A stretch of 64,000 nt of DNA, taken from NCBI GenBank assembly GCA_951406725.2, contig OX597817.1:107942001-108006000 (forward strand), read 5' to 3'. The notes under the pieces are model-generated. The model saw only the letters and a list, made by a program, of their open reading frames with translations. It made no database searches and was not told the origin of the DNA. The position numbers and the translations under genes are program-made. Below, piece by piece: positions 1-64,000 of the stretch (the first letter of the stretch is position 1; each line of letters starts with the position of its first letter). Source of the stretch: Octopus vulgaris. Lineage: Eukaryota.

Positions 1-475
1 CTTTGGGTAAATTATAAAGTTGACAGTATCTTATTTTCTTTTGCAAAGTATTAAAATGTGCATGTCTAGTTAAAGAAGAAATTAATTAATATTGTTGATA
101 TTGAAAATGGCGAACATTGTAATCTCCGGTGCTTGCTAAGCCCTAACATGGTAGTCCTAACACTTTATGGTTATAGACTATTTAACTTCATTGAGGTCGC
201 TCATGTCTCTTAGCTACACAGCCTTCTCAGTCCTTGTGGATTAATCCAGAAATCAGTCTGATTCGGGAATAACGAATTAAAAAAGAATTCTTTTAGCTTG
301 CTTTCCTCGTTTTGCATGTGGTTAGACGGTTTAAGGTCTATTTTTCAGCATATTGGATGGGAAATTTTTTTCATTTGCCCTTATTTATAATTATTTATAA
401 TTTCGCCTTGAAAGGTATTTTAATATGCTGGCCACTGATAGACCTTTTTTGAAAATATTTATTCTTATATCAGAC

Positions 476-561
<86 letters not shown>
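476..561. repeat. (TA)n microsatellite
   Basis: Pure TA run. Confidence 0.98.
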
Positions 562-564
<3 letters not shown>

Positions 565-1718
565 AACTCTGTATAATCTTTGTTTCAGAAAATATTGATT
601 CTGAGCTTACTCAATAAATGAAGCGGCATGCCGAGCATAGCGATTTAGAAATATTTCGATTTTAAAAAGTTGCCAGACTTTTCGTCTGTAAAGTTTTTAA
701 GGCGCTAGAGACTGAAGATGGAAACGTATCACCAGTATCAAAGTATAAAAAGCATTCTAAACACTCTGAAATCATCAGAACACCTGAATTTATCCAAGTT
801 CAACAGACCATTGATTACAACCCCAGTAAGTCCATGAGGTCAATTGCAAAATATTTCCATATGTCAGGAGGAACAGTCAGAAATGTTGTCCACGAAGACA
901 TCAGATATAAGTCTTACATGATGAGGAGAGGTCAATTTGTCAGAAAAAAAAACAAAAGAAAACCACTACATCAGCTCTAAAAGGCTCTTAAACAAACTGA
1001 AACATCCAGCAGAAGAAAATTTGATTTGGTTTTTCTCAAACGAGAAAAACTTCGACCAAGATCAAAAAGTCAACAGAAGAAATGATAGATAGTTATGTGC
1101 AGACCATTCTGAAGTTCCAAGTGTTATGCATACAAAATTTCCTGAAACTGTCATGGAAGCAATGAAGGACATGTGATGCATCCTTACTTCTTTCCACAAG
1201 GCCTTAGAGTTAACTCTGCCGCCTACATTGAGGTCCTGGAAATAATTGTTAAGCCCTGGATAGTCAGCGTATGCAATGGAAGGCCATGTGTGTTTCAGTA
1301 AGACTCTGCACTATCACACATGACTCTAGCAACACAGGAATGGATGGTTATGATCACATAACCCCTAATATTTGGCCTCCTAATTCACCAGATCTCAATC
1401 CATTGGACTATTACACGTGGAGCTTTGTTGAGAGAGTGGTCAATGAGCACGCCCATAACACCAAAGATTCTTTGAAAGCAGCCATAGTCAGAGTAATGCC
1501 CAAAATGAACCAGGACCACTTGATTCGAGCATGAAGATGATTTAGATCTCACATAGAATCAGTTGTAGAAGCTGAAGGTGGCTTTATTGAATAACATTCT
1601 AGAAAAGGTTTCTTTTCATTCTCATAGCATTTTTTGATAAATAAAGTTATCTGTTACTATATATTTGTTTTATTTTTTTATAAACATAAATCTGTCCTCA
1701 AATATCTTACGCACCCTG
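562..1718 (+). mobile_element. Decayed Tc1/mariner-superfamily (maT/DD37D-like) transposon, left end missing
   Basis: Fragmented transposase motifs FSNEKNF (~1030-1055), VFQ*DSA (~1290) and WPPNSPDLNPLDYYTWS (ORF 1271-1534). Ends with ...CTTACGCACCCTG followed by TA, a typical right TIR. Confidence 0.85.
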
Positions 1719-1735
1719 TATATATATATATATGT

Positions 1736-1767
<32 letters not shown>

Positions 1768-2307
1768 TTGTGCCTGCGTGAATGTGCGTGTGCATGTGTG
1801 TGTGTGTTTGTGTGTGTGTCTGTGTGTATGTATCATAAAACTTGCTATTAATGTTTCTTCTATCGGCTCTTAAATCATCATTTACGGCCATCACAATTTG
1901 CAATTAGTATTTTCATGACGCCCCAACACATCACGTTTAGAAATGTCTGAAAACATAATAAATCCATTAATGAATACACGGACAGCTGTTTCATTGGGAT
2001 TTATTTGTTATATCTCTTTGGCTTGGTAAGGTTAGAAAATTCTAATGTAAATCTAAGTTATTGATTCCCAACGGCTCAGAGATGATTAAATAAGCGTCTT
2101 TACTTGTGCTACTGAGGAATTTTTGTATCTTTAGCTGAAAAGAAGATAAGCTTAGAAGAATTATAAATTATAGGATGTGGTAAGAGCATGAAATAAGAGG
2201 TAAGCTTCCAAACTTCGATTCGAAGTTGTTGCTAACCAGTAATCCTAACTCGAGCCAATGTATGAGGCCTGTATGAAGTCGCTCTAACAGATATAATTGT
2301 CGTCAAA

Positions 2308-2503
2308 GGCGGTGAGTTGGTAGAGCCATTAGCGCACCGGGAAAAATGCTTAGCGACATTTCGTCCGTCTTTATGTTCCGAGTTCAAATTCCGCCAAGGT
2401 CGATTTTGCCGTTCATCCTTTCGGGGTCGATAAAATAAGTAGCAATTGAACACTGGGGTCGATGTAATCTACTTGAACTGTGACAGAAATTGTTGGCCCT
2501 GTG
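2308..2503 (+). mobile_element. tRNA-derived SINE, family B
   Basis: GGCGGTGAGTTGG head, GAGTTCAAATTCC B-box and TTCATCCTTTCGGGGTCGATAAAATAAGTA body; repeated many times in the window. Confidence 0.85.
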
Positions 2504-3829
2504 ACTTAGTGAAATCTCTCTCAAATTTCAGCCTACTCTCTTCACAAAAACCACAAGTATAATGTTCATCTGGATACAGTACTTGAATAATTCATGGAGT
2601 GAATGTTTGGTCATAGGTCTGCTCAATCAAAGCCGACCTTTGGCCAAACAACAGCCACACAAAAAAAAAGAAAGAAAGAAAGGATTGTACACGGATTAAA
2701 TAAACATTTTATTTTATTTTATTGTTAGTCTTATTGAAAAAGGAATAGTTATAAATAAATGTTCTCACGCCTCACATTTGTTACTCCTGATTTGACACCT
2801 GCTACCTACTAATTTTCATCAGAAACGATAGTTCGTCTCATTAATTAGCAATTTCGTCGTTAATGATTCACGAATCTTCCATTTATATTCAGATTTAAGA
2901 CTTGAAGATTTATGTTAGAGTGCAGAAGAGAAGTTTTATATCTATAGATTTCTCGATGCAAGTTTTCAACTAGACAGAAGAAAAGGCCTCACCTAGATTA
3001 CTATTGAGGTATTTTGTCCTTCACCGCCTTTTTTTATTAATGTAAAAACAAAACTGAATTCGCATCCGAACAATTCTTCTGTCTTTTTCTATGACGTCGG
3101 GTAAGTTTTAAAAATTTAAAACTATTTTCAACCCTCTTAGCACAATCTTTATGAAATCCATTTAGCACAGATGATAGGAATTACTCTCTTGAACAATTAG
3201 GTTCAAAGGTGCTGTACCTAAATGCCATACGCAAAAATGAAAAAGAAAAACAACATAAAAGACAAAATTCGTATTTGATTGAAAGTAACTTTTACGTACG
3301 GCATTGTTTAAACCTAATCAAATTCATGACATTAGCCTATTTGAGCTATTTCCCATTGCACTCTTCTCCATTTTTTGGGTGGGGAGGCAGTTCATAATTG
3401 TTGGCGGTTGAAAGGAAAACATAGGTGCGGAAGAAATGCTTGCAGGATTGAGGGTAGTTGGGAATGATCTCGATGAACTGAGGGGGCTAAATATCCTGAG
3501 AAGGTTTATGTCGAGTAATGGATAACACAGAAAAGTTAAGTTTGATTAGGCTGTTCGACTTGTCTCATTCATTCATTGAAGCTAAAGGAAGTTGAAGACA
3601 GAGAAAAAACAAGTATACAGAAGTTAAGTTATGAACTAGTAAACACCAATTTTCTGTGAATGTATAAATAGATTAAGTCAGGGTAAGAGCAAAGAATCTT
3701 AATCGACTAGACCATTCACTAACAATAACAACAACAACAACAACGACAATCTTAGAAACATATTTGGAGATACATCGGAATTGAAATGTTTTTCTTCTTC
3801 TTCAAAACAAATATTTTATCTTTTATTTT

Positions 3830-5110
3830 CTACTTCTTTCAGTAATGAGACTACTACCGTACTGGGACACCAACTTGAAGAACCTTTAATCGAATGAATC
3901 GATCCCTATTCCTTGCTTTTAAAGCCTGGTACTTATTCTCTTAGTCTCTTTTGTGAAACCACTAAGTTACGGAAACGTAAACACACCAGCATTGATTGTC
4001 ATGTGGTTGCTGGGAGAAAACACGGACACAAAGACACACACAAGCACCTACAAACACACACACACACTACAACACATACACACACACACACACACACAGA
4101 GGGTGTGATGGGTAAATTGTCGCCATTTTATATTTTTTAATTCGTCATGTACATTGTTTGTTTTTGAATTTATCGATTACACAGTATAGCAGGGTCAGTT
4201 GGGCACCTGAGAAAAACAGCACCATGACGCAATTAACTCTGTCAGAAATTTGGAAACAACATGCTGTACTGCTTGGCATTCACACCGGAAGCTCTAATAC
4301 GAATATTTCAGACTCTGTGTGTGACAATCTGAGGAGAGTGCAAATTGAGAACATGTTCCGAGAGTGTTCAAAATCAAACATCCAGTCGACATCATGGTTT
4401 TTGGAGTGATCACTAGTGATGGCAATGTTATGTCTTCGTTCATCTTCTCACACGGCCTCACACTCAACACGGAGGCCTACAAGAAGTGCCTGGAGGTGGT
4501 AGTGCTGCCCTGAATCAAGAGGGTAGCTGCAGGAAGACCCTATGTCTGGCAACAGGACTCTGCACCATAGTCATGTCTGTAAGACAATTTCTGCAACCAC
4601 ACCACATCTGGCCACCTAACTCCCCAGACTGCAACCCCCTTGATTATCATGTGTGGGGCACAGTTGAGTGAGAGACCAACAAAACTCCTTATAACACCAT
4701 AGATGAACTGGAGACAAGGATTATGGCAGCATACACCAGCTTAAACAAGGAGACAGTCCTGAAGAGTTGCAGAATATTCCTAAGTCGTCTAGAGGCCGTC
4801 GTTGAAGCGAATGGTGATTTTATTGAAGAAATTTACTCTTTAGTATTACAAGATATTTCTATGTAATTTTGGTACACATATCTGTTAAAATGAGATGTCA
4901 GTGTTATTTTCATTTTTGCGTAATTTAGACGACAGTTTATTCACCGTACCTGTATATATGCGATAGGGTTCTTTCAGTTTCCGCCTACCAAATCCACTCA
5001 TAAGACTTCAGTCGGCCTGAGGCTATAGTAGAAGACACGTACCTAAGGTGTCACGCAATGGGACTGAACCTGGAACCATGTGGTTAGAAAGCAAGCTTCT
5101 TACCACACAG
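3830..5110 (-). mobile_element. tRNA-derived CORE-like SINE, family A, split by a DNA transposon
   Basis: Reverse complement of the 8225-8630 element: 3' half at 3830-4096, 5' half at 4953-5110. Confidence 0.8.
4097..4952 (+). mobile_element. Internally deleted maT/DD37D-like transposon with both TIRs
   Basis: Left CAGAGGGTGTGATGGGTAAATTGTCG and right CGACAGTTTATTCACCGTACCTG|TA are imperfect inverted repeats. Contains WQQDSAP and WPPNSPDCNPLDYHVWG motifs. Confidence 0.85.
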
Positions 5111-5861
5111 TCTCTTAGCTGAAGCTATTTGAAATCCTAACGCTGTTCTACTCTCCATCCTATTTGCTGTTGTTGTTTAATCTTTCTTTTGTCTGTCCTG
5201 TGTATCATGTGTGATTTATAGGACATATTTCTCTGTCGTCTATGCATCATATACGATGCACATTCTCGATTATGTTTTTCATCCACCAGAGTAACTTGGG
5301 ACTTATGAAAGGAAAGCTTTATATTATTCAAAACGTATGAAACAAAGGTTAATTCGAAGCCTGAAAACAAGCATGGGCGTTTTGGACTAAAAAATGGGTT
5401 GATTTAAACTTCCTTTTTCTATATGTCTTGCATCATGTAAGTGGCTTTTCCCTCTGATGTATATAAACCAAACTGCCCTAACTACGAAATCAGATAATGG
5501 TTTGTCGTATAGACACAAGACCAAGTATTTGAGAAAGTTGCGTGGTCACTCAGATCGATCGCTGTACTTGCTTTTGCTTGTTGCATTATTTTATCGACTC
5601 CTGAAAGTTAAAAGGTTAAGGCGACATCTGCGTGTTTTGAACTCAAGACGAAAAGGGAGCGTAACTACATATTGTCAGCCAGTTCAACTGACATTCTATC
5701 AGTTCTGCCAATCCACCGTCCTTGTTGCTGTTTAGTCCTCCTCTTAGTCAGGTCTGATCGAGCAAATCTATAATCAAGACGTTCGTGTCGTCACCATCCG
5801 ACTCGTCCTTTTGTGTATCTGAGACTACACAATTCGTTTGAAGTCCAGACAACTATTTTTA

Positions 5862-6546
5862 ATACAGGCTCAAGACCTGAAATTTTAGCCGGAGGAGATT
5901 AGTTGATTAAATCGGCCTCTGCTGGACTGGTAATTAATTTTTCGATACCGGAAGGATGAAGCAAATTTGACTTCGACAGGATTTAAACTCAGAACGTGAG
6001 GGGCGGAAAAAATACTCTGGGGTATTTTATCCGGGACTCTAGCAATTCTGTCACTCTGTCATCCTTTTTGGAGCAATGATAAGCCTTTCTAATTTTGGCA
6101 CAAGACCAGAAATTTTGAGGGGGTCAGAAGAAGTCGATTACATCGACTCCCAGTGCTCAGCTGGTACATATTTATCGAACCCGAAAAACTGAAAAGCAAA
6201 GTCGATCTCGGCAGTGTTTGAACTTAGAACATAAGGAACCGGAACAAATGCCACTAAGAGTTTTGTCCGGCGCAGTAACGATTCTGCTAGCTCGTCGCCT
6301 TTTTTGGAGCAAAGATTATCTTTTCTACCATAGGCACAAAGCCTGAAATTTTGGGAGGGAGGAATAGTCGATTACATCGATCCCCAACGTTCAGCTGGTA
6401 CTTATTCTATCGGCTCCAAAATGATGAAAGGCAAAGTCAATTTCGGCAGCATTTGAACTCACAACGTAAAGATCCGGAAGAAATGTCACTAAAAAAAAAC
6501 AAGATTCGTGGCCGATGTTGTTAAGATTTTGCCAGCTCGCCGCCTT
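5862..6546 (-). mobile_element. Three head-to-tail SINE family B copies
   Basis: Three reverse-complement SINE-B bodies, each followed by a CTTTTTGGAGCA-like spacer. Confidence 0.8.
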
Positions 6547-6989
6547 TTTTGAAGCACAGATAATAAAATAGAGCGGCTGTTAATGTGATGCCGATATTAC
6601 GTAAACGAAACAATGCAATTATTATTCATAATACAAAGAAAGAAAGAGAAAGAGATGGGAATCGGGGAGAGAAGAGCAAAGAGAAATACAAAGAAGACAG
6701 GCAGACAGACAAGGTAAGCGGGTTTGTTTATTTCAGAATTGTATTTATAAATTCAAGATAAAACAGCTAAAAGACGTCATTCTTAGATGAATTAGAGGTT
6801 AAGAGGTTTTAGATTATGTATAGAATAAAATAGAATGGAAAATGTTACCGCAATATCTAACTTTCTCACTGCCGTGACTTTCAACCTCTTTCTTCCCTTC
6901 CCCCTCACTTTCTCTCTCTCTCTCTCTTTTCTCTCTCTGTCTTATTCCCTCTATTTCCTTCTCGCTCTACTATCATTATTGTCATCATC

Positions 6990-7510
6990 GTGAGCGGTGG
7001 CGCCTGCGACGGCGTCGTCGCCACCACGACCATAACGCCGACTATCACCACCACTCCCACCGTCATCACTACCACTACCACCACCACCACCACTACCACC
7101 ACCACCAGCACCAGCACCACCACCACCACCACCACCACAACCACCACTACCACTGCCGCCGCCGCTGCTACCGCTGCCGCCGCCTAACTTGTTGCACCAT
7201 TGTTTCTAGCTACATCCCCTACATCACCATTCGCATTTTGTGGCCAACACTACCTTGACGACGACGACGACCACCACCACCACCACCACCACCACCACCA
7301 CCACCATTGCTGCCGGTGTCACCACCATCGCTACCTTTAGGAATAATAACTTCATCCTCCACTTCCTACCACTTACATGTACATTTCTTTTGCTGCCATT
7401 TCCATCACTTAACTCCTGCGGTCACCACCACCACCACCACCACCACCACCACAACCACCACCACCACTACTACCAACGCCATAATCAACATCACCACCAC
7501 CAACAACATG
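6990..7510. repeat. (ACC/CAC)n trinucleotide low-complexity region
   Basis: Several ACC runs; the ORFs here are poly-T, poly-H or poly-V artefacts. Confidence 0.9.
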
Positions 7511-8224
7511 AACAAGAAGAAGATTAAGGACACTGACCTGCTTCCATACTCATTTATAGTCACGTGAATGAAGGTACGGTAGTGAAAGCTTCCAAATCCT
7601 CTTTAACGATTTATTTATGTTAACAACATTGTTATGATACAAACATTTTTCTCTCTGGGTTACTTCCTTCAGTCATTATTTCTTTCTGTAGTTTAGCAGC
7701 TTTTTCACACACTTACACTCATATTCATATACACTCATATCTACATATACATGAAATCTTCCGTAATCCTCAACAGGTCAATGGGTCACTACTGAAGACA
7801 GTTGTTTGTATGTTTATTAATGCCATACTACACTACACAGACTGTATCAAGATATTTTTTATTCAACAAAGTATATCTTAAAACGACTGAAAGAATATAT
7901 GTTTTGGAATTCCAACTACGTTTCGTGGTTCGCTACCTAAAGAGCTCCTTTATAGGACCCAGTGAATAAAGACATCATAGGGAGGAACCACGTCCGATTT
8001 CAGCCCGTCCCCTACTCCTCTACCGTTTTCGACGTGGCGTCACCCACTTTTTGGACGTGTCGTCAGCTCTGGTGTGAAGATATTTTGTGCCTCCAGCAAC
8101 AGCAGGTCTCATGTGTCGCCTATATTGCTAAGTGCAATAGTCGACGTGAAACCAATGGTAACTATTTGACCGGTTATATGCCAAAGCAAGAATATATTAC
8201 TCGACTGTAATATATATATATGTA

Positions 8225-8733
<509 letters not shown>

Positions 8734-8913
8734 TGTTGTATTTAGGGATGGTCATGTTGCCACTTTACCTCCGCACACCTTTGAGCAACATCAAATTCAC
8801 TCGTCCGCCCACAGACACTCTCCTAGCTTGCCTATCATTTATAAGCTCTCTTCCCTCTCTCACTCCAGCACCACTAACTACCAAAGCTTTCCTCACTCCA
8901 CCCATCTATTCAA

Positions 8914-9287
8914 ACTGAGAGAAGAGCAGGGATTGGTAACGGCTCAAAGAGTCATGGAGAAGTCAATGCCTGGAATCTCGTTGAGAGAGCACATCAGTAG
9001 CGAGGTCATCAGTCAGAAGTCCGGTGTGAGGGATGTCATCGTAGAATATACACGCAGCAAGTTTAGATGGGCTGGACACGTCGCCCAGCTCACCGATAAT
9101 CGGTGGACCCGCGCAGTTGTCGTGTGGTACCCGCGCGAGCGGAAACGACCAGTCGAAAGGCCTCCAAGACGGTGGAGTTACGATTTTATGAGGAAGGCGC
9201 GATCCAGAGAGGAGTGGACGGCATGCTGTGACCAACGGTGTCAAATTGACGCCCGACGGACTGGTCAGTCATGGTGAGGTGATTGAG

Positions 9288-9290
<3 letters not shown>
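8914..9290 (+). pseudogene. 3' fragment of an RTE-clade LINE (RT C-terminal region)
   Basis: LVTAQRVMEKSMPGISLREH...KFRWAGHVAQLTDNRWTRAVVVWYPRERKRPVERPPRRW is a typical RTE C-terminus; short GAGGTGA-repeat tail follows. Confidence 0.85.
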
Positions 9291-9329
<39 letters not shown>

Positions 9330-9364
9330 CATATATACATACATATAAACATACATATATACAT

Positions 9365-9404
<40 letters not shown>

Positions 9405-9483
9405 GAATATATATATATATATATAGATATATATATACATACATACATGCATTCATACATACACACACACACATACACACATT

Positions 9484-9529
<46 letters not shown>

Positions 9530-9758
9530 ATAGAAATATTAAAATAACTAAGTCTCTCTAAAAGAGAACAGCGGCAGCGTTCCCGGAAAATAATAGTTAT
9601 CGCCATACTAATATGGCATTCTTATAAAAATAAGAAAAAAGCTGTCCGCTTATTAGCTCCATGAGGCCATCGCCTTAAGTTAGCTATTTGATACACAAAC
9701 TGTATCCATATAACCTTCGAACAAGGGAGGTCAGTCGCTCCACACTACTTGACCGGCA

Positions 9759-9800
9759 GCTACAGACGCGTTTCGGGGTATTGCCCCTTTTCAATGCAGC
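9759..9800 (-). ncRNA. Type I hammerhead ribozyme (U3-A8 core variant)
   Basis: Reverse complement reads GCTGCA TTGAAAA GGGG CAATA CCCC GAAA CGCG TC TGTAGC. Confidence 0.8.
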
Positions 9801-9980
9801 GTAGCCAGCCAGTAGGTGTCGCTTCCGACAATCTCTGTTCGATGGTTTTATTTACCTAGTTTCGGTGGAATACATCTTAATATTTCTATTATTGAAAACA
9901 AGTGGATGTATTCCACCGAAACTAGGTAAATAAAACCATCGAACAGAGATTGTCGGAAGCGACACCTACTGGCTGGCTAC

Positions 9981-10021
9981 GCTGCATTGAAAAGGGGCAA
10001 TACCCGAAACGCGTCTGTAGC
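9981..10021 (+). ncRNA. Type I hammerhead ribozyme (U3-A8 variant; one C missing in stem II)
   Basis: GCTGCA TTGAAAA GGGG CAATA CCC GAAA CGCG TC TGTAGC. Confidence 0.75.
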
Positions 10022-10341
10022 TGCCGGTCAAGTAGTGTGGAGCAACTGACCTCCCTTGTTCGAAGGTTATATGGATACAGTTTGTGTATCAAATAGCTAA
10101 CTTAAGGCGATGGCCTCATGGAGCTAATAAGCGGACAGCTTTTTTCTTATTTTTATAAGAATGCCATATTAGTATGGCGATAACTATTATTTTCCGGGAA
10201 CGCTGCCGCTGTTCTCTTTTAGAGAGACTTAGTTATTTTAATATTTCTATTATTGAAAACAAGTGGATGTATTCCACCGAAACTAGGTAAATAAAACCAT
10301 CGAACAGAGATTGTCGGAAGCGACACCTACTGGCTGGCTAC

Positions 10342-10383
10342 GCTGCATTGAAAAGGGGCAATACCCCGAAACGCGTCTGTAGC
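10342..10383 (+). ncRNA. Type I hammerhead ribozyme (U3-A8 variant)
   Basis: Stem I GCTGCA/TGTAGC, stem II GGGG/CCCC, palindromic stem III ACGCGT, GUC cleavage site. Confidence 0.8.
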
Positions 10384-10703
10384 TGCCGGTCAAGTAGTGT
10401 GGAGCGACTGACCTCCCTTGTTCGAAGGTTATATGGATACAGTTTGTGTATCAAATAGCTAACTTAAGGCGATGGCCTCATGGAGCTAATAAGCGGACAG
10501 TTTTTTTCTTATTTTTATAAGAATGCCATATTAGTATGGCGATAACTATTATTTTCCGGGAACGCTGCCGCTGTTCTCTTTTAGAGAGACTTAGTTATTT
10601 TAATATTTCTATTATTGAAAACAAGTGGATGTATTCCACCGAAACTAGGTAAATAAAACCATCGAACAGAGATTGTCGGAAGCGACACCTACTGGCTGGC
10701 TAC

Positions 10704-10745
10704 GCTGCATTGAAAAGGGGCAATACCCCGAAACGCGTCTGTAGC
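10704..10745 (+). ncRNA. Type I hammerhead ribozyme (U3-A8 variant)
   Basis: Same motif as 10342-10383. Confidence 0.8.
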
Positions 10746-10911
10746 TGCCGGTCAAGTAGTGTGGAGCGACTGACTTCCCTTGTTCGAAGGTTATATGGAT
10801 ACAGTTTGTGTATCAAATAGCTAACTTAAGGCGATGGCCTCATGGAGCTAATAAGCGGACAGCTTTTTTCTTATTTTTATAAGAATGCCATATTAGTATG
10901 GCGATAACTAT

Positions 10912-10952
<41 letters not shown>

Positions 10953-11243
10953 TTCAGGATTTAAGTCAGTCATGTACCTAAATAGTAAAGCACCAAGTTC
11001 AAGTCAAACAATTAGCAATCATGTACAAAACAAAATTAGAGGAACATATAGGTACATACCAAAGTACAGACGGATTAATATTCCAGTAGCATATACGATA
11101 ACAAGCGCCCAACTGTTTCAAGGTTATACGTAGGAACATACACTGCACCAATTGTACTGCACTTAATAGATTCCAGATCTATATTTGCAGGTTTCGAGTA
11201 AGGTAAATAATAAATAAATAACAACAGATGGAAATTGCTTCAT

Positions 11244-11337
11244 TAACTACAGCTGTTTCAAATGAGTTTTTTAAAATTTATTTATGAAGAGAATTGCTAC
11301 ATCATCCGAAAAATAAACCCCGTTTTCATCAGTTGAA
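11244..11337 (-). ncRNA. Decayed hammerhead motif with long stem II
   Basis: Reverse complement: CTGATGA AAACGGGGTTT...AAACTCATTT GAAAC AGCT GTA. Stem I is poor. Confidence 0.45.
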
Positions 11338-12149
11338 TATACACGAATTAAACATAAAAAAAAAACATTCCAAGAATCAACATTATGTGCCACTTCATGA
11401 TTCCTGGTTATTGTGACTTAGTTCTTTAGGAAGAGTGATAGTAGTTCAGGGGTTTGTTTGGATACACATATATAGATATCGTTATGTAATCATCATTACA
11501 TTAAGATGCTCTACGCTTTCAGTTTTGATTTATTTAATTATTTCATTAAATTTAAATAAAATAGTTTAGATATATTGTACGTGTATATGTATTTGCGCGC
11601 GTCTATGCGTGTGCATGTGTGTGTGTGCGCGTTACTTCATCTTACCATATCTGGAAGAACAATATAAAGAAACGGTATTTTCATATAAAATTCCTGTGAT
11701 TTTCCGCTTGACCTTTGAAAAATGTCACGTTAATGATATATTTTAAGATTGCAAGATGTTGTTTGTCAGTTATTTTTGATAAATTGGCACGTTGCCGACC
11801 ACTTTATTAAATCGTCGTATTATTCAGATTTGTTGACTGACGTCAGGGTAAGGTAATTGTGTGTACGGCTGTTGAGGGTTAATTGATCCTCGAGACTCGA
11901 AATCTTGCTCGGGTGGTCTTTTGAGGTTGGGATTCTAAGTCAATCTAATAAGGCAGTACATGTCCTCTCGATAAGAGCCGTATCTACAAGGTGCTGATGC
12001 TGGAAATCACGAGAACAAATTTGCTGTGGGTGAACGAATCAACCCTGAATGGAAATGCAGTTAGCAAAACACCTCTTGCTATGCAGTAAGGAAATCTGTA
12101 TTTGTTAGTAAGGAGGCTGCTTGATGTAAATTAATCTCGATTTTATTTA

Positions 12150-12420
12150 ATATATTTCTTTATTAGCCATACGGAGCTGAACACAGAGGGGACAAATTAC
12201 AAAGTAGAGCTTTTCTTTTTTTTGGGGGGGGGGGGGGGGGAACGGGGTAGGTTTTCGATCAAAAGGGATCGTAAAAAAGAAAGAAAAGAAACGATCAATA
12301 GGGATTGTGTATCAGAGAAATGTCATGATGTAAAGTGTAAAGGGGGAAACAGATAAGGTTTATCCATGGCAAGAAAAGCCTACGGAAAAGACCACGGTAA
12401 CCTCGGTCAATCATGTCACA
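12150..12420 (-). mobile_element. 3' UTR fragment of an L1/Tx1-like LINE
   Basis: Reverse complement ends TTGTCCCCTCTGTGTTCAGCTCCGTATGGCTAATAAGAAATA. Resembles the 3' end of 16588-17125 and one SINE-B tail type. Confidence 0.55.
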
Positions 12421-12431
12421 TAGTAGAGTCT

Positions 12432-12785
12432 CAATTCTGTCATCCTTTTTGGAGCACTGATAAGCCTTTCTAATTTTGGCACAAGGCCAGAAATTTTGAG
12501 GGGGTCAGAAGAAGTCGATTACATCGACTCCCAGTGCTCAGCTGGTACATATTTATCGAACCCGAAAAACTGAAAAGCAAAGTCGATCTCGGTAGTGTTT
12601 GAACTTAGAACATAAGGAACCGGAACAAATGCCACTAAGAGTTTAACGATTCTCGTCGCCTTTTTTGGAGTAAAGATTATTTTTTCTACCATAGGCACAA
12701 AGACTGAAATTTTGGGAGGGAAGAATAGTCGATTACATCGATCTCCAATGTTCAGCTGGTACTTACTCTATCGGCTCCAAAATGT
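12432..12785 (-). repeat. Local duplication of 6053-6423 (SINE-B copy, junction and part of the next copy)
   Basis: Shares diagnostic substitutions and the inter-SINE spacer with 6053-6423. Confidence 0.85.
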
Positions 12786-14309
12786 TGGAGCTAGCTTGTC
12801 GGCTAGGAGCAGAATGTTTTGGGAAAGTTAGCTGAAATAGATATCTGTTGTACACATTTCGTCAGCAAAACTTTTTTAAAGGAAAGTTTTTAAAACTATA
12901 GATATTACTTATTAAATATAAAAATTAAAACTGCTAATTCAATGCATTGAATTCAGTATGTAATGACTAATACTTTTGTTAAATTGCAATGCAATTGGCC
13001 GTTTTTGCGGGGAATACTTTGCCATCAGAAGCCTCACCTAACTAATTAACCTAACTCTGACGTTGAACTAGTAGCCACTGTAAATAGTTTTAATCAGCTT
13101 GTCAAATGCATACAATGTCACCAACATTAGCATAACAATTATATCATATCTCCAGAACACAAATCAGTTTAATTCCTTAGAAAATTACTTCTAACACCAT
13201 TTGCGAGGTTTGTTCAGTATCAGTTGTCAAATCACTTTCTTTATTAATTGAGTTTGAAATACATGTGTAGCTTGCACTTGATTCACCATTGATATTTGTG
13301 TCGTTGTTTATTTGATCTGCGTTGTTTATTTGATCTATTCACCGTAGGACTAATCACAGCTGTATTATTCCTGCTTGAGATATAAATCTAGCTTGTGTAT
13401 TCATTACTTCTGTTACATCGATACAAAGCTGGAGCTAGAGCTTCATAAATCATTGTTATTGGTGATTATATTTCTCTGCATATCAAAGCTGACGGACTAA
13501 GGAGTCTTCCTGGATGAGGGTTTCTCCGATAACTCAAAAGCACGCTGCTCAAATATACATATTCGTACTTGAGGTAAAGGATGTACGACACAACAGTGGC
13601 ATTCCCGGTTAAATAACAGCAAATTTCACTAGCTGATTCAGATATGACAGAAGTTTGACTGCGTTACTTGGCTGTTACAAGAAGTTTCAGGACATTAATG
13701 ACAAAAAACAACAAATAAATTACAAAAAATTCTCAGGACTTGAGGAAATGAATTTTGCAGTATAGAATCCGCGGCAATATCATCGGATTAAAAAAAAAAA
13801 AAAACTGATAGCTAGTGAGAGGATCAGATTACCATATTAATCTAGAACAGTTATAACAGCCTCTCCTGAAAAAAAAAAAGCTTTGAAACCTCTGGAGTGC
13901 ACCTCGTATGACGATAATCTCTGTAAAAATCAACACTATTAGCGTTAATATACAAGTTCGCACGGCAGTCAGGACACAAGTACCTCAGAACTTCTTGATT
14001 GAACTGAGTTCAGCACCAACAATCCTATTCTTTTTTTGTCTTTTTAGTATGAATTAGTTTAGTAGATTGAATTTGATCCTTCATCTGTCCTGTGTATCGC
14101 ACGTGAGAACATATTTGCCTAGTATCCAAGCATCATATATGATACGCATCGCCGATTTGTTCAACCACCAAAATAACATACGCGCACACACTAGTGATAA
14201 TAAGTCTTTCTGGCCTTTAGATAACAATATATATCTTTAATGTTGGCTACCTAACCCTAATATTTACTTATTCCGCGCGTCCATATGTCTCTCTTTCTCT
14301 CTCTCTCTT

Positions 14310-14342
<33 letters not shown>

Positions 14343-15124
14343 TGAGAGAGAGAGAGAGAGGGGGAGAGAGGGAAAGAAAGAAGGAGGAAGGCAAAGAGGG
14401 AGAGAGAATGAGTGAGACAGAGAAAGAGAAAGAAAGAAGAGCCTGACAGACAGACAGTAATTATATCTGTCTGTCTGTCTATCTGTCTGTCTGTCTATCT
14501 GTCTGTCTGTCTGTCTGTCTGCGTTCGTGTGTGTATGTATGTGTGTGTGTGTGTGTGTGTGGTGTGTGTGTGTGTGTACCAATGTCTAACTTGTCGCTCT
14601 ATCCATTACTGTAATAACTTCGCCCCTTTCAGACTTAGATGAATAAGTAAATAAATAAAAGGGATCAATTGCCCAGACAGTGAAATCTGAAATCAAAGCA
14701 TGCACACCTGAGAGAGATAGGCCTTCTTAGCGATAATAGCTATACGAATACCTTTTGTTCCAGCAGCAGTCAGGTCATTCTAGTTTTCCTTCCCGCTACT
14801 CCTGTCATCCAAGCAGACACGGAAATGTTTTGTTACAAGCTGAAGGACATTAACCCCATCTAGACCTTCCCGATCTCTTGTTTCTTTCGAGATCCACCTC
14901 CTCTCCCTGTCCATTTTTCAAGTATTTCTTTCTATGTTTTTTTTTTTATATTATTGCCTTCTTTTGAATTCTTATTTTAGCCTTTTCTTACATATCATTA
15001 CTATTCACCTCTTTTTCCAAGTTGTAAACCTTACTGAACAGCTAAGAAATACAATTCCCCTACTTCGAAAATTATTATTATCATAGTTGTTCTTTTTTTT
15101 TTTTTTTGCTGTAGTTGTTGTTAA

Positions 15125-15325
15125 GGCGGTAAGCTGGCAGAATCATTAAAACGCCAGACAAAACGCTTAGCAGCCTTTCATCCGTGTTTACGTTTTGAGT
15201 TCAAATGCCACCGGCGTCAACATTACCTTTCATCACTATCGGAGTCGATAAAATAAACACTAGTTGGTTATTGGGGTCAATGTAATCGACTGTTCTATTC
15301 CCCGAATTTCAGGCCTTATGCCTTT
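15125..15325 (+). mobile_element. SINE family B
   Basis: Family consensus followed by an ATT tail. Confidence 0.8.
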
Positions 15326-15339
15326 ATTATTATTATTAT

Positions 15340-15815
15340 TGAGTGAGAGAGCAGTTCATGCCATCAAAGTGACACTGGGGTAAAATATACGAAGCCCAAT
15401 ATACCCAACATGACTACCCGTCTGATAAAGGTACACCAGGCACATGCATCACAACCATATGTGCGCGACATGGTGATCTCATATCAAGATAAACAGCACA
15501 TGACCTTGCAGGTGGGGCCCAGTTAGAATTTTCTTCAGGTTGAGTAGCCCATCCCGCTCAAAAGGTCCCTGAATAAGGGTTGTTTAAGGATGTTGAAAGA
15601 ACCACCCATGTTTCCAGAGGTGAACTATTCAAACCCCAAAGAATCCCTCTCAACACATGGCTATGATGCTCCCCCACTACTTCTGCTCGTGATCAGAGAT
15701 GCACATATCGTCAGCCACTAAGGGACATGCTCAACTGGTTAAGGTCAAACAACTGACAAGCAAATCTGTGGTATTGAGCAGAATATTTGCTGTAGCCCAT
15801 CTTTTATACCAAGAC
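15340..15815 (-). mobile_element. ~475-bp dispersed non-coding retroposon (second copy at 20452-20920)
   Basis: Colinear similarity to 20452-20920. The reverse complement ends CTCTCTCACTC + (AAT)n, which suggests minus orientation. Confidence 0.7.
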
Positions 15816-16114
15816 TTAGCCCATCTTTTATACCAAGACTGTAGCCCATCTTTTATACCAAGACTGTAGCCCATCTTTTATACCAAGAATGTAGCCCATC
15901 TGTTATACCAAGACTGTAGCCCATCTTTTATACCAAGACTGTAGCCCATCTTTTATACCAAGACTGTAGCCCATCTTTTATACCAAGACTGTAGCCCATC
16001 TTTTATACCAAGAATGTAGCCCATCTTTTATACCAAGACTGTAGCCCATCTTTTATACCAAGACTGTAGCCCATCTTTTATACCAAGACTGTAGCCCATC
16101 TTTTATACCAAGAC
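15791..16114. repeat. 25-bp minisatellite TGTAGCCCATCTTTTATACCAAGAC, about 13 copies
   Basis: Tandem repeat of the terminal 25 nt of the adjacent element. Confidence 0.95.
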
Positions 16115-16210
<96 letters not shown>

Positions 16211-16212
<2 letters not shown>

Positions 16213-16547
16213 AGAAATATTAAAATTACTAAGTCTCTCTAAAGGAGATTACGGCAGCGTTACTGGATATTAATAGTTATCGCCATACTAATATGGCAGT
16301 TTAAATATAAGACTAAAGCTATCGCTGATTAGCTCCAAGAGGCCACCGCCTCTAGCTAGCTATATGACACACGAACCTGCGTCCATTACAACCTTCGAAC
16401 AGGGGAGGTCAGCCGCTTCACCTTGCTAGTCAGACATCTGCAGACATGTTTCAGGGTTGTTGCCCCTTATCAATGCAGCATAGTCAGAACCAGCAGGTGT
16501 CGCTACTGACTGTCTGTTCGAAGATTTTATTTACCTAGTTACAGTCA
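16211..16547 (-). mobile_element. Diverged solo member of the 362-bp HHR family, inserted in (ATT)n
   Basis: Colinear with 9529-9860; ATT runs on both sides. Confidence 0.85.
16437..16479 (-). ncRNA. Type I hammerhead ribozyme (U3-A8 variant)
   Basis: Reverse complement: GCTGCA TTGATAA GGGG CAACAA CCCT GAAA CATG TC TGCAGA. Confidence 0.75.
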
Positions 16548-16549
16548 AC

Positions 16550-16587
<38 letters not shown>

Positions 16588-17125
16588 GCAGAGAAGGAAG
16601 GCAGCTCTTTCTCTGCTTTGTGGCTGTGGCAAAAGAGGCTGTTTGATGGACCCGTTTGAAAGGTTTGAAGATAGGCACATTCCTGCCTGGTGAAGCCCTC
16701 ATCAATTTCTTCTAATATCATTTGAAGAGGAAAGTGAGGATAGAGATGGATAGAGATGGAGTGTTTATCAAAAGATGGTTGACAGTGGCAAGACTGGTGA
16801 GACTGAATAGATCTACTCTGAATATGCTTTTCTAAGCATTTTCCCATGCTTTGGAGATGGCAGAGTAAGCCGGGATTTTTGTGTGGTGTTTACCCCGGAT
16901 TACCCTAAGTGGACTGCCCCGTTATTGGGGATTCTATTTATTTATTTATTACTTGTTTCTCTACTTTCTATTATATATTCTCCATGATATCCTTCAATGT
17001 GGCAGTATCTCCCTTTGATTGATGTTAACTCCACATGTTTTTGTAATTTTTTGTGTTGTAACTCGTCCTTTGACTAAACCCGGAACCATGTCTTTTTGGG
17101 CCCTTGTAGCCAATAAAAGAAATCA
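16588..17125 (+). pseudogene. 3' end of an L1/Tx1-like LINE (ORF2 C-terminus and 3' UTR)
   Basis: Translates EGRQLFLCFVAVAKEAV*WTRLKGLK...LINFF*YHLKRKVRIE...FIKRWLTVARL, resembling an L1/Tx1 ORF2 tail. Ends GCCCTTGTAGCCAATAAAAGAAAT + (ATT)n. Confidence 0.65.
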
Positions 17126-17167
17126 TTATTATTATTGTTGTTGTTGTTATTATTATTATTATTATTA

Positions 17168-17209
<42 letters not shown>

Positions 17210-17214
17210 GTGGT

Positions 17215-17405
17215 GGTGGTGGTAGAATCGTTAGCGCGTTGGACAGAATGCTCAGTAACAATTATTCTTCCGGCTTTATGTTCTGAGTTCAAATTCGATT
17301 GAGGTCGATTTAACCTTTTATTCTTTCGGAGTCGATCACATAAGTACCAGTTGAGCACTGGATCAATGAAATCGCGAAATTGCAGGCTTTATTCATATAG
17401 TACAA
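17215..17405 (+). mobile_element. SINE family B (diverged)
   Basis: Family consensus. Confidence 0.75.
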
Positions 17406-17957
17406 GCAGTTTTTATATGAAATATACAATATCATATAAGCATAAATGTAGTTGTGTAATTAACAACGACGCTTCTTAAAACACCTTGTTTCGCAACACA
17501 AACGTTAAAAATTATTTAATAAAGATATTAAGCTAGCATTTGTTGAAAATATGACAATTGGACGCCTCTTCGTTTCCAAAGTCCTTTGTCAAAAGTAGAT
17601 TTCTATAAACAAGTGTCCGGTCGTGTCGTAGCTTTGGCTGAGGGACGTGGTGTCTTAGATTCCCCTTACACCATTGAATCGGCGAATCATGTGTATTGTG
17701 AACATACATCTTCCAAAAGGAAGAGGCATTCTCCAGTGGCAAAAAAAAAAAACAATGATCAGATACTCACGTTCAAATCTCCTAGACCTTGAATGCGTTG
17801 TTAGGTTATTATTAAGAATGCATCGACAGGTTATAACATGGAAGCCTTTTCCTACAAAGTGAGACAACTAAGGAATAAAAGTAAAATAACAGACAGTTGT
17901 GTGTTAGATGCTATAAAACTTCTAGTGTAACGTTGTCATTATTAAAGTTGGGTTTAA

Positions 17958-18170
17958 GGCGATGAGCTGTCAGAATTGTTAGTACGCTGGGCAAAATGAT
18001 TAGCGGCATTTCGTCCGCTTACGTTCTCAATTCAAATTCCGCCGAGGTCCACTTTGCCTTTCATCCTTTTGGGGTCGATGAAATAAGTACCTGTTATGCA
18101 CTGGGATCGATGTAATCGACTTGTGCCCTCCCCAAAATTTCAAGCCTTGTGTTTGTAGGAGAAAGGGTTA
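17958..18170 (+). mobile_element. SINE family B
   Basis: Family consensus. Confidence 0.85.
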
Positions 18171-18191
18171 TTAAAGTTGGGTTAATTTTTT

Positions 18192-18624
18192 ATTTGTTTC
18201 AGTCATTAGACTGTGGTCATGCTGGGGCACCGCTTTGAAGAGGTTTCGTCGAACGAATCGACCCCGGTACTTATGTTTTTAAGCCTGGTACTTATTCTAT
18301 CAGTTCCTTTTGTCGAACCGCCAAATTACGAGGACGTAAACACACCAACACCGGTTGTCAAGTGGTAGTGGGGAACAAACATAGACACAAAGACACAGAT
18401 GCACAGAACAAAGAAATGCACGCGCACGCTCACACACACACACATACATACATACATATATACGACGGGCTTCTTTCAGTTTCGGTCTAGCAAATCCACT
18501 CAAGAAGGTTGTGTCAGCTCGAAGCTATAGCAAAAGACACTTTCCCAGGGTGCAACGCAGCCGGACTGATCCCAGATTCATGTGTTTGGGAAGCAAACTT
18601 TTTACCATACAGCCGCGCCTGTGC
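18192..18624 (-). mobile_element. SINE family A, full length
   Basis: Reverse complement of the 8225-8630 type. Confidence 0.85.
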
Positions 18625-18920
18625 CCATATTCATTAAATATATTAATTATATTCCTAATTAACGTAAGCAGAACATGGCTATTGACTACTCAGGCGTATC
18701 AAATGCTAACTGAATAGAATTACAACGATTAATAAGAAATAGACACTTTCCGGCAATATTATGGTCATCAAATACAAACGACTTTAACTTGGTTATAGCG
18801 AATATGTTAAGTTGGAAGAAGACATGAGTTGTGCAGATGGAACCTGAAGGAGTTGCACTAAAAACGTTTGCTGTAAGGAATCACTTTGGCAAAACAATTT
18901 TCCCAAGGATATCTATGTCT

Positions 18921-19166
18921 TTAGCCGAGTTACACTCCACAAACACGAGTAACCTTAACGTAGTTCTCAGGGAGAATCAGCGTGACACAGAGTGTGATAA
19001 CGCTGGTCCTTTGAAATACAGGTACTACTCATTTTTGCCACCTGAATGGACTGGAGCAACGTGAAATAAAATGTCTTGCTCAAGGACACAACGTATAGCC
19101 GGTAACTGAACTCACGACCTTACGTTCGTGAGCTGAATACCCTAACCACTAAGCCATGCGCCTTCA
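18921..19166 (-). mobile_element. Third tRNA-derived SINE family
   Basis: Reverse complement GGCGCATGGCTTAGTGGTTAGGG...GAGTTCAGTTACC (A and B boxes), then GTGTCCTTGAGCAAGACA. Confidence 0.75.
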
Positions 19167-19334
19167 CATACATACATACATGCATACATGCATACATACA
19201 TACATACATACATACATGCATGCATACATACATACATACATACATACATACATACATGCATACATACATACGTACATACATACATACATACATACACACA
19301 CACACATACATTATATATTATATTGTATGTATAT

Positions 19335-19500
19335 GCGCAGGAGTGGCTGTGTGGTAAGAAGCTTGCTCCCCAACCACATGATTCCGGGTTTAGTCTCACT
19401 GCGCGGCACCTTGGGCAAGTGTCTTCTGCTATAGCCTCGGGCAGACCAAAGCCTTGTGAGTGGATTTGGTCGACGGAAACTGACAGAAGCCTGTTGTGTA
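19335..19500 (+). mobile_element. SINE family A, 5' half
   Basis: Family consensus running into (CATA)n. Confidence 0.8.
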
Positions 19501-19577
19501 TACATACATACATACATACATACATACATACATACATACATGCATACATACACACACACACACACATACATACATAT

Positions 19578-19608
<31 letters not shown>

Positions 19609-19873
19609 CATACATATTTTAAAAATCCATGCTGGTTTGAAAAGTTTGAAAAGTTTAGTAGAGTAAATTAATTGACATCAGTATTTTTTTTAAAGCCTAG
19701 TACTTGCTCTGTCGTTTTTTTTTTACCGAACCACTAAGTTATAGGGATATCAACAAGCCAACACCTGTTGCCAAGTGGCGATGGAGGACAAATGCAACCA
19801 CAAAGACACACATGCATAGATTTATTCATACATACACACACGTACACACACACACACGGACACACACGAATAA

Positions 19874-19913
<40 letters not shown>

Positions 19914-20451
19914 GTATGTATGTGTCTATGTATGTATATATATATATATGTATGTATGTGTATGTATATTTATATATGTGTGTGTGTGTATATCTGTGTG
20001 CCTATATATATTTTGTCTCAAAAATAGAACGTAGATTAAGATGAGATTTCCTCTCTTCCTCTACTGATACTCCACACTGACACACGCGCACACACTCCCC
20101 CCGCGCGCACGCACACACATCTGCTTGCTGACGTCATGAATTGTCTCCATTTCTCACGAATGATGGAAATTGCTTTACTGTCGTCACAATAATCAATATT
20201 TTTCGGCTTTCAATATTCCAGGAAGCAGAAATCAAATGGAAAAACATTTGAAGTAAAAGACTTGTGTTAAAGAGTCCATTAATCGATGCAATTTATTGCC
20301 ACAATGTACAGTTTTTTGCTAAAATTCTCAAAAAGACAAGTGGACTTTGAATTTTAGTACTATAAAAATGCATACTCCAACGTATGTATATTATAAAAAA
20401 TAGTTCATGACATCCTTGCGGTCAATAAAGAAACGATCTCATTATCTTTAC

Positions 20452-20920
20452 TGAGTGAGAGAGCAGTGCATATCATCAAAGTGATCCTGGGGTAAAATAC
20501 ACGGAGCCCAGTATACTCAGCATGACTATCCGTCTGATAAGGGCACACCAGGCACATGCATCACAACCATATGTGCGCAACATGGTGATTACATATCAAG
20601 GTTAAACAGCACATGACCTTGCAAGTGGGGCGCAGTTAGAATTTTTTTCAGGTTGAGTAGTCCATCCATCTCAGAAGGTCCCCGAATAAGGGTTGTTTAA
20701 AGATGTTAAACGAAACTCCCGTGTTTCGAGGGGTGAATTATTCAAACCTCAAAGAATTCCTTTCAATATATGGCTACGATGCTCACCCACTACTTCTCGT
20801 GATCAGAGATGCACATATCGTCAGCCACCAAGGGACATGCTTAACTGGTTATGGTCAAACAACTATAGCTTGTCAATAGTATTGAGCAGACTATTTGCTG
20901 TAACCCTTCTTTTATACCAT
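20452..20920 (-). mobile_element. Second, more diverged copy of the ~475-bp element
   Basis: Colinear with 15340-15815. Confidence 0.7.
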
Positions 20921-21529
20921 GATCCTTTCGGGATCGATAAATAAAGTGAAACATTGGGGTCGATGTAATTGACTAATCTCTCTGCCCCGAATTTCAGCTG
21001 AGAGGATTATTATTATTATTTAGTAGAAAGGATTATTATTATTATTTAGTAGAAAAGATTATTATTATTTTCATATACAAACAACTGATTAGACTGTTGA
21101 AAAAGAAAAAAATCCTAACATCGGGCTACAACAAGTAATCTTAGATGACAAGAACCTTACTAAGTATCCTAGCTTTCCCTAACAACACTATTTTCTGAAC
21201 CTGTACTTAATTGGGTTTTATATCCATCTGTTCAGATCTTTAGGAATAGCTCACAGTGCACCTATGACTACTGGGATACATTTTACCCGCACTTTCCAGT
21301 GTCTATGTAATTCAATGGCTAGGTCCTGGTAGTTAGCTATTTTTCCTATACCTCTCATATTGATTTTTTCATTTTTGGGGGACTGCAAAGTCAATTATCT
21401 GGCACTTTCTACACTCTTTATCTACTACTACTATATCAAGCTTACATGTATGGTACATTTTAGTGATGTGCTAAGTATTTTAGAAAAAGCAGCTGAGGTA
21501 CAATGTTCCAATGTCCTATACTGGTGTGA

Positions 21530-21730
21530 AGGCAATTATTTGGTGGCTTGTATGTCAACGCGTGATAGCCAACACAGTTACATGTGAACAATGCAATAAT
21601 CCTGCACGACTAATGAGTTGTAGAGAAAAGACCTACGGCAAGCGGTGGCGTTGTTCTTGTGGATTCACTGGGACAATACAAGCTAATTCCTTTTTTCAGA
21701 ATAGCTATTTGACTACCAGTAATAATTTAA
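21530..21730 (+). pseudogene. Merlin/IS1595-like transposase N-terminal zinc-finger fragment
   Basis: VIANTVTCEQCNNPARL...GKRWRCSCGFTGTIQANSFFQNSYL fits the CxxC...WRC...SIRxxSFFxxSxL pattern of ISXO2/Merlin transposases. Confidence 0.6.
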
Positions 21731-22036
21731 CTAATGTACGTATGTGTAAGAGGCTATCCGTAAAACGAAATTATGTCCCACATATTTTTACATGAAATTA
21801 AAGGGTGTCACTGTCGTTGCTTCCGGTTTCTATCACAATTTATTTTAATTTTTCTTTGAGGATAATGCACTTTTTTACGGCAGCAAACTGCATAATAAAC
21901 CATGTCTGAATGCTACGGTACGCAATTATATTTTCTGTCATTTATTATGGGTGGAGGTGCTAAATCGGTACTGTTATAAACTATGCTCCGATCATTTCTT
22001 TTTTATTATTCATTATTATTATTATTATCATCATCA

Positions 22037-22112
<76 letters not shown>

Positions 22113-22309
22113 GGCAGCGAGCTGGCAGAATCGTTAGCACACAGGGGGAAATGCTTAGCGGTATTTCGTGTGCCGCTATGTTTTGAGTCCAAATTCCGCC
22201 GAGGTCAACTTTGCCTTTCATCTTTTCGGGGTCGACAAATTAAGTACCAGTGAAACACAGAGGTCGATGTAATCAACTAGTCTTCTCCCTCAAATTTCAG
22301 GCCTTGTGG

Positions 22310-22356
<47 letters not shown>

Positions 22357-22565
22357 GAGAGCCGGCAGAATCGCTAGAGCGTCGAAAAAATGCTTTGCCG
22401 TATTTGTTTATTTTCTGAGTTCAAATTCTTCCGAGGTCAACTTACCTTTCATTCCACTGGGATCGATAAAATAAGTACCACTCAAGTATTGAGGTCGATA
22501 TAATCAACTAATCGATTAACCCCACTCCCACTAAAATTGCTTGTCTAATGCCAAAATTTGAAACA
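22113..22565 (+). mobile_element. Two SINE family B copies in (ATT)n tracts
   Basis: 22113-22310 and 22355-22565. Confidence 0.8.
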
Positions 22566-22619
22566 TTGTCGTCGTCATCATCATCATCATCATCCTCATC
22601 ATCAAAGCCATCGTTTCAG

Positions 22620-23400
22620 CAAGCCGGTCTTCATCCAACCATTTATGTTGAAAAAACGACTCACATCAGAAGACTATCTCAGATTTTCTTTCTTCCCTTA
22701 CATCTCAAGAACCTGCATTCAGAATATGGCTGGCTGTTTCTTTTTTAAATCCATAGTCTACTTAAAGATAAACTACGATTTTGTCGATGTTATATTTCAT
22801 GTAATTAGTTCTCAGGGGTTTCCACTGTACTACTCTTTTTTGTTGCTTCAGTCTTGACTTCAACGTTCCACATCCATTCTAATGGTACTTGCTAATTTAC
22901 TCTACTTTCTATGTTACTCATAGATTGGCCATTCATTACTTTATCTACCCGCTTCATCTCTCTCTTTCGCCATTCTTTTCTTATAACCATTCTTTTCAAT
23001 GGAACTTTCGTCTGTAAAAGGTCTCTTGTTTTATTTCTACCAACAAAGGTTCAACACTGTTCTTTACGCACCAACCAAGATTATTGCCTAAACTTTTTAT
23101 ACAGTTGTTCGTAATATATCAAACTTCTTCCATTTCTGATTCTCGTAGAATAATTCAAGCGAAATCACTTTTTGGATACAGTGAATCATTCAAGATGATA
23201 GCTACCGCATCTTTTTATGTTTGCCCTTTCCATATCTTCTTAGAGCAGCTGCAACCCGGGTGCGTTTTACCACACACTTCTAGAAATCCCTGTTCTTTAT
23301 CAGCTTTTGTAGGTTCTCAGATTCATGTGTGTGTCTTAGCCAATAACATGACATGAATTTCGTTGAATGGTCTTCATCCTTAATGGTTGTACAGAAGTCT
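22620..23400 (-). pseudogene. Decayed R4/Dong-like (RLE-type) non-LTR retrotransposon fragment
   Basis: Reverse-complement peptides NNLGWCVKNSVEPLLV, DKVMNGQ, PLRTNYMKYNIDK and KKETASHILNA fit the post-RT and zinc-knuckle region of R4/Dong elements. Confidence 0.65.
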
Positions 23401-25097
23401 CCAAAATATAACATCTAATATGTTCAGATATATAACTGTATGGGAAAGAGGTGGTAAACTGTCGGTGACTGTGGAACTAAAAAAGAAAGAAGCAGAAAAA
23501 AAACATTTATCCCATTGTTTAATTTTAAAAACGTTTTTAACGTGTCACATTTATTATGTTTTTGTTTCTTCTCTCTTTTATTGAGAATTGTATTTGTCTT
23601 GTAAATGACTTGATCTGACAGTGTGTATTGAAACTGAAACAATCATATCATTATAGAACATTTGATAATATAAAACTATCAAGTTTACATTAAATTTCTA
23701 TTTGGTTTGTAAGACGTAAAAATTGCCCTCGCATAACTGCAGCGTGATCGCTGAGACTGTTTCTCTAGTCTGTCTTTTCATTTTTAGACAAAGTTTATTC
23801 TTTTCCTGAACGTCATTCACAATCACAAAATAGCTGCGAATATTTCACAGCACGCCCGAAAAAAGAAAAGTGTAAATGTACAGAAACAGCACGTTTCACA
23901 CAGATAACAAACAAAACTACTTTTCTAAGTACAACACAAAATATCAGTATCAGCTACAAAAGGTAGGATTTAACACTGAATATGTCGAATGGAAATGCTG
24001 TAAACAACAACAGCAAAAAAAACAACAACCAAAACTGCAACAAACAAAAGCTGTAACAATAGTATACATGCATATATTACAGTAAATGTAAATATAGACT
24101 ACGTAACGTTATCTTACACAAATGTAGAAGAAAAAACTCTTGATGCAAAACATTTTGCTGGAGAAACAAAAGCTTCGCAACATTTTCCATAAAAGGCAGA
24201 CACCATCCAAGAGGAGAAGATTATCTTAATTGTGCTTAGCCAACTCAATGCTCGCTTTTCTCGTTCCATCTAGGACGGATTTGGAAATTTCATTCGCCTA
24301 GAAGAGGGAAGGCGTATGATGTCATAGATATTACCTTCAAAACAGACGACAGAGCAAAAGCGCTGGTCCAAATTGTGCGTGACACACCTGTTCATAAGAT
24401 GTTTCTGCAATATTTGGGAAGAGGAAATAAAAGGGCCGCAGTTCGGATTATCTGGGACTGTGTCGATCCCTGGCTAATAGCTACTTTGGCAGCACAATTT
24501 AGGCAAGCGAATGTGTCGACGATATCACGCTATGTGAGATTGCTGTGGACATATAAGTCCTCATGATTCAACAAAACTGCGACGCAGTACCAGAATTGTG
24601 TCCTATTGTGGGTTCTGAGAGGAAGGCTTTAAAACTCAGCATCCAAGGTATCCCGGGCTCAGCAGCTGCACACATGATAACTTAGACTCATTAAGCGCTT
24701 TCTGCATAGAAAATCTAAAATAACGAAAGCAAATGGATTTTAAATTTATATATAAATACTTTGTTTAATTATTGCGTTTTATTCTCCTTTTATATTCTTT
24801 CTGTGAGAATATTTGTTTTCATAGCTTGTTAATTTTGTCCTATTACATATTGGATAAAGTTTCACTTCACCTCTCGCCTTTATGACTGGCTCCACACATT
24901 TTAAAAAGTCGTTATTCCCTCGAAATTAGCTGGCCTTGTACTTAAGGCTGTGAAATATACGTAGCTATTTTGTGTTTGTGGATGACGTTCAGGAAAAGAA
25001 TAAACTTTGTCTAAAAATGTATAACCATTATCCTCCTCCACCTCCTCCTCCTCCTCGTCGTCGTCGTTGTCATCATCATCATCATCATTATTATTAA

Positions 25098-25306
25098 AGC
25101 GGCGAGTTGGCAGAATCGTTAGCCTATTGGGCAATATGCATAACGGTATTTCGTCCGTCTTCGAGTTCTCATTTCAAATTCCGCCGAGGTCGACTTGCCT
25201 TTCATCCTTTCGGGGTCGATAAAATAAGTACCAGTTGAGCACTGGGGTCGATGAAATCGACTTATACCATTCCCCGAATTTTCTGGCTTTGTGCCAAATT
25301 TGAAAC

Positions 25307-25363
<57 letters not shown>

Positions 25364-25812
25364 CATTATTATTATTATTATCATTATTGTTGTTGTTGTT
25401 GTTGTTGTTGTTATTGTTATTATTATTATTATTATGAAGGCGGCGAGCTGGCAGAATTGTTAGCACGCCGAGCAAAATGCTTAGCGACATTTCGTCCGTC
25501 TTTACGTCCTCAGTTCAAATTCCATAAAGGTCGACATTGCCTTTCATCCTTTCGGGGTCGATGAAATAAGTACCAGTTGAATACTGGGGCCATGTGCCAT
25601 TATTAATTAAGGCGGTGAGCTGGCAGATTCGTTATCTCGCCGGGCAAAATGCTTAGCGGCATTCCTTCCGTCTTTGTGTTCTGAGTTCAAATACAACCGA
25701 GGTCGACTTTACCTTTTATCCTTTCGGAGTCGATGGAATAAGTACAACGATGCAATCAACTAGTCCCCTACTTCAAAAGTTGAGGCCTTGTGTCTATAAT
25801 AGACAGGATTAT
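25098..25812 (+). mobile_element. Cluster of three SINE family B copies with ATT/GTT microsatellite
   Basis: 25098-25307, 25439-25592 and 25611-25812. Confidence 0.85.
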
Positions 25813-26091
25813 CATAATTTTTTGTCATTATTATTCTTCAGGCAGAAAATGATGGCACAATTGGTAGATCGTCGGATACAATGACTCGTTTTTATTTATT
25901 TATGTCCCTTTATATTATAATTTCAATTCAAATTGTGATAGACTTAACTCTTCGTCTCTCAGCAGTCGAACACTGATTCAACAAACCTACAATCAAACGC
26001 ATTCCTGTCACGATCATACTCTCGTTTATAGATGTAGGCATAATAGTGTGGGGGAAGTTTTGAGTCATTATTAGTTTCATTTACACTTATG

Positions 26092-26152
<61 letters not shown>

Positions 26153-26167
26153 CATATATATACACAC

Positions 26168-26247
<80 letters not shown>

Positions 26248-26581
26248 CACACATATATGTGTGTGCGTAAGATTTCTTTTTTATGGAAGTGAAACTGAAA
26301 CTTTAGAAAAGGTCATCCCGAGGGCAGGAAACAAAAGTCACAGACTTCAGCATCGTGTTGATGATTCAGTGACATATTTTATGCTAAATAACTCTGTCTC
26401 CATCAACTGAAATCAAACAGGTCAACTGACGTAAATAGTTCCATTTTAACAGCTTGTATTAGATTATCTCCAAAAATTCGTTAAAATAGCTTACGTAGAA
26501 TAACACCGTCATCAATATTATTATTAAATATGTTGACCTTGTGCCAAAATTTGAAATCACTATTATTATTATTAAATATAA

Positions 26582-26877
26582 GGCGGCGAGCTGGCAGAAT
26601 CGTTAGCACACAGAGCGAAATGCTTAGCGGTATTTCGTCTGCCGTTAGGTTCTGAGTTCAAATTCCGCCGAGGTCGACTTTGCCTTTCATCCTTTCGGGG
26701 TCGATAAATTAAGTACCAGTTACGCACTGGGGTCGATATAATCAACTTAATCCATTTGTCTTTCCTTGTTTGTCCTCTTTGTGTCTAGCCCCTTGTGGGT
26801 AGTAAAGAAATTGGTATTTCGTCCGTCTTTAAGTTCCGAGTTCAAATTCCACCGAGGTCGACTTTGCCTTTCATCTT
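26582..26877 (+). mobile_element. SINE family B with LINE-like tail, plus partial second body
   Basis: Tail TTGTCCTCTTTGTGTCTAGCCCCTTGTGGGTAGTAAAGAAAT, then a restart at GGTATTTCGTC. Confidence 0.85.
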
Positions 26878-27048
26878 TGAAGAATTTTTAGTCGAATGAA
26901 TCGACCCCACCACTTTTTAAAGCCTGGTACATAATCTATCGATTCTTTGTTGAACTGCTGAGTTACGGGGATGTAACACACGAAAACCAGTTGTCAAGTG
27001 GTGCAGGGGAGACAAACACAAGCACACACAGAAATGTGTGTATGTGTG

Positions 27049-27087
<39 letters not shown>

Positions 27088-27300
27088 TTGTGTGAGTGTG
27101 TGTGTGCGTGCGTGTATGTGTGTGTATGTGTGTGTATGCATATATGCGTCAGACTTCGTTCAGTTTCCGTCAACCACACCTACTTACAAGGTTTTGGTCA
27201 CCTCGAATCCTATAGTAGAAGACACATGACTAAGGTACTACGCATGGGACTGAACCCGGAAACCTATGGTTGGGAGGCAAACTTCTTGCCGCGTCTGCGC
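26878..27300 (-). mobile_element. SINE family A
   Basis: Family consensus with internal microsatellite. Confidence 0.8.
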
Positions 27301-27580
27301 TTACTCATGAAAAATAAAAATAAAAGTTTAAGTCATAAGACCAAAACAGTTCAATATAAAATTCATAGTTGTTCTCAGTACAGATGTGCCTATTTAGGGT
27401 CTTACGCACCTAAAACCCTTCCCCAAAACTGACAGAGAGGCTGTCTCGTGAAAATATCATACTGAGCTGATGACGTAATCTTAAGTAGATTTTTGTCAAC
27501 TGCTTTCTCTCAGTGATATGAATCCGTCAGCAGATGGCTTTATTTGTTATTTCATCTCTCCTAAGCTAGGGAACATTTTT

Positions 27581-27805
27581 TTGTTTAGCCCCAGGCCACC
27601 CCTGATCCAGTAGAACTAAGAACAAAGTAACTGATATTACGGATTTTCTTTGATGTTAGGTTTTTGTTTATGTTACGGTTTTTTTTTTCGTACTTCGAAC
27701 TGCATTACCCAATATATCGTTTTAGGTAGTGGACTAGGATTTGAGGAAATTTTTCTATTCTTTCTAGTAGGTCAAGTAACGGAATGAAGGAACTTCCGTT
27801 GACAT
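27581..27805. mobile_element. Dispersed repeat family C (also ~2510-2660, 5725-5840, 29861-30055, 37085-37220)
   Basis: Shared TTTAGCCCCAGG...CTGATC..GCAGA.CTATGATCA and TTTGGCAGCTATTTCT.GCAGGTC blocks. Confidence 0.55.
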
Positions 27806-30800
27806 TTTTTTAAGCTGTACCCTACAACATATTTCATTTATTGTATTCTTTTACCGGATACTTATCTCTTGATGTTGGATTGTCTTCGTGTATAATGCTT
27901 GTTTGGATTGGCTCTGATAGAAAATTCCAGGCTTTTCTATTTCTTTCCCCATATCTTGGATAATTAGCCAGGAAAGAGTAGACAGTAACCATGACAACCG
28001 CGAGCCTTGCAGATCCTACCAAACGAGCGACATCGATGCTGTTGATATTCAAACTGAATTTCCGTCAGAATAAAAGTGGTCTCGAAGGAATTTCAGAAGG
28101 TGGCAAATATGGGGAGGAATGATTGATCGCTAATTTGGTTACGAATTTGTGGAGTGACTGGCAAAACAGACTAGAGCAGACGAGTAGTGACTGGTTCATG
28201 CGAGCAATGAAAAATGACATACATGTTGTTTGTCCGGAGGAAAAGAAATCACTGTTATAGCAACAGAAAAGACGCAGATATGAAACTGCAACTCTCTTAG
28301 ACTGGAAAATAAGATACGCTGGTGAATAAGTCTCTTCTGCTGGGTGGCCGAATGTGCTGTAGTATTATTGTATCGGCAGCAGCACCATCGCCCTAGATAT
28401 ATGAACAATGCTCGAATACAGTCGTACATGTGCAGCGACAGCAACTATTAGCGTAATTTGGTCGTATGTTGTTTATTCGTGGAAAGTGTGAGGCACAAAC
28501 TGCGTCCTTGATACATGTAATGAGTGTGCAATTATGCTACTGAATGAGACTGGGTTATCACTGTCCTCATTGAGAGAGGTTTTCGAGGTCTCTATTCATA
28601 GAAGCAGAGCAAATCTTGAATCGTCTAGATTGCAAGTAGATAACGCCTGTGTGTGAGTGTGTGCGTGTTGGCGCGTGCGCGTACATGTATGTGTGGAAGC
28701 GCAAGGTGGCATAAAAGGTTAAAGCATCTATATAGGAGTGCGTGCCTGCGCGCGCGTGTGTGTGTGTGTGTGTGTGTGTGCGTATGTGTGTGTGTGTGTG
28801 TGGGGGTGGGTGCTGGATATTTGCGTTATAATTGACTGTTAGAATATCATCAATATACATACGGAAGATTGTGGAAGCCCAGTCAAACTTTGGAGCACAG
28901 CAGAATTTTTAGAATATTAGTCGGTGTTAGTCAGAGAGAGGGAGACAGAAAGATAGAAAGAGAGAAAGAGAGAGAGAGCGAGTGTGTATGTGTGTGCGTG
29001 TGTGTGTGTGTGTGTGAGAGAGTGTGTGTGTGTGTGTATGTATGTGTGTGTGTGTGAGAGAGAGAGACAGGTGGGTCAGTACAGACTGCAGTGGAATAGT
29101 CTGACAGGGACTTCAATGGAGGAGTTTCTTGTGCAAATACGTTTCCGATTATTTTGCATATGTCTGGTGCATCGGTTTGCTTTTACATGGTTGAAAGACC
29201 ACTGGCATGTGACATGGGAAAACTAGTCTGTGGTAAATCTGCCTCTACAGAGTCTCTTCTACTTGTAGTGATAGATGGTCATGCAAATGTGGAAGAGATT
29301 CAAGAAAGGTGGGAATATAGAATGTATCATGTATATCAGAGTGGATATTGAGATAGAAGATGAGAAAATTGAGTTTTGCTTATTAGTAGATGAATATAAG
29401 ATCAAGGTTCAACAGATACCCACACGTAGTGTAGAGAAGAGTGAGTTGACCTTTTGGCAGAGAATGTTTTGGTGAAGAGAAAAGACTATAGTTTATTAGT
29501 TGGCGCTAGTACATCGATCACTGAGAGTAGTCCAGCTGGTGATCAGATTCCACGAGGAAGTAATTCGAAATTCTTTGCTGACTAGAGAGGTTTATGAATC
29601 ATGGACTATGAGAGACGGTTATACAGAATCCTCGAGACAGTTAATTGCACAGTGTCTTGTTACGTTACTAACAAGTTCAGAATTCTGCACTATCTGGCGG
29701 AAGACCTCTGGAAGGAAATACTTTCCACTGATATTTTCTGACAATCAGTGACACCACACAAAAGAAGTTTTTGTCGGAAGTAGCGACTTAATTTGAATGT
29801 TTCCACTAAAGTTAGTGGTGTTTGCAGCAGAGCTAACTCTGCTAAAGTTAGGTGTTGTTATTGTTGTTTTACCCCAAATCAGTCGTGATTAGTCAGACTT
29901 ATGATCAGAGGCATTTAAGCAGTACCTATTCTGTCTTTTACGGTATATGTTCAAGTTGTGTTTTTTCTTATTAGATTCAGTAGGTTGTGGTTTAAAGAAG
30001 ATTTGGCAGCTATTTCTTGCAGGTCGAGCCAACACAAAGAGGTTTCTTCATTGAGTCATAGACAGTAAAATCGCCGACATGTTATCCCTATCCTCCCCCC
30101 TCCCGAAAACTGTTAGGCTTCAGTGTTTTATCGAGGCATTAGTTTTGGGAAGTTTCTAAAAGGATTCTGATCCCTTTTCCATCTTTGGTCATTTACACAA
30201 GGCAATTTATCTTTCGCTGCTACTGTGGAAACTGCCTCTCGTAAGGCGGTTCTCTCAATTATAGTAATGAATGGGAAGAATGAAGTCAAAGAGATTATAA
30301 ATCTCTGACCTGCTGAATTGGAAAGGACGCCAACGCATGCAGATACAAGTAATGTGTTTTCATTTGTATGCATACAAGTGTAAATGAATGTGCATGTATT
30401 CATGAGAATGAGAGTATATGTGAATGTATGATTGCCCGTAAGTGCTTAATGAATGCTCGTATATGTGTAAGTGAAACTGTGCGTATGTGTGTGTGCGTGT
30501 GTGTGTGTGTGCGCGCGTGTGCATGTGCGTGTATGTTAAAGCACATCAATTACCATTTATTTTGTAATCTGTTTCTATCGAAACAAATCGTATGATATCA
30601 TGGCAATCGAAATAGAAGCTGTCTGGTTGATAAGCAGACAGTATAGCAATGGGTAAAGAATTGGCATCAGCTAACTAACTGTTGCTTGTATAACAACATT
30701 TATCTACAAACCCATTGTTTGCTATAATTTTTACTATCGACCTTATTTAATGTAATATTCTGACATTCGATCGGACAACTAGAATGGAGCAATGAGCACT

Positions 30801-31910
30801 CTGTCACCGACGAAACAAAGGGAAATGGGAAAACAATAAAAAGCAGTACAGAAACAATATATAAACAATATAAACAATACTACATTGATTAATAATAAAC
30901 AAATCTTTTGAAAAGCGGGATGAAAAAAAATATTTATCAAAAAGTTTCTTTCATTTCCTAACCTGTTAAAACTCATACTTTTCTTTCAGATCGTGTGGTG
31001 TGATAAGAATTGTAAAGTTTACCCACATTTTAGTGATGAGACTAAACTGTTTGTGGAAATGTGTAATAAATGTGTCTTTGTTTAAACGATCTCACTCGAC
31101 CTTGTGCTATACTTTTACATACTTTACTAAACACAAGGGTACTAGGTCGATCATCTGAACAGACGAGATCATCTGTGGGCTACCATAAATGTTCTTTTTT
31201 TTTCTACACATTTCAAGACCTTCTCGTCAAGGATATGAGTTAACATTACTTCTACTTCAAATCGTTTTCTGCCTCTTCTGAAAATTAGAAATACAGTAAT
31301 ACTACGAATTGTCAGCTTCAGATGGATAGAACTGAACTGTAATGGAAGAATTGTTGATTGGACCAAATTTAAGAAATAGGTTTCTATTTTAAATTTAAGA
31401 AATAGTTTCTACATAAGGCCCCTTATATGTCACATGACTCTGAGAACTATTAATGCAATAGGCGAGACATAGTGGAAACACATCAAGGAAACTAGTGCTG
31501 CCATGTGTTGGCAAGAACCCGCTCAAAAACGTGTTTGTTAAAGAAAAATACAATTGTAACATTTTGGGAATTCTCCAAAGAATGAGATCTGTTAGAGAAC
31601 TTACCTAATTTTTCAGGGGGTAGGTCGTTTGGGAGATATCTTTTTTTTTTTTTTTGCTTTTTTGTTCTAGTAGAAGTGGAAGCATAGATGTGAAAGCGGT
31701 ATCCGATTCTAGATCTCATCTAAGCTTTGTAGGGAGTAATCATAGCTCGAATATTATTTGTATATTATGGTCTTGAAAGTAACGGTTTGACTTTGGGGGG
31801 CAGATTTAGCGATATTATGAATTTTGGATCACCAAAAAGTACAACCAGAAATTTTGAGTCCTACTAATCATTTTTAGTGACTTCGAGGATTTTAGTTGCG
31901 TGTTATCCTA

Positions 31911-31954
<44 letters not shown>

Positions 31955-31980
31955 CTATATATATATATATATATATATAT

Positions 31981-32195
31981 AGTTAATCCAAACAAGAAAA
32001 CACAAAAAAAAAAACACACCAACGCGAGGACGTGGAACAAATAAAGTATTATTGGACGCTCAGGAAAGAAGGGAAGAAGGAGGGTTTAACGTTTCGAGCG
32101 GAGCTCTTCGTCGGAAACATAGAAGGAAAGATCCCGAGAAGGGAAGACAGAGGAAAAAAAATCGCTGGCGGTACTCACGAGGTCACATATTGAGA
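31981..32195 (-). mobile_element. Penelope-like pLTR fragment with minimal HHR (32084-32118)
   Basis: Reverse complement GTTT CCGACGA A GAGC TCC GCTC GAAA CG TTA AAC. 3' end abuts (TA)n; related to 40420-40550. Confidence 0.65.
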
Positions 32196-33003
32196 GAATA
32201 CAAATAAGAAAATGGGGGAGCAGATTCCTTTCAATCATCAACTTACAGATAATACCAATTCATATAATTTATTAACTAATTAAATAGGAAGATCCAAATC
32301 CAACAGAATAAAACAATATACATCAATAAGTAAGATAATACCATAAAAATATTACATATAAAATAGATCTTACAGCTGTTTCAGCCTGTAGATAAATTGG
32401 CAATTGTATGCATTTATGTATTAGCCTTTATGCAATTGTAAGCATTTATGTATTAGCCTTTTGGGTAATTCACTGGCAGTATATTGGATAACTGATATCC
32501 CATAGTGGGTTACACTCATAACCCCTATCTCACTTTGTACTATATATATATATATAGAGAGAGAGAGATGTATATACGAACATAAGTTTAAAGCAGTATA
32601 AAGATTAAAGAGAAAAAATACCTTAAATATTGACCCGCTCTCTTTTTCAGACACTTAGGAAGATTGCTGTAGACATTTGCTGCTTGAAAGACGACACATA
32701 CAAATTTATCCCAACCATAGCCGTACTTTAATGGCGTCTGCTGTAGCTGTGAAGTCTGGAGTTTTAGGGACAAAACTTATAATGATGGGATACATTTTAG
32801 AGAGAATTCTTTTAACGATGAGACACATTTTATTTGTTATGTTTTATACACTTTCCTTAATATATGACTCGTTTCAGTCCTGGTTAATTGCATTTAGAAT
32901 GTGCCATCATTATGAAATACCCAGTAACGAACTTATTTATGATCAAAGATATTTCCAACTGTAACTATGCCATTTTTATTCAGTGTATTTAGAATTAAAT
33001 ATG

Positions 33004-33201
33004 TTAATTTTTTAAAGAGAGTAAATTGCGATGCAAATAAATTTGGTTTCTAATTTTAACTACCAGACAGAGTGGAGTGGAAAATAATTCGCTCTCTGAC
33101 ATATATTTTTCTCTGTTTCTGAAATATTTTCTGCCCCCTGTATTGACTTGTATTGCTCTCTTGGCTATAACTTCACTGATCCAAATTATTTCAGCTGGCA
33201 T
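33004..33201 (-). pseudogene. Possible Penelope-like element GIY-YIG endonuclease C-terminal relic
   Basis: EIIW..EVIAKRAIQVNTGGRK...REKY...LHRN resembles the W.I..KA..Y..G.K.C.LC..EK...C.HRNK tail of PLE proteins. A GAAACAGCTGTA HHR remnant lies downstream at ~32370. Confidence 0.45.
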
Positions 33202-33293
33202 GCTCAGATATTGAAATCGAATGCGTGTGCCATCACACTTCTACAGCTTTAATTGTAAATATATATATGTATATACATCGTGACGTAATATTT

Positions 33294-33752
33294 GCCATTG
33301 AAATATGGCTAACCCCTAAGGGTGGATGCTACTGTAGTTTGTAGCCCCAGGAGGCCGCCGCCTTCAGCTTGCCATAGACACACTTTCCGTGCCCTATCAG
33401 TATTTGCAAAGGGAAGTCATCCTTCTCGTCTTCAATTTATGATACACACGGACTCGGGTATTGATCCGTCATTAGCGTGTGACAATCACAGTTGTCGATG
33501 AGAAGTAGATTTCCTTCACAAATACTTATACCTTTCTCCAGTATCGATAGACACTGATATCGAAAAAGTGTAAACAAGCAATAATAAATCTCGAGTCCGT
33601 GTGTATCATAAGTTGAAGACGGGACCGATGACTTCCCTTTGCAAATACTGATAGGGCACAGAAAGTGTATCACTAGCCAGCTGGAAATGTCTTCCTGGGG
33701 CTACAAGCTACAGTAGCATCCACCCTTAGGGGTTAGCCATATTTCAATGGCA
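33294..33752. mobile_element. Inverted repeat (~170-bp arms), distant relative of the 362-bp HHR family
   Basis: Arms 33294-33463 and ~33585-33752. Shares GCCAT..ATATGGC and TAGC(C/T)CCA(G/T)GAGGCC.(C/T)CGCCT blocks with the 362-bp unit. HHR relic on minus at 33445-33481 (CACACG CTAATGA...GTC CGTGTG). Confidence 0.75.
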
Positions 33753-33774
33753 CGCATCCATTTCCAAGTAAGTT

Positions 33775-33916
<142 letters not shown>

Positions 33917-33928
33917 TTTAAATACTAG

Positions 33929-34161
33929 GGCGGTGATCTGATAGAATCGATAGCACGCCGGGCGAAATGCTTAGTGGTATTTCGTCTGCCGCTACGTTCT
34001 GAGTTCAAATTCCGCCGAGGTCGACTTTGTCTTTCATCCTTTCGGGGGTCGATTAAATAAGTACCAGTTACGCACTGGAGTCGATATAATCGACTTCATG
34101 CGTTTGTCTGTCCTTGTTTGTCCTCTCTGTGTTTAGCCTCTTGTGAGTAGTAAAGAAATAA
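33929..34161 (+). mobile_element. SINE family B with LINE-like tail
   Basis: Family consensus. Confidence 0.85.
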
Positions 34162-34193
34162 ATATATATATTTATATATACATAGACACACGT

Positions 34194-34230
<37 letters not shown>

Positions 34231-35429
34231 CGCGCGCGCGCACACATATGCTGAACTGGCTCATTAGTAGTGGATTATAGAACCGTACTTCATATGAGGA
34301 TATCACGAAAATGAAATAATAAATAGTTTCAAATTTTGGCACAGGGTCAACAGTTTTTGACTTCTCATTTTATCGACCCCGAAAAGGATGAAAAGCAAAG
34401 TCGACCTCGGCGGAATTTGAACTCAGAAAGTAAAGACAGACGAAATACCGCTTAAATTTTTTCCCGACGTGCGTACAGTGTGGCTAAACAAAATAGTGAC
34501 AATAAATAATGGAAGACTATATAAAAAAAGAAAGGAACGAAAAAATAAAAAATAACGTATGCATGATTATCAGATCAATCTAGCGAACTGGATTTAAAAG
34601 ATAAACTAGTTAGCATTTCTTATTTTAGAAATGCTATTTATATCGTTTTGATGGATTAAAGATAATTACCTAGACATTAATATGGGAATAAACTATATTG
34701 ATTTTTTAGCATTGGCGCAAGACTGTTGATTTGGGGCTGAGTAAATTTGATTGCATTTTCCTCAGTACTTGGCTATCAATTATTTTATTGACCATGAAAG
34801 TTAATCTTAGTCTTTTAGCATAATTTCATTCATTTAAGTTGCTTCATCAAAATATTAGATCGAATTAAGTATTTAACTGGTGTAACGAAAGGTTAAATAT
34901 GTCCCTGCGGGAACTGAACTCAGAATGTAGAGGTAAAGGGTAAAAAAACGTAACTGCTGGAATATCCCGCCACATGCCTGAAAGTTTGGTGTTGTACTAC
35001 TGACTCGTTGATACTGCCGCAATAACCTGGCACCGACCAAGCTTTCTGTCAGTCTTAATAATCATTTTTGATAACTATGTGGACTAGAACAACATAAAGC
35101 ATCTTGTCAAGAGATAAAACGCGCCTCCTGGGCCAGGAATCAAAAGCGCAATGTAACTACGAAGTCACTGCTTTATCAGAACGGAAAGAAATATGATTAA
35201 ATCACGTATATGTATTTTACCACTCTACGGATCTTGTCAATCACAACCATCATTAAGAGAATCGTCCAAACTGGTAAACAATAGAGACGGTATGTCTACG
35301 AAAAATGTCTCTTCAACTACGTAATGAAGGATTGTTGCTACGAAGTAGCAGCTTGAATCCAATTAAACGTCCGAAAGATATTTTATTGTTAAACCTAAAA
35401 TATTGATTTCAAATTTTGGCACAAATCGA

Positions 35430-35476
<47 letters not shown>

Positions 35477-35546
35477 AATAAATATACTTATATATATATA
35501 TATATATATATCGACTTATATATATATATATATAAATCGACTTATA

Positions 35547-35639
<93 letters not shown>

Positions 35640-35648
35640 GTGAGTTGA

Positions 35649-36110
35649 AGGCGGCAAGCTGGCAGAAACGTTAGCGCGCAGGGCTAAATGCTTAGTGGTA
35701 TTTCGTCTGTCGTTACGTTTGAGTTCAAATTTCGCCGAGGTCGACTTTGCCTTTCATCCTTTCGGGGTCGATAAATAAAGTAGCAGTTACGCACTGAGGT
35801 CGATGCAATCGACTTAATCCCTTTGTCTGTCTTTATTTGTCCCCTCTATGTTAAGCCCCTTGTGGCCAATAAAGAAATATATATATATCTGTGAGTATAT
35901 CTTTGTGTTTGTGTTTGTTCCCTCATCACCGCTTGACAACCAGTGCTGGTGTGTTTAAATCCCCGTAACATAGCGGTTCGGCAAAACAGGGCGATAGAAT
36001 AAATACTAGGCTCTTTAAAAATTATGTCCTGAGTCGATTTGTTCGACGAAAACCTTTCAAGGCGGCGCTCCAGTAAGGCTGCAGTCAAATGACTGAAACA
36101 AGTAAAAGTA
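35649..36110 (+). mobile_element. SINE family B (LINE-like tail) followed by SINE-A 3' half
   Basis: 35649-35879 and 35900-36110. Confidence 0.8.
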
Positions 36111-37475
36111 AAATACACACACACACACACACACACACATACACATTTTATCTTTTACTTGTCATGGACTGCGGTCATGTTGTGGCATCGTTCTGGAGTG
36201 TTTTACTCGAAAAAGTCGATCCAAGTACTTACTTCTTTAGTCTGATATTTATTCCATCAGTGTCTTTTGCCAAACCGCTAATTTACAGGGTCGTAAACAA
36301 GCCAACACCGGTTGGCCAGCGGTGGAGATGGGAACAAACGCAGGCACAAGTCACATGACTGCTTACCGGTTACATATCCATGACGTTTTGTACATTCATT
36401 TTCTCTGAAAATTATGATTATTATCATTATTACACAATCCTGAGCTTCCTGAAACAGCAATCGAGTTAGGAAGTTACATATTTTCCTCGTTTTATTTTAT
36501 ATTCTTTTTTTGTGCTCCATGTAAATATATTTATATGAACCCTAACTGTGTATATTTCCATTACGACTTCCATATCAGCTCGGTTTGAATTTCACTTATA
36601 GTCACTCTTAATGATACGACACCTTGTCCTGGACGAAAAATTTGGAGTTTAAGCTCAAATCCTTTTGAGCAAAAACACTAAAACAGCGGTGGTGGGGTGT
36701 GACAAAGACAAACACAAGACACACACATAGATATATACACACACATATCCACACCAAATCCACTCACAAGACTTTGGTCGGTCCGAAGCCATAGTAGAAG
36801 ACACTTGCCCAAGGTACCACCATGTGGTTGGGAAGCGAGCTTCTTACCACACTGTCACATCTGTGCCTAGATAAATATTACCTCATCGGTATTAATACTG
36901 TCTCTGTTGCTAATATATACTCTGCAAAAGGTTATAGTCACAACTCATCTTCCTCTCACTAAACCAAACATATAAATAAATAAATAACTCACTGCTTTTC
37001 TTTTCTCCATCCTATTTCCGCGTGCTCTATAATTACTCTAACTATAATTAACATTTAACGCCGTTTTGTTTGAAAACGAAGCTCTCCTAAACAGACGAAA
37101 CAATATCCACGTGGTCGTTTGATCTGGTAGAAGTAGCAGATAAATCTCTCTTTTTCTCCCTCTCTCTCTTTTTCTCTCTCTCTCTCTCAAATCCATACCA
37201 CTGTAAAAATGTGAAGGGCAGACAAAATAAGATCAGTACTTTCCGTAGGAGTAGGAGCCTATGAGGGTTAAAAGAAAGGAAACCAAATTGCGATGTTTTT
37301 TAAACTTGTCCAACATCATGACGAAGAAAGAGTTGTATTTTTATCATTTGTTTATCTTTTACTTGTTTCAGTCATTGGACTGCGGTTATACTGGTGCACA
37401 TACCTTGAAAGTTGAACGAATCGACCCCAGTACCTACACACATACACACACACACATATGTATGTATGTATACAT

Positions 37476-37839
<364 letters not shown>

Positions 37840-37939
37840 TCGGAAAGTATACGTTAGCTGCGTGATTATCTAAATTCCTATCTTATACTACTCACACACA
37901 TACACACACATATACATACACACACATACATACACATGC

Positions 37940-37978
<39 letters not shown>

Positions 37979-38763
37979 TACACACATACACACACGCGTA
38001 TGTATGTATGTGTGAATGTATGGGTTTCCTTTCAGCTTCCGTCTACCAGATCCATTCACAAGGCTTTGGTTGGTCAGCTTGAAGTTATAGTAGGAGAAAT
38101 TCGCCGAAGGGGTCACGTAGTGGAATAGAGACATGAACGCAGAACCATGTTGTTGGGAAACACATTTTACCTCACAGCAACGTCTGCGCTCCTATATTGA
38201 ATGCAATCTCTATTTCAGTGGAGGAACGTGGTTTTGTAACTTTATTTCTTTTTAACCAATCACTACTTCGTTTACTCATTAATAAAGACTAGAGAACAGA
38301 CAAAAAAAAAACATCACTAATAATTTTGTGGAGATTAAGGGTTTTGAATTTACAAATTTAATTTCTAAAGCATTAAATAATATAGAACTCCATGTCAGTA
38401 ACCAAAAAGAAACCGATCACAGCAGCCGGAATTTCATCACTGTTTTGTTCGGTTTTGGCTAACCTACGTACGGCCCAAGCAACACACCAATGAAATCTCG
38501 AACCCTTGTTTTTCCTAAATATCAAATCAAAATAAAGCAGCTACTAAATGCTGAGAATCTAACTGAACCACCCCGGAAAGCGATGTAATGCTATGCGGAA
38601 CTCAACCCACAGTTACATTTAAGGATACAATTAAGGAGTGGAGCTTACTCAGCTAGCACTAATTATGAACTTCCTCACCTTGTGTAATTCTTCCTCTGTA
38701 TGATCTTGAACTTACACTTTGTTATTTAAGACTCTCTTTCTCTCCATCTCTCTCTCTTTCTTC

Positions 38764-38839
<76 letters not shown>

Positions 38840-38906
38840 CCTATCTACATTATATACTTTCATCATACATACATACATACATACATACATACATACATAC
38901 ATACAT

Positions 38907-38985
<79 letters not shown>

Positions 38986-38986
38986 C

Positions 38987-39025
<39 letters not shown>

Positions 39026-39029
39026 TAAA

Positions 39030-39510
39030 TTTTTTTTCAGAATGAGATAAAGAAAACCAAGGCTGTGAAGATTTTAGAACATTTATAAAGAGAAGTTCTT
39101 ACACCTGTTTCAGGGATATTTTTTATATCCTTTCATCGGAGACGGTGTGAGAAAATGGTTAAGCAATAGTTAATTTAGATAAGATATGAAATAGAGAATG
39201 AAGTGGAGGATTGAAAATAGATGTGAGATATGCAGGGATATTGCATTTGTAGATCCAAATTTATATGTTTGGTTTAGTGAGAGGATCTACAAATGCAATA
39301 TCCCTGCATATCTCACATCTATTTTCATTCCTCTACCTCACTCTCTATTTCATATCTTATCTAAATTAACTATTGCTTAACCATTTTCTCATACCGTCTC
39401 CGATAAAAGGATATAAAAAATATCAAGGAAACATTTGTAAGACCTTCTACTTATAAATGTTCTAAAATCTTTACAGCCTTGGTATTTTTTTATCTCATTC
39501 TGAAAAAAAA
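39030..39510. mobile_element. Head-to-head inverted Penelope-like pLTR pair with HHR motifs
   Basis: Arms 39030-39256 and 39283-39510, 26-nt spacer. HHR on minus at 39095-39143 (GTCT CCGATGA AAGGATAT..ATATCCCT GAAAC AGGT GTA AGA); decayed HHR on plus at 39396-39443. Confidence 0.8.
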
Positions 39511-39709
39511 TATTTTTTATATATACACATCTTGATATATGACCTATGTTGGACTCCTTATTCGCATAATCACAGAACCTGGAGCTTAACTATAGTCTGT
39601 CCATAGCACTTACTCAGCATTACTTGACACCTTTGGGCCTTATTGACACCATACCTCTCATAACCTCCCTCCCTCCCCCCCTCTCTCTCTCTTTCTATAT
39701 ATATATATT

Positions 39710-39984
39710 CAGTGGCGGACTGGGTCTAAAAATATTGGTTGCCAGGAGACTACAATGTTATCATTTAATTTTTTTTATGTTAAAAATTAAAAGTATTCTT
39801 TTCAACTGTCTACAAACACAGCCAAGCTGAAATAATTAATGCATTCTTCCAGGAATGAATAAAAAATTCTCAAACTTGAAGGGATGGGCCCCTTAGATAC
39901 TAACATGGGCCTCCATATATGGATTCTAATGGCGCAGGGGCCCACTTGCCATCGGGCAAGCTGGTAACCTGGCCAGTCCACCAC

Positions 39985-39986
<2 letters not shown>
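39710..39986. mobile_element. MITE (hAT-like TIRs)
   Basis: TIRs CAGTGGCGGACTGG / CCAGTCCACCACTA; inserted in a TA tract. Confidence 0.65.
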
Positions 39987-40023
<37 letters not shown>

Positions 40024-40164
40024 TCCTTGGGATGACCAAGTTTAAATACCGCTGGATTTCACTCATAAGGTATTGGAATCTTACATTGTGTATAAACTCT
40101 ATATTTGGAAGGACCCATTTTAAATTCTGTTGGATTTTACTCAAGGTATTGCAATCTTACATGT

Positions 40165-40410
40165 ATACCGTTTTGCCTAAAAAATGGATCTACAACTTCA
40201 ATATCCTTACATATCTTACATCTATTTCCTTTCCTCCACCTCACTCTCTATTTTGTATCCTATCTAAACTAACTATTACTTAACCACCCTCTCACACCGT
40301 CTCCGACGAAGAGATATAATTAATAAATATCATGGAAACACCTGTAAGACCTTCTTTCTATAGATGTTCTAATATCTACGCAGCCTTGGTTTTTATCTCA
40401 TTAAGCAAAA
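40165..40410 (+). mobile_element. Third copy of the 39-kb pLTR family, with HHR motif at 40299-40350
   Basis: Colinear with 39283-39510; GTCT CCGACGA AGAGATAT...ATATCATG GAAAC ACCT GTA AGAC. Confidence 0.75.
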
Positions 40411-40421
40411 GAATTCTTGTA

Positions 40422-40459
40422 TCTTTCTGTAGAAGAGCGTTGGCTCGAAACGTAAAAGA
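40422..40459 (+). ncRNA. Minimal hammerhead motif (core CUGUAGA, probably mutated)
   Basis: TCTTT CTGTAGA A GAGC GTTG GCTC GAAA CG TA AAAGA. Confidence 0.6.
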
Positions 40460-40547
40460 CTTTTTCTATTCCTGAGCGCTATACTAATATATCTGTTTGT
40501 TTGTACACCACCTTCCTTCGTCTTTTGTTTATTTTCGTAAACTTTCC

Positions 40548-40600
<53 letters not shown>

Positions 40601-40606
40601 CATACT

Positions 40607-40676
<70 letters not shown>

Positions 40677-40780
40677 TAGCGATAGCGAAACCGGTCGATA
40701 TATTAAAAATTATATTAAAACTATGTAAGTGTGCGTATTTTCCTTTTTTAATTTCTTATATATATATATATACATATACA

Positions 40781-40871
<91 letters not shown>

Positions 40872-41127
40872 GTATAACATACATGCATATGCCTGCGTAT
40901 ATGTGTGTGTGTGCGCGTGCGTGTGTGTGTTTAAAAACTGTAGAAGAGTATAAGACTATTTGTGCATGTATTATTTTCGTTAGGTCTGGTGATTCTGACA
41001 GAGCGAACACTTGAATAAAATTACATATTCATGCACCCAGCCACACATCTCTTTTCTCTGTCTGTCTGTCTGTCTGTCTGTGTGACTGTCTGTCTATCTA
41101 TCTATCTGTAGATACAAATATGAACAC

Positions 41128-41214
<87 letters not shown>

Positions 41215-41612
41215 GTATATATATATATACATATACATACATTCATAGACACACATTCACACATGCACCAACACATACACAGAATTATGTATATAATATA
41301 TACACACACGGATACACGTACACATATATTATGAGAGCAGTGAATGCAAAATCAAGTAAAAAGAAAGGCAACGCAAGAGTGATAAGTTGTGAGTTGTAAG
41401 TTGGAAGGGTCAAATTTAGTTTAACACTACAAGGAAATGAAATGCCTTGACATTTTGGACACTAGTCCTTCGTCGAAAGAATACAAAAGAAAAGCGAAGA
41501 CTGAAAGTGAAAAGGTGGTTTGATGGAAAAGAGACACATACAAATGCACATACACAAAAATAAAACACATATAAACATGCGTGTGCGCGCACGCACACAC
41601 ATGCACACGTGT

Positions 41613-41658
<46 letters not shown>

Positions 41659-41700
41659 ATGTCAACACCTCAAATGTAAAATTGTATACTGTAAAATTCT

Positions 41701-41790
41701 TCTCTGAAGACGGATGCGGTGTTATCTGATAATGGATCCAAATAACTATCATTATTCCAGGCCACCAAACCTCCAGAAACAGGTGTAGGA
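41701..41790 (+). ncRNA. Decayed hammerhead motif with long stem II
   Basis: TCT CTGAAGA CGGA...TCCA GAAAC AGGT GTA GGA; a related relic lies on minus at 53722-53845. Confidence 0.55.
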
Positions 41791-42019
41791 CGTGTAAAAA
41801 TCTACCCATTTAACGCCTGATACTATTTATATTCTGTAAGTCGGACTATTTTATATCCATATGCATATTCATTTTTTTCTATTAAATGTATATAATATTC
41901 TGTGTAAATAAACTTGCCTAACTTGCTTGTCATTACATCTACTTATCTACCGACTCAAGTTCAAATGTCTTGAGCACTTCGAAGTGTATTCTATATAGAG
42001 AACACCGGTCTCTAATCTA

Positions 42020-42062
<43 letters not shown>

Positions 42063-42860
42063 TGTGTGTGTGTGTGTGTGTGTGAACACAGAGATTAAGT
42101 TTGTCTATCTTTTCTTTATGATGCTAATGCATAACCAATGATAACTCTTGTGACATTTTTGACCGAAGAAGTCTGGTTGTTTTTCAAGAGATATGTTCAT
42201 TCACCTGTAGTAGTTGTAATAGGAATAGCAGTAAAAGTTGGTTAATTGTAAAAATCTCTGATACGAAGAGCTTGTTTTTATTCAGAGTGTCTACACTGTC
42301 AGCCAAATTGTTAAAGTTTTATAATAGAAACTTCAAAGGGCAGAAGTTGAGTAATCAAAATATTAATGTCAATATTACGGATCTATAAAGTGTCAGAAAA
42401 TTCTCATTAGTCACTATGTGTTTATCGACCCAGTGAACATGAAATAAGTCATTCTTTATACTGTAAAAAACATTTTGTACCTGCTTCCTCAAGTGAATCG
42501 CTCATAACAAAATAAGCCATTTTAGAACAGACCTCCTTTTGTATATCGTGACTCAGGCTTTGCTAGGCTACTTCAGAAGATCAAAACCTTTTCCATCTCA
42601 GTCGTACAGGGTTAAACAAGCTGATTATGTCCTTGCTAGCAAAGGACATGCGAACATCCAATAATTTTTATTATTTATAATTTGTTTTCAACAAGACTTT
42701 GTCTCAGACTCTGTTGAAGGAGTGAACTAGACGTCAGATGAAATTTAAGGTTCTACATAAAATCTCGAAATGAGCAAGAAAGATAACTACAATCAGATCA
42801 AATAATTACATTTGTGGGGAAATATTGAAAATACCGCGTAAGAGTGGATCTGCTTTCAAA

Positions 42861-42927
<67 letters not shown>

Positions 42928-43230
42928 ATTAAGATTCGGTTGAATTAGGTACTTAAATTGAGGTACCTTGTTAGATCGGAGTAACATGCACACCTGACAC
43001 GATATACACTATTTCGTAAATTCATTCTGCCATCCATCTAAATAGCTAGCACAATCAATGTAAATATTTTAGCTCTGTGGAGTTGTGACTATGTTAAATA
43101 AGTCGAATTGTCCTTTATGTTTGAAGTTCATGCAGTTTCTTTGCAATGATGTAATGTTTTCATTAATCAATTAAAGGGGTCCCTTGAAACGGCCGTAATG
43201 AATTGACACCTGTACGTCTTTGTTACTCCT

Positions 43231-43270
<40 letters not shown>

Positions 43271-43274
<4 letters not shown>

Positions 43275-44527
43275 GTTGGCAATTAAGTTCTCGCCGTTTT
43301 TTAAATTTTGGAATTTATTACGTTTTTAAATTTTCGAATCTATTTTTTTCGAGAATTCTATTTTTGAATCTTAGTTAATTTTTGTTTATTTTCAGATCAT
43401 TAAAATGGAATGTCAAGTTAAGAAAAACGAGCATTTTCGACACCTCCTTCTTTTTACTTTTAATCAAGGTTCTAAGGCCGCAAAAGCTGCTCGTCACATT
43501 TGTGCTGTGTATGAAGAGGGTGCCGTAGCTGAAAGAACCGTTCGTGATTGGTATGCCAAGTTCAAAAACGGAAATTTTGACCTCAAAGACGCACCTCGTT
43601 CTGGCCGTCCAGTTGAGTTCGATGAAGAGCGATTAAACCAACTTTTGCACGAAAATTCTCGTCAAACAACAAGGGAACTGGCAGAGAAAATCGAATGTTC
43701 CCACACTGCTATAGAGAAGTATCTTCACTCGATGGGAAAGGTTCAGAAGTATGGAGCATGGGTTCCGCATTCTTTAAGTGACAACAACAAAAGTCAACGA
43801 GGCACAATCTCCGCTGGTTGGCTTGCTTGTCACCGCTCAACTCATGGATACAAGCAACGATTTCTTTATCGAATTGTTACTGGCGACGAAAAATGGTGCT
43901 TGAACATCAATATGAAGCCGCGTAAGGAATGGCTTAGCTCCGGTAAACAAGCGACACCGCACGTTAAACAAGATTTTCATCCGCGTAAAATGATGTTGTG
44001 TGTATGGTGGGACTGGGAAGGGATTATCCATTACGAATTTCTTGAACGGAACCAAAGAGTTCACGCAGCACTCTATGTTCAAAAGAAGGAACGACTCAAC
44101 ACGGCTATTCAAGAAAAAAGGCCTAATCGGCAGCATGGAGTTCTTCTGCTGCACGACAACGCCCACACTCATATCGCCAATATGACCAAGGAGGCCATTT
44201 AAACGCATAGCTGGGAAGTGCTGCCTCACCCGCCGTACTCTCCTAATTTGGCAATAATGGATTTCCACCTAATTCGATCTCTTTCAAATGCTATGCGCAG
44301 AGTTTCGTTCAATACTGGTAAAGAATTGAAAGCCTGGTTGGATCAATTTTTCGAGTCGAAATCGGGTGATTTCTACCAACGAGATATTGAAAATCTTGTT
44401 GAACGTTGAGAAGAATTTGTAAACAACAAGAATGAATACATTACTGATTAATTAGTTGTTATTTTTTATTAAACCTTTAAAAAAATTTAAATATAAAAAA
44501 CCGGCTGGAACATAGTTGCCAACCCAA
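43271..44527 (+). mobile_element. Full-length mariner (DD34D) transposon
   Basis: TIRs TTGGGTTGGCAATTAAGTTC / GAACATAGTTGCCAACCCAA; preceded by TA; 1257 bp. Confidence 0.95.
43405..44451 (+). pseudogene. Mariner transposase, 348 codons with two in-frame stops
   Basis: WVPHSL, IVTGDEKW, LHDNA and HPPYSPNLAIMDFHL motifs in one frame; stops at 44200-44202 and 44407-44409. Confidence 0.92.
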
Positions 44528-44613
44528 TGTCTGTGTATATATATAAATATGTATATATATACATACATACATACATACATACACACACATACATACATAC
44601 ATATATATATATG

Positions 44614-44898
44614 CTTATTCTACGGGTCTTATTTTATCGGTCTATTTTGCCGAACCGCTAAGTTACGGGGGACGTAAACACACCAACATCGGTTGTCAAA
44701 CGATGGTGGGGAGACTAACACATACACAAAGACACACACATATATATATATACATACATATATACATATTATACATATATACGATAGGCTTCTAACAATT
44801 TCCGTCAACCAAATCCACTCAAAAGGTACGACGTAGTAGGACCGAATCCGGGACTATGAAGTTGGGAAGCAAGCTTCTTACGGTACAACCACGCCTGC

Positions 44899-44902
<4 letters not shown>
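44614..44902 (-). mobile_element. SINE family A (internally deleted)
   Basis: Family consensus. Confidence 0.75.
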
Positions 44903-44977
<75 letters not shown>

Positions 44978-45786
44978 CCACATCCACGTGACCTCTTTAT
45001 TATGACCAATAAGAAATTTTAGGCGCGACACTAGCCAAATTTTAACTTCTCTGGAGCCTTTTTTCTTACCCCAACACCAACTTCCATTCAAACATTCACG
45101 TGACCCCTTCATAATGACCAATCAAAATTGTATTGACCATTGTCCACAAGAAATTTTAGGCGCGAAACCAAGCAAATCTTAAACAACTCTGGAGCCTCTT
45201 TTTTCACATATAAGAGACAGCAAACCCAACATAAAGTCAGATAAGAGGAAAAAATCCATCAGAAAGGAACTCTAATCTTTTGATAAGCATAACAAATGCG
45301 CAACCGGTGAAAAGAACTTTCACCTAATTAAATTACTTAAATTACTTAAATTATTTTGTCAGCATTTTCTTCATTTCCTTTTATATATATATATATATAT
45401 ATATACATACATACACACACACACATGTATATATACACACACACGCACACATATACACACACTCTACCGCGTGCCTACCCTTGTGCAAAAGCTTCTGTTT
45501 GTAGGTGTGCGTAGTAGCCAGCTGGTCTCGTGTTGCAATTCCTTTGTATTTTTTTTTATATCTCTTTCCGGGCCTCACAAGTAAAGTTTTTGTCAACCTT
45601 AACAAAGCCTCAGATTTTTAGATTATAAATTTTACCGAAACAAGCTGTTGTAACTTTCACGCTTATCTCAAGTATATTGAAGACTTAAGTGGCGTGAAAA
45701 TTAAAATAGGGTAATAATAGACTTGACTGCTAGCTTCGGAGTTCAACTCTCTCCGCTTTTTTTAACACGATATAAAAGTAATAGAG

Positions 45787-45910
<124 letters not shown>

Positions 45911-45994
45911 CATACACACACACCACAAAATCACATACACCTCACATCACACACACACATACACATACACGCACACATACACACGCACATACAC

Positions 45995-46044
<50 letters not shown>

Positions 46045-46335
46045 TTTCTAATGAATAGGTAGGTGGAAAGAAGGAAGTGCGGTGTGGATGTGCCGAACAA
46101 TTTTTGATAAATAAAGCTATTCTCTCTGACGTAAGCAAAAAACGCAAAAACCTGGTAATAGCATGCGTTGATTATTGGAGAGCATTCTACTCTTGTTTTC
46201 TCCCCATATTTGCTGAAGACTCTGCATTTGACAAAAACACCTGCCGTCTTACTCGCTACAGTTGAGAGGATATCCTGGGCAACAATCCTCACACTTACAA
46301 TTGAGAGTGGAACGTTTGCCTCTGTTGTATAATAT

Positions 46336-46920
46336 TGGTTTCAAATTTTGGCACAAGGCCAGCAATTTCAGTGAAGTAGGTAAATCGAATACATTTTATC
46401 GACCTCGAAAGAATGAAAGGCAAAGTCGACATCGGTAGAATTTGAACTCAGAACATAAAGACGAACGAAATACCGCCAAGCATTTTGGCCAGCGTGCTAA
46501 CATTTCTTATTTCTTTATTGATCACAAGGGGCTAAACATAGAGGGGACAAACAAGGACAGACAAACGGATTAAGTCGATTATATCGACTCCAGTGCGTAA
46601 CTGGTACTTAATTTATCGACCCCGAAAGGATGAAAGGCAAAGTCGACCTCGGCGGAATTTGAACTTAGAACGTAACAGCAGACGAAATACCTATTTCTTT
46701 ACTACCCACAAGGGGCTCAACACAGAAAGAACAAACAAGGACAGACAAACGAATTTTAGTCGATTATATCGACCCTAGTGCATAACTGGTACTTATTCAT
46801 CGACCCCGAAAAGATGAAAGGCAAAATCGACCTCGGCGGAATTTGAACTCAGAGCGTAGCGGCCGACGAAATACCGCTAAGCATTTCACTCGGTGTGCTA
46901 ACATTTCTGCCAGTTCGCCA
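46336..46920 (-). mobile_element. Compound SINE family B (three bodies) inserted in the LINE
   Basis: Three reverse-complement SINE-B bodies, two with the LINE-like tail. Confidence 0.85.
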
Positions 46921-47320
46921 TCTTTCTTTTGTAATAAATAGTTTAAGGAGAATATTTCAGGGAGATAGTCTTACTGATATTCTGTTTATTTTGGCATTAA
47001 ATCTGTTATCATTTCTATTACAAAACTCCAGTGGCTACATGCAAGGTTCTGCAACTGCTTGAGATACCAATGTAATCTATAATTTCTTTGTAGATGACCT
47101 GGAGTCGATCACATTTTCCGCTGGTATAGCAAAGGAAACCGGCCAAATGAAAAAGTTCGTTTCTGATTGTTGAACGTGGAAAATCAGTCTCGCAAGTCCA
47201 AAACCTGTGCATCAACAGCTCCTACAAAGAATACTACAAATATCTAGGCATCGATGAAAGCATATCATACGATGTAGTGAAGAAGGATAAAGTGACCCGA
47301 GAATATTGCACCAGACTGAA

Positions 47321-47525
47321 GGTGGCGAGCTGCCAAAATCGTTAGCATGCCAGACAAAATGCTTAGCAGCATTTCGTCTGTCTTTACGTTCTGAGTTCAA
47401 ATTCCGCCGAGGTTGACTTTGCTTTTCATCCTTTCGAGGTCGATAAAACAAGTAGCATTTGAGCAGTGTGATTGATGTAATCGACAAATCCCCTTCCTTT
47501 AATTTGTGCAAAAATTTGAAACCAA
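47321..47525 (+). mobile_element. SINE family B
   Basis: Family consensus. Confidence 0.85.
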
Positions 47526-48477
47526 TATTGCACTAAACTTGGGAAATTATGTCACTTAGAACTCCCCTCTCACAATAACACACTATCCCACAATGCATTT
47601 GCAGTACCAGTTCTGATAGCAATATTTAGGATATTTGCCTCACCTGTTGAGGAAATCCACTCCATAAACATTAAAACCTGCAAGATTCTGACATCAATTA
47701 GAAATTTCCATAGAAACAGTGGTATCGACTGGGTTTGTCTAAGAAGACGTGAAGGAGGTAAAAGCTTGAGATCAGAGAGCAAGGCCTTCGAATGCCGTAT
47801 TATCTCTCAGACACCACCCGCTAAACAGCGGCAAAAGTAAACGTATAAACTTAGTAATGAAAAATGAAGAGAATAGCATCTTACGTGTCAACAGTGAAAC
47901 CGTCAAGAAGTTCTCTCTTTCTAACGACCTCACATGTAACCCTATAATAGATGGATTAACATACCTCAAAGAAGACATGGAAGTGAAACCGCATACCAAA
48001 CTAAAGTAAGTAAATAAATAAACAAATAAATAAAATAAAAACTTTAAAAATAAATAATAAAATGCATAGGTGTTTCTCGAATATTTGAGGATGACACTAA
48101 TGTCGACATGAAGTACAACCTTTCTTGGCTGCTAAATCATATCACACTTCAGAGGTTATGTGCTTGTAATTCAAGCGCGAGAGTCTGCTACAAAATACCT
48201 TATCAATAAAAGAGAAAATGAAGCCATTGGACCCCCATGATGCAGCCGAATAAGTCGTTCATGTCACGTTTCTGTTGAAGACATTATATATGATCAGCAG
48301 CTACCCTAAACTTTTATCAAGTGACACGATATAGTCGCTAAAACAGTATACAATGCCTTCCGAGAGAAATATTGTCCTGGGATAAACATAGATAACACTC
48401 TGTTGTTGAATACATACATAAGTTTCAACACAAGGGATATTGGCAGAACAAGTATTTGGACTAGGTCTTTAGTTTGA

Positions 48478-48708
48478 GAGGCGAGTTGGCAGAAACGTTA
48501 GTACGTCGGGCGAAATGCGTAGCAGTATTTCGTCTGCCGTTACGTTCTGAGTTCAAATTCCGCCGAGGTCGACTTTGCCTTTCATCCTTTCGGGGTCGAT
48601 AAATTAAGTACCAGTTACGTACTGAGGTCGATGTAATCGACTTAATCCCTTTGTCTGTCGTTGTTTGTCCCCTCTATGTTTAGCCCCTTGTGGGCAATAA
48701 AGAAATAA
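48478..48708 (+). mobile_element. SINE family B with LINE-like tail
   Basis: Ends AGCCCCTTGTGGGCAATAAAGAAATAAG. Confidence 0.88.
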
Positions 48709-49979
48709 GTTTAAGAATAACTTCTTCTCTCCTTCCTACCTACAATCTCGGAGTCATAGGCAGCGACTTCCCTCCTGACTAATGGGTAAAAAAAAAAGAT
48801 TTCTAAATAACTTGGGTTTTTTCTTTCTGGAAGTTAGAATACATATGCATGTCAAATTGATGAAATGAAAATTGCTCTTTTGCTTATCAGTCTTGACATG
48901 TAGATGAGAACAATGTATAACAAATATTGACAATAGCTATCACAATTATACAAGACTCTGAAACGTGTATCGATGCTGAAGATGTTTAAAGATATCCTTG
49001 CATTCTGGTTGGATTTAAACAAATGCTTGCTTCAATCCTGTGCTGTTATGTAAGAAAGTAAAAGATACAATCAATTATGAAACGCTATGAAGTGCATTCT
49101 TCTTTGCATGGACTACAATCGGAAATGTGGGCAGAAGTTGTTTTAATTCTTAGTGAGTGGTGGACACAGTATATATATATATTATGCTATTTTAAGTTTG
49201 TGGAGTATTAGAGTCGTTAGGACATCGGCTAGAATGGTATGCGGTGGTAGTCCTAATTTCCTGCGATCTGAGTTTAAATTCCCCCACCCCGATGTCAACA
49301 CTGACCCCTATTCACTCTTCTACGGTTCATAAGGTACCAGTTAAATAAAATACTAACCACAAAGAAGATCGATTCTTCGCCCCGCTCTCTCTCTCTTTCA
49401 GTCATCGGCCATGTTGCGTCATTAGAAGAGTCCATTTCTCCAGAAATTAAGAATTGAGGGAGGGGTTAGCATCCTGTCCTCATAGAAAAACTGATAAACT
49501 ACTAAAACAATCGAAGAACGGTCCGATGTGCTGTTTATCATGGAAAGATAAAATAATAATTATAAATAAGAATTCATTGTCTAGTGAAGTATAGCCATTA
49601 TATCGATCGTAGATATTAGAAGATGGATATTTGTAAGAAAAACAATAAATGAAAAAGCAGATAATGTAAACATTTACTATTAGTGTACATAGAAGACAAT
49701 GTGGGTGTATAAACGTGTATGTGTGCGTCTGTCTCTTTGCACAGGACCAGTCCGGATTCAGCATGCGGCTAGAGCGACATCTGATCCGCTCCATTGCATA
49801 TCTCGCTGAAACTGAATATAGTTCAACACGAGTTATTTTAGTTATTACTTAGAGAAATTCTCTTTGGTTAGCATAGAGACAGAGATTTGGGATTACTAAC
49901 TTATCAGTCCCCGTATTTGTAAAATAAAGTTGCACCACACAGGATTTGAACACAGAAACTTGAAGACTTTGATTTCTCT

Positions 49980-50340
49980 GCCAAACAAGGCATTTGAAAG
50001 ATACACTTAGATACAATTTTTAGAACTTTATACATGCTGGACTTCGGTTGAGAGTTCTGTATCTAGTTCTGGGAATTGTGTTTTGTAAACGACAGACTTT
50101 GCTGATGATCTCGCAGATGTTTATGTATCCATATACGTAAATATTAACAAGTGAAACTAATTCGTACATAGGTAATCGGTTTTTTATTTTTTTCGTATAT
50201 TTTCATTTGTCTTGCTTATTTTTACACTTTGGTTTTTTGCTGAGATTTTCTTGAGAACACATTCTTCGTGGAAAATGGCGATTTTGACGTCTATATCTAG
50301 CATAAAGGCTGTCCACTTTAGTGGTCAGTCCTCTAAATTT

Positions 50341-50342
<2 letters not shown>
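49980..50342 (+). mobile_element. Diverged solo member of the 505-bp HHR family (HHR at 50097-50171)
   Basis: Shares GGCATTTGAAAGATA, CTGATGA...GAAACTAA..GTACAT and TTTGACGTCTATATCTAGCAT with the 505-bp unit; ends at (TA)n. Confidence 0.8.
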
Positions 50343-50386
<44 letters not shown>

Positions 50387-51111
50387 GTATGTATGGGGAG
50401 ACTCGTTTGTATAGTTCTCTCTCCGTAAATTATTTAATGTCGTTGCATTTTGGTTGCGTTGTTTACTTACATTTAAAAATCTTTCTCAAAATGACTCCGG
50501 ATCGGTATGACTTTTCATGCTGTGATATGAAAGTTATGCAAACAAAGTTTATTACACTTACGTTTTTGTAGTTTCTTACAATGACGAAATGTTTTAATTA
50601 CTGCTCACAATTCTTGCTTAAGGGCAATTCACTTACTCATGAATGTATCTAGTCGGCAGTTCCAATAAATGTTGGATAGTCTATTATACGTATAGTCGCA
50701 ACTGATGATTAGTGAATTAATTATTTACTTTGTATCTAATAAAAGTGTCCAGTTATGCGATTCTCTTCCTAAATGAGAGGGGTGAGCCATCTTGGTTCTG
50801 TGCCTCCATTTCGATCAATTTCTTTTACTTCCATCTTGTTGGCGAATGATAATTGCAACACATTACATTAACACATTCAATGTCCAAAAGTTGTGAAGTT
50901 CAATCTACATTAAGTGTTCTTTATTAACTTGATTGAACACGGATTCTTTTATCGATTCATGTCATTACCGCTCTTTTGTGTAATGTTTTGTCAATGTAAA
51001 TGGTTGAGATTTATTTAATCTTGCTGTGAGCTGTTTTGAGTGGTTTATATTCTTCACTCAATTTCTGTTCGCCCATAAATAGCACTCCGAAAAATAACTC
51101 GATCTTTTTAT

Positions 51112-51325
51112 TTTATCTGTTTATCATTTGATTGCGCCCATGCTACGACACCACCTTGAAGAACTTGTCGTCGAATTAATCTACTTCTGTACTTAGTTTT
51201 TAAGCCTGGTAATTATTGTATCGGTCTCTTTTTTGCCGAACTATAAAGTTATGGGATATAAACGAACCAACAAGTTGTCAAGTGGTGGTTGACACACACA
51301 CACACACACACACACACGCACGCAC

Positions 51326-51392
<67 letters not shown>

Positions 51393-51530
51393 TACACGAC
51401 GGGTTTATTTCAGTTTCCGTCTACCAAATCCAATCACAAGGCTTTGGTCGACCCGAGGTTATTATAGAAGACACTTGCCCAATGTGTCATGCAGTAGACT
51501 GAACCCCGTGGAGCCTTGTGGTTGGGCTGC
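51112..51530 (-). mobile_element. SINE family A
   Basis: Family consensus with internal (CA)n. Confidence 0.8.
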
Positions 51531-52195
51531 ATTTTGCCCATGACTAATTAAAGTATTAAGAAGAAAAAAAAAAGACAAGCCGGAAGTTGTTTCAGTAAGG
51601 TAAACAACAGAAACTTGACTTATTCTTCAAGACATTTCCCTGCTACGGTTGCGGGGCTTATTGATGTGATATTGATGATCCACCTATTATTATTAATTTA
51701 GTAATTTCCTTTCCATTAGCTTCAGACGTGTACTAGCGGAAAACAAGGACCAGAGGCGTATCAAAGCTCTACTACCTCAGAGAATCATGGGAGCATTATG
51801 ACCCCACTAACTCAGAACGACAATTTATTACGTCTTTCTCTACTTCTACCGCAATCAGAGTAAACACATCTGACATCTATCATATTCGAATTAAATGAAC
51901 AATTCACAGATTAACATGTTTTTCACATTTTAAAATACAGTAAACGTTATTCATTCTATAAAAGCCACATTTATATCTTTTATTCAGGTATACAATATTC
52001 ATAAGATTTTCTGAAAGTTTGTAATTCATAATTATGCTCAGTAAGAAAGCGTAAATAATTTTCTTTGCAATGACATATATATTCAATAATAAGGTGTCTC
52101 ATCAGAACACCTGCTAAAGGTTCGCTGCATTTAAAAAATATAATACAATATATATATTGTATAAACAGTAGCTATGTATATATATATATATAATA

Positions 52196-52533
52196 CGAGC
52201 AAAACGCCCCCGTCCAATGGACGGTGCTGAGTTGTCAAACATTTAAACCAAATTTTCTCAAAACAACTTGTCCGACCGTCCCATAGGCCTCCCCTTTGAG
52301 AAACACTGATTTAACCTAAATTTGAGACACCAGCAAAAGAAGAAATAAAGATAGACTTTTTTCTATTCCAAACAAAAACGATTTCCCACGGCTGGAATCG
52401 ATTTTTGTAATTGTTTCAAGACTTATACACGCCCTGATACCATCGGTATCTACATATCAAATTTCAGCACAATCGGATGGAGGATGCCCGAGATCCTAGA
52501 AGATATACAGACAGACAGAACGGATTTTATATA

Positions 52534-52536
<3 letters not shown>
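52196..52536 (-). mobile_element. Non-autonomous Helitron-like element
   Basis: Reverse complement starts TCTTATATAAAATCCG(TCTG)n and ends with hairpin CCGTCCATTGGACGG, then CTCG|T (CTAG-like). Confidence 0.55.
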
Positions 52537-52569
<33 letters not shown>

Positions 52570-52577
52570 AATATATA

Positions 52578-52652
<75 letters not shown>

Positions 52653-52749
52653 CATACACACACATACATATACACATACATATTTATATGTATATATACA
52701 TACATACATGCATATAATATGATATTATATACATACATATATATATATA

Positions 52750-53595
52750 TATAATGAATTGAGGATATAATCATTAAAACACTTGACGGACAACGTCTGT
52801 ACGTTAGAAGTAGATGTCAAATGTCTACAAACCACTCTAAATTTGTTCTGTTTTTTTCTTCTTTTGCACATACCGATAAATACCTGCGTAAAGATACCAA
52901 TATATACACTCATTTCCCACGTATACATTATATCTAATCGCCCATCTCAGCTATGTGGTTGTTGTCAGAATAGTACCGGAGCAAATATATTGTCCATTTC
53001 CTCGCATTCAGCCTTGTGGAAAAAAGGAGAACAAACTTAGAGTGGTTTGGAGACATTTAACATCTACTTCTAGCGTGTTGGTGTTGTCCCTCCAGTATAT
53101 AATTATATGTTTATAATTATATACTTAAATATTAGTTTTACCGTTATGGTATTTTTTATACGCTGGCCGCTGGTGTAACCATTGATTATATCCTCAATTT
53201 ATACGCATATATAATTTTGAATTCTCTAGTCATTATATTTGCTCCGGTACTATTCTGACAACCGCATGGCTGAGATGGGCGATTAAATATAATGTATACG
53301 TGGGATAAGTATGTATATACTGGTATCTGTACGCAAGTATTTATCGGTATGTATATATATTTTTCACTTATATATTGTCGGTATACTTCTATGGAAGAAT
53401 GTAAAGTAATTTTTATTACAAAACACGAAATCTTAAGATATAGAATTGTCGGAAATTTTATGAATCTTTTCGTCCATTTCCTAGCATTTAGCCTTGTGCA
53501 AAGAAAGAGAACAAATTTAGAGTGGTTTGTAGACATTTGACATCTACTTCTAGCGTATTGGTATTGTCCCTCAGGTGCTCTTAATTATAATTATA
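52750..53595. mobile_element. Older HHR-type array: inverted partial copy plus ~1.25 tandem copies of a 480-bp unit
   Basis: Direct repeat starts at 52992 and 53472; 52750-52988 is an internally deleted reverse complement. HHR relic 53387-53445: TTCTA TGGAAGA...GAAA TCTTAAGA TA TAGAA. TA tracts on both sides. Confidence 0.75.
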
Positions 53596-53609
53596 TATTT
53601 ATAATGATA

Positions 53610-53661
<52 letters not shown>

Positions 53662-54308
53662 CAATCTTACACAGAGCACAAATAAACAGAGAATTAAATG
53701 GGAGAAGATATGGTGTTACAAGTCCCACAACTGTTTCTGGGAGATCCAAGTTAATTCACAATCATGGCAGATGTAGTTCACTAGAATATGCAACCAGAAA
53801 TGGAAGCAAATAAACATGGGATAGATCCGACCTCCGTCTTCAGGGTAGAGAGATAAAAAATCTGAGCACAATCTGTCTCCATATCTGCTCACCTGGATTT
53901 CTCTTGAAGGCACTTTTTTACCCCGCAGACTTGGTCCTCGATAAAGCTTTCGGAGTGTAAGTTCAAACTATTTGAGCACTACTGAGTGTTTTCTACATTA
54001 AGAATATCGGGATCTCGTCTGTTGGCTCTGTATGTATGTATGTATGTATGTATGTATGTATGTATGTATGTATGTATGTATGTATGTATGTATGTGTATG
54101 TATGTATGTATGTACGTACGTACGTATGTATGTATGTATGTATGTATGTATGTATGTATGTATGTATGTATGTATGTACGTATGTATGTATGTACGTATG
54201 TATGTATGTATGTATGTATGTATGTATGTATGTATGTATGTATGTATGTATATATTTGTGTGTATATACATAAATACGAGATACATACAGATACGAAATA
54301 CATACATA

Positions 54309-55582
54309 CGAAGGTCGGCTGAAAAGTTCATAGGCTAACTAAGATACTCTCATGGAACGTGACTAAATGAGGCTTATTTTTCAACATAGTCCCCCTTGCG
54401 GTCCACACACTTCTTTCGTTTGTGTTGCAATGCTTGGATCCTATTGGTGAAGAAGCCTTCATCCTGTTGGCCAAAAATGTCACCACCAGCAGATATATCA
54501 TCATCGTAACTACGATACTGGTTCCCAGCAATTGTTTTTTATCATGGGAAACGGATGATGGTGAGATGGAGCCAAATCAGAAGAATAAGGAGGGTGATCA
54601 ACCAATTCAGGGCCACAGTCACGCACAGCAGCTACTGAAGCGAAGGACTTGTGTGCTGGAGCATTTTCCAGATGAAATAAGACTCATGTCGTCAGTTCTC
54701 TTGAGCGTTTGGTCTGGTAGCCTTTCATAACTGCCTAAGCAAGTTGGCATATTTCTCTCGAATAATGGTGTGGCCTTTTTGAAAATAGTCAATAAACACA
54801 ATGCCTTTTGCATCTCAAAAACTGAGACCATCACCTTCCATGCAAATGAAACGACATTGGCTTTCTTTGGAACAGGTGAGGGGGCTGTTATCACTGCATG
54901 AATTGTCTCTTTGTCTCTGACTCAAAGTGATCAACCCAGCACTCATCTTGGCTAAGGAAACGTTCAGCAAACCACCTGGATCTGCTTGAAGCAATGTCAG
55001 ATATTCCCGTGATGTAATCAGTTCGGTGCACTTTTGATCAGTTGTCAGAAGACCACCGAACAGAAACGTTCGTCATGCTAAATTCATTGTGCAGAATATT
55101 CTCAACTTTCTCACGGGATATGCTAATAGCATTGATGTTTGGTTTATAGTCAATCATCTGTCAACCATAGCTATGTGGTGAACGCGATTAATGCTTTCAT
55201 TGGTGGCGGCAGCTGCAGGACATCTAGACCTTGGGTCATCTTCAAGACTCTCTGTTCTCCTCCTAAATTCATTTGCCCACTTTTGCACTGTTGATAAAGT
55301 TGGAGCGTCATCCCCTAATGTAGCAATCATGACAGTAAAAATGTGTGTGTATGTGTGGTGGGGCTAAATCCTTTTTCTGCCGATACTTGACAACACCACG
55401 ATGCCAAATTTTGTCCATTTACAAAAGAAGTCGCTACTAGTTACTGCTGACGTCTTCTTTGAACAGCCAAATCTCAGTTCAGAAACAATGCAGCTAAACG
55501 GATGAAATGAATGCATGCAATATTTCACAGCTCAACCATTATTCCTTCATAGTAAGCATATGAACTTTTCAGTCCACCCTCA
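54309..55582 (-). mobile_element. Full-length decayed mariner (irritans-like)
   Basis: TIRs CGAAGGTCGGCTGAAAAGTTCATAGGCT / AGCATATGAACTTTTCAGTCCACCCTCA. Minus-strand peptides include STVQKWANEFRR..SLEDDPRS and PKKANVVSFAWKVMVSVF. Confidence 0.9.
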
Positions 55583-55592
55583 CACACACACA

Positions 55593-56056
<464 letters not shown>

Positions 56057-56304
56057 TATATACATATATACACACACACACACACACTTATATATATATA
56101 TATATATATATATATGTAGAGAGAGACATACATACATACATACATACATACATACATACATACATACATACATACATACATACATACATACATACATACA
56201 TACATACATACATACATACATACATACATACATACATGCATACGTACGTTCGTACATATATACATACATACGTATATACATACTTGTGAAATTGAAAAAG
56301 TAAA

Positions 56305-56633
56305 AGAGCCAATAAGTTAAAACACAATGAGGGCCGCAAGGATAAGATTACTTTCTGTTGTGGAAATCAGCCTTCCTCTGGACACGATTGTAGTTAGAAG
56401 AATACAAAAGAAAGACGAGATCATAATAAACAGTTTGTAAATCCAGTACCCAAGATACACTATGAGATTCATATCTATCATTATTGAAGCAATAGGATAC
56501 ATACCAACCCGTCTGGAGCAAAGTATGGCTGAACTTGGTTTTTGGGGAGAGAATGCAAATTCATTCTCTAGAAATGATCACGATACCAGGGACTATAAAA
56601 ATATTCACGACCTTCTTAAGATTTAAAAGATAA
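56305..56633 (+). pseudogene. R4/Dong-like restriction-like endonuclease (RLE) C-terminal fragment
   Basis: NKLKHN..., VVEISLPLD, QYPRYTMRFISIIIEAIGYIP, GTIKIFTTFLRF*. Confidence 0.7.
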
Positions 56634-56734
56634 TGTTAAAAGAAAGTACTTCGTTTCGCAACCTTGCTACCAAATAGATGGCTGGCCAAAATTTACTCTA
56701 AATTTAAAAAGAGAAAGCGAGCATACATACATCT

Positions 56735-57350
56735 TTCTCTTAGTTCTTAGATTCTCCAGTGTTGTCAGCTGAACGGGCAACGATGTTTCTCCAAACATCA
56801 TGATTGCACGTTTCCCGCTTAGCTCCACACGGGCCGACTCCTATCATTATCATGTCGTCCAAGAACGTATTGCACCACGTCTTCCTTGGTCCTCCACTCG
56901 AACTTATTTCTTATTTCCAGCGACTAATCCACCACGATAGTAACATATCACTCCTGCAATAATCTAAGTATAAGGCCAGTATAATGCATCCGCCGCTTAG
57001 TCACTACGTCCAGCAAAATTCTCATGCTCTGTCCCGATAGAAGATGCCCAAGGTTAAACGTAGGCAGCTGTGATGGAACATGTCCAGCAACAGAGAGATT
57101 TTTACTCTCTTCTTCCAGGTTTTACAGGCATCGATGCCTGTTGATATAATAATAGCTGAGCATAGCTGCAGCTTTATCTTCTTGCTGATAGTCTTCGATC
57201 TCCTTATTATACGAAGGTGCTGGAATACTGACATTGATTTATCTATACTGATCTTGACTTCAACTTTTGCATCAAACTCGTTCTAAACACAGCCTTCCAG
57301 ATATGTAAACTTATCAACTTATTCGACGTCGTATCGTCGGATATTGACAA
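56735..57350 (-). pseudogene. 3' fragment of an RTE-clade LINE
   Basis: VDKFTYL, SVFQHLRIIRRSKTISKKIKLQL...KTW...LDMFHHSCLRLTLGI and RGGPRKTW peptides. Confidence 0.8.
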
Positions 57351-57437
57351 GTTGTGATTGTCATACATGCATATGTGCATAAATGCACGCACACACACAC
57401 ACGCACGCACACAGACACACAACCACACACACAACCA

Positions 57438-57477
<40 letters not shown>

Positions 57478-57710
57478 TATATATATATATATATATATAT
57501 ATACCTGATACAAAATTTGTTAAAACTTGTCACTCTTGTGTTTTCTTATTTTATTCATTGCCTTACATGTGTATGCGCGTGCCCGTGTATCTATATGTAT
57601 ACATTTAGATGTATACATAAACGTATACATTTAGATGTATCTATCTGTATCTCTCTCCCCTCTCTGTTTATCTGTCTCCCCCCCCTCTCTCTCTCTATAT
57701 ATATATATAT

Positions 57711-59700
57711 AAGCATGCCTCACCCTACGTCATTAATTGGTTCCAGGAGATGCGACTTAAGTCTAATTTACTTGTCTCTAGGCTAAACTGATAATAACCA
57801 TTCCCAGTTCTGTACTTTATTTATGAATGCATTTTCAATAATACATTATAAATAAAAACCTATTTTAAGCTTAAAAACAAATAATTTTTATTTTTTAATA
57901 CAGTACAGTAAAAAAAATTTGCGGTGTTTACCGTACATCGTGGATGCTTTAATTATGAATGCGGTTTGCAATAAGACATGGTAAAACAAAAGCCCTTTTT
58001 AAGCTTAAAAAACAAATTCATTAAGTGTTATTATTTAGCAATAGTAAAACAAAGACTAAATTATTTTATATTTACCTATACGTACATGCAATTTGGTGGT
58101 TTAATCGCGGATGTAGATAGCTATGGATCGTCAACATCAACAGCTGCATTTGGCCGTTCTTGTTCGATGCGTTTTAAAAAAACCGATTGAGAGTTCCTTG
58201 AACTATCTTCTTTTCCTCAAGGATTATATCATAAGGAGCAAAAGCTTCGTGACAAGCCCCCATAGTCTTGGAAAAGCGTTGAGCATTTCGATCCATATCC
58301 TCGTACAAAGATAGACATTTTTTGATATATGCAAATACTTGCTGCATTTTCTTCATGGTAAAGTGTTCTTTGTTTTGCTGCCCGTGAAGCTCTATTAAAT
58401 CCTCGTTCGTCTGGGGCTGCTTGTCTTTTTCAAATAAATTTGTGAAATCAACCTTCTCCAAATCCATTTCCAGTTCTTTGCTCGTAGTCACCAACGTTTT
58501 GTTGCTGGCAACATTATCAAACCGCTTAAAATCATTCACGAATTGCAGGTATAGCTTTTTCCATACACCACTCATAGCCGTGCTCTGTACATCATTCCAT
58601 GCTGCTGCTATGTTCTTTACATCGTTGTAGATATCGTATCTCTTCCAAAAGTCACGAAGTCTGATGGACTCATCGAGATCAGTTGCAGCTATTGCTTGCC
58701 GCAGCGTTCGCTTCATATAGTAGCGCTTGAAGATAGCAATTATTTCTTGATCCATTGATTGCAGAAGAGACGTGGTGTTCGGAGGGAGGTGGACGACGGT
58801 AACGTTGGTGTCAAAATCTACAATGTTTTGCGGGTGGCCAGGAGCATTATCTAAGATAAATAAAACCTTAAAAGGAATCGCCTTCTCCTTATCCTGCTGC
58901 TGAGTTAAAATGATTGAAGAAACAATCTTCAAAAACAACAACAGTAACCCATACTTTTGAATTAGCCATCCATATAACAGGGAGAGATGCCTTGGGTATG
59001 TTCTTCAGGGTATGGGGTTTGTGTGCATGATACACAAGCAATCGCTTTAACTTAAAATCTCCTGCACTATTAGCTCGCAACATAATGGTCACACATTCTT
59101 TTGAGACCTTGTAGCCTGAAATAGTTTCCTCTTCCTTGGAATTGAATGAACGGTTTGGAAATTTTTTCCAATACAATTCAGTTTCGTCTACATTGAAAAT
59201 CTGTTGGGGAAGAAATCCGTTTTCTTCGATGATTTTCTTTAATGCATTAGGAAATTCCGATGCTGCTTGTTCGTCAGCTGATGTACTTTCACTTTGCTTC
59301 TTAATGGAGTGATAACTTCTTCGCTCCTTAAATCTAACGAACCATCCTTGACTTGCCTTGAACTCAACATCTTTCTCATCTGGATATTTTTTCTTCAGGT
59401 CCTCAAACAAAGACAACGCTTTCTCTTGAAGGATTTTTTGACTAATAGCATCACGCTGACGATTCAACCTAACAATCCAAAGAGAAAGAAAATTTTCCAT
59501 TTCTTCAAAGATTTTGCTTCTTTTCTTCTTGATGACATCGTTCTTCATTGCTGGTGCTTCAGATCTGCACCAAATCCAGAACTACTTACCTCACTTACGC
59601 ATAATCATTTTACTCAGGGACTAGTAGACCCGACACCGTTCGGTAATCGCTGCGCATTCAAAGCAGAGATCAGAAATTTTACGAAACCGGTGTGCTTTTG
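57711..59700 (-). mobile_element. Tigger/pogo-like DNA transposon with frameshifted transposase
   Basis: ORF 58889-59548 (CENP-B-type HTH, FKASQGWF, IFNVDETELYWK) plus ORF 58174-58941 (LFILDNAPGHP, LPPNTTSLLQSMDQ). TIR-like end AGCATGCCTCACCCTACG at ~57712. Confidence 0.88.
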
Positions 59701-59768
59701 AATGTCTCTAACAATTAACAATAATGACTTTTATTACTTTTATTCCTACCTCAGTTCAACTAATTGTA

Positions 59769-59855
<87 letters not shown>

Positions 59856-59870
59856 GTATATATATATATA

Positions 59871-59970
59871 GGCGCAGGAGTGGCGTCTGTGTGGTAAGTA
59901 GATTGTTTACCAACCACATGGTTCCGGGTTCAGTCCCACTGCGTGGCATCTTGGGCAAGTGTCTTCTACT
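59871..59970 (+). mobile_element. SINE family A head, truncated by the 505-bp array
   Basis: Family consensus stops at TCTTCTACT, exactly where the array begins. Confidence 0.8.
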
Positions 59971-62385
59971 AGATATATTCAAATGTAATAGGCTGAACTC
60001 CATGCACGCGATATTTCGGTATCGTGTTTGCATTTAGTCCAGCAAATTACATTTATAACGGACCATGCTGATGATGGCTGCAGTTTTCCTTGCGGAAAAT
60101 AACAGCTGAAACTAAGTTAGTACATGGGTAATTATTTTATTTCGTATATTTTTCACTTGTTTATTGCTATGGTTTTGTGTTGAGTTTGATCTGAGAACAT
60201 AATATTTTGTGGAGAATGACAATTTGACGTCTATATCTAGCATGTTGACTGTCCACTTTTCGTGTTCAGTCCTTAATTGGTATATATAAATATTTTAATC
60301 TTCGGATTCTTTTTTAATATGCTAGACCACTAGTCTTAATTGATAAATATCAATTTCTACCCTTAATTAATTTTATATAAATAAATGTTCTCTAACCGAT
60401 AAATTAACTGCTGCTAATTATTAGCTGCAGGCTAGTTTTCTCGGGTCTCAACGCGCCAAAGTAAAGGCATTTGAAAGATATATTCAAATGTTATAGGCTG
60501 AACTCCATGCACGCGATATTTCGGTATCGTGTTTGCATTTAGTCCAGCAAATTACATTTATAACGGACCATGCTGATGATGGCTGCAGTTTTCCTTGCGG
60601 AAAATAACAGCTGAAACTAAGTTAGTACATGGGTAATTATTTTATTTCGTATATTTTTCACTTGTTTATTGCTATGGTTTTGTGTTGAGTTTGATCTGAG
60701 AACATAATCTTTTGTGGAGAATGACAATTTGACGTCTATATCTAGCATGTTGACTGTCCACTTTTCGTGTTCAGTCCTTAATTGGTATATATAAATATTT
60801 TAATCTTCGGATTCTTTTTTAATATGCTAGACCACTGGTCTTAATTGATAAATATCAATTTCTACCCTTAATTAATTTTATATAAATAAATGTTCTCTAA
60901 CCGATAAATTAACTGCTGCTAATTATTAGCTGCAGGCTAGTTTTCTCGGGTCTCAACGCGCCAAAGTAAAGGCATTTGAAAGATATATTCAAATGTTATA
61001 GGCTGAACTCCATGCACGCGATATTTCGGTATCGTGTTTGCATTTAGTCCAGCAAATTACATTTATAACGGACCATGCTGATGATGGCTGCAGTTTTCCT
61101 TGCGGAAAATAACAGCTGAAACTAAGTTAGTACATGGGTAATTATTTTATTTCGTATATTTTTCACTTGTTTATTGCTATGGTTTTGTGTTGAGTTTGAT
61201 CTGAGAACATAATCTTTTGTGGAGAATGACGATTTGACGTCTATATCTAGCATGTTGACTGTCCACTTTTCGTGTTCAGTCCTTAATTGGTATATATAAA
61301 TATTTTAATCTTCGGATTCTTTTTTAATATGCTAGACCACTGGTCTTAATTGATAAATATCAATTTCTACCCTTAATTAATTTTATATAAATAAATGTTC
61401 TCTAACCGATAAATTAACTGCTGCTAATTATTAGCTGCAGGCTAGTTTTCTCGGGTCTCAACGCGCCAAAGTAAAGGCATTTGAAAGATATATTCAAATG
61501 TAATAGGCTGAACTCCATGCACGCGATATTTCGGTATCGTGTTTGCATTTAGTCCAGCAAATTACATTTATAACGGACCATGCTGATGATGGCTGCAGTT
61601 TTCCTTGCGGAAAATAACAGCTGAAACTAAGTTAGTACATGGGTAATTATTTTATTTCGTATATTTTTCACTTGTTTATTGCTATGGTTTTGTGTTGAGT
61701 TTGATCTGAGAACATAATCTTTTGTGGAGAATGACGATTTGACGTCTATATCTAGCATGTTGACTGTCCACTTTTCGTGTTCAGTCCTTAATTGGTATAT
61801 ATAAATATTTTAATCTTCGGATTCTTTTTTAATATGCTAGACCACTGGTCTTAATTGATAAATATCAATTTCTACCCTTAATTAATTTTATATAAATAAA
61901 TGTTCTCTAACCGATAAATTAACTGCTGCTAATTATTAGCTGCAGGCTAGTTTTCTCGGGTCTCAACGCGCCAAAGTAAAGGCATTTGAAAGATATATTC
62001 AAATGTAATAGGCTGAACTCCATGCACGCGATATTTCGGTATCGTGTTTGCATTTAGTCCAGCAAATTACATTTATAACGGACCATGCTGATGATGGCTG
62101 CAGTTTTCCTTGCGGAAAATAACAGCTGAAACTAAGTTAGTACATGGGTAATTATTTTATTTCGTATATTTTTCACTTGTTTATTGCTATGGTTTTGTGT
62201 TGAGTTTGATCTGAGAACATAATCTTTTGTGGAGAATGACGATTTGACGTCTATATCTAGCATGTTGACTGTCCACTTTTCGTGTTCAGTCCTTAATTGG
62301 TATATATAAATATTTTAATCTTCGGATTCTTTTTAATATGCTAGACCACTGGTCTTAATTGATAAATATCAATTTCTACCCTTAA

Positions 62386-62391
<6 letters not shown>
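59971..62391 (+). mobile_element. Tandem array of a 505-bp HHR-containing unit (~4.8 copies); retrozyme-like
   Basis: Units start at 59971, 60476, 60981, 61486 and 61991; few substitutions between copies; ends at (TA)n. Confidence 0.93.
60063..60127 (+). ncRNA. Canonical type I hammerhead ribozyme (also 60568-60632, 61073-61137, 61578-61642, 62083-62147)
   Basis: CCATG CTGATGA T GGCTG(..TTTTCC TTGC GGAAAA..)CAGCT GAAA CTA AGT TAG TA CATGG; GUA cleavage after 60122. Confidence 0.88.
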
Positions 62392-62418
<27 letters not shown>

Positions 62419-62421
<3 letters not shown>

Positions 62422-64000
62422 ACAATCAAGGAACGGCCATAATAGGCCATTCACCCACTAGAAATAACAGCCAAAGCTTCAACCGCAAATAAAAGTCAAT
62501 TCTGTAAACCAGGAGAAAATTTAAAAACATTTACCCTGTAATTTCTTATACGATATACCGTTTCATCTGCTGATTAATGGTAAACTAACCTGATTAAATT
62601 AAATCAAGCCAATCTTCCACAGGCCCTCAGATTCGTCAGTAAGAAATAGCCCAAGTCGGAACAGATATTTTCACGAGGCATTTCCGACCTTGCCAAGTTT
62701 ATATCTGACCTAAAATTTTCAAATCGTCGCACTCGCGCCAAATTTATCGGCAGCAAATAAATATAAGCCGTCGATTCCATTACGGAATTAACCAGAAAAT
62801 TCATAATTAATCAATATAGGGTGGCAAAAAAAATTTTGTAGAATTCTTTTGCCACCAGCGGCCTAGTAGGAAAAAATTAAATAGTCATAGACCATTTTTA
62901 AGTTTAACATCAACAATCAAGGAACGGCCATAATAGGCCATTCACCCACTAGAAATAACAGCCAAAAGCTTCAACCGCAAATAAAAGTCAATTCTGTAAA
63001 CCAGGAGAAAATTTAAAAAACATTTACCCTGTAATTTCTTATACGATATACCGTTTCATCTGCTGATTAATGGTAAACTAACCTGATTAAATTAAATCAA
63101 GCCAATCTTCCACAGGCCCTCAGATTCGTCAGTAAGAAATAGCCCAAGTCGGAACAGATATTTTCACGAGGCATTTCCGACCTTGCCAAGTTTATATCTG
63201 ACCTAAAATTTTCAAATCGTCGCACTCGCGAAATATATTTATTTGCTGCCGATAAATTTGGCGCGAGTGCGACGATTTGAAAATTTTAGGTCAGATATAA
63301 ACTTGGCAAGGTCGGAAATGCCTCGTGAAAATATCTGTTCCGACTTGGGCTATTTCTTACTGACGAATCTGAGGGCCTGTGGAAGATTGGCTTGATTTAA
63401 TTTAATCAGGTTAGTTTACCATTAATCAGCAGATGAAACGGTATATCGTATAAGAAATTACAGGGTAAATGTTTTTTAAATTTTCTCCTGGTTTACAGAA
63501 TTGACTTTTATTTGCGGTTGAAGCTTTGGCTGTTATTTCTAGTGGGTGAATGGCCTATTATGGCCGTTCCTTGATTGTTGATGTTAAACTTAAAAATGGT
63601 CTATGACTATTTAATTTTTTCCTACTAGGCCGCTGGTGGCAAAAGAATTCTACAAAATTTTTTTGCCACCCTATATTGATTAATTATGAATTTTCTGGTT
63701 AATTCCGTAATGGAATCGACGGCTTATATTTATTTGCTGCCGATAAATTTGGCGCGAGTGCGACGATTTGAAAATTTTAGGTCAGATATAAACTTGGCAA
63801 GGTCGGAAATGCCTCGTGAAAATATCTGTTCCGACTTGGGCTATTTCTTACTGACGAATCTGAGGGCCTGTGGAAGATTGGCTTGATTTAATTTAATCAG
63901 GTTAGTTTACCATTAATCAGCAGATGAAACGGTATATCGTATAAGAAATTACAGGGTAAATGTTTTTTAAATTTTCTCCTGGTTTACAGAATTGACTTTT
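62419..64000. mobile_element. 491-bp HHR-containing unit: ~1.65 minus copies, then an inverted tandem run on plus that continues past the window end
   Basis: Minus arm 62419-63230, plus arm from ~63234; period 491 bp. Confidence 0.92.
63352..63458 (+). ncRNA. Type I hammerhead with ~60-nt stem II insertion (also + 63843-63949; - 62541-62647 and 63034-63140)
   Basis: ATTTCTTA CTGACGA ATCTG...CAGAT GAAA CGG TATA TCG TA TAAGAAAT; 8-bp stem I, GUA site. Confidence 0.85.

Follow-up and report, generated by a model that had tools for sequence, protein, structure and literature searches.

Non-LTR retrozymes with small units have been described in Metazoa, where the unit measures 350-390 bp in mussel and 330/350 bp in axolotl (Cervera and de la Pena 2020, PMC7229834). 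In coral and mussel, loop contacts enable the retrozyme to cleave as a monomer; the axolotl hammerhead HHR_Amex1, with a stem III of 1 bp and a palindromic tetraloop, cleaves well as a dimer and poorly as a monomer (PMC7229834). Penelope-like elements (PLEs) of the Neptune and Nematis groups combine partial tandems, an inverted 5'-truncated copy, a tail at one end, a (TA)n target, and a hammerhead in the repeat (Craig et al. 2021, bioRxiv 2021.04.23.441226; Frangieh et al. 2024, PMC11167929), and the tail that arises from two internal reverse-transcription starts was called 'unique to PLEs' (PMC11167929). Co-occurrence with Neptune and homology to PLE pLTRs have pointed to PLEs as mobilisers of retrozymes in a vertebrate, Xenopus (Li et al., bioRxiv 2026.07.22.740005). 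Hammerheads with U3-A8 in place of C3-G8 are a natural covariation active in vitro (PMC3088659) and occur in the Cercyon PLEs of Schistosoma (PMC4209133). U3-A8 cores, dimeric hammerheads, and PLE-linked retrozymes have each been published.

We analyzed a window of 64 kb of Octopus vulgaris DNA. A hammerhead descriptor search of both strands of the whole window revealed exactly five motifs. Four of them (+ 9981, + 10342, + 10704, and - 9800, the last within an inverted copy) form an array and have the core UUGAAAA, the stem III sequence ACGCGU, and a GUC site; the fifth (- 16479) belongs to a separate copy at 16.4 kb and has the core UUGAUAA, the stem III sequence ACAUGU, and likewise a GUC site. 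The two U3-A8 cores and the change of stem III under retention of its palindrome, both proposed in the original prediction, were thereby recovered.

The array is an insertion of a young retrozyme, here called subfamily A, which occupies 1391 bp in a (TA)n repeat (9527..10917) and extends from unit position 15 at its left end to unit position 317 at its right end. It starts with an inverted, 5'-truncated copy on the minus strand (9527..9876), whose 3' end at 9527 we call the 'long' end; its 350 nt are 100% complementary to 10266-10615. Head-to-tail units follow on the plus strand (9877..10917; period 362, 2.9 copies, 99% matches) and terminate at 10917 with the 'short' end. The left flank is a TA/ATAC run which ends at 9529, and the (TA)n target of the right flank lies at 10917..10949. 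The hammerhead of the inverted copy lies at 9759..9800 on the minus strand (U3 at 9794, predicted cut 3' of C 9765). On the plus strand, hammerheads were found in unit 1 (9981..10021; stem II short of one C, U3 at 9987, predicted cut after 10015), unit 2 (10342..10383; U3 at 10348, A8 at 10353, predicted cut after 10377), and unit 3 (10704..10745; predicted cut after 10739, predicted stem III pairing with unit 2). That of unit 2 comprises a 6-bp stem I, the UUGAAAA core, a 4-bp stem II with a CAAUA loop, and the palindromic ACGCGU. No open frame of 150 aa was detected in 9527-16546, and the GC content of 37-43% in 2-kb windows is below the retrozyme ceiling of 50%. LINE-like fragments without a Pfam match, which we take to be RTE-like, are located at 8940-9270 of the window.

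The predicted monomer RNA measures 362 nt from cut site to cut site (10378..10739, plus strand) and as a circle would be strongly self-paired (z -6.8), and hairpins were kept across the monomers of 7 subfamilies. One conserved hairpin (10525..10540, plus strand; alignment columns 155-172) lies directly 5' of the short end and shows compensatory changes between subfamilies. The 60-nt 'tail' from short end to long end (10556..10615, plus strand) also contains a conserved hairpin and probably represents the stretch between two reverse-transcription start sites. In a read-through transcript of this locus, the inverted copy of 350 nt would anneal to the array, which could bury the hammerheads.

The copy at 16.4 kb is a single 5'-truncated member of an older subfamily, B (16210..16546, minus strand; long end at 16210), flanked by (TTA)n runs at 16115-16210 and 16550-16587. 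Its hammerhead (16437..16479, minus strand; U3 at 16473, predicted cut 3' of C 16443) deviates in the 6-bp inner stem I, whose outermost position is a G-A mismatch. The copy is 80% identical to the array over 325 nt (E 1e-75). Covariation in an extended stem I had been proposed for the two copies. The quoted strings are present and do pair, but the alignment places them at different offsets, and they are not homologous; the true compensatory changes in this outer part of stem I between array and 16.4-kb copy are A-U to G-C and G-C to A-U. Selection on a predicted ribozyme is supported for the source lineages by covariation at positions 3/8 and in the palindrome, but not for the 16.4-kb copy itself, a lone 5'-truncated monomer with private changes.

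Both copies belong to a genome-wide superfamily of dispersed, mobile, non-coding, non-LTR retrozymes. Motif matches in the genome amounted to 4251, namely 3177 U3-A8, 855 C3-G8, and 219 mixed at these positions; these are not chance matches, with 0-2 matches for reversed control patterns vs 855-4251 for the real ones. A first look yielded 1089 candidate copies of subfamily A, dozens of them at 99-100% identity, and 2777 of subfamily B. Tandem units were present at many loci, with up to five in tandem, and measured 350-364 nt in every subfamily, each with a type I hammerhead. As in retrozymes, head-to-tail hammerhead units within 150-450 bp lack coding capacity and are dispersed in high copy number. 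The octopus elements resemble the known metazoan retrozymes in unit size, tandem type I hammerheads, absence of an ORF, and self-paired monomer, and share the stem III of HHR_Amex1; unlike these (PMC7229834), they carry the U3-A8 core in three quarters of the motifs, and their insertions, which are described here from genomic sequence, are short and dispersed, with both ends fixed and the 5' part inverted.

The motif is a three-way junction of type I, with the ends joining in stem I, covariation in stems I and II, and a core of U4 G5 A6 N7, A9, G12 A13 A14, A15.1-U16.1, and an NUH site. In 16 subfamily representatives U4 G5 A6 A9 G12 A13 A14, A15.1-U16.1, and C17 were invariant; the search patterns imposed part of these letters in the relatives, and the window copies show the core directly. 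A CAA-N-A loop II and a U-R-C bulge in stem I were conserved. The 6-bp stem I, 4-bp stem II, and CAAAUA-type loop are those of the Schistosoma-like type I family Hammerhead_1 (Rfam RF00163), and in subfamily C the loop equals the Rfam consensus. Unlike members of that family, the motifs in the window gave no Rfam hammerhead match even at E 10; the C3-G8 subfamily D1 reached 12.3 bits as compared to a gathering score of 34, and subfamily E gave no RF00163 match. Rfam miRNA matches were rejected as the inverted repeat and microsatellites.

Haplotypes were shared within insertions: at 41 loci, 13 private variants occurred in all copies of the insertion, 97 in a single copy, and 4 were partly shared. 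To judge from these sequences, this pattern fits rolling-circle copying and fits a uniform multimer too. Joins of unit end to unit start in four presumed-RNA runs were rejected as evidence for circles, since a tandem genomic copy or read-through gives the same; the 20 entries with a retrozyme stretch were all assembled contigs, 0 being recorded as RNA.

Within the window family positions 3 and 8 are fixed, and the two window copies, both U-A, do not covary there. Between subfamilies, both positions switch together. The 16 representatives comprised eight with C-G, eight with U-A, the published natural variant, and none unpaired, and mixed states were confined to 219 of the 4251 matches; independent variation, which would have spoken against the original prediction, was not observed at the level of the superfamily. 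In the D lineage the first 100 of 158 matches contained 76 U-A, 24 C-G, and 0 mixed. On trees of 52 chosen rows, with no root inferred and with the false rows L229p2608 and L231m2256 and the non-family L263 excluded, the pair changed at least twice, and both changes were double switches. The C-G groups do not form one clade (p-AU 4e-77 with trait columns masked), and the young C3-G8 subfamily D1 is nested inside U-A lineages; hence, C3-G8 in D1 is a reversion. U3-A8 is the majority state in the superfamily and probably the ancestral one. It is a natural variant known from the literature and here is no oddity. The C3-G8 form in the context of subfamily A itself gave 0 matches, and C3 was found in 6 of 1066. 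A C3-A8 'intermediate subfamily' (L091-L095) was rejected: subfamily C consists of 64 U-A, 3 C-A, and 1 U-G among 68, and three of the C-A loci have a common flank. The same core covariation is known from Cercyon (PMC4209133) and other U3-A8 examples (PMC3088659), but the published examples are either minimal motifs from PLEs, for the most part single ones, or scattered cases, whereas in octopus near-identical sister subfamilies differ at 3/8 and a tree can locate the switch.

Compensating pairs of changes between subfamilies also affect stems I and II and the palindrome of loop III. Across the 16 representatives 94.6% of the cells were paired, with two-sided change in 11 of 14 pairs; stem I was 91.7% paired (two-sided change in 6/6 pairs) and stem II 93.8% (3/4 pairs). 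None of 500 shuffles reached the observed paired cells and covariation score, and slid controls reached 30-50%; the representatives being related, shuffle counts are not probabilities, and the independent events number two for 3/8 and six for loop III.

A fold conserved in this way might serve as a protein-binding scaffold which cleaves little, or only with the help of the PLE protein, so that mobility would not be driven by catalysis. U3-A8 hammerheads cleave slower than C3-G8 ones, and the insertions read through the cut site and never begin at it. The hammerhead of the anole PLE, PAc, is protein-assisted and dispensable for insertion in vitro (PMC11167929), and of nine dimers of Xenopus retrozymes in vitro, one cleaved and eight were inactive (bioRxiv 2026.07.22.740005). 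A mere scaffold would, however, hardly keep all other core letters invariant in 16 representatives, even if the patterns partly imposed them, nor retain the 3-8 pair through two double switches; we consider it quite unlikely.

All four palindromic states of loop III occur, and the palindrome was retained through six changes on the tree. With a pattern that left the loop free, it was palindromic in 96 of the first 100 U-A matches listed and in 94 of the first 100 C-G matches. The proposal that the palindromic stem III permits a dimeric hammerhead was borne out in modelling: an unconstrained fold of the natural tandem at 10300-10790 of the window predicted a double hammerhead (inter-copy stem III P 0.83-0.996, both stems II 0.95), and the middle stem III pairs had P >= 0.75 in 8 of 13 distinct natural tandem pairs. 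The double hammerhead was absent in two of the 13 folds (D1, and a B pair with one mutated copy) and reached 0.2-0.35 in three others; stem II was lost on folding an A variant with G-U at the stem II base. ViennaRNA, which produced these folds, takes no account of loop contacts. Cleavage as a monomer via contacts of loop II and stem I, with the palindrome kept for another reason, e.g., linking two template RNAs, would accord with the canonical 6-bp/4-bp geometry, the CAAAUA-type loop of the Rfam type I consensus, the precedent of coral and mussel, and the D1 fold. Stem III, however, consists of one pair and a tetraloop, as in the axolotl dimer type (PMC7229834), and the intramolecular 15.1-16.1 pair had probability 0 in all 13 folds of tandem pairs. 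Cleavage as a monomer therefore appears unlikely.

Insertions ended at two fixed sites, which lie about 175 and 235 nt 3' of the cut site; in inverted insertions, each end falls on a different one of the two. Long and short ends were combined in 22 of 41 A insertions and 9 of 30 B insertions, and same-end pairs occurred only twice; the long end alone was seen in 9 A and 17 B insertions, the short end alone in 2 A and 0 B. Two adjacent fixed 3' ends, a tail at one end, a 5' inversion, and an AT-rich target are the marks of PLE insertion. Target duplications of 10-14 bp were noted at some insertions (L015, L047).

Mobilisation by a LINE in the manner of a SINE, with inversions from twin priming, might be considered in view of these duplications and of the LINE-like fragments at 8940-9270. 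Twin priming, however, fixes a single 3' end while the second start varies; here, both outer ends are fixed, 60 nt apart, and a poly(A) or RNA 3' end is absent at both sites. We regard a LINE as extremely improbable.

The same genome harbors an intact, TA-targeted PLE, PLE-1, which encodes RT and GIY-YIG domains in 781 aa and is represented by many 781-aa open frames. Its ends showed the signature of the retrozyme: among 31 distinct sites, 18 were short+TA and 6 long+TA. Its own hammerhead is U3-A8, with the UUGAUAA core and CAUG, i.e., the core and stem III of subfamily B, and fits the minimal PLE type. With 150 of 6136 GIY-YIG candidates scored, PLE-1 is the best candidate enzyme for retrozyme mobilisation, judged by its architecture. 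The retrozyme shares with Neptune/Nematis PLEs the partial tandems, the inverted 5'-truncated copy, the tail at one end, the (TA)n target, and a hammerhead in the repeat. It contains no protein gene, has a tail of 60 nt as compared to 30-40 in Neptune/Nematis PLEs, and carries a canonical 6+4 hammerhead instead of the minimal one of PLEs (7-8 bp stem II, short stem I, no loop contacts; PMC4209133). It has no homology to PLE-1 or PLE-2 termini: all eight comparisons with four subfamilies remained within the shuffle range. A D-like tail at the PLE locus L185 was rejected as a link between the partners because it is a separate insertion beyond the TA run. As in Xenopus (bioRxiv 2026.07.22.740005), a PLE would be the mobiliser, but in octopus, an invertebrate-type genome without detectable pLTR homology, the evidence comes from the signature of the insertions.

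The copies could instead be truncated terminal repeats of an autonomous PLE other than those seen, given that their ends bear the PLE signature, that Xenopus retrozymes are homologous to pLTRs (bioRxiv 2026.07.22.740005), and that 150 of 6136 candidates were scored. Against this, units pass the long end into the next unit at the exact period, up to five times, 0 of 71 insertions join a shared flank or an open frame, and the PLEs seen carry minimal, unrelated hammerheads. This origin is very unlikely.

The 362-bp unit is a dispersed, non-coding non-LTR retrozyme. We consider it likely that its U3-A8 hammerhead cuts itself when two copies form a double hammerhead, and that a PLE inserts its RNA into (TA)n. 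In the predicted fold of a tandem transcript, neighbouring units would swap stem I and their palindromes would pair to form a stem III of 6 bp, so that two active cores arise; a lone unit would have only one stem III pair and the palindromic tetraloop. By analogy with published retrozymes, cleavage would free 362-nt monomers which are then ligated to circles, and these would remain uncut because each contains one hammerhead. Following the PLE mechanism, the RT/GIY-YIG protein would nick both (TA)n strands and reverse transcription would initiate internally, at the long and the short site of the RNA. Tandem copies would come from reverse transcription that continues around the circle or follows a multimer left uncut, and the head-to-head inversion from priming on both strands. 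The double hammerhead might also act as a dimer-linkage signal: the palindrome would join two RNAs, slower cutting by the U3-A8 core would keep the pair intact, and a dimer of the PLE protein would copy one RNA per nicked strand into long+short head-to-head insertions. This additional role seems unlikely. Retrozyme and PLE RNAs with matching palindromes could form mixed double hammerheads, but the youngest subfamily, A, has CGCG and PLE-1 has CAUG.

In the literature consulted, we found no account of repeated natural switching at 3/8 or of the insertion-signature link; earlier surveys may already include retrozymes of cephalopods or type I motifs with U3-A8. Rfam and C3-G8 descriptors miss about 3200 motifs per genome; therefore, retrozyme surveys undercount. 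Subfamilies D1 (C3-G8) and D2 (U3-A8) represent a natural experiment on the hammerhead active site: the cost of a 3/8 swap is measurable in the native context because both are recently mobile sisters which otherwise differ little. Furthermore, the question which enzyme mobilises animal retrozymes becomes directly testable, since the insertions show the biochemically defined two-start-site signature of PLEs and the same genome harbors an intact candidate enzyme that shares both target and signature with them.

Five hammerhead motifs were detected with a descriptor on both strands of the 64-kb window, all inside the studied repeats. Four lie in a 1391-bp insertion of subfamily A (9527-10917), which consists of an inverted copy of 350 nt and, after it, 2.9 units in direct orientation (362 bp each) and is flanked on the left and right by TA repeats. 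The fifth lies in a single truncated copy of the older subfamily B (16210-16546, minus strand), which is 80% identical to the array unit and sits between (TTA)n runs; a 25-bp minisatellite (15790-16115; 13 copies, 97% matches) adjoins the (TTA)n run holding it. Core letters, stem III palindromes and GUC sites of the five motifs agreed with the original prediction; its outer stem I strings do pair, but were offset in the alignment of the two copies. The perfect inverted copy could hide the hammerheads of 9527-10917 in a read-through transcript. Open frames of at least 150 aa were not found in the repeat region (9527-16546). Elsewhere, the window contains a Mariner/Mos1-type transposase fragment (43375-44202, plus strand) as well as a transposase of Tc5/pogo type (DDE_1) that occupies two frames (58174-59581, minus strand). 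The segment 8940-9270 (plus strand) gave no Pfam match; we take it to resemble an RTE-type LINE at its 3' end. Two-copy repeats at 25428-25745 and 46508-46875 (units of 172 and 184 bp) resemble tandem SINE copies.

The genome (2.8 Gb, 227 contigs) was searched with both repeats. Subfamily A gave 1089 first-look candidates, and the 40 scored were 99-100% identical across many contigs; subfamily B gave 2777, with best matches 96-98% identical. The 362-bp repeat is a dispersed family and not a satellite. Pattern searches revealed further subfamilies that share this layout, namely C, E, D1 and D2 as well as sparser groups, with median pairwise identities among fetched copies of 98 (A), 98.4 (D1), 96 (B), 95.6 (D2), 90 (C) and 86% (E). 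Monomers are 350-364 nt long and have folding energies far lower than those of shuffled sequences (z from -3.6 to -11.6 with 12 shuffles per monomer; window monomer -6.8, 60 shuffles), and several hairpins beyond the hammerhead are kept across seven monomers. The family fits non-LTR retrozymes as defined in PMC7229834. In subfamily E (e.g. L098, L112, L204), the core-side pair of stem II is frequently mismatched (U-U or C-A), similar to axolotl HHR_Amex2, for which a U-U mismatch has been reported. Isolated hammerhead-like pattern matches with a CAAUAAA loop and without family flanks (L101, L263) are due to chance or belong to another family.

Core positions 3 and 8, originally read as a compensatory U3-A8 pair replacing C3-G8, did not vary independently, and the original reading withstood its own refuting test: the pair switches together in match counts, on a tree and among 16 representatives. 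Within the subfamily A context (1066 matches), C3 occurred in 6, A8 was missing in none and C3-G8 was found in none; the pair is fixed there. Genome-wide, a Y3/R8 descriptor gave 4251 matches, namely 3177 U-A, 855 C-G and 219 mixed (by subtraction; control patterns gave 0-2 matches), with about a third mixed expected under independence. The first 100 of 158 D-lineage matches comprised 76 U-A, 24 C-G and no mixed states. As hammerhead copies are related, evolutionary events weigh more than these counts. A tree of 52 real copies was calculated with trait columns masked; its root was not inferred and the tool gave a long-branch warning. C-G copies fell into two groups, E and D1; a single C-G group was rejected (p-AU 4e-77), and at least two changes at 3/8 are required. 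D1 (support 100/99) is nested in U-A lineages, the outgroups at one node after another being U-A as well, and therefore represents a return to the canonical core. The sister of E is C/B/A, and outside them lie sparse old copies (two U-A, one C-A, one U-G); U-A is therefore likely the ancestral state on this unrooted tree with its long-branch warning. Among the 16 representatives, 94.6% of cells were paired (slid controls 30-50%), with two-sided change at 11 of 14 pairs. U3-A8 is described as a natural covariation active in vitro (PMC3088659), and about 1300 U3-A8 matches are reported for Schistosoma Cercyon PLEs (PMC4209133). The case for selection draws on the source lineages, and the 16.4-kb copy stands as a single monomer.

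Loop III, whose letters the search pattern left free, occurred as CUAG, CAUG, CGCG and CCGG, i.e. all four C-N-N-G palindromes, with six changes on the 52-copy tree. Among the first 100 matches listed for each core type, it was palindromic in 96 (U-A) and 94 (C-G). Unconstrained folding of 10300-10790 predicted a double hammerhead with swapped stem I (both stems II 0.95; 6-bp inter-copy stem III 0.83-0.996). For 13 distinct natural tandem pairs, folding, which is blind to loop contacts, gave values for the middle pairs of the inter-copy stem III of at least 0.75 in eight, 0.2-0.35 in three and 0 in two (D1, and a B pair containing a mutated copy); the intramolecular stem III pair was 0 in all 13. 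Against cleavage as a dimer, besides this blindness to loop contacts, count that coral and mussel motifs cleave as monomers (PMC7229834) and that no more than one of nine Xenopus retrozyme dimers cleaved (bioRxiv 2026.07.22.740005). The closest tested analogue to the predicted dimer comes from axolotl: a motif whose stem has 1 bp and whose tetraloop is palindromic, reported to cleave to 6% in monomeric form and far better as a dimer (PMC7229834).

Among 41 A and 30 B insertions, none ended at the cut site. Ends lie at two other fixed places 60 nt apart, the short end at unit positions 308-320 and the long end at 1-20 of the next repeat. The A insertions comprised 22 with long and short ends around an inversion, 9 long only, 2 short only, 2 with the same end twice and 6 others; for B the numbers were 9, 17, 0, 0 and 4. 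Fixed ends adjoined TA-type repeats in 50 of 64 (A) and 35 of 38 (B) cases. PLEs (Penelope-like elements) are described with an inverted 5'-truncated copy, a one-end tail and (TA)n targets (bioRxiv 2021.04.23.441226); in vitro, this pattern was shown to arise from two start sites inside the RNA, each strand of the target being nicked and extended, a signature termed unique to PLEs (PMC11167929). The retrozyme ends show this pattern. A D1 insertion (L103-L109, G000:C1:20002278-20004542) carries seven C3-G8 hammerheads, two inverted and five direct, with a period of 353-359. Additional, older subfamilies of the retrozyme share these TA-flanked ends and were seen in 3-4 copies each (L185:5590-5815; L247, L251, L252; L253-L255, L262). 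Dimeric type I hammerheads (reviewed in PMC6155905, PMC6765202), U3-A8, retrozymes and PLE tails were already known separately. In the mostly non-subscription literature covered, including work on retrozyme mobilisation since 2021, we found no account of this family, nor any of a retrozyme radiation in which U3-A8 predominates, of natural 3/8 reversions that recur or of retrozyme insertions bearing the tail signature; PMC10886601 and PMC7151607 had no bearing on this.

Searching for GIY-YIG domains turned up 6136 candidates; of these, 150 were scored, many within 781-aa open frames. These frames belong to one young family, the autonomous PLE-1 (L177-L184, L190-L193, e.g. L182:681-5526), most copies being 97-99% alike. 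A 479-aa frame lies upstream and overlaps the 781-aa frame, which encodes RT as well as a GIY-YIG domain at the C terminus; its CX4CxxC linker is of Neptune/Nematis type, an assignment by linker. At 31 sites, 18 short and 6 long ends were in TA. PLE-1 carries a minimal U3-A8 hammerhead that ends in GUU or GUA; its core UUGAUAA and stem III ACAUGU are as in subfamily B. A second PLE family (L185:1800-4980; inverted terminal copy, 30-nt tail) shares the end layout of PLE-1 and has a minimal C3-G8 motif in which position 4 is C and the palindrome is GUAC. PLEs have been proposed as retrozyme mobilisers (PMC7229834), and this was argued for vertebrates from co-occurrence and pLTR homology (bioRxiv 2026.07.22.740005). 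No homology of the octopus retrozyme to the termini of either PLE was found; therefore, a PLE is a candidate, rather than a result, for the enzyme that moves this retrozyme family.
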